Shown here: piece by piece, positions 1-41,393 of the stretch
Numbering within the stretch: the first letter of the stretch is position 1
How the letters are laid out: each line of letters starts with the position of its first letter
NCBI RefSeq assembly: GCF_004010195.1
Contig: NC_057719.1
Span: 19,100,198-19,141,590, forward strand
Direction of reading: 5' to 3'
Source of the DNA: Chiloscyllium plagiosum
Taxonomy: Eukaryota
DNA length: 41,393 bases
Made by a program: the position numbers and the translations under genes
Notes under the pieces: generated by a model
The model's database searches: none
Told to the model about the DNA's origin: nothing
Seen by the model: the letters and a program-made list of their open reading frames with translations, nothing else

Positions 1-450
1 AAATTTACTTATCAATCCTCTTGCATTCCAGTCTAAATCACTTATAGATATCTTAAACACCAAGGGCCCTTGTGGAACTGGACAATGACTTCCAGTTGGA
101 AAACAACCTTTATCCATCACTTGCTGCCTCCTGCCACTCAGCCAGCAATTTGCTGAATTTCCTTGGATCTCATGGGCTATTACCTTCACTATCAGTCTCT
201 CATGCCAGTTCTTATTGGAAGCCTTGCTAAAGTTCAAGTAGACTACATCAAAGTCACTCTCCTCATGTGCACACCGGGATACCTCTTTGAAAAATTCAAT
301 CAAGTTTGTCAGACATGATCTCCCCTTAACAAGACCGTGCTGACTATTCTTGATTAATCCCTGCCTCTCCAAACACTGATTAATCTTATCCCTAGGAATT
401 GCATCCAATAGATTCTCCACCATTAGATGACTGTGCTGTAGTTTCCTGGT
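1..450 (-). mobile_element. Old CR1 LINE ORF2 (RT) fragment
   Basis: Minus-strand translation gives the CR1 RT motifs QHGLVKGRSCLTNLIEFFKEV and DVVYLNFSKA. Degraded, and cut by the window edge. Confidence 0.8.
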
Positions 451-781
451 TTAAATAAACCTGGATTTCCCTGCTGTATTTGACTTAACATTGAACCAGG
501 CCTTAGGCAACATCAAGAAGGTGGGAGGTGGGCCCTGTTTTACACATGGTTGAGTAAAGTCGTGTTCACCGGCAAGATTAATATCTTCACTATGTTTCAA
601 AACTGAGAAGAACAGGCTTAGCATTCAAATCCTAGCAAAGTGATGTGCACAAAATAAGGGTACTTTAAAACAAGAGGAAGAGCAGGTACCACATGGGAGG
701 AGAAAAAAAAAAGAAGCAGTGAACCTGCACAGTTGTCTGACCAGGCAGCGAACTTTCACAACGGACTGCCTGTGCTGTTTA

Positions 782-1140
782 ATTTATAAAATTATAAGGG
801 GCCTGGATAGGTTGAAGTCAGGGTCTTTTCACCAGAGTAGGGGAGTCCAAAACTGTAGGATATAGGTTTAAGATGAGAGAGGAACGATTTAAAAGGCAAT
901 TAGGAGCAACGTTTTCATGTGGAAGTTGGTGTGTGAGTGGAATGAGCTGCCAGAGGAAGTGGTGGAGGCCGGTACAATTGCAATATTTAAAAGGCATCTG
1001 GATGGGTACATGAATAGGAAAGGTTTACAGGGATATGGATAAAAATCCAGCCAAAGGAACTATATTAAATTAGAATATCTTGTTAGCATGGACCAGTTGG
1101 ATCGAAGGGTTTGTTTCTGTGCTGTACATCTCCATGATTA
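782..1140 (+). mobile_element. CR1/HER1 LINE 3' fragment
   Basis: ORF2 C-terminal remnant (YKIIRGLDR...WNELPEEVVEAGTIAIFKRHLDGYMNRKG) plus the 3' UTR GAAGGG..TGTTTC..TGCTGTACATCTC tail. Homologous to 32417-33182. Confidence 0.88.
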
Positions 1141-1284
1141 TCTCCTAGTTTTGCAGTGTTATAAAATGACCTTTTATATACCACTTGATAAGATACTCAA
1201 CTTTTCTAATTTTCACAATGCTTAGCATAGAAAATCAATGAAAACCATTTTGGAAAACTTTTATAGTGATTTTGAATTCAGAAT

Positions 1285-1883
1285 CATTAATGACTTGGAC
1301 TTAAATGTCGGAATGCGATCAAGAGGTTTGCAGATGTCAAGTAAATTTGTAATGTCCTAAACAGTGAGGAGAATGTGAACTGTGGGAGGATATCAATAAA
1401 ATATTCAGAGTAATGATAAATGGAAGTCACCTTTGAAATGCTCATCAGGCCAGAACTGGAGAAATGTTTGCAATTCTGGTCATTACATTATAGGAAAATA
1501 TTGATTGTATCGGGGTGGATGCAGAGGAGATTTACCAGTATGCTGCCAGGGCTGCAGGAATGCATTTTTTCCAAGATTAGTGGGATCAATAACCAGGGGC
1601 TTAGATTGAAGCTAAGAAATAGAAGGTAAGCAGGAAAGTTGAGAAGATTTTTTTCTGCCTGAGACACGTAGAAATCTTGAACTCATTGCCTGAAAGGGTG
1701 CATGAATCAGAAACTCTTAAAACCTTTAACCAGTGTTTACATATTCAGTGACATTGTCACAGCTTCCAGGACTATGGGATAAGAGCTGGGAAATGAGATT
1801 AGTACAGTTAGACCTTTATTGACTGGGCCATAATGGGCCAAATGGCCTCCTTCAGTCATGCAAATGTCTATGACTCCATGACT
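1285..1883 (+). mobile_element. Old, internally deleted CR1 LINE 3' fragment
   Basis: NDLD...FAD motif, LIRPELEKCLQFWS...MQRRFTSMLPGL (ORF track 1420-1629) and a GGGCCAAATGGCCTCC...TCTATGACT tail. Confidence 0.8.
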
Positions 1884-2221
1884 TAGTAATTGGCTGCATC
1901 CATTATCTAGTGCTCTGATATTTCTCTCTCTGGGTGTGAAGTATGATATACATCTGAGCTGCTATTATTATGATGGGAAAGAAATTTAGCTCACAGTCAT
2001 CCATTTGAGCTTGGAGTTAAGGTCCAGGGTGAGGGGGAGAGGCATTGAGAGTAGATGCTTTGGCTGCCCATTTGAAGGCCATTCTGTTGTCATATTTTGA
2101 AAGGCCTCGAAATAGTTAGGGATAAGGTTGTTTTGTTAGGCACAGCATGGCCCTATTTTGCTTGAAAGACTTAGTAAATGTGCCAAACCTAAGTGTATCA
2201 GATTAATAAGTCATCCTTAAA

Positions 2222-2404
2222 GAGTCAGAAGTCACGCAACATCAGGTTATAGTCCAACAGGTCTATTTGAAATCACAAGCTTTCGGAGCGCTGCTTCTTC
2301 ATCAGGTGAAATGATCCGATATCTAGTTGGACTATAACCTGGTGTTGTGCAACTTATGACTTTGTCCATCCCAGTCCAACACTGATACCTCCACATCATG
2401 GCTA
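2222..2404. mobile_element. Penelope-like short insertion (family A) with inverted arms
   Basis: Arm GTCAGAAGTCACGCAACATCAGGTTATAGTCCAAC pairs with GTTGGACTATAACCTGGTGTTGTGCAACTTATGAC. Same family as 16822-17208 and 30003-30203. Confidence 0.75.
2273..2309 (-). ncRNA. Minimal type I hammerhead ribozyme motif
   Basis: Minus strand reads UCAC-CUGAUGA-A-GAAGC-AGC-GCUCC-GAAA-GCUU-GUGA: intact core boxes, 4-bp stem I, stem II with one mismatch, palindromic AGCU stem III, CUU cleavage triplet. Confidence 0.7.
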
Positions 2405-2639
2405 CCAATATTGCACTGGGAAAAAGGAGAGGGAAAAATAATCAGGCTTCTTTCTCCAGATCGCTTTCTGGTGATTTCCTGCTTGAAAGTGTGCATTAGA
2501 AAAGGATATCTTCCACATGATTGTTATGTGATTCCTCTCATATTAGAATTAGTGTGCATAAAGTCCAGATTCACTTATGCAATATTGTCACGCAGGAGGC
2601 TCCCAGAGCCTTTAGATCACTAGGCCTTGCAGAAACCGT

Positions 2640-2951
2640 GGGTAGCACGGTGGCACAGTGGTTAGCACTGCTGCCTCACAGTGCCAGAGACCCAGGTTCA
2701 ATTCCCGACTCAGGTGACTCTCGGTGTGGTGTTTGCACATTCTCCCCGTGTCTGTGTGGGTTTCCTCTGGGTGCTCCAGTTTCCTCCCACAATCCAAGTA
2801 AATGTGCAGGTTAGGTGAATTGGCCATGTTAAATTGCCCGTAGTGTTAGGTGAAGGGGTAAATGTAGGGGAATGGTTGTGCTTCGGTGGGTCAGTATGGA
2901 CTTGTTGGGCCGAAGGGCCTGTTTCCACACTGTAAATAATCTAACAAAAAA
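2640..2951 (+). mobile_element. HE1-type tRNA-derived SINE (V-SINE)
   Basis: A box TGGCACAGTGG, B box GGTTCAATTCC, V-domain (TTTGCACATTCTCCCCGTGTCTG..GGGTTTCCTC), CR1-type tail GGGCCGAAGGGCCTGTTTCCACACTGTA. Imperfect TSD AAACCGT/AAACAGT (2633-2639, 2952-2958). Confidence 0.92.
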
Positions 2952-3013
2952 AAACAGTTCTTTCAAGGCAGAAAAGTTTCATCTCTTTGTTGGAACAACC
3001 ACTGACAGCTTGT

Positions 3014-3130
3014 TAAAAAAAGCCAAAAGAACTGCAGATGCTGTAAATTAGAAAATCTCAGCAGGTCTGGCAGTATCTGTGGAGAGAACCCAGAGTTAAC
3101 GTTTTGAATATAGTAACCCTTCCTCAGAAC
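3014..3130 (-). mobile_element. Penelope-like 3' fragment (family C) with degenerate hammerhead at 3095-3130
   Basis: Minus strand reads GTT-CTGAGGA-AGGGTTACTATATTC-AAAAC-GTT-AAC then CAGACCTGCTGAGATTTT...CAGCATCTGCAGTTCTTTT. TSD ACAGCTTGT/ACAGTTTGT (3005-3013, 3129-3137). Confidence 0.7.
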
Positions 3131-3171
3131 AGTTTGTGATTGGGTCGAGTGATACAACCAATCATCCTTTC

Positions 3172-3468
3172 TGTACTGGGCCCAAGGGCCTGTTTGACAA
3201 AGAAGTCAAAGTACTCATGAATCTGAACACAAGAGGCACTTTTATTTAGCAACAGGGTTGCCATTTTTTTACATGATAGCCATATGTGCAAGTTATATTG
3301 GCTAGTTTGGGTGCAATGACAAAAAATATCAGGACCCAGAGATGACACATCTGACCTCATCAGGTTCTGTAGCTGGACTCTTTATTTTGTAACAGGCACT
3401 GAGTGATTAGATAGAGCCAAATACAATCTCTAATGCTGACTCTTTCAGAACCAATACCTTATAAAACA
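3172..3468 (-). mobile_element. Possible 3' LTR of the adjacent Gypsy element
   Basis: TG...CA ends, purine-rich GGTGGAAGA immediately 5' on the minus strand, and AATAAA about 70 nt from the minus-strand end. No partner LTR recognised. Confidence 0.3.
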
Positions 3469-3469
3469 T

Positions 3470-5863
3470 CTTCCACCAGGTTTTACTTCACAGTTAACAT
3501 TTAACACATTGTTATTCTCAATCTGCTGACATACATCTGTGCTGAAGCATGTAAACACTATTACTTCAAGACCGGAAATGTTTTGATATTTGCTGTTACT
3601 TGATCTCTCCTCAAATCATGAACTTCAAAATTCAAGTCACGCGGAGGTTTAAAATTTATCCAGAATGCATTCATTTCAGACTTGAAGGAATGATAGGTCT
3701 TTAGCTTCAGGACTATTGATTTTGTGCCAATAATGTCTCCATTGTAGGATCTTTGCTCCTGTGGGTGTCCTTTGCAGCAGATCCATTCATGCTAAACCAA
3801 TAGTTGGCTCATCACCTTGTCTGGAGGATCCTTGATCTCCTGAATTCCCTTCACAAACAAATTACTTCCTGTTCACTCAAGTAATTATCCCATAAAGTCA
3901 TCTGTAGGATTTTTCATCTCATGAAAGTCCATCATGTAAGACAGCTATGCTTGTTGAAACAAAAAACTGTTTGTTTTTAGTTTCCCGGATTTTCAGATCA
4001 GACGATTTCTTCTTCTTGACCACATGCTGAATGGTCTGTCTTCGGTCACATGCAGCCCATCTTCATTTTATTCAAACACACCTTTATTCTCTATCTGCTG
4101 ATACACCTGTGTTGAAGTAAGTAAGCACTCTAACTTGTTGAGTAGTTTGGGCATTTTCATTTACCCTCCATGAATTTTGTCTTGGCAAGCGAAACATTTT
4201 CACAATCTTCATCATGGCAGAAAGGATTGCTGTTTATTTAGCTTTATTTCTGTCACAGGTACTGATAATTCTTCTTTAAAAGATAAAGGATTGGAATGTT
4301 TTTGTGCTTATGTTGAATCATCGTCTGGCATTAAAATCAAATCTGCGGTATCAATTTGTTCAGTGTACACTTTTGCTGTCTGAGCAACTTCAGTAAAAGA
4401 TTCATCAATGTGCTCAGCTGGGTTATATAGCTCATTCTTGTTCTCAGTGTCTGCTTTTTCTGGCAAACTTTGTTGTTTTTTGTCTTCTGAGTTTTCCTCA
4501 GCAATGACAGGAATGCAAAATATTTTTCAGTTTGCCAGTTCTGTAAAGTCATAATCTTCCTGCCTGTTAACAATTCTCTTTTGTCAACATAAGTAATGTC
4601 AGTAGATCTTTCTTCTTTTGAGTTCTGTCATGAGTCTGGGAGACCCAATGAAATCTTCCATCTATTGCCTCTTCATCAGCTTGTTGACAATGGTGTATTT
4701 TTGAGCAAGTTCTTCTCTTGAAATAAGTCAAACTCCTTTTGCTACACAAAAACTATATGTGAAAGCTCAAAAATGATGTGTTGATTGTGAATGAGGCACA
4801 CATTTTCAACTCTCTCACATTCTTTGTCTTGAAGTTTTACTTGTAGTATACCTTTACCCTTGGGGGTTATTCTACCTCGACCATGTTGCTTTATCTCTGT
4901 AGGCTATAACTTCTGTTTCTATAGCCATTGTATCTAATTTGAAAATACATGGACGCCCATTCCTGTATCAAGCTTAAAATGAATGAGATGTCCTTTGTCA
5001 TAAATAAGTTCCATGCAATTCACATTGATTGGACTATTAATTTCCCTTAGCAATTCTTCCAGTATACTTTCGAGTGGAATCGCTGCTATTGCATTGATCT
5101 CTTTGTATATGTAGGTAATTGACTTTTTGCTGCAGTTTGAAACCAAACTCTACTTCTGCACACCTCCCGGAAGTAAGCTATAATTTTACTGATGAAAAAT
5201 TATTTTATCATAGCTGTAGGCTGTTTTGTTCCACAATACTGACATGAGCTATTTGTATCTGTTGTTTGGCCTCTTTGTATTTTGTATGTCTATGGAGTGT
5301 TAATACCTCATAACATGGATAACCTCTTTCTTCTCATGATTTGTTTGTGAGTCTTCCTGGCTCTGCTACTAGCACAATTTAATAGCTTTCTCCAATGCTA
5401 TATTTTCTTTAGACTATAATAAATATGACAAAGTCTTATCAATTACACAAACACAATGCTGTCTCTTCTGAATTCTGATTCCAAAGCCCCATTTATGTCT
5501 AGAGGTCATGAATTTCTTTGTTCTTGGAATAGAGTAAGTCTTTCAAAATGTTAAACCTTCTGGATGTAGGTTTGCTCGCTGTTCAGAACCTCAACCTGAG
5601 CTACAAATCTTCTGAATACTCGCTAATGTTAAACTTCTTTTGAAGTATTTGTGCCTTCTTATATATTTTGGAAATTTACAATGTCCTCCTCTATAAGTTC
5701 TATTGAATACAATTGTTACTTAACTTCTCAGCTTGAGATTCAATATTTAATTTTGCAATAATTCTGTACCTTAAGAATAGTTTTCTCCAAGATGTCCATC
5801 ATTTATTCTCTTTGGCTCAACGTTTATATTGAATCTTTGAGGTGAAATTGACTCTTCCATCAT
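3470..5863 (-). mobile_element. Decayed Ty3/Gypsy LTR retrotransposon internal region (gag-pro-RT, probably IN remnants)
   Basis: Minus-strand motifs in canonical order: gag WTSWRKLFLRYRIIAKL and GALESEFRRDSIV...IALEKAIKLC, Zn-knuckle CQYCG...VCRS, protease FKLDTG (ORF 4934-5146), RT HWVS...KKKDLLTLLMLTKEN and KYF. Many stops, frameshifts and deletions. Confidence 0.85.
5557..5624. mobile_element. 68-bp insertion, Penelope-like terminal fragment, inside Gypsy gag
   Basis: Flanked by a perfect 10-bp direct repeat AATGTTAAAC (5547-5556, 5625-5634). The sequence resembles a shark Penelope terminus with a 5'-inverted part (family call from recall). Confidence 0.6.
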
Positions 5864-6229
5864 TGCTTCTTAATGTGATAATTTATTCTTAATACTATAA
5901 AGCTGTTTTACATTTGCAACATCTTAGTCCTGTTTATAACCTCTTGGACTTTAGTCTTGAAGTATCTAAACACTATTTCCATTGTTTAAAATTGCTTCAA
6001 ACCTTAAATGGTGTGTTATAGTAATACTGTATTGTTTTCTTTCTAATAATGTTTAAATTCTGTTAACTAGCAATACTGTATCTCTGTACTGCTTGCTTAA
6101 GCTTTTCATATCATTTGACAATCAAAATTATGATTTATCACCTTCTGCAAGCAAAATGGATGTTTTCCCACTGCAGCTTGGATGGAGGTTTCCTACTTCT
6201 CTACAGGTGAAGTGGATGTTCTTCCTGTC

Positions 6230-6350
6230 TATCATGGCCTAATATGCATGCACTTTGTATGATATGATCTGCCTGGACTCTACTCAAAATAATACTTTTC
6301 ACTGAAAGTAAATATATCTGACAATAATAAATCCAATCAAATAAAATCAT
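6230..6350 (+). mobile_element. LINE 3' UTR tail (Rex1/L2-like)
   Basis: ACTTTTCACTG...TGACAATAATAAATC with an (AATC)-like tail. Similar to the minus-strand tail at 34420-34485. Confidence 0.45.
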
Positions 6351-6985
6351 ATCAAATAAGTGCCCGTGGCTGCAGTCTTAATAAATCTTAATCAAATCTG
6401 CAGTTTAAATTAATAATTTCCCAATCATGCCAAAATCCTAAAATTCTTCTAAGTTTCTTTCCCTATCAGTCTGCTTTTTCTAAATCTTTTAAATTGCACT
6501 TTTACCAACTTAAGTTCTTAACATTCCTGATGCTGCTGCCTTGGTATAAATGAATTTACTGGCCTTTGACTTCAGTAATATGGCTATACTTCCTTGTAAG
6601 CACTTGTGAGTTGGTGATGTTTCTTGTGAACAGTAAGTTCACCTTTTTTATCTCTGTCCTTCCCAGCACAGTCCTTTGAGTCATTAATTTAACAGGCAAC
6701 GTTCTTTAACTTTATTCCTGGTGTTCTGAAATGGTTGATCCCATGCCAAACCACAAATTGGGACTACCCCTTTAGACATTTCTAGTCTCAGGATTTGATC
6801 TGCAAAGTGTGACTCATCTTTCAACTCTGTTCCTAGCCCACACTGTCTTTCCTGTGACCCTTAAGGTGAAGGTCACAGCGTGGAATATTGGTATTGACCT
6901 GCTGTTCTTCCTAGGAGTTCCACTAACTACTTAGCTGCTCACCTGCTGCTGACTCACTGAATAATCGCAAAGCAACAATTGGCAA

Positions 6986-7303
6986 ATTAGATTAGATTAG
7001 ATTAGATTAGATTACAGTGTGGAAACAGGCCCTGCGGGCCAACAAGTCCACACCGACCCGCCAAAGCGCAACCCACCCATACATTTACCCCTTACCTAAC
7101 ACTACGGGAAATTTAGCATGGCCAATTCACCTGACCTGCACATCTTTGGACTGTGGGAGGAAACCGGAGCACCCGAAGGAAACCCACGCAGACACGGGGA
7201 GAACGTGCAAACTCTACACAGTCAGTTGCCTGAGGTGGGAATTGAACCCGGGTCTCTGGCGCTGTGAGGCAGCAGTGCTAACCGTTGTGCCACCGTGCCA
7301 CCC
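6986..7303 (-). mobile_element. HE1-type SINE, full length
   Basis: Reverse-complement near-copy of 13785-14100, with a (CTAAT)5 tail at 6986-7010. Confidence 0.93.
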
Positions 7304-7439
7304 ATCTATTCGCTATCTTTTAAAGATTTGTCTTGACGGACTTTTTTTTGACTGTTACTGCCTTGAGGTACTGAAAGGTAGAAACATGACTGGTGTACGG
7401 GGACACCCAGGTCTCATTGGATCTCCCCATTTTTCAATC

Positions 7440-8600
7440 TGTCACCATTCAGTTCATTATCTGCCTGCCTTTTTGGAACCAAAGTGGATAACCTGACATT
7501 TATCCACATTATACTGCATCAGTCATGTACTTACTTAACTTGTTCAAATCACACTGAAACACTTCTGCATCCTCCTCCCAGCATATCCTCCCAACCAACC
7601 TCGTGTCATCAGAAAATGTGGAGATATGGCATGTTTATTCCTCATCTAAGTCAGCAATATGTATCATGAACAGATGGATCCAAGCACTGACACCTCACTA
7701 GTTACTGTCTGCCACTTGGAAAAATATTTATTTTTTCCGAATGTTTGCTTTCAGTCTGCCAACTAATCCTCAATCTATTTCAGTCCATGACCCCCAATCC
7801 CAGTTTATATGCTGATCTCAAATGTGGGATCTTATCAAAAGTCACATCCATTGGCTCCCCACTCTACCATTTACATCCTCAAAACATTTCAGCAGATTTG
7901 TCAAGCACAGTTTCCCCTTTGTAAATCCATGCTGAGTCTGTCAGATCTTGCCACGATCTTCCAGAGTTCTACTATTACAACTTTTATAATGAACTGTAAC
8001 ATTTTTTCCATTTCCAATGGCAAGGTAACTTATCTATAGTTTGTTGATTCTCCTGTGCCTCTCTTCTTAAATAATGGGGTCACATCAGCTACACTCCCAC
8101 CCATAGGAACAGTTCCAGAGTGTATAGAATTTTAGAAGATGACTACTAGCGCATTTACTATTTCTAGGGCCACTTCTTTAAGTACTTTGAGATAAAGCTA
8201 ATCACGCCCTGGGGATTTATTTATCTTTAATCCTGTTAGTTGATTCAATACATTTTCCCTTCTCATATTAATTTCTTTCAATTTCTCCTTCCCATTAGAC
8301 TCTGTGTTCCTGTATTTTTGTGATGTTATTTGTTATAAATTATAAACTCCCTTGTTTCTGACTGAAGGGGACGTCTGTTCATTTTTACTAATCTTTATCT
8401 CTTCACATACCTGTGAAAGCTTTTATTATAAGTTTGTATGTTCCCTGCAAGAGTTTTCTCATACTCTATTTTTCCTGTATTAATCAACGTCGTTGCGTCC
8501 CTTGGCTGAAATCTAAACTGTTTCCAATCCCATTTTGGTCAATATGCTTGTCTTTCCCATGGATGTGATACTTTCCATAATTTTTATTGTTAAACAAGTA
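7440..8600 (-). mobile_element. Old CR1 LINE ORF2 fragment
   Basis: Degraded minus-strand motifs (KSPGRD, GKLCLTNLLKCFEDVN, WMQYNVDKCQVIHFGSK). Boundaries approximate. Confidence 0.75.
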
Positions 8601-9521
8601 TCTGACTGCTGATTGTCATATTATGTGCTTGCTGAATCAAGCACTTTTATTTGGGATGGAATGTTTCCACCAATCCTGGGTCTAGGAGCACGTTTATGAA
8701 ATAGTGATAGAGGCATAGTGATGTAATGCAACAGGTATTCACTTTTTAAGTGACAATTGCATGATAGCGTTAGGTATAAATTCAATTGGCTGGTTAGGCA
8801 TACTTACAAAGCCTATCAGGGACCAGAGGTAACACTTGACGTCATTGGGATTAAGAGCTGTACCATTCTTTTCACAACCCACCTGGGAAATGATCACATT
8901 GGATGGAGCTGAAAACAATTGCCAACACTAACTCCTTCAGAACTATTACCTTCTACAACAGAACAAACTTTAAATAATCTTGATTGTAGGAAGGAGGCAG
9001 AATTTGATTCTGGTAATCATCTAATATTGTTCATCATAAATATTTCACTGTTGCATCTTGTGCAACTTCATCAGACTTTTGCTCAGTGATCAGCTCCTCT
9101 CCTGACTATATATGTGTCTCTATTTACGTTACGTACCTTATTTGAGAAAGCACACAAAGTTTGAAATGAAGGTTTTGGCTGAATCAGTGATGAAACATTG
9201 GCCCTTTACAGATTTAATATTTCACTAAGTAATGACTGTGAAAGATACTTGCAGACTGATCCATCAATCAAACAAGATGACAAATCAACATCAAATGTTA
9301 AATGTCAAGTATATTAACTATTTCAGGAATGTTATATTGGTCAAGACTACATGAACATGAGTGCTGGTAACAATCAATAGATTTTACACGGTAATGTTCT
9401 ATGCTCAAGCCTGGATAATCCTAATGATGCAATTACAACAGTTCATAAAAGGTGCAGTGCAAGGAAGGACAGACAACTAAGCTGCACAAACCTGACTACT
9501 TCAGTGTTGCAATTCGATTTC

Positions 9522-9960
9522 ATAGAACATAGAACATAGAAGAATACAGCGCAGTACAGGCCCTTTGGCCCTCGATGTTGCGCCGATCCAAGCCCACCTA
9601 ACCTATACTAACCCACTATCCTCCATATACCTATCCAATTCCCGCTTAAATGCCCATAAAGAGGGGGAGTCCACCACTGCTACTGGCAGGGCATTCTATG
9701 AACTTACGACTCGCTGAGTGAAGGACCTACCCCTAACATCAGTCCTATATCTACTCCCCCTTAATTTAAAGCTATGCCCCCTTGTAATACCCGACTCCAT
9801 ACGCGGGAAAAGGTTCACACTGTCAGCCCTATCTAACCCCCTAATCATCTTGTACACCTCAGTCAAGTCACCCCTAAACCTTCTTTTCTCTAATGAAAAC
9901 AGCCCCAAGTGTCTCAGTCTTTCCTCATACGATCTTCCTTCCATACCAGGCAACATCCTG
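9522..9960 (-). mobile_element. Young 5'-truncated CR1 LINE
   Basis: Open ORF2 C-terminus RMLPGMEGRSYEERLRHLGLFSLEKRRFRGDLTEVYKMIRGLDR, (TTCTATG)n tail, TSD GATTTC (9516-9521, 9960-9965). Confidence 0.93.
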
Positions 9961-9988
9961 ATTTCCTGAAACAATCTTATTAATGGTT

Positions 9989-10358
9989 ACGAAACCTGTT
10001 GATCTTCCAGCTGAAGGAGTTGACCTTGACTGAGTGTTGCAGACTGGCACATTCCAAGGTCCAGGAGAACATGTTGAGGGACGCACTGAAGCTCGGGGCA
10101 GCTGCCGCCAAGGCGTGGTGGGGAAAGACCACCATGTAACATCTGCCTGTCTAAGAAGCACAGGGGACCTATGCAGTCATTTGGGCTCCGCTGACGCCTC
10201 AGCAGAAGAGCTGGATAATGTACAGACTTGTATATAGGAAAAATAAATTTTGATGTCTAAATGTAAAGAAATGTAATGTGTGCACAAGAGTGACATGACC
10301 AATTGTATAGAGATCCAAATAATTTTATGAATAAAGTATATTTCTGAAATAAAAAAAA
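9989..10358 (+). mobile_element. 5'-truncated Tx1/L1-clade LINE with poly(A) tail
   Basis: 9990-10139 encodes RNLLIFQLKELTLTECCRLAHSKVQENMLRDALKLGAAAAKAWWGKTTM*, a Tx1-type ORF2 C-terminus. AATAAA, A-tail at 10351-10358, perfect 8-bp TSD TAATGGTT (9981-9988, 10359-10366). Confidence 0.85.
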
Positions 10359-10499
10359 TAATGGTTCCCAACAAAGTTGAATGTTCCACTCAAGCTAAGA
10401 TCGTACAGCTTTCATCAATAACTATGATATTATAATTGAAGAATTATAATTACCAGCTTCTTTCTAGTGAGTATGTGGAGTACACGTCATCTGTAGTCA

Positions 10500-10652
10500 A
10501 AAGGTGTAGCACTGGAAAAGCACAGCCGGTTAGGCAGCATCCGAGGAGCAGGAGAGTCAATGTTTCGGGCATAAGTCCTTCATCAGGAATGTGGGGGGAG
10601 CCCAAGGGGGCTGAGCGATAAATGGGAGGGGGGATGTGGGGCTGGGGGGAAG
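10500..10652 (-). mobile_element. Penelope-like fragment (family B) with hammerhead motif at 10554-10590
   Basis: Minus strand reads ATTC-CTGATGA-AGGAC-TTAT-GCCC-GAAAC-ATT-GACT. 15-bp TSD with 2 mismatches CGTCATCTGTAGTCA/CATCATCTGTCGTCA (10485-10499, 10653-10667). Confidence 0.75.
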
Positions 10653-10674
10653 CATCATCTGTCGTCAGGACTTT

Positions 10675-10752
10675 GAAACATAGGAAATAGGAACAGGATT
10701 AAGCCATTCAGCCCTTTGAGCCTGCTCCACCATTCAATATGATCATGGCTGA
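10675..10752 (-). mobile_element. CR1 3' tail fragment
   Basis: CATAGGAAATAGGAACAGGA...GCCATTCAGCCC...CCTGCTCCACCATTCAATATGATCATGGCTGA is the reverse complement of the tail type seen at 23355-23430. Confidence 0.75.
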
Positions 10753-10880
10753 CAAAGTAATTTTGTCAGTGTGAAATAGTTGATTCTGTGGTCTTCAGGT
10801 GACTTAAAGGAGTGGACTAATACCAGATGTGGCGATGTCTTTCTCCAAGATACATCTTTCACTTTATTAAAATTAAACAC

Positions 10881-11315
10881 CATAAGAATCAGGATCAGAA
10901 GTAGGTAATTTAGCCCCTCCAGCCTGTTCCAGCTTTTAATATGATCATGACATCTAATTTCTGCCTCAACCCCACTCTCCTGTCTGCTCCCCTGCAACCC
11001 GTTACTAATTAAAAATCTATTTTCTCCTTAAATTTATTCAGTATCCTGACACCCACCAAACCATGCGTAGTGAATTTCACAGATTAATGACCCTTTGAGA
11101 GAAGTAAGTTATTTTCATCTCTGTTTTAAATCTGCCTAAAATGATGAACTCTCGTTCTAGATTGCTTCACAAAGGGAAATACCCACTCCACGTGTATTTT
11201 GTCAATGCCGTTTGGCATCTTGTAAACCTCAATTACAGATCTCTTCTCATTTTTCTAAACCTGAACTAGTATCAGGCCTAACCTACCAAATCTCTCCTCA
11301 TAAGTCAAGCCTTCA
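10881..11315 (-). mobile_element. Older CR1 3' fragment
   Basis: Same tail type, followed by a degraded ORF2 C-terminus. Confidence 0.75.
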
Positions 11316-12444
11316 TTCCTTCAAAAGTCTGAAGAGATGGCCAGGTTTGCTTCACTGAACGTAAATGGTTGTCCAAAAGCTTGCTCCCAAGTGTTTCAAC
11401 CTGAAGATTCAAGAGGTGCAAGGTAAAACAAGATTACTTTGATTTCAATTGGTTTTAAAAATGGCAAGCTTAGCGATGAGAGAATGGATGCTTTGTGGCC
11501 TTGTTAGTTATCGGACAGCTGAGTTAAGCACCATCAATGTTGTGCATATTGCTCTTAACGTACAAGGTTAGTTACAACAAAGGTTAATTGTTTAAACAAA
11601 ATATTTCTTCCCTTGTGGATGCCTACCTTCCCAATCCAAGCGGATTATAATATTTTAAAATGTGCCCATTTAAACAGGATTTCCTGAATTAATGAAATGA
11701 GCAAGTTTAGTAAGTATTAAATGTGAGAAGAAATAGTAACACAATGCACTTATATACGAAGTAAAAGTTCAGCAAAATAAAAGTCCCTTATTTAAAATAG
11801 GTCTCTAAATTGTTTGCAAAGAGTGGATGAGTTGAACGTTATGACTATGGCAATGGATGATAGGCAGCAGGCTGATGTTGATAGTTGAACAGTCAATGTC
11901 GAAATTCTTCGCTTGGTAGGTTGATTGAAACTCTTTTGTCCTGATTGCCGTTGACTGTGAATGTTGGTTTCTAACACTGAGAGAAAGAGAGTTATGATCC
12001 ATAGTCATGACCAGCTTATAATGAATAATAGCTGCATTGACATTTCAGCCACACAGCCACTCCAAGAGTTTACACATGTCAATTGGCCGACCAATTCTCA
12101 GCTTGGACTTCCAGTTTCAGAGATCATTACCATGCGCAAACCTCAGAGATCTGGGCAAAATGTAAAAATAAGAGGGAGCATAGACCATGAATGGTTATGA
12201 AGTTAAGGAGGCTGGTTTTTCAACAGCTTGACCGATGTGTCAGATCATAGCAGCAAAGGAATGTCCTCCCATGTTTAATTAACCAATAATTTCCTAGCAT
12301 TTATGTTTACTTGTAAACATCAATCTGTTACCTACTTCCAGACAAAAGTTTAAGCGTGTAATTAATCAGAAGGAAGAATAACACTTCAAAAAAGCTTGAA
12401 AAATCCCAAGTAATTTAAAGCTAATGAACTACTTTAGAAATGTA

Positions 12445-13195
12445 GTGTGGAATTTAATGCCCTCTATTGTGGTGGGTGTCTTGGTGGAGGTTATTTTAAT
12501 CAGATGTGAGAATGGTAGGGGTTGGAAGAGTGCTGCTTCTCCCCTCTACTTTGATTAAGTTAGTGGTAGGAGGCACTTAATCCTTACTGAAGGCTTTCCT
12601 CCTGCCAGCACCCTGCAGTGAGCAGGGAAGCCTTCCTGCAGTGAGCACAACAAACAAATTGGTGTAAGTTTTCTCCCTGAGGTGGAAAGAGGAAGCTCCT
12701 TCAGCCAGATTGACGGACCTTGGATTGGGAGAATCAGGAGTGAGCCACCTATTCATCCACACACCCATCCCTCCGTCCACCCATTCATTCCTAACCACCA
12801 GCTCCTCTCCCTCTTCCTCCATATCTTCATTCAGAGAATCTCTCCTGCCATCGCACCCTTGTGCTCTTGCCCATATTCAAGTTGAGCCTTCAGGTAGGTG
12901 CAGTACCAACAGCAAACACCACCTCCCTGGGTGTCACTTCTGAGCAAAGAAGAGCTGCCTATCTCTGATATGTGGGCAGTTTGTGGCATGCACGACTTCA
13001 ACCCAACTTGATCCAGGTGGAGGCCTGCTATTGGCCTGTTAAGTCCCTGAGTGACACAAGATGCAGCAGAACATTGCAAAGCTCTCGCCAGCCCTCCAGC
13101 CATGGCCAAGACCTGCATTCTCACCATTAGATATTACAGGTCAGCCACAGCTGCGACACCGGGAAAACAGACTTATGCATGGCAAGATTCCTTAA
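12445..13195. mobile_element. Possible non-autonomous DNA transposon remnant (Harbinger-like)
   Basis: GC-richer block bounded by GTGGAATTTAATGCC and GGCAAGATTCC (weak inverted termini). No coding motif recognised. Confidence 0.25.
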
Positions 13196-13379
13196 TCAAC
13201 GATGCCCAGATTATTTCTTTCAAAGTATTTCTTTGATAGATGATCGCTCGCCAAGGCATTGGAAAAGGTCACCTGTGCTTCTTCAACCTGTGCCAAACAC
13301 GACCTTTTGTAACTGCTTGAGAGTGTATGAGGAACCTCAGCTTAACCTCTCATTCAAATGCCAACACTTCCCACATTGC

Positions 13380-13480
13380 CATTTCAGCACAGCTCTGGAG
13401 TGTCAGGCTTCATCGGGTGCTCTCAAGTTTCTGAATTGGAGCTTTAACATCGAACTCAAAGGTAAGAGCTCACCTGATTC
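13380..13480 (-). mobile_element. Old tRNA-derived SINE head fragment
   Basis: CTGGAGTGTCAGGCT...GTGCTCTCAAGTTTCTG...ACTCAAAGGTAAGAG resembles the reverse complement of a DeuSINE-type head. Highly degraded. Confidence 0.4.
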
Positions 13481-13524
13481 CAACTGTGAGTTATCTAATG
13501 GACTGCATTGTTAACTAGTGGAAC

Positions 13525-14200
13525 AGATGGCGCGTCAGTGGTAACTGACTATTCTTCCACAGCCCCAGAATAATATCTGAATCCCACCAATGCACATGGC
13601 GACCCTTGAAATAATTAAACATCTGGAATTAGCTGAACAGTGATCACATAACTATTACTGATTGTGATGAAAACCTATCTGGTTCATGAGTGTAGGGAAC
13701 AAAATTTAGTAAAAGACATCCACCACCCTGTCTGGATTAGCTTAGCTATGACTCCAGACCCACAACAATGTAATTGATTTGTAAGGGCGGCACGGTGGCA
13801 CAGTGGTTAGCACTGCTGCCTCACAGCGCCAGAGACCTGGGTTCAATTCCCGCCTCAGGCGACTGACTGTGTGGAGTTTGCACGTTCTCCCCGTGTCTGC
13901 GTGGGTTTCCTCCGGGTGCTCCGGTTTCCTCCCCCAGTCCAAAGATGTGTAGGTCAGGTGAATTGGACATGCTAAATTGCCTGTAGTGTTCGGTAAGGGG
14001 TAAATGTAGGGGTATGGGTGGGTTGCGCTTCGGCGGGGCGGTGTGGACTTGTTGGGCCGAAGGGCCTGTTTCCACACTGTAAGTAATCTAATCTAATCTA
14101 AAAACTGTCCTCTGAAATGACCTAACAAGCCATTCAGTTCTCGGGCAATTAAGAATGGGCAATAAATACTGGTCTAGGCAGAGATTCTTACATCTCAAAT
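13525..14200 (+). mobile_element. Old tRNA-headed SINE, interrupted by HE1 at 13785-14100
   Basis: TGGCGCG..AGTGGTAA head, GAATCCCACCA, ATCTGGAATT, ATCTGGTTCA, GACTCCAGACCCACAACAATGT | CTGTCCTCTGAAATGACCTAACAAGCCATTCAGTT-CTCGGGCAATTAAGAATGGGCAATAAAT. The two halves match the two ends of the LINE at 22942-26921. Confidence 0.8.
13785..14100 (+). mobile_element. HE1-type SINE, full length and CpG-rich (young)
   Basis: Intact A/B boxes, V-domain, CR1-type tail and (TAATC)3. Confidence 0.95.
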
Positions 14201-14599
14201 TCAAAGTTTGATCCATCTTAGAGGCTTGGTCTGAAAAGACACACTATCTACTGTCAGATTTAAATATTTATATAAAATTGTAATCATCAATTAAATGGAC
14301 TCTTTTTAATCCTTCAAATTAAAATATGTAGTTTTGTTAGGCATAAATATTAGGGTTTCTCAACACTTATGTATCCATACTTCACAAAAAAAAGCTTGCA
14401 TTCTTAATTAAAAGAGAGAAACAATGCAGTGTGGCATGTAGAGTATCCTCATTATTTTAATGTAGGTACAAAGTAATTCAGCAAAAGGTTATTTGCATCT
14501 CAGTGAAAACTTGTTAGAATCTGTGTAACCATACCAGAAAATATACCTTAATCTTGATTATTAGTTATACATGTATATCTGTACTGTTTGTATCCATAC

Positions 14600-14860
14600 T
14601 CTCTCTGTACTGAGTTCCATGTACCTATCACTCTGCTGTTAAAGAAACTGCTGTTCAGAACTCCCCAGTCAATTTCAGGCAGACCAGCCTATATAGATAA
14701 GCTCTAGTTTTGCTTTTCCTCAAAGAGAAAACATTCTTTTTGTGTCCATCAGAACCTTTTGTGATTTTAAAGACTCTTATTAGGCCAACACTTTGCCTTC
14801 TCTTTTCAAAAGAAAATGGGTGCATTTTGCTTATCCTTTCCTGCTCAGTTTAATCTCATA
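14600..14860 (-). repeat. Old CR1 fragment; block A of a local duplication
   Basis: Colinear with 16030-16275, sharing TTCAGAACTCCCC, TATAGATAAGCTCT, GAAAACATTCT, GATTTTAAAGACT and TATCCTTTCCTGCTCAGTTT. Confidence 0.7.
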
Positions 14861-15731
14861 TTGTAAAATTCATATTGTGTTTAACAACCATAGAATGAGA
14901 CTTAATTTATATATTTCCAGTTGTTGGTTTAATTGTTGATTTTCACCTGAATAAACAAAGCAATTGGATTTATTGAGGTCAGAATACTGAAGGCATTTAA
15001 CAGAAATGTCAATGGAGTTTAGTGTTCTGGATGGGGAAGATCAATTTATCCAAAGGACCTTTCTTGTAGGGAATGATCCTGCATCTTTTTAGCTGGAATT
15101 ATCATATATGAGGGAACCAAAATTAATAGTTTCTTAAATAATGTTGTAAACTTTATCAAAAATAGCATCCCCTCATCCAAAAACTTGTAAAATTAGAAAT
15201 TCTTCCTTTATTACAGAAAGATGCCGGAATCAATGTGAACTTGCTACAGGTTCATTAGATTTTCAAAAATACAATATAGATTTCCTTCATCAGATTTCAC
15301 ACCTGCCTCTGCTTATTTTGCCTGCTTTTTCACTTCTAGTGGAATAAACCCTCATCAGTTGAGATCCATAAGTTGTTTTATGTTTTGGAAGCTGTTAGTC
15401 TGCCACCCAGAGTCAAACTAAAATTGATGGAATTATTTTTTTCTCTGTTTTGAATGTGCTGACAGATTGGAATGAGAACAAAGCATTTCTCAGAACTCCA
15501 CCAGGGGTCTATGACATGTCACTCAATGCTTTCTGCTCCTGTCTTCAAAGCAATCTCATCCAAACTGATCAACATTCGTGTTCTTTAAAATGATTGTTTC
15601 TTTACTGTATTTTAATGGAATCAATTCTATGACAATTGGCTTTGCCGAACGGACACCAAAGGAGGCTATGTGCCTCACACATCCATCTACCCTCTGTGAG
15701 GAATACTCCTGGTCATTTAATGTTTCATTTG

Positions 15732-15895
15732 TCAATTCAATCTTTTGGCAGGGTAAACATAATGTGATTACAGATACTGCAACAAATGTGTACCATTATT
15801 GGAAATATTCTGACAAAATCGGTGTATTAGAATTGCACAAGCAAAGCTAAACGTGTCATTTGACCAGTATTTATCTTTACTCCAGATGGATATTT
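15732..15895 (+). repeat. Direct repeat block B
   Basis: Colinear with 16395-16548 (TCAATTCAATCTTTTGGCAGG, TACCATTATTGGAAATA, TCTTTACTCCAGAT). Confidence 0.85.
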
Positions 15896-15904
15896 AGCTC
15901 TTTA

Positions 15905-16355
15905 CATATCTCATCTCATTCTTCCTCAGCTAACTATCAATGTAAACCACTATTCCTTTCTCCTTCATGTATCTGTCTTGCCTTCCACTAAATATATCTG
16001 TTCTCTTTCTATCCACTATTCTGTCTGTAGTGGGTTCCATGCTTTCATCGCTCTATGAATAAAGATACTTCTCTTCAGAACTCCCCATTAGATTTCTTGC
16101 TGACATCTTGTATAGATAAGCTCTGGTTTTGCTTTTGCTCACAAGTGAAAACATTCTCTTTGTGTCCAGCAAAACCTTTAGAGATTTTAAAGACTTTTAC
16201 TGGGTCATCGCTTTGCCTTATTTTTTCAAAAGGATACAATGTGTTCTATTTATCCTTTCCTGCTCAGTTTATCCTCACAGTTCTGGTATAATTGTGTAAT
16301 TCCTTTTTGCAACCCATATTGTTTCTGTAGTAAGGTAACCAGAACTGCACACAGT
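15905..16355 (-). mobile_element. Old CR1 3' fragment (contains block A')
   Basis: Degraded ORF2 C-terminus ending at ACCAGAACTGCACACAGT (CVQFW on the minus strand). Confidence 0.7.
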
Positions 16356-16394
16356 CAGAATTTTCTTGGATATACTTGCCAGGCAAAATTCTTT

Positions 16395-16548
16395 TCAATT
16401 CAATCTTTTGGCAGGTAAACATTATGTGATTGGAGATACTACAACAAGTTTATACCATTATTGGAAATACTGTTATATTAAAATTACATAAGCAAAACAG
16501 AAATGTCATTTTGACCGGTATTTGTCTTTACTCCAGATAAAATTATTT
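16395..16548 (+). repeat. Direct repeat block B'
   Basis: Second copy of 15732-15895. Confidence 0.85.
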
Positions 16549-16821
16549 GATTCTATATATTCTCCCAGGAGTTATCAAATTTCTTGGAGCACTAGATCTG
16601 CATGCTTATTTAAATTAGAAATGCTTTTTCTAGACCTGCGCCTATACCAACTTTGAGAATTGTCTTACCAGATTTGTAGCAAGTGGTACATCTATCTCAC
16701 TAATGGATATTTTAATCTCTCTGAACTCCATTGGGATGGGTCATAGAGCCACAGAATTGTAGAAAGAGACATCAAACATGACACTGCCTGTACCAGCTCT
16801 TTGAAAGAGCTATCAAAATTC

Positions 16822-17208
16822 TAAAAATCACAGAGCACCAGATTGGAGTCCAACAGGTTTATTTGGAAGCATTAGCTTTCGGAGCGCTGCTCCTTCATCA
16901 GGTACCTGTGGAGTATAAGACCTTAAGGCACAGAATTTATAGCAAAAGTTTACAGTGTGATGTAACTGAAATGATATATTGAAAAAGACCTGTATTGCTT
17001 GTTATCTTTAATAATATCAGCATCATGCTGGAAACTTTTGCTATAAATTCTGTGTTTTACGATCTCATACTCCACAACCACTTGATGAAGGAGCAGTGCT
17101 CCAAAAACTAGTGCTTCCTAAATAAATCTGTTGGATTATAACCCTGTGTTGTGTGATTTTTAACTTTGTACACACCAGTCCAACACCGGCATCTCCAAAT
17201 CATGACTA
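16822..17208. mobile_element. Penelope-like insertion (family A) with ~125-bp inverted arms and two hammerhead copies
   Basis: Arms 16824-16950 and 17034-17161. Hammerhead motifs at 16870-16904 (minus, core intact) and 17079-17113 (plus, core mutated). Imperfect flanking repeat CTATCAAAATTC/CTATGTCAATTC. Confidence 0.8.
16870..16904 (-). ncRNA. Minimal type I hammerhead ribozyme motif
   Basis: UAC-CUGAUGA-A-GGAGC-AGC-GCUCC-GAAA-GCUA-AUG: intact core, perfect 5-bp stem II, AGCU palindrome, CUA triplet. Stem I is damaged. Confidence 0.65.
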
Positions 17209-17750
17209 TGTCAATTCCTTACTCTTTTCCTATAGATTTTCAAATCTTTTTACCTCCAGTTTATATCCAATTCTCTTTCACAATGTAATGTTAAATATGC
17301 TTCTTTTTTAATACCAGATCGTACCAGTCACTGTGATAAAGAATTTCCTTATGTCACCTCTGATTCTTTTGCTAATTACTTTATGGTCTCTGGTTACCAA
17401 TGCTCCTTCTATTTGGAAAGAAAGTGCCTCGTTATTCAGTCTAATAAAATCATTTGATTTTGAACTTCTCAACCAAAATCTGCTTTTCCCAACACTTCCC
17501 ATAGGTGAAATTCCTCATTACTGGTGGAAATTGAGTTAATCCCATCTCACCCTATGTGCTGTTTTCCAACATTTTAAACCCAATAAACAGTGGAAAATAG
17601 TACTCTAAACAGCTCTATTAGTGGCAGTATTACTAATGCATCACCAAACTTAGGCAGCTACAAATTAGGATTGCAAAAATATCAATAAGAGATAACACTG
17701 GAAGATAAGGTGAAGAGCTATTGGGTCACATGTTCCTCCAGCACTTAAAA

Positions 17751-17971
17751 CATAGAAACCCTACAATGTGGAAAAAGGCCATTCAGCCCAGCAAAGAACA
17801 TTCCATCCAATCCCTATGGCAATACATCTAATCTATACATTCTTGGACTGTGGGAGAAAAACCTACACAAACACAAAATGTAAACTCCACACAGTTCCAC
17901 AAGGGTGGAACTGAACCCAGGTCCCTAGCACTGTAAGGCAGCAGTGCTAACCACTGAGCCACCATGTCACC
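17751..17971 (-). mobile_element. Degraded, internally deleted HE1-type SINE
   Basis: GGACTGTGGGAGAAAA, AAACTCCACACAG and GAACCCAGGTCCCTAGCACTGTAAGGCAGCAGTGCTAACCACTGAGCCACC. Confidence 0.85.
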
Positions 17972-20802
17972 TTATACTTAGTTATTGCAACACTATCTTC
18001 TAATAAATAACATCCAGACACATTTCAATATAGACTTCTGAAACTAAGTCTGCTTGGTAGAAGAATATAATTAGCTGAAAGAATCAATTTTTGGAATTTT
18101 TCCTTTTCTCTGTGCCTTGGATCTTGATGAAGTTATGGTAAGATGCTTAATCATTATGAAGCAGCAGCATTGAACAAAGGAATTCTAAATGTTAAAGGCA
18201 ATGCTGTGCTGACATGAGTTGTGCTTCCTTTGTTTCCCGTATAGTGATAGCAAGCCTACGCCTAGGTTGGACTGCATTGCATAAAAAAAGGAGTCAAGCA
18301 TAACTCAGATATCGTGTATAAATATTTGTACTAAATAAATACACCTGTCATTGTTTAGTTAGCTCTGTCAGTTCTCAGTACACCCACTGGATGGAGCACT
18401 TCACAGTGATAAGATGCTCCATCGTTGACTGAGGATGGGAGGACAATGTTGATAAAATAAAGCTAATCGGATTGACTCCTTGACTTTAAAGGTACACTGT
18501 GATCAGAAAGCTCTGTGCAAGGGACATAAATTCATGCCCAAATAAGTCAATTTGGAGCCAACTAAAATGATGGAACCAACAGAGCCCATCATCTCTTTCA
18601 CCAATGCAATATTCCATACAGTTTCATAGATAAGAGACAGCTTTGAAGCAACCTATAACAATTTCTTCAAGACTCTGTTTCTGCCTATATTTTGGGAACC
18701 TCTAAAATTGGTCCTGGTCATATCTTCTTGAGTGTGTAAATTGCTGATATCCTGATGGAGGCAACAAAAATCATATTTTAATTATCTGGAAATATTGAAC
18801 AGTGAAGGACTGAAAGTAGGGAGTTTATCTAAGTAAAAGCAGCTAGGATTTATCACATGATGAATCACATTTCCCTGTGCTAAATTCTGATTCAGTACAC
18901 ACCTTATAATTATCAAGTTATTTTCTTTAGAAATTAAGAAATGAAGAATGCTAAGAATCGTTTTCACATTTTGTCTTATTTGTAAGATACAAAAACAACA
19001 AATTATCCCAAATCAATATAAATGCAAACCAATCTTTCAGTGTAAACTATTTTAATGGATATTCTAGTAATATTTTGTTCTTTTAATCATTCAGGATACT
19101 GATAATTCTTGATTTTGGTTCTTTCCAGCATTCTAAGCCAGATTTTAAAGCATGGGTCAGTTTCTGATTTTGGAATTAAGCTGAGAGATTTAGAATTGTA
19201 GCTCCCCATTTCCTTTCAAGTAATCATATTAAATAGTACACCTTAAAATTGCAGATTAATTGATAATCTCAGCAAAAGAACATTAAAGCATAAATGGGGA
19301 AAGGAAACAGACTTGTTCTTTCATTCAATTCTCATTACTCAGCCTCCCCCTTCTGAATGTCAAACTCTTGCCGTGAAGGCGGAACCTTCCTGAGCTGTAG
19401 AACACGTCGGGAGTGACAGTGACAAATAGTTACCAAATTACAATGACTTCTGGCAAAAATTAAGTTCAAAAAGGACACAAGCAATGATCAGTGAAGGAAA
19501 AGAGAGCTGCTGTTAATTTTCTCTCCTGGTGAAATAACGTTTTCACAGGTGAATGAGCCCAGTGCGGGAGTACTTGACAGAGTTTCATCAGTACTGAAAG
19601 GGAGCTGACATATTGAAAGTGCGGATGGACACAGAAACAAATGAGACAGCAGAACCTTGGTTTGATGATCTCTCAGTGAGCTGCAAAGCTACCTGACACC
19701 AATAGAAGGTGCTATTGCCTCTCTTTATTTCCCACATAGATTGTGGTGGCTGTTGCTTGCACTGTTGATTCCTATTGTAGGCTGTGTCATGCATGATGAT
19801 ACACTATGGCCATTATGTCTGCTGACAGTACTTGAAACAGCCTTGAACAATTTCAAGATATCAATTTGCAACCTAACGTAAACGTTTCCAAAGCCGTTAC
19901 TTGCATAATCACATCTTGAGAAATTGCAAGTTTTAATATTGCATATTTCCTTCCAAAATGTTTGTTTTAGAAGTATAATGATTTTATTTTGGATGGCTAC
20001 ATGAAATTCTACACTACTAGCAATGGAAAAGTGCTCTTTACTTGTAAACTCTGTGATATTTTCCAAGATGATCGCTGTTGATCTTATAAGGCATAGTAGA
20101 TCCCACCATTGACTTCATCTTTCGAAGGTACTGCTACCATCTGGGATGTCTTGGGTGGATTCATCCACTAATCCTTATTGTTGGCATAGTCTACGATCCT
20201 GATACCACTTTGAGAAGGATGCAAATACAGTACCACCTTTGGTGGTAGAATATTCAAACATGATGGCAAGTAAAAAGGTTTATTACATATTATTTAAGAC
20301 CTGGTTATTTTAATCCAAAAATACGTGATATTTTCTTATGAGACATCAGGCTCAACTCAGCATATTTACAGGTTACTGCTTTAGCTGTATGCTATTAAAA
20401 CTCAGAATAATTACTGAAGCATTGCTAGAATACATGGAAAAACATCATAGCTACTCCCAGGAATACTTCTTTATATCCTGAAGAGCAGACCTGACCTCCT
20501 GACCTCCTGATTTCAGTTAATCTGTTCAAGCTTTGACTGTCTTATACAACATCTTCCCCCAAAGTTTTGATCTGGTTATTGAATTCTTTACACATCTACT
20601 TCAAACAGCTAAAGTAGGATGATCACTGTCCTATCTTCTTCTGAGTCTCTGTCTGTGTCAATTCATTTGATCCAGACCCTTGACTATTCATCCTGATGGA
20701 TTATGTTTTGGATTGGGATAACCTGTATTGCTCTGTTTTCACGACAGCTGATCTTGCTGTTGTTTCCCTGCTGAATTGCTGATACGGCATTATTCATTAG
20801 AT

Positions 20803-21984
20803 TCATAGAACATTACAGCACAGTACAGGCCCTTCTCCCTTTGATGTTGTGCTGACTTGTGGAACCAATTTGAAGCCTATCTATCTTCCACTATTCCATT
20901 TTCATCTATTTGTTTATCCAATGACCATTTAAATGCTCTTAAAGTTGGTGAGTCTACTACTGTTGCAGGCAGTGTGTTCCACGCCACTCCTACTCTCTGA
21001 GTAAAGAAAATACCTCTGACATCTGCCTATATCTATCACGCCTCAATTTAAAGCTATAGCCCCTTGTGCTAGCCATCACCATCTGAGGAAAAAGGCTCTC
21101 ACTGTCTACCCAATCTAACCCTCTGAATTGAGACTTAATATGTCTCAATTAAGTCACCTTTCCACCTTCTTCTCTCTAACGAAAACAGCTTCAAATCCCT
21201 CAGCCTTTCCTCATAAGACCTGCCCTCCAGACCGGGCAACATCCCAGTAAATTTTCTCTGTACCCTTTCCAAAACTTCTACATCCTTCCTATATTGCAGA
21301 GACCAGAACTGTACGCAAGCATGGCCACACGAGAGTTTTGTACAGCTGCAGCATGACTTCGTGGCTCCAACACTCAATCCCTCTACCAATAAAAGCTAAC
21401 ACACTGTACACCTTCTTAACAATCCTGTCAACCTGAGTGGCAACTTCCAGGGATCAATGTACATGGACACCGTGATCTCTCTGCTCATCTACACTACCAA
21501 TAATCTTATCATTAGCCCAGTACTCTGCATTCCTGTTACTCCTGCCAAAGTGAATCACCTCACAATTTTCTGCATTAACGTCCATTTACCACCTCTCAGC
21601 CCAGCTCTGCAGCTTATCTATGTTCCTCTGTAACAACATTCTTCATCACTATCCACAACTCAAACAACCTTAGTGTCATCTGAAAATTTACTAACCCATC
21701 CCTCTATGCCCTCATCCAGGTCATTTATAAAAATGACAAACAGCAGTAGATCCAAAACAGATCCTTGTGGTACACCACTAGTAACTGAACTCCAGGATAG
21801 ACATTTCCCATCAACCACAACCCTGAGTCTTCTTTTAGCTAGCCAATTTCTGATCCAAATCACTAAATCACCCTCAATCCTATGCCTCTGCAATAGCCTA
21901 CCATGGGGAACCTTATCATACGCCTGATGGAAATCCATATACACCATATTAACTGCTTTACCTGCAATCACCTGTTTGGTCACC
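20803..21984 (-). mobile_element. CR1 LINE, 3' ~1.2 kb (RT to tail)
   Basis: [42 protein letters not shown]...[14 protein letters not shown]...LERVQRKFTGMLPGLEGRSYEERL. Confidence 0.95.
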
Positions 21985-22039
21985 ATTGCAATAGGCATTG
22001 GTTCATCCCATTGCAGTAGGCATAGGTTACGGTCCTTTG

Positions 22040-22831
22040 GTGACACAAGATGTCTGCAATTCTAGTGCATCTTTCCCTAACAGTCAGCAATTGGAAAAGT
22101 CATCGGCAAGGTCCTCCTCAACTATCTCCTCTCTTTAGCTGAGGAAGTCCTTCGAGAGTCGCAGTGTGGCTTTTAGCCTTGGATGGGCAAAACACACATG
22201 ATTTTCACCATGCGACAGCAGCAGGAGAAGTGCAGAGAAAAGATGGCCTTCTTTGACCTTACAAAGGCCTTTGACCCAGTCAATCAGCAAGCATTATGGA
22301 GCGTTCTTCTCTGCTTTGGCTGCACCGTGAAGTTTGTCACCATCCTTTACCTGCTCCACAACAACATGGAAGTTGTGGTAATGACAAATGGCTCCACCAC
22401 TGACCCATTCAGATTGGTATCAAGCAGGGCTGCATCATCACCCCAACACTGTTCTCAATCTGCCTTGCTGCAATGCTTCACCTCACTGGCAACAAGCTCG
22501 TTGCTGGAATGGAGCTATCTAAAGAACCTGTGGGAAATTATTCGACCTCCACTGCCTCCAAACCAAAACCTAAGTCACCCCCAGCAGTGTTACTGAGCTG
22601 CCGATGATGCTTGTCCCTGTGCACTCTCAGGGGACATACTCCAGACCAGTTGCAAATAGCGAAAGGAGTGCGCTGCTACACCAACACTCCCATCCTCACC
22701 TTCCCACAACCACCTTCTGTTCCAAGTGTAACAGGGCCTGCGGTAGCCATTTGGGTGCCACCTCAGGACTCACCCTGAGAAGGGAAGAGAGTCATTCTCA
22801 TCTGTCAGGACCGCCAATGGTTATGATGATG
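22040..22831 (+). mobile_element. RTE-clade LINE fragment, internally deleted
   Basis: GKVIGKVLLNYLLSLAEEVLRESQCGF*...MIFTMRQQQEKCRE...FFDLTKAFD, GIKQGC, C-terminal CSKCNRACGSHLG finger, (TGA)n tail. Confidence 0.9.
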
Positions 22832-23169
22832 CATTTTTCCTTCTGTATATTAATGATGTACAATGTCAATGATTGTCTGACTGGACTATTCCTGTTAAGA
22901 TCCTGAATCCATACTGTCTCACCTTGTTCCAGAGGTGGTGGTTTTTTAAAAATTCACTCATGCGAAGTGGGCATCACTGACTGGGCCGACATTTATTGCC
23001 CATCCCTATTTGCCCTTGAGAAGTTGATAATGAACTGCCTCTTGAACCATTGCAATCCATGTGCTGTATGTTGACGCACATAGCCATTAGGGAGAAAATT
23101 CTAAGATTTTGATCTGTTACTGAAGATCAGAGGTAAAGGAAGTGGACAATTGTGGATAATATGCCACTC

Positions 23170-23440
23170 ATTAGGACAGAGATGAGGAGAAACTTCTTCA
23201 CCCAGAGAGTGGTGGCTGTGTGGAATGCTCTGCCCCAGAGGGCAGTGGAGGCCCAGTCTCTGGATTAATTTAAGAAAGAGTTGGATAGAGCTCTCAAGCA
23301 TAGTGGAATCAAGGGTTATGGAGATAAGGCAGGAACAGGATACTGATTAAGAATGAATAGCCATGATCGTATTGAATGGTGGTGCAGGCTCGAAGTGCAG
23401 AATGGCCTATTCCTGCACCTATTGTCTATTGTCTATTGTC
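23170..23440 (+). mobile_element. CR1 3' fragment nested in the tRNA-headed LINE
   Basis: RTEMRRNFFTQRVVAVWNALPQRAVEAQSL and a (CTATTGT)3 tail. Confidence 0.92.
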
Positions 23441-25527
23441 AAACAGGCTGCTTTGTCCTGGCTGGTGTCAAGTTTCTTGAATATTGTTTGAGCTGCACTC
23501 ATCCAGACAAGTGAGGAGTAGTCCATCACACTTGTGCTTTGCAGATTATGAGCACTCTCTGGGGAATGGGGTGGGTTACTCACTACAGTTTTCCAAGCCT
23601 CTGACCTGCTCTTGTAGATGTTGTATTTATAAGGATAGTCCAGTTGAGTTTCTGGTCAATGCTTTCCTCCAGGATGTTGATAGGGGTGGAGGGGAGGGAG
23701 GGAATTCAAGATTCACAATAACATTGAATGTCAAGGGGTAATGTTTAGATTGTCTCTTTTTGGAGATGATCATTGCCTAGCATTTGTATGTCACAAATGT
23801 CAATTGGCACTTTTCATTTCAAACTGGGATATTGGTCGTTTTGCACTTGTACAGAGACTGCTTCAGCATAGGAGGAGTTGCAATTGGTGCTGAACATAGT
23901 GCAAACAGCAGCAAACAGGGAGGGAAGGTCATGGATGAAGCAGCTAAAGATGGGTGGACCTAGGAACTAGGAACGTTGAGGAACTGAGATGATGGACCTC
24001 AAATGATCATAGCCAGTTTCCTTTGTGCCAAGTGTGACTCAAGGGAGTTTTCTCCCGATTCCTATGACTCCAGTTTTGCTAGGGCTCCTTGATGCTACAC
24101 TCAGTCAAATGCAGTCTTGATGTCAACTGCTGTCACTTTTATCTCATCTAGAATTCAGCCCTTTAGCCCATATTTGAACTAAGGTTGTAATGAGGTCAGG
24201 AGCTCAGTGGACCTGGTAGAATCCAAACTGGGCAGCAGCAAAAAGATCATTGCTGAGGGGATGCAGCTTGATAGCACTGTTGATGACATTTTCCATCATT
24301 TACTGATGGGAGAGTAGACTAATAGTGTGGTAATTGACAGGATTGGCTTTATCTTGCTTTTTTTATGTACGGGACATACCTGGGCATTTTTTCACATTGT
24401 CAGCTAAATGCCAGTGCTGCAGCTACACTGGAACAGCTTGGCTAGGCTTGTGGCAAGTTCTGGAGCACAGGTCTTCAGTAATGTTACTGGAGTGTTTCAG
24501 GGCCGATAGCCTTTGCAGTATCCGGTGCCTCTACATGACACTTCTGGCTGAAGATTGCTGCGATGCTTCAGCCTTATCTTTTGCAAAGATGTGCTGGGCT
24601 CTCCTATCATTGAGGCTGGAGATATTTGTGGAGCCTCTTCCTCCACACAGTTGTTTAATTGTTCACCACTATACGTGGCTGGATGTGGCAAGACTACAGA
24701 GCTCAGATCTGATCCATTGGCTTTGAATCACTTAGCTTTGCATCATTTGCTTATTGTTTGGTATGAAAGTAGTCCCATTTTGTGGCTTCACCATGTTGAC
24801 ACATCATTTTTAGGTATACCTGCTACTGCTCCTGACATGCGCTCCTGCATTCTTCATTGATCCTTGAGGTAGATGTGGGATCTGCCAGGGCAAGAGGTTA
24901 AAGATTGAGTTGGAGTACAATTCTGCTGCTGCTGACATTCCATGTTGCCTCATCGATACCCAGTTTTATGTTGCTAGATCTCTTCTAAGAGTATGCCATT
25001 TAGCACAATGATGGTGTCACACTATATGATGGAGAATGTTCTCAATGTGAAGGCAGAGCTTTGTCTCCATAAGGAATATGTATTGGTCATCCTATCAATA
25101 TTATCATGGATATTTGCAACAGGTAAATTTGTGAGGATGAGGTCAAGTATGTTTTTAATTCTTATTGGCTCCCTCATCCCCTGCACCATTCCAGACTTGC
25201 AGCACTATCTTTTAGGGCTTGATCAGTTCAATTAGCAGTGGTGCTGTCAAAACATTCATTGTGGTAGAAACATTAGTCTCCCACTCAGAGTACATTTTGT
25301 GCCCTGGCCATCCTCAATGTTCCCTCAAAGCAGTGTTCTATGTGGAGGAACACTGGTTCATCAGCCAAAGATGGATGGGAATAAGCTTGAGACTCCATGG
25401 GATCCTGAGGACTCCAAAGGCAGGTCCCTCCTAACTGTCTACCTTTGTGCAACCACATCTGCTCAGGGATGGTGATGGTGATGTCTAGGACATTGTCTGC
25501 ACAGAATGATTCCATAAGTCTGACAAT

Positions 25528-26478
25528 TGTTACAATAGAGGGATAGCAAACCAGACCAAATCAGATTTGCCAACACTGGATATTGCAACACAGTGGAAGT
25601 AAAATATTCCATGGCCATGAAAATTGCCCAATTGTTCCTAACCAGACTTTATGAATGACCAATATAATTTTATAGCTCAAACAGGAATTGCCGATTTGTT
25701 ATTAATACTGGAAGTTTAGCGAAGTTTAAAAAAAGTAACCTAATTAATTTAACCCAATTTCTTCCATCATAACTTACACAGACAGATAAACAGACTGGCA
25801 GATACAGTTAAGGGATCATTTAAAAGAGAAGTAGAAAAGTTGTAACTGGCCTGTTCACTTAAGCAGCCTCACCGATAAATACCCGGCCTTTGGTAAAATT
25901 CCATGAACGACGTGTTGTATTACACATACGTGGGATTGTATCTCACTTGAATTCTGAAATCACTGGTCAATGCAAATAGCTTCTAGCAAGGTCCAAGAAA
26001 TATTCACTAATTTCTTATAAATTCAGATTATTTTCTCAGAATTTTCAAGAAGTCAATAACTGGACATAAACTGGAGAATAGCCAAAATTCTGTCCAGTAG
26101 CTTTCAGACGCACTGCCTTCTGCCTAATAAAAAATGACCAAAACCAATTCAATCTTTGTTTTCTCTTTCTTTATTTTACAAATTCACTTTGTTTCATTGG
26201 TTGGCAGTGATCTCCCTTTCAATGACCCTTTTAACGTCCAAGCAGCTGCCAATGCTTGAGTTAATGCATCTCAGATGCCAAGATATCTACAGTGTCTTAG
26301 GTCAGCAACTAGCCTGCAACTTTGCATATTAGTTCGCATTAATAAATATCAGTTTGAATGTCTTCCTTTTATTTCAAATCAAGCTGCTGCTCAAAATCCA
26401 AAATTCAACTCTTAACTTTAGCTCACAGTTCCAAACCAAAAATGGGAAAATAAAGAAGAAACAGTGATGGTCGCAGCA
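25528..26478. mobile_element. Solo LTR (951 bp) nested in the LINE endonuclease region
   Basis: Starts TGTTAC and ends GCAGCA (degenerate GTAACA). 4-bp TSD CAAT/CTAT (25524-25527, 26479-26482). LINE-like sequence resumes on both sides. Confidence 0.65.
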
Positions 26479-26996
26479 CTATATTTGGCTTTGACTTTCC
26501 TTGTTAATGTGGCAGCTCTCCCCATTTTGGAACAGTTTGCAGGGTTGATAGAGCGGTGTTTGACACTGAATATCTGGGACCTAGATCGATGCCAGGTGAT
26601 TGTCCACAATTTCATTACTTTTTGAGACTCCCTCGCCTTCTTATAACTTAGTGGCTTGCTAGGCCAGATCAGAGGGCAGCTAGAGTCAACCACATTGGTT
26701 TGGAGTTACGTGAGGGTGGCAGTTTCCTTCCTTAAGTAGTATCAACATAACCAGATTTTATTTTTCCAACAATTGGCAATGGTCGTCATTTGATTTGTAA
26801 TTCCAGTTTCCTTTTAATTAAATACAAATTTCGTTCTCTGTCATGGTGGGATTCAGGTCCCTTGAACATTAACTGGGTCTCGAGATTACTAGTCCAGTGA
26901 TAATAACACTGCACCATTGCCTTCCCAATGGTCGCAAAACCATTCGGTTTAATTAGTTGCTTGTTGCTGACAAAATTTCAGTTCATTACAATAAGT

Positions 26997-27118
26997 TTGA
27001 TAAGGTTCCCCATGGTAGACTACTGCAAAAATGTAGGTTAGGTGGGCTTGGATCGGCGCAACATCGAGGGCCGAAGGGCCTGTACTGCGCTGTATTGTTC
27101 TATGTTCTATGTTCTATG
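26997..27118 (+). mobile_element. Chimeric mini-CR1: RT-internal fragment joined to the 3' tail
   Basis: TTTGATAAGGTTCCCCATGGTAGACTACTGCAAAAA ([12 protein letters not shown]) directly precedes a tail nearly identical to 9522-9606. TSD TAAGT (26992-26996, 27119-27123). Confidence 0.85.
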
Positions 27119-27500
27119 TAAGTGTGATTTAAACTCATGGGACTTGTTTGTGGAGTCAGTCACTTCAGAATTGTTGTGTCTCACTATAGATATGCATTTT
27201 ATTTTTCAGGGGCATGGTCTTGAGTATATGACATGAACACACAAAGTAGATAGATTAGGTATTACCTAATGTATCTCTAAGTCAGAGCTGGTTTTATATA
27301 TATATATGAATAATATTATTTGTTACCGTAGTTAATATTAAGATTATTCTCCATTTGGAAGACAACTGAATAATTCCTCCAAATAGTTAATATCAGAAGT
27401 ATCCACTGATCACTCAGTAGTGAAAGGTTAATGCACACCAATGAATTCAAGTGGTATATTTCTTCTCGTATGCTTCTGAGATGTATGAATTCTCCCTCTT

Positions 27501-27810
27501 ATAGAGCCATAGAGGCATACAACATGGAAACAGACCCTTCAGTCCAACCCATTCATCCCAACCATGTTACCAAACTAAACTGAACCCACCTGCCTGTATT
27601 TGGCCCATATCCCTCCAAATCTTTCCTTTTCATAAACTTATCCAAATGTCTTTTAAACATTATAACTGTACCTTCATCCATCACTTCCTCTGGCAGTTCA
27701 TTCCACACACTAACCACTCTCTGAGTAAAAAAGTTACCCCTTTTTACAGCTTTCTCATCTTAAAAATATGCCCATTAGTGTAGAATTTCCCACCTTAGAG
27801 AAAAGACATT
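27501..27810 (-). mobile_element. CR1/HER1 3' fragment
   Basis: ATAGAGCCATAGAG...CATGGAAACAGACCCTTCAGTCCAACC tail. Homologous to 32417-32790. Confidence 0.88.
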
Positions 27811-27952
27811 TGTTGAGTAAAGTTGTGTTAATCATTGGTGTTTGACATCTGTGCTGGATATAGTCCTTCAACATTCATTTCTGCTCAGAAGTGGGAATAA
27901 TCTTGAACTCCTGTTCCAGATAACATTGGTTTCTGTATTATGAAACTATTAT

Positions 27953-28060
27953 GGCTCTTGTGATGCATTTGTAGCCTCTGAGCCAGCAGATCGAAGTTCT
28001 AGCCCCACCTCCTTCACTGTTGTGTTATAATATCTCTGAGCAATTTGATTAGAAAATATT
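27953..28060 (+). mobile_element. Degraded short tRNA-like SINE
   Basis: CCTCTGAGCCAGCAGATCGAAGTTCTAGCCCCACC resembles a B-box region. Very diverged. Confidence 0.35.
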
Positions 28061-29171
28061 TATTTTTAGATTACTCTCAGTATTCCTTTAATTTTGAGTG
28101 GCATTCTGCTTCTATCATGCAGAACAGTTATAGTTTCATTATCTTCACCCAAGTTTTTTTTTTCATTTTAGCAATAATATTCACCTAGTCTCAAGTTTAA
28201 AATGAGGTGGCTGATATTTAAGTGTCTGATCTGTGTTATACCTGTTTCAGAGTCATGTATAACTTCTAAGAATGATTCATATCTTCTAAAGCAGGTATAT
28301 CATCACAAAATGATATAATGTCTAATGAAAGTGTGTGTTCTGGGTTTTCTTCCAATGATACTCATTGAAAGATGTTAACCTTATTTTGTGCATTAGCAAT
28401 TTAATTTTGTAGTTTAATTATTGCTTTTGACTCTTGCATTTTTTTGGAAAAGTCTCACTTATTTTACAAGAGTTACATTGTAATGATAAAGCAAGACTTT
28501 GCTTCAGTTTATGTGGTATCATAACTCCACATCTGGAACAGTAATTTCTAGCATAGCAAGATTTAAAGATGTTTTGTGTTGGTCTACCCTGTGGTGCTTT
28601 TTGTACTCTTCAAATCTGATGAGTTTCATATGTTAGGTTGGCTACATTCTGGTGTTATTTCAGAATGTCAGCTTGAACTACCCACTGGATAGCTTTCTCC
28701 AATGTGAAATCATCTTTGTATTGCTGTATGTCTGAAAGAGATCAATTAGCAATTTTGTCGATAATTCAGACTTGGATTAGTTCTTACTGTAAACACAAAA
28801 TTCTGAAAACGTGTAAAGATCACTAAGGAAACTGTCAACAGATTTCCCTAAAAAGCTGTATTTTTCTGTTGAATCTTGCTCTCTCTATTTATGCTCGGTA
28901 CTAGATGTTAACTAATTGTCAAATGCTCTTGAAATATTACTAAAGACGTCTTCTCTTATGTTTTGTTTTAAAATATGATTTGAAAGCAAACCTACTCTGA
29001 CCCTTCTCTGGATTCCTTGTGTAATCCTGAAGTAATGCATGAATTGTCTCCTCCATAAAGTCAAGTTCAATCCCTCTCTGATGGATTTCTGGGTTTGAAT
29101 CAGAATAAAGGTGTAATATCTTTCTCCATTATAATTGTATTTTAAATGTGGTTTTGTCTCTTATAAAATCA

Positions 29172-30230
29172 AAGAGACATATAGAATGGGAACAGACCCT
29201 TTGGTCCAAACACTCTATGCTGACTATGTTCCCAAACCAAACTAGTCCCATCTGCCTATGCTGGCCCCACATCCCTCCAAACCTTTTCTATTCATGCACT
29301 TATCCAAATCTCTGTTAAGTGTTGTAACTGTATCTGCATCCAACACTACATCTGATAGTTCATTCCACACACGAACCACTTTCTGAGTAAAAAGGTTGCC
29401 CCTCATGCCCTTTCAAAATTTTTCTCCTCTCACAAGTACGCTCCCTAGTTTTGAACTCCCCACCCCAGAGAAAAGACCCTTCTCATTCATCATACCTATG
29501 CCCCTTGTGATTTTATAACCTCAATAATGTCACACCTCAACCTCCCATGTTCCAGTGAAAAAAGTCCCCCCAGCCTCTCCTTATAACTCAAACCCACCGT
29601 TCCCAGCAACATCCTGGCAAATGTTTTCTGAACCCTTTCCAGTTTAATAATATCCTTCCTATAACAGGTCTGCACACTACTCCAGAAGAGGCCTCATGGA
29701 CATCCTGGAAAATCTTAAATATGATGTCACAACTCTTGTACTCAAATGTCTGAGCAATAAGGCAAGCAGTCTAAATGGCTTCTTAACCACCCTGTCCACT
29801 TGTGGCACACATTTCAAAGAATTGTTTACCTGAACCCCAAGGTCGCTCTGTTCTATCCAGAGCCCTACCATTAATTGTATAAGTCCTGTTCTTATTTGTA
29901 TTACCAAAATGTAACATCTCTCATTTATCCAAAAGTTTAAAAATATTAAACTCCATCTGCCACTCCTCAGCCCATTGACCTAACTGATCTTTGTAATCTT
30001 AATTTGGAGGTGCCAGTGTTGGACTGGGATGCACAAAGGTAAAAATGACACAACACCAGGTTATAGTCCAACAGGTTTATTTGGAAGCACTAGCTTTTGG
30101 ACACCGCTCCTTCATCAGATGACTGATGGTGACCGAAAGCTCTGAAAGTTAGTGCTTCCAAATAAACCTGTTGGACTATAACCTGGTGTTGTGTGATTTT
30201 TAACTTTGTAATCTTAAATAACCTTCTTCA
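29172..30230 (-). mobile_element. CR1 LINE 3' fragment, interrupted by a Penelope-like insertion
   Basis: DLGVQVNNSLKCVPQVDRVVKKPF...RPLLE (ORF 29677-29907) and a HER1-type tail. Confidence 0.88.
30003..30203. mobile_element. Penelope-like insertion (family A), near-perfect hairpin
   Basis: ~65-bp inverted arms around a CATCAG-ATGA-CTGATG centre. Perfect 14-bp direct repeat CTTTGTAATCTTAA (29989-30002, 30204-30217). Degenerate hammerhead cores on both arms. Confidence 0.82.
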
Positions 30231-30231
30231 T

Positions 30232-30340
30232 CTAAAATGGCGGAGGTGGAGTAGCAGCATAGAGTGTGGGCTCCTCAGCCCAGAAGCCCATTGCTTATCT
30301 ACTCAGTTTGCCTTTACTATTTTCCTCATTTTCTGTTTTT
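30232..30340 (+). mobile_element. Probable LINE-type 5' head fragment
   Basis: AAAATGGCGG start followed by a CTTTACTATTTTCC T-rich tract. Similar to the minus-strand head at 34960-35072. Confidence 0.35.
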
Positions 30341-30552
30341 AAGGTCTTTCAATTAGTATATACACTATAGATAAGTTCAAATTCACTTACCTTCATTTTG
30401 AAGGCTTCAGCTGTGAGCTTCCCCTGAGTGGTCTTTCTCGATGTGTTGGTCTCTGCCTGCAGTGCGGTCTCCGTTTGGAGTGGTTGTACCAGTTTGTGAT
30501 CTTGGCAGCTGTCCAGTTTGAATCTAGACCTTCACTGAATGCTTCTATGATT

Positions 30553-31329
30553 ATAGATCATAGAACATCGAACATTGCAGCGCAGTACAGGCCCTTCGGC
30601 CTCGATGTTGCGCTGACCTGTGGAACCAATCTGAAGCCGATCTAACCTACACTATTCCATTTGCATCCACATGTTTATCCAATGACTATTTAAATTCCCT
30701 TAAAGTTGGTGAGTCTACTCCTGTTGCAGGTAGTGCATTCCACACCGCCAGTACTCTCTGAGTAAAGAAAATACCTCTGACATCTGTCCTGTATCTATTC
30801 ATCCCTCAATTTAAAGTTATGTCCCGTTGTGCTAGCCATCACCACCTAAGGAAAAAGGTTCTCACTGTCCACCCTTTCTAACACTCTGATTATCTTATAT
30901 GTCTCAATTAAGTCACCTGTCCATCTTCTCTCTAACAAAAACAGCCTCAAGTCCCTCAGCCTTTCCTGATAAGACTTTCCCTCCATACCAGGTAACATCC
31001 TAGTAAATCTCCTCTGAACCCTTTCCAAAGCTTCCACATCCTTTCTATAATAGTGACCAGAACTGTATACAAAACTCCAAATGTGGCCACACCAGAGTTT
31101 TGTACAGCTGCAGCATGACCTCGTGACTCTGAAATTCAATGTCTCTATCAATAAAAGCTAACACACCGAATGCCTTCTTAACAACCCTATCACCCTGGGT
31201 GGCAACTTTCAGGAATCTATGTACATGGAGACCAAGATCTTTCTGCTTATCTACACTACCAAGAATCTTACCATTAACCCAGTACTCTTTATTTCTGTTG
31301 CTCCTTCCAAAGTGAATCACCTCACACTT
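30553..31329 (-). mobile_element. CR1 LINE 3' fragment
   Basis: IHFGRSNRNKEYWVNGKILGSV..QKDLGLHVHRFLK and RKDVEALERVQRRFTRMLPGMEG. Same subfamily as 20803-21984. Confidence 0.94.
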
Positions 31330-32416
31330 GTAATTTGGGACATCTTAAGTGCATTCACCACCACTAATCTTTCCTTTTGGCATTAGTCTAAGTTACTAAT
31401 ACCATGTGTACAAAGATGCCTACATGAGCTCTCAGATAGGAGGCTCAGCATTGATAAACAATAATTGGGTTTATTACATATTACTCAATAGCTAGTTACA
31501 TAATATCCAAGATATATGATTTTTTCTTATGAAACATTGGGCTCAACCTAGGAGTAAGTACACATTCCTGCTTTATTTCCATGCCATTAATGCTAAGATG
31601 AATCACTGAAGCACTGGTAGAACAAATGGATAAAGCCTTGAAGTTTTCCAGTAACAAGTTGTATATACTGAAGGGCAAAGATGATCTTTTGATCACAATT
31701 AACGCTTTCAGATCCTAAATCCCTCTGACAGCAGTTGGCATCTTTTGGTATCTACTATCTTTACTAGAGTGTAGTACTGGGTCAGTGTGGTTTAATTGTG
31801 CTCACTGCCATCAGTTCACCATTGTCCTTGCTTTGTTTTGGTCCAAGTTAATGTCAGTGGTGGACAATATGCCACCAAAAACATCTGCTAAAGACACCCC
31901 GTTCTTAGATAAATCAGAAATTTATTGCATACAAGCAATCAGTGCTGCAACATGTGGCCAGGCACAATTCCTAAAAAATTCAAGAACCCGGTACAGGTAC
32001 ATCTACAACATCTGAAAGTCAGAGAAGGATTCCCTGTCTCCACCTATAGACTGTATGTGATAGCCATAGAATGGGTGGAACCAATGTAATATTACCATTC
32101 AACCCCTTCAGAACCATTACTTCATGCAACATCCTCCAGACTTTGCTGAGATATCTTGGATGCTACACACATGAAGCATTCTGCATTGTTAATACTTCCA
32201 ATGCTACTGTATGTTCAGGCACACACTATTTCTGCTCAAAAGGGTAAGCACCCTTTTTCTGGCTGTCTGCCAATGACACTCTATAGTTGACCTGCTAGGA
32301 GATGCAAAATAATGAGCTGAACTTCCTCCTATTCTGGTTTTTGTGTATGTTATGTCACAAGAACAAACCATTTAGCTTCATATGGTTCAGATTTGTCTTT
32401 GCTACAATTACTTACA

Positions 32417-33182
32417 GTCATAGAGTCATAGAGATGTACAGCATGGAAACAGACCCTTCGGTCCAACCCGTCCATGCCGACCAGATATCCCAACCCAATC
32501 TAGTCCCACCTGCCAGCACCCGGCCCATATCCCTCCAAACCCTTCCTATTAATATACCCATCCAAATGCCTCTTAAATGTTGCAATTGTACCACTTCCTC
32601 TGGCAGCTCATTCCATATACGTACCACCCGCTGTGTGAAAAGGTTGCTCCTTAGGTCTCTTTTATAGCTTTCCCCTCCTGTGTGAAAAGGTTGCTCCTTA
32701 GGTCTCTTTTATAGCTTTCCCCTCTCACCCTAAACCTATGCCTTCTAGTTCTGGACTCCCCGACCGCAGGGAAAATACTTTACCTATTTATCCTATCCAT
32801 GCCCCTCATAATTTTGTAAACATCTATAAGGTCACCCCTCAGCCTCCGACGCTCCAGGGAAAAAAGCCCCAGTCTTTTCAGCCTCTCCCTGTAGCTCAAA
32901 TCCTCCAATCCTCCTTGTAAATATTTTTGGAACCCTTTCAAGTTTCACAACATCTTTCTGATAGGAAGGAGACTAGAGTTGCAAGCAATATTCCAACAGT
33001 GGCCTAACAGCCGCAACATGACCTCCCAACTCCTGTACTCAATACTCTGACCAATAAAAGAAAGCATACCAAATGCCTTCTTCACTATCCTATCTACCTG
33101 CGACTCCACTTTCAAGGAGCTATGAACCTGCACTCCAAGGTCTCTTTGTTCAGCAACACTCCCTAGGACCTTACCATTAAGT
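32417..33182 (-). mobile_element. CR1/HER1 LINE 3' fragment
   Basis: QVHSSLKVESQVDRIVKKAFGMLSFIGQSIEYRSWEVMLRL and a (CTATGACT)n tail. Confidence 0.94.
32631..32724. repeat. Perfect 47-bp tandem duplication within CR1
   Basis: CTGTGTGAAAAGGTTGCTCCTTAGGTCTCTTTTATAGCTTTCCCCTC x2 (32631-32677, 32678-32724). Confidence 0.95.
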
Positions 33183-33341
33183 TGTTACATTCTCCACCTG
33201 ATTTTCTGACATGGAAATGTTGGCAAAGTATAAAAAATACTTCCTATATATCATTGCCCATTTACATTAGTTCACCCCCTCCACCTCTACTTTCACACCT
33301 GACCTCTCGACAATAGAGCAACTGAGGTCATAACTTCACTG

Positions 33342-33491
33342 TCGGCGAAAGTGAGGACTGCAGATGCTGGAGATTAGAGTCAAGATTAGAGTGGATTTCT
33401 GATGAAGGGCTCTTGCCTGAAACATTGATTTTCCTGCTCCTCTGATGCTGCCTGACCTGCTGTCCTTTTCCAGCACCGCTCTCATATTGAC
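33342..33491 (+). mobile_element. Penelope-like insertion (family B) with inverted head and hammerhead motif at 33395-33430
   Basis: ATTT-CTGATGA-AGGGC-TCTT-GCCT-GAAAC-ATT-GATT. GTCAAGATTAGAGTGG is inverted relative to CCGCTCTCATATTGAC. Confidence 0.75.
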
Positions 33492-34179
33492 CATAGATTT
33501 ATTGTATTGTAGTTCAATCAAAATGTGCTGAATACTTTTAATGAATGAATGACGGTTTACGAATAATGAAATTATAATTTACTTGTTGGGAAATAAGAAC
33601 AGTTCAAACAAATTTGCGTATTATCAGTTCTCAGAAGCATCTCAAAGTAATTCACACAGAATTGTTTATTTTGAATTAAGTCCATGTCATCAATTCCGAC
33701 ATCCCATGTAAACATGAGAAAACACTACCGACAAGGACAGGACTTCTACCTAATCAAACTGTGACTTTATACTTATATTAATAGAAATACATATTGAAAG
33801 ATGGTTAACTCTAGGGTCCAAATACCTGAATAACTGATGGTTATAGGCTTAATTCAGACTCATGTCACTTGAGTGCATGAAAAACAAATTTTCTTTTATT
33901 GAAATAGTCACTGTTGTTACTTCTATAATGCTGCCATATCTGCTGTATATATGATCTTTTAGATTAAGGCAATGTTATAACCATTGATATGTTATCACAT
34001 AAGATAATATAATTCCTTTCAAAGTTTAACTAAAAAGTAATTAATTCTGAGTCAATCATTTCCTATAACTGAAAAGGGGATCAGTGTCTATCTGGAGAGA
34101 GAACTTAAGGTTATAAATACATCAAGAAGTTGGCTTGAGTTACAAGGGAAATAAGATTGGCAGAGCACACTCCAGATAG

Positions 34180-34293
34180 ACATTGCAAAGGCAGTCAGAC
34201 CAGATAATCACCACAATCAATGCCAGCAATCTAGAGCCAAAGACCTAGCTGTTGTGCCGTAAGAAGTTCAATAACCTCAAGCAATTAGTCAAC
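34180..34293 (+). mobile_element. PIF/Harbinger Myb/SANT-like gene remnant
   Basis: TLQRQSDQIITTINASNLEPKT*LLCRKKFNNLKQLVN matches the trihelix pattern W..IA..VNA....RTW.QC.KKFNDL. Confidence 0.7.
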
Positions 34294-34419
34294 ATAATTG
34301 AATTAATCTTCAAATGCTATATCCGACCAACTGCAACACTGGACTCAGACAGTTCTCAATTTATCACATCCTCATCATTCATCTACCAATAACCTTTCTC
34401 AATCATTACTTAGTGATTT

Positions 34420-35072
34420 AGTGACTTGGTTTTTATTGTCATGCGTACTCAAGTACAGGCATACAGGACTACAATGAAAAGTGTACCAAGTTGCAACTCC
34501 CGGTGTCACCTTGGATTCAAAGGTGCCTAGATACAAAACTTTAGGTATAAAATAGAAAACTAAAGAAGTAAAGCTAAAAGTTCAACATTACAGTCCTTCT
34601 TAAGTGCTTAGCCATTGGTCTGGATTTGGGTACCTCCATGCCAACACAGAGACCAATATCAGCATGCAGCAGTTGACCAGCCCCGAGTCCCTTCACCATG
34701 CCACCCATCACCATCCTGCCTCTACCAGCCACAGTGCCGCCATGAGTCCATACTGGCCTGATCTTGGCAATTCAGCTGCCGCTCAAGCTGCTGGGTCCTG
34801 CACCAGTCACTGGGCCCAAACATGCCTTCCTCTTCCACCACCAGGAACACATTCTCACCTCCCTCCTCTTCTGGTATCACAAACTTGACTCCCTCAGCCA
34901 CCGCCAGGGAGAAACCTGCATCAGAGGCATTGGACACCTTGAAGCTTCCACAGTAAGGTTGAAGCAAGAAAAGAAAAAGCAGGAAAAAAAAGAAAAACAG
35001 TAAAAGCAGATGGCGCAGATGAGTTCTGGGTAGGAACCTGCATGCTGCGCTGCTCGTGTGCTGCCATCACCC
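34420..35072 (-). mobile_element. Probable non-autonomous LINE derivative (ATGGC-type head, GC-rich body, Rex1/L2-like tail)
   Basis: Minus strand starts GATGGCAGC, has a T-rich tract, and ends ACTTTTCATTGTA...CATGACAATAAAAACC with (TCACTAA)-like repeats. No ORF motifs. Confidence 0.45.
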
Positions 35073-35229
35073 AGTTAAAGTTTTACGTTGTAGTCATTGT
35101 TTCATCTTATCTTTACACACCAAGCATGGTGCTAGTTTCATATTCACAGCTTGGACACGCAACCAAACACGCAACCATGATAACCATATCATCCAAACAT
35201 CAGATTTCTTGTCACACAATTACTCTGAC

Positions 35230-35720
35230 TTGCATAAGACCACACTAACAATCCAGCAAGCAGCAAAGATGCCTTCATGTCTTTGGCCCCATGGAAAAAT
35301 GGAATTTATTGATATTGAAGCCAGGGCCAATGGCAGGACTGAAAACTCAGTATGTTCATAGCACACCCTTCTTTTCATACTTTACTTTCATGATTCAATA
35401 TCTGGTGATCTAAAAGACCCAGGTGGTATGTGCATGCTCCTGTTACCTCCCTTCCCTCACCACAACTTTGCCATTGTGCAGCTCCTTTCACATACACAGG
35501 AACAGCCACCAAGACGAGTAATGGTGGAAGTAAAATAGACAGAAGAGCATCATCACTTACTCTAAACCTTGCAGTTACCATCTCAGACACCAACACCTGC
35601 ATATAATTTAGAGAGTAGCTTGGAGCTTGGGTCTGCCAATGGGAACAATATTGGGTGTCACCACTCTGCAGACAGGGCAGCTGTTGCAACACAAGGTGCA
35701 TGTTCAGGGGCTTTGATGGA
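35230..35720 (+). mobile_element. Probable continuation of the Harbinger Myb-like gene remnant
   Basis: LHVFGPMEK and EARANGRTEN remnants resemble the segment after the Myb domain in Harbinger ORF2 proteins. Same strand as 34180-34293. Confidence 0.4.
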
Positions 35721-35737
35721 GCGAGCTACAGACAGAA

Positions 35738-35818
35738 GCTGAAGCAAAAATAGAAAAAGCTGGAAATTCTTCGTAAGCCATGTGGTCTCTGTGAAGAGTA
35801 AGACAGAGTTAATGTTCA
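35738..35818 (-). mobile_element. Degraded Penelope-like family C tail
   Basis: AAAAATAGAAAAAGCTGGAAATTCT...ACAGAGTTAATGTT parallels 3040-3105. Confidence 0.5.
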
Positions 35819-37473
35819 TGCATATCAGCAATATTCAAATGGTCATTCTTGATATAAAATAACCCAAACCCAAATCCCAAATGTTTGTTTTCATCAGGCT
35901 ATGTAGCCATGAGGGAAAGGGTGGGAGGCTTGGAAATACAATTAACTAATTTGCAATTAGTTAAACATAATAGACTTCACTGTAGGAGACACCAAAGTCC
36001 AATTGAGGAATTAATGTTCTAGTTAATTTTTTTATTGCCCCCACATCCTAATCCAGCACTGCTAAACCAGTTGCAGTGTCCTTGGCACCTTTCCATTGAG
36101 AGTCTCAAACAGATTCTGTATTGAAGTGAAAATCCTTCTGGCTTGTTTTTACTTTTGGTTGTACCAATTTCTCAATAAACAAAATTCATCGTAACAATCA
36201 CTGCAAAAAATGCTTCAGCGCATTAACACCAATACAAAAGGTTTGAAGTTAGTTTGCACCCTGACTGTAAAGTCAGCTCTGAAATTGATCATCTATTATA
36301 GGCACCATGGAGGCATTTACTTTGACTTTGGAAATGAAAGACAGACATTTTCTCTAATGACCATCCAGTCGACAACACTACATTCACACCCAGAAGACCA
36401 AGCTGAAAATATCACTGTGTGTTTTGCAATGTAGACACATCTCTTGTAAACAGGGTTAGTGTTCATCTTGCACCCTAACCAGCAGAACTGTTTGCACATT
36501 CCCTATTGCTCCATAGGAAGGATTTGGTTGCTTTTTTTGTATTTGTCACTTAGTGGTTCATTTTTGCTGACTGTCTGTACATGAACAGTATGCACTGTCA
36601 ACAAAAAGGAACTGTTAAGAGTAAGGAAATAGAGTCCTAATCAAACTAATGAAATGATTCTGAAAGTGCTTTGAATTTTTCAATATTTAGCATTGATTAA
36701 TGTTCTTTTAACATAACAAAAGTTATACACATTTCACATTGCATCCTCTATCTTTGAATACTCTCTATACCTTCCTTATTTTGATGTCAAGACCTTTTGG
36801 AAAAAACAGTTGCTATTCTTCCCCTAATTTTCAGATTGTTGGTTGAAAGACTTTTTCTGGCATAGCACTACTCATGCTTGTGAAGTGTTCTCCCTGCATG
36901 GTCTGTAAACTAATTGTGAACAACAGCCCAAAAAGAATCTTTCCTCAGGCTATAGCAGTAAACATGAAATATTTTTCCCTCCAGAAGACTTCCCCAAAAA
37001 GCTAGACACTGAACTATAAACATTATGTCCAGATTCAACTGAAAGTCTATTTTCAGAAGATTAATTTTACATCAGAGAGATGAAACAGAGAAAATAAGGT
37101 GGACCGGTGGTAGTGGAGAGTTGGTGGGAGTGAGCTGACTAAGATGGGATATCTGAGGAGGAGGCAGTCCATATGGGAGATAGAGAAAGACAAGTTGAGG
37201 AATGCTCACTAAGGCATGCTGAAAAAGGATGAGAGATACTGATATATAGAAGGAGAGAGACAATAAGAAACATACAGTTGTGACACAGAGAAAAATCCAA
37301 TGTTATGCCTCACTGAGCAATACACTGGAATTGAATCCTTCCTATTCCTCACAAAGTTAAAGATTTGGACAAAGCACACAGAATTCCCCAGTACATCTGT
37401 CTTTTAAGAACCAGGTTAGCAGAAAGCACACACCAGATTTCTGTACCTAGCAGGAGTTATTATTTACAATAAT

Positions 37474-37563
37474 ACTGATGAAGAGCTTATGCCTGAAACA
37501 TTGATTCTCCTGCTCCTTGGATGCTGTCTGACCGGCTGTGCTTTTCCAGCACCACACTCTTCA
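37474..37563 (+). mobile_element. 90-bp Penelope-like insertion (family B) beginning at the hammerhead core
   Basis: A-CTGATGA-AGAGC-TTAT-GCCT-GAAAC-ATT-GATTCTCCTGCTCC... Perfect 8-bp TSD ACAATAAT (37466-37473, 37564-37571). Confidence 0.8.
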
Positions 37564-37655
37564 ACAATAATTACGAACTGTTGACTAACTCTACTAGTTA
37601 AAACTCTGTCTATGTAAACATACAGATAGACACAGACAAACAAAATAAACATTGG

Positions 37656-38374
37656 TGTTACGGGTGGAATGGAAGGAAAAATTGGGAAGACAGTTTGATG
37701 TTCCATATTCACTGAGATGACACTTGCTTCTCCTCGATCTCTCTTCTCCAGGTACTGTTCACTTACTCGGAAGAGGAAGGGAGTAACTACTTTGTAGCTT
37801 ATAAAGTGTCTGACATTTTGGGTTAAAAGCAACAGCTTACAGCAATTGGTAAGGGAAAAGAAAAGGTTTTAGCTGTTTTGAACTGCAGAGAGAAAGACAC
37901 CCCTCCATTATCAGATGTCCAAAGGTTTTCGGACAGAATGACATTCTGTTCACATCCTCAAGCAACTGGTAACCACTCCACAAACCAATCAGCTGCAAGT
38001 TGCTGATCGAACTTTCCTTTGTACTCTGCTCATCTACCGTAACTTTCTCCCACAACTTAAAAAAAAACAATTGGGCAAGCCACACTTGCAATGAGTATTG
38101 GGAACCTGCCTTTAAAAAGTGTAGCAAACCCTTCCACAATCCTTGGCTTTAAAACAATCCTTTTCCCACATCATACCACACTCAAAAACAGAATTACTGA
38201 AAAAGAAGTCTTCAGATGTTGATAGAAATAGAGTAGACTTGAAAGGGATGATGAGAAAAGGAAAGAAATACAGAAATAGGGATTTCCAGCATTCACAGTT
38301 CTTCTGTTTTGTATTAGGTAATCTCTTAAAATTGGAGATAGTTTTCTGCAACACTATAGCCTGAGAATCTGACA
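37656..38374. mobile_element. Possible LTR fragment
   Basis: Begins TGTTAC, with composition similar to 25528-26478. The right boundary and TSD are not established. Confidence 0.25.
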
Positions 38375-38779
38375 TGAGCCTGTCATTTTAGATTTAATAA
38401 TGAACTATCAATCAGATTTAGTGTGTGAATATTTATTCAATAGTGACCACAATATTTTAAGTGTTGTGTTCGAAAGGGAGAAAAGTGAAATCGATAATCA
38501 AAGACAACATGATTAATTTGGGCTATTGGCAAGAAATGTTACAGAATTGTGGAAGAAGTTCAGTGAGATCTACCTTGATTTTGGGAACAATTTGCTTGCT
38601 GTATCTTTTAATGAAGTTCTGGGTGTTGAGGCGAGTTTCTTACTGTGGAGCAGCAGCTTGCCTACTAAGAGGTTTATTGCTTATTAATGACCTCATTACC
38701 TGCACATTCTACCAACTGCTGTGAGCAAACTAGACCCCGAGAAATCTCGACTTGGAAGTTAGAGTGGACAAATGGTGAC

Positions 38780-39360
38780 TTCAGCTGGATGCTGGCTATG
38801 AGGAGACTCGATTTGGCCAGGATGAAGCTGTACCTCACAATGTTTACTCATCGGCAACAAGCAGCCTTCATCCATGGATATTAGCACCCAATATTTATCA
38901 CCACCTCAGGATCCTAATTGCACCTCAACAATCTATTTGCAGAATGCTTAGGAAGCACAGACCTGCATTACAGGGCACATTGGCAACGAGCACTGAAAGA
39001 CTGCTACAAGCCATTTTGCTCACAGGGATAGGCATTCTGCTCACACCTTGGACCAGGCTGCATTTTAAAGACTGCTTGCTTGCTCTGTTCGTACTTAACA
39101 TCTCTGGGCTCTAAAGGCCATTGCAGCACATAAACCATCCACCACTCTTGTTCATCCCTGTTCATTTGGATGAAGTGCCTGACTGCCGACACCACAGGAT
39201 CCCCTCCTTCCTGGAGCTGACTAGGTGCCTTGTCACTGGCATTCCTCCAAATGCCAGTTCCCCAAGCTGTTTATACTTTGGCCAGTTGAGGAACTGTTGC
39301 AATGAGATGCTCACCAGCCTGCGCTATCAAATGCTCTAAGCATGACATTCTCACAGAGAT
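38780..39360 (-). mobile_element. Highly decayed Harbinger (HARBI1-like) DDE transposase remnant
   Basis: Minus-strand fragments in the expected order: GGMPV, LQ..GD, RVVDGL, VMQVCA, RYS. Many stops and frameshifts. Sits downstream of a Myb-like remnant on the same strand. Confidence 0.5.
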
Positions 39361-39397
39361 ATCATTATCTGAGTTAGTGGGGGTGCAGGAGGCAGCT

Positions 39398-39464
39398 GTA
39401 GAGTCACAGAATCAAACAGCACTGAAACAGACCGTTTGGACCAACTCGTCCATGCTGAGCAGAC
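39398..39464 (-). mobile_element. CR1 tail fragment
   Basis: TAGAGTCACAGA...CAGCACTGAAACAGACCGTTTGGACCAACTCGTCCATGCTGA. Confidence 0.75.
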
Positions 39465-40084
39465 CTTGCCAATGCTTCATCTGAGGCTTCAGTACTCTTC
39501 CTCAGAGTTTGAGGAGTTAGTTTCTAGTGGAGCCAGCAATTTCTGCACTATGGTAGTGGCCAGTGGTTAAGAGTAATGTGCAAACAATGAAACTGACAGT
39601 GTGGTTAATGTGCCAATTGCAGTGGTGCTTATTCATAAGAATGTAAGAATGTAAGAAATACGGCTGGAGGAACATGAATGACTTGGCATCTTGCAAAAGG
39701 CGTCCCAATCTTAGAACCAGGATTCTGACCACAGAGTGGGTGAAAGCACTGATGTATCACATCCAGAGTCTTCCTGACCTTGGTGAACTACCTTCTCCTG
39801 AAATGGGAAAAAGAGATGAATTGAGTTAAAATGAAAGCAGGTGGCACTGTTGGCGCAGATGCTCAAAGGTATTCTAGGCAACTAAATAGACAGTACAGCA
39901 GCCTTGCATGGTTAGTACAGTGGAAGGTTGGCAGGGGAGGAATGGGGAATGAGAGCAAGTGAGGGAAGAAGTTGCAAGATATTGCACTGAGAGTGGCAGA
40001 GCACAAGCCTTGATGGGAGGTGGGTGCAGCAGAATAGATAGTGTGAGGGTGAGGTGATAAACAACAGAATGTAGCACTGACCCT

Positions 40085-40299
40085 GTCAAGATGAGAAGAT
40101 CAATGACCTTCTTGCAGCATTGCTGGACATTCCTGTAGATCATGGAGACCATAGTCGCCCGACTCAAACCAAGCTGTCAGTACCAGGTGGCATGGTCTCA
40201 ACCTCTTGGATAAAGATGTCCTCCTCTGCACCAGGCCATCAAGAAGTCCCTCTAGTCCCTGACAGAGAATCACGGTGCCATTTTCTGCTTCTCCAACAT
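40085..40299 (-). mobile_element. PIF/Harbinger Myb/SANT-like gene remnant
   Basis: Across frameshifts: MLEKQKMAP*FSVRD / LEGLLDGLVQRRTSL...LVLTAWFE / ATMVSMIYRNVQQCCKKVIDLL. TATTTAAA lies about 70 nt upstream. Confidence 0.75.
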
Positions 40300-41052
40300 G
40301 TTCCAATTGTCACAGAGCAGGGCAGCTTCGGAATGTCAGCTCTCATCTGGGTGTACAGCTGCCTTTTAAATACAGAGTAGGTGCCGGGGGTGCTGGTGAG
40401 AAGCATCACTTGGATAGAGGCACCCATTTGGAGAGGTAACATACCCCCTTTGATGTGGTCCTGGGATACTTTTGAGATCTATCACACCCTTTTGAAGGCA
40501 CCTCTTTTGACAGAAGGATTGCCCCAAGAAGAATTCTCAGGATGTTGAAGAACTGTTAAAGGTGTCAAAAGTTGCCAAGATGCCAAAGGAGGAAGGAAAA
40601 AGGCAAAATTGAGCCCCTGGATTGGAATGAATTGGCAATAAAAAGTATAAAAGATCATGGGCATGGAAGACTATGTTAGCATGTGGGTATGAGGGGTCAT
40701 AGAGGAAAGGTTGGAGTTACAGGATGGTTTTGATGGGCTTGGCTGTGGGGAGAAGGATGATATGGAGAGTCCATGAAGAGTGGTTACAGGGGAGTAGGGA
40801 TGAGGTTGAGCAAATGGGCATAGGTTGCAGTATGTAAAAGGGAGATTTGGGAGGTACAGGGCTACGACATAGCACAGGTGGAACTGGATATGCCGTTGGT
40901 AGTCTGCATCGGGCGGGGTGATGGTTGTGATAAATGAGGGCTGCAGGACTGTCAATTCTTTTAATTAATCTAAAAGATAATTTCAAGACAGTCACAGGCA
41001 GGCCATCTGCAACTCACAGCCTCTGCACTCCTCTGTGATTACTCAGACCACC

Positions 41053-41393
41053 TAGAGTCATAGAGTCATAGAGATGTACAGGATGGAAACAGACCCTTCA
41101 GTCCAACCCGTCCATGCTGACCAGATATCCCAATCCAATCTAGTCCCACCTGCCAGCACCCGGCCCATATCCCTCCAAACCCTTCCTATTCATATACCCA
41201 TCCAAATGCCCCTTAAATGTTGCAATTGTACCAGCCTCCACCACATCCTCTGGCAGGTCGTTCCATACACATACCACCCTCTGCATGAAAAACTTGCCCC
41301 TTAGATCTCTTTTATATCTTTCCCCTCTCACTCTAAACCTATGCCCTCGAGTTCTGGACTCCCTGACCCCAGGGAAAAGACTTTGTCTATTTA
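41053..41393 (-). mobile_element. CR1/HER1 3' end, truncated by the window
   Basis: RGERYKRDLRGKFFMQRVVCVWNDLPEDVVEAGTIATFKGHLDGYMNRKGLEGYG. Highly similar to 32417-32790. Confidence 0.95.

Follow-up and report, generated by a model that had tools for sequence, protein, structure and literature searches.

A decayed LINE of the CR1 group without ORF1, a member of the elasmobranch Zenon family, was identified on the minus strand (22942-26926) of the window, i.e. the whole stretch of 41,393 nt that was analysed (repeat-rich eukaryotic DNA, 40% GC). It begins with a tRNA-like head, and the same head with its body, joined to the end of the LINE, makes up a short form on the plus strand (13518-14196); in the window each of the two forms is represented by a single dead copy. 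The two were read together as the outcome of a captured tRNA-derived head that would act as an internal promoter and of one jump that would have produced a SINE, an account to which a probability of roughly 0.6 was given. The head is a family-wide feature of Zenon that is apparently unremarked in print; it is made of known parts and has partial precedents.

SINEs and LINEs are usually divided by promoter: non-coding SINEs carry a tRNA head read by Pol III, and coding LINEs depend on Pol II or on host transcription. A LINE family with a tRNA head since before the shark-ray split would blur this divide, would provide a one-step route to a new SINE whose 'body' has a concrete origin, the LINE's own 5′ UTR, and would offer a natural system for the old question of whether a Pol III RNA can be the mRNA for a protein of roughly 1,000 residues. 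Repeat libraries will split headed Zenons into a 'SINE' beside a 'truncated LINE'.

Layout and decay of the Zenon copy

Two insertions break the copy up, one solo-LTR-like and the other a fragment of CR1. Read along the minus strand, it starts with the tRNA-like head (26841-26926), which contains an A-box-like motif at 26906-26916 and a decayed B box at about 26844-26860 and of which the words CACTGGACTAGTAATC and GAATCCCACCATG were present in published Zenon heads. The 5′ UTR body (26645-26840), in common with the SINE up to AGTT, was delimited by alignment with the SINE and by window words present in seven and in five consensuses. A LINE-only leader with a conserved ATG at 26615 and the start of the endonuclease (26479-26644) were placed by word matches to published consensuses (ATCACCTGGCATCGA in RhiTyp_Zenon-1, ACCCTGCAAA in HypSab_Zenon-1 and GGGAGAGCTG in SquAca_Zenon-3). 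The endonuclease is split by the solo-LTR-like insert of 951 nt (25528-26478, given without strand), which has TG..CA ends and a 4-nt duplication (ATAG/ATTG, one mismatch). The decayed endonuclease, linker and reverse transcriptase (23441-25527) with many stops, frameshifts and deletions are followed by a nested 3′ fragment of what we take to be a CR1-type LINE (23170-23440, plus strand, opposite to Zenon; very high contig depth, loose ends at 23171) and by the ORF end (stop at 23006-23008), a 3′ UTR of about 65 nt and a short A tail (22942-23169), the same end being present in the contigs of other copies. Of a poly(A) tail, the window copy shows only a short, decayed stretch of A (22942-22947). 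All motifs quoted for the LINE and the SINE in the initial annotation were present at their positions, and the nested LTR and CR1 that it had proposed are real.

An APE endonuclease and an RT lie in one ORF, without ORF1. From the head end (26645) past the next ATG (26615) to the EN motif, which begins near 26540, there are about 105 nt, so that there is no room for ORF1, as had been claimed; this absence is normal for all Zenons. After removal of both inserts the copy measures 2,755 nt, about 500 nt less than the five longest consensuses (3,244-3,314 nt). It is dead, and the term 'autonomous LINE' used for it at first does not apply. No target-site duplication was found in the window for the Zenon LINE or for the short form.

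One contig spanned 24534-26790 with one difference (its read run is possibly related to the source assembly). Another, from organism B, covered 25465-26958 (48 differences, 32 gap letters). The arrangement including the insert is therefore real and not a misassembly and, being the same in organism B, is older than the split from it; the LTR-like insert was present at the orthologous site of organism B in read contigs too. Contigs related to this insert were of low depth compared with the LINE, which marks a rarer family.

A profile built on 11 relatives matched remnants of EN, of the linker, of RT and of the C-terminal part, in this order, from 25210 to 23437 on the minus strand (best piece 73 bits). 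EN pieces 3′ of the LTR-like insert reached z 4.1-8.5 against relatives, and for the EN piece 5′ of it z exceeded 3.5 in 0 of 15 frame-by-protein comparisons. The window Zenon pieces on their own had no Pfam match (0/8, then 0/1), and two of three word-based protein searches, which included the N-terminal frame in other copies, were without match. The proteins nearest to the window RT were of shark and ray origin (Heterodontus, Heptranchias, Pristiophorus, Rhincodon, Mobula). For the phylogenetic placement suggested in the initial annotation, 116 sequences passed the filter and a subset of about 55 was used; in this tree, which holds no named Zenon reference, the window RT clustered with five shark/ray proteins (support 1.0), away from the window CR1. 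In-frame Zenon ORF pieces were also seen inside annotated shark/ray host proteins (P0137, P0138, P0141, P0143, P0144, P0145, P0150, P0152) and are either gene-model errors or exonisation.

The tRNA-like head across elasmobranch Zenons

Cataloguing had been left open by the initial annotation; the family to which the window element belongs is already catalogued as elasmobranch Zenon (PMC13343379). Supplementary Table 2 of that paper has 1,004 rows, 10 of them Zenon, and the comparison was performed over the first 400 nt of each row. Over this length, head, body and the same junction were present in 7/7 elasmobranch consensuses from five species (CarCar, HypSab, RhiTyp and ScyCan Zenon-1; SquAca Zenon-1/2/3), the hosts being white shark, whale shark, catshark, stingray and, with three rows, dogfish; the head was absent from the first 400 nt of the three other vertebrate Zenons (two hagfish rows, one coelacanth). 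Exact window words of 10-16 nt matched the consensuses on both sides of the junction; two words occurred only in the whale-shark row, which by exact words is the consensus nearest to the window copy. The count of seven out of seven against none out of three supports the head as a family feature, so that the head-EN junction is not a chance SINE insertion, and the refuting case named at the outset, a junction at this locus only, fails on the consensuses of five species.

The read contigs by themselves would not have revealed this. At 80% likeness, those from other copies were deep over tail, interior and head, but not over the junction bin 26475-26625 (depth 31 and 19). Thin coverage is expected there because the window copy has many indels in this bin and the threshold was 80%; the family status of the junction hence rests on the published consensuses.

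Zenons are described as having a poly(A) tail and no ORF1 (PMC13343379), and the copies with intact ORF2 in Table 3 of the same paper number 0/2,313, 1/1,419 (Rhincodon), 3/612 (Hypanus), 0/59, 0/396 and 1/294 (one cell garbled). The window copy shares with the published family the head, the body, the junction, the single EN-RT ORF without ORF1 and possibly the A tail, and differs in being about 500 nt shorter and dead. The available text of the paper describes neither a tRNA-like head nor a short form, and in the main text the terms tRNA, promoter and polymerase III occur 0 times. Elasmobranch Zenon is also treated in a preprint (10.64898/2026.01.13.699120). An RTEX clade identity, our first guess, was dropped after the paper and the consensus comparison showed Zenon.

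Among distant relatives, 27 of 80 loci had an EN start and at least 350 nt upstream of it; upstream of EN, a paired A and B box was found in 0/27 and an ARAGORN tRNA in 0/27. The one relaxed match close upstream of EN (locus L051) was read and is not a head. These loci, which are 23-43% identical and not all Zenons, suggest that the tRNA-like head is lineage-limited. The head pattern had 0 matches in viral, metagenome and prokaryote collections.

The consensus heads have an A-box-like motif that begins around base 10, and their B box is found around base 70. Five canonical B-box variants matched 3 of the 1,004 CR1-group rows, all three of them elasmobranch Zenons, and a sixth variant, picked after the rows had been viewed, matched the three Squalus Zenons; over the seven consensuses the B box is thus clear in three, variant in three (Squalus) and degenerate in one (HypSab, stingray). 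By eye, the white-shark and catshark heads form a perfect 5-bp stem whose 7-nt loop takes the anticodon position; next comes a hairpin like a long variable arm, a layout that we liken to class II (Leu/Ser) tRNAs. In five orders the head stands at base 1 of a single-ORF LINE, and elasmobranch Zenon has retained it in all five.

In the window, the B box of both copies (LINE and short form) is decayed, with nothing within two mismatches. ARAGORN, run on the whole window, called no tRNA, and Rfam analysis of 26400-27000 gave no tRNA and five weak matches, all far below the gathering score; of these, a match to skipping-rope was rejected (17 vs 36.7 bits). This match sits at the shared body end (26643-26740, minus strand), which can form a hairpin; the hairpin of the window copy was not above shuffles, and the stretch is nearly invariant over the seven consensuses. 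Folding of six window pieces gave 0/6 better than shuffles (z -0.94 to +0.80).

Proposed transcription and translation of headed Zenons

Before the shark-ray split, a single-ORF Zenon would have acquired a head of tRNA derivation together with a body of about 230 nt as its 5′ UTR, most likely via a template switch onto tRNA or SINE RNA. The head probably became, through its A and B boxes, an internal promoter that is copied along with the element. That Pol III makes the full 3.3-kb coding RNA appears possible at somewhat less than even odds, and the remainder of the promoter reading would be taken by a Pol II transcript from the same start place. The degenerate HypSab and the variant Squalus B boxes count against the promoter reading, as does the consideration that a tRNA head could stay on a LINE simply by being carried along.

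Transcript features were analysed for runs of at least four T on the sense strand, a check suggested in the initial annotation. Over 2,747 nt the window Zenon has 3 such runs where 5.1 would be expected; the depletion is not significant, and the figure is uninformative in a decayed copy. In the first 400 nt of the seven consensuses none was seen, about one being expected by chance. No RNA data set was listed as containing the head-EN junction. From a polyA single-cell RNA run, 1,291 reads were placed on the sequence, 97% of them continuing into unlike sequence, and no common transcript start was seen in this run, which says nothing about the polymerase.

An ATG 24-32 nt past the head end is kept in 6/7 elasmobranch Zenon consensuses (by eye). 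The stingray consensus is the sole row that can be read from this ATG as far as the first EN motif; there, by eye, EN lies in a frame shifted by -1, which reads an Arg-rich leader without Met. The relatives P0028 and P0142 have basic leaders ahead of the same EN motif. Judged from these sequences, the odds are about even that the conserved ATG is out of frame with EN, and a non-AUG start would then be a lead; the distance between ATG and EN varies modulo three, and one wrong base in the consensus would undo the lead, as an additional A in the run ahead of the EN motif would bring the ATG into frame.

The farthest-reaching proposal, that Pol III transcribes the Zenon coding RNA from a captured tRNA promoter and that this RNA is translated without a normal cap or in-frame AUG, is rather doubtful. 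Translation of this kind might rely on ribosome entry at the 230-nt body, or on a -1 shift out of a short frame that lies upstream. If true, a Pol III-made Zenon mRNA would join SINE-type transcription to LINE-type coding, and true SINEs would arise by a single deletion.

In another explanation, which we regard as unlikely but as the foremost of the rivals, the head is a passenger or a module without promoter function. A template switch would have added it, and it would have been retained for the sake of RNA stability or structure; Pol II would make the coding RNA, starting in the body or at host promoters in the flanks, and only the short form would be transcribed by Pol III. In its favour, a 3.3-kb Pol III mRNA would be without a normal cap, and the B boxes differ between species. 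Small-RNA heads without internal promoter are found on the U1/U2-headed Tx1 LINEs (PMC4494074), and Persaeus, a Zenon derivative, spread without a Pol III promoter (PMC6740152). A passenger head is harder to reconcile with the A-box-like motif, the B box and their spacing, which are kept over four shark orders (the ray B box being degenerate), and with the position of the head at base 1 of every elasmobranch consensus, no other promoter-like leader standing before it.

Two known systems are among the closest to the headed Zenon. The Tx1-Mar LINEs and SINEU of crocodilians have a U1/U2 small-RNA head common to the LINE and its partner SINEs, but they belong to the Tx1 clade, their snRNA heads contain no internal promoter and Pol III is excluded for most SINEU (PMC4494074). 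RTE-1_DAn and related elements are ORF1-less LINEs with a tRNA-like sequence that matches many tRNA SINEs; unlike Zenon they belong to the RTE clade, and in the available text neither the position and function of the tRNA-like sequence nor a derivative SINE is reported (PMC5786205).

The shark Zenon head was without description in the literature searched, a body of text outside Repbase, Dfam, SINEBase and most subscription journals. Six window motifs searched in literature text matched only an unrelated maize paper, and the available supplement of PMC5786205 had no match to the Zenon head or short form.

The short form and its probable derivation

In the short form (13518-14196, plus strand; about 362 nt once its insert is removed), head and body run up to a joint at 14139, where the final codons of the LINE and its 3′ UTR follow. 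Nested in it is a younger, unrelated tRNA SINE (13785-14101, plus strand), assigned by its A and B box match and by the window copies at 2645-2944 and 6992-7303, to which it is 88-92% identical. We take this SINE and its family to be HE1-type; copies with recognisable A and B boxes lie at 2639-2944, 6992-7303, 13785-14101 and 17859-17971, and the first three, which are long, are 87-92% alike.

With 13785-14101 left out, the short form and the LINE head were identical at 189 of 258 aligned positions, with 66 gap positions (z 17.9, 500 shuffles). The tails were identical at 45 of 60 positions (z 11.6), so that the 3′ tail is common to the short form and its partner LINE; plain self-BLAST at E<=1e-4 reported neither the head nor the tail pairing. 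The LINE ORF stops at 23006-23008, which leaves the short form with a few final codons and the 3′ UTR. Only 0-1 nt belong to neither head nor tail, and the short form is hence made wholly of LINE 5′ and 3′ ends, as in a SIDE or bipartite element. In a second short-form contig, from another read run, 23017 was joined to 26645 with one letter between, 3 nt further along; two short-form joints were seen among those listed (15 of 2,462 joints; 12 of 173 such rows).

The sequence layout favours the short form as an internal-deletion derivative of the Zenon family. The initial annotation had proposed one internal deletion at a TT microhomology: the deletion layout stands, with 0-1 nt between the parts, and the TT microhomology is unconfirmed, as the 1-2 nt by which the parts overlap where they meet are at chance level and differ between the two examples. 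By eye, the body of the window SINE is like the dogfish (Squalus) version and that of the window LINE like the whale-shark version, so that the SINE was derived from the family and not, as had been held, from this LINE copy. In the proposed route, the EN-RT protein would copy the RNA from the 3′ UTR and A tail by target-primed reverse transcription, the mechanism established for LINEs, and a jump that leaves the last codons and lands where the 5′ UTR ends would give a head-plus-tail element of ~360 nt, a layout that is seen and a direction that we infer. The product would have promoter and recognition tail at once and would thus be a SINE in one step.

Persaeus of Lepidoptera, a SIDE, is likewise a non-autonomous Zenon deletion derivative with Zenon 5′ and 3′ ends (PMC6740152), which supports a Zenon-derived deletion origin of the short form. 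It is stated to be without tRNA, 5S or 7S homology and without Pol III promoter, and it keeps the ORF start (PMC6740152), whereas in the shark short form the break lies about 30 nt ahead of the ATG. The bipartite SINEs Bov-tA and AfroSINE also combine a tRNA head with LINE 5′ and 3′ parts, but in these it was the deleted derivative that received the head, and the LINE is headless (PMC5786205), whereas the shark Zenon LINE itself is headed. Zenon-tailed SINEs are known (PMC6685494, PMC11481361), and CORE and Deu SINEs with L2 tails have been described (PMC5499810). A Meta domain as the short-form body (MetaSINE, with a 66-bp Meta after the head) was rejected, as no likeness to the available bivalve Meta alignments was seen (PMC4824008; by eye only).

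The reverse order, in which a tRNA SINE already provided with a Zenon tail gave head and body to the LINE and the short form is the parent, was considered improbable. Tail capture and module exchange are common among SINEs, and the short form is old, the window SINE body being nearer to the Squalus version by eye; the donor would need a switch that lands within 0-1 nt of its own body/tail border, which makes deletion the simpler reading, and a matching SINE was not found in the literature and supplements searched. A one-off chimera of a SINE fragment beside a 5′-truncated LINE at this locus, with which the low paralogue coverage of the junction bin in read contigs would agree, is very improbable and is refuted by the same junction in all seven consensuses and by window words on both sides of it, unless the consensuses are SINE/LINE mosaics.

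The remainder of the window contains further repeats. A separate RT remnant, presumably RTE-like by its motifs, lies just beyond the Zenon 3′ end (22096-22469, plus strand; Pfam RVT_1, E 1.8e-5). CR1-type LINE fragments were seen at 34-408, 7973-8323, 9518-9959, 20804-21965, 26995-27121 (about 70 nt upstream of the Zenon head), 27496-27807, 29158-29853, 30553-31329, 32410-33180 and 41050-41393. Two related palindromic elements (16822-17162 and 30033-30209; 77-81% self-complementary), with partial copies at 2217-2404, form a MITE-like or hairpin repeat family, and local direct duplications (14574-14858 / 15993-16277 and 15729-15887 / 16392-16538) are about 78% alike.
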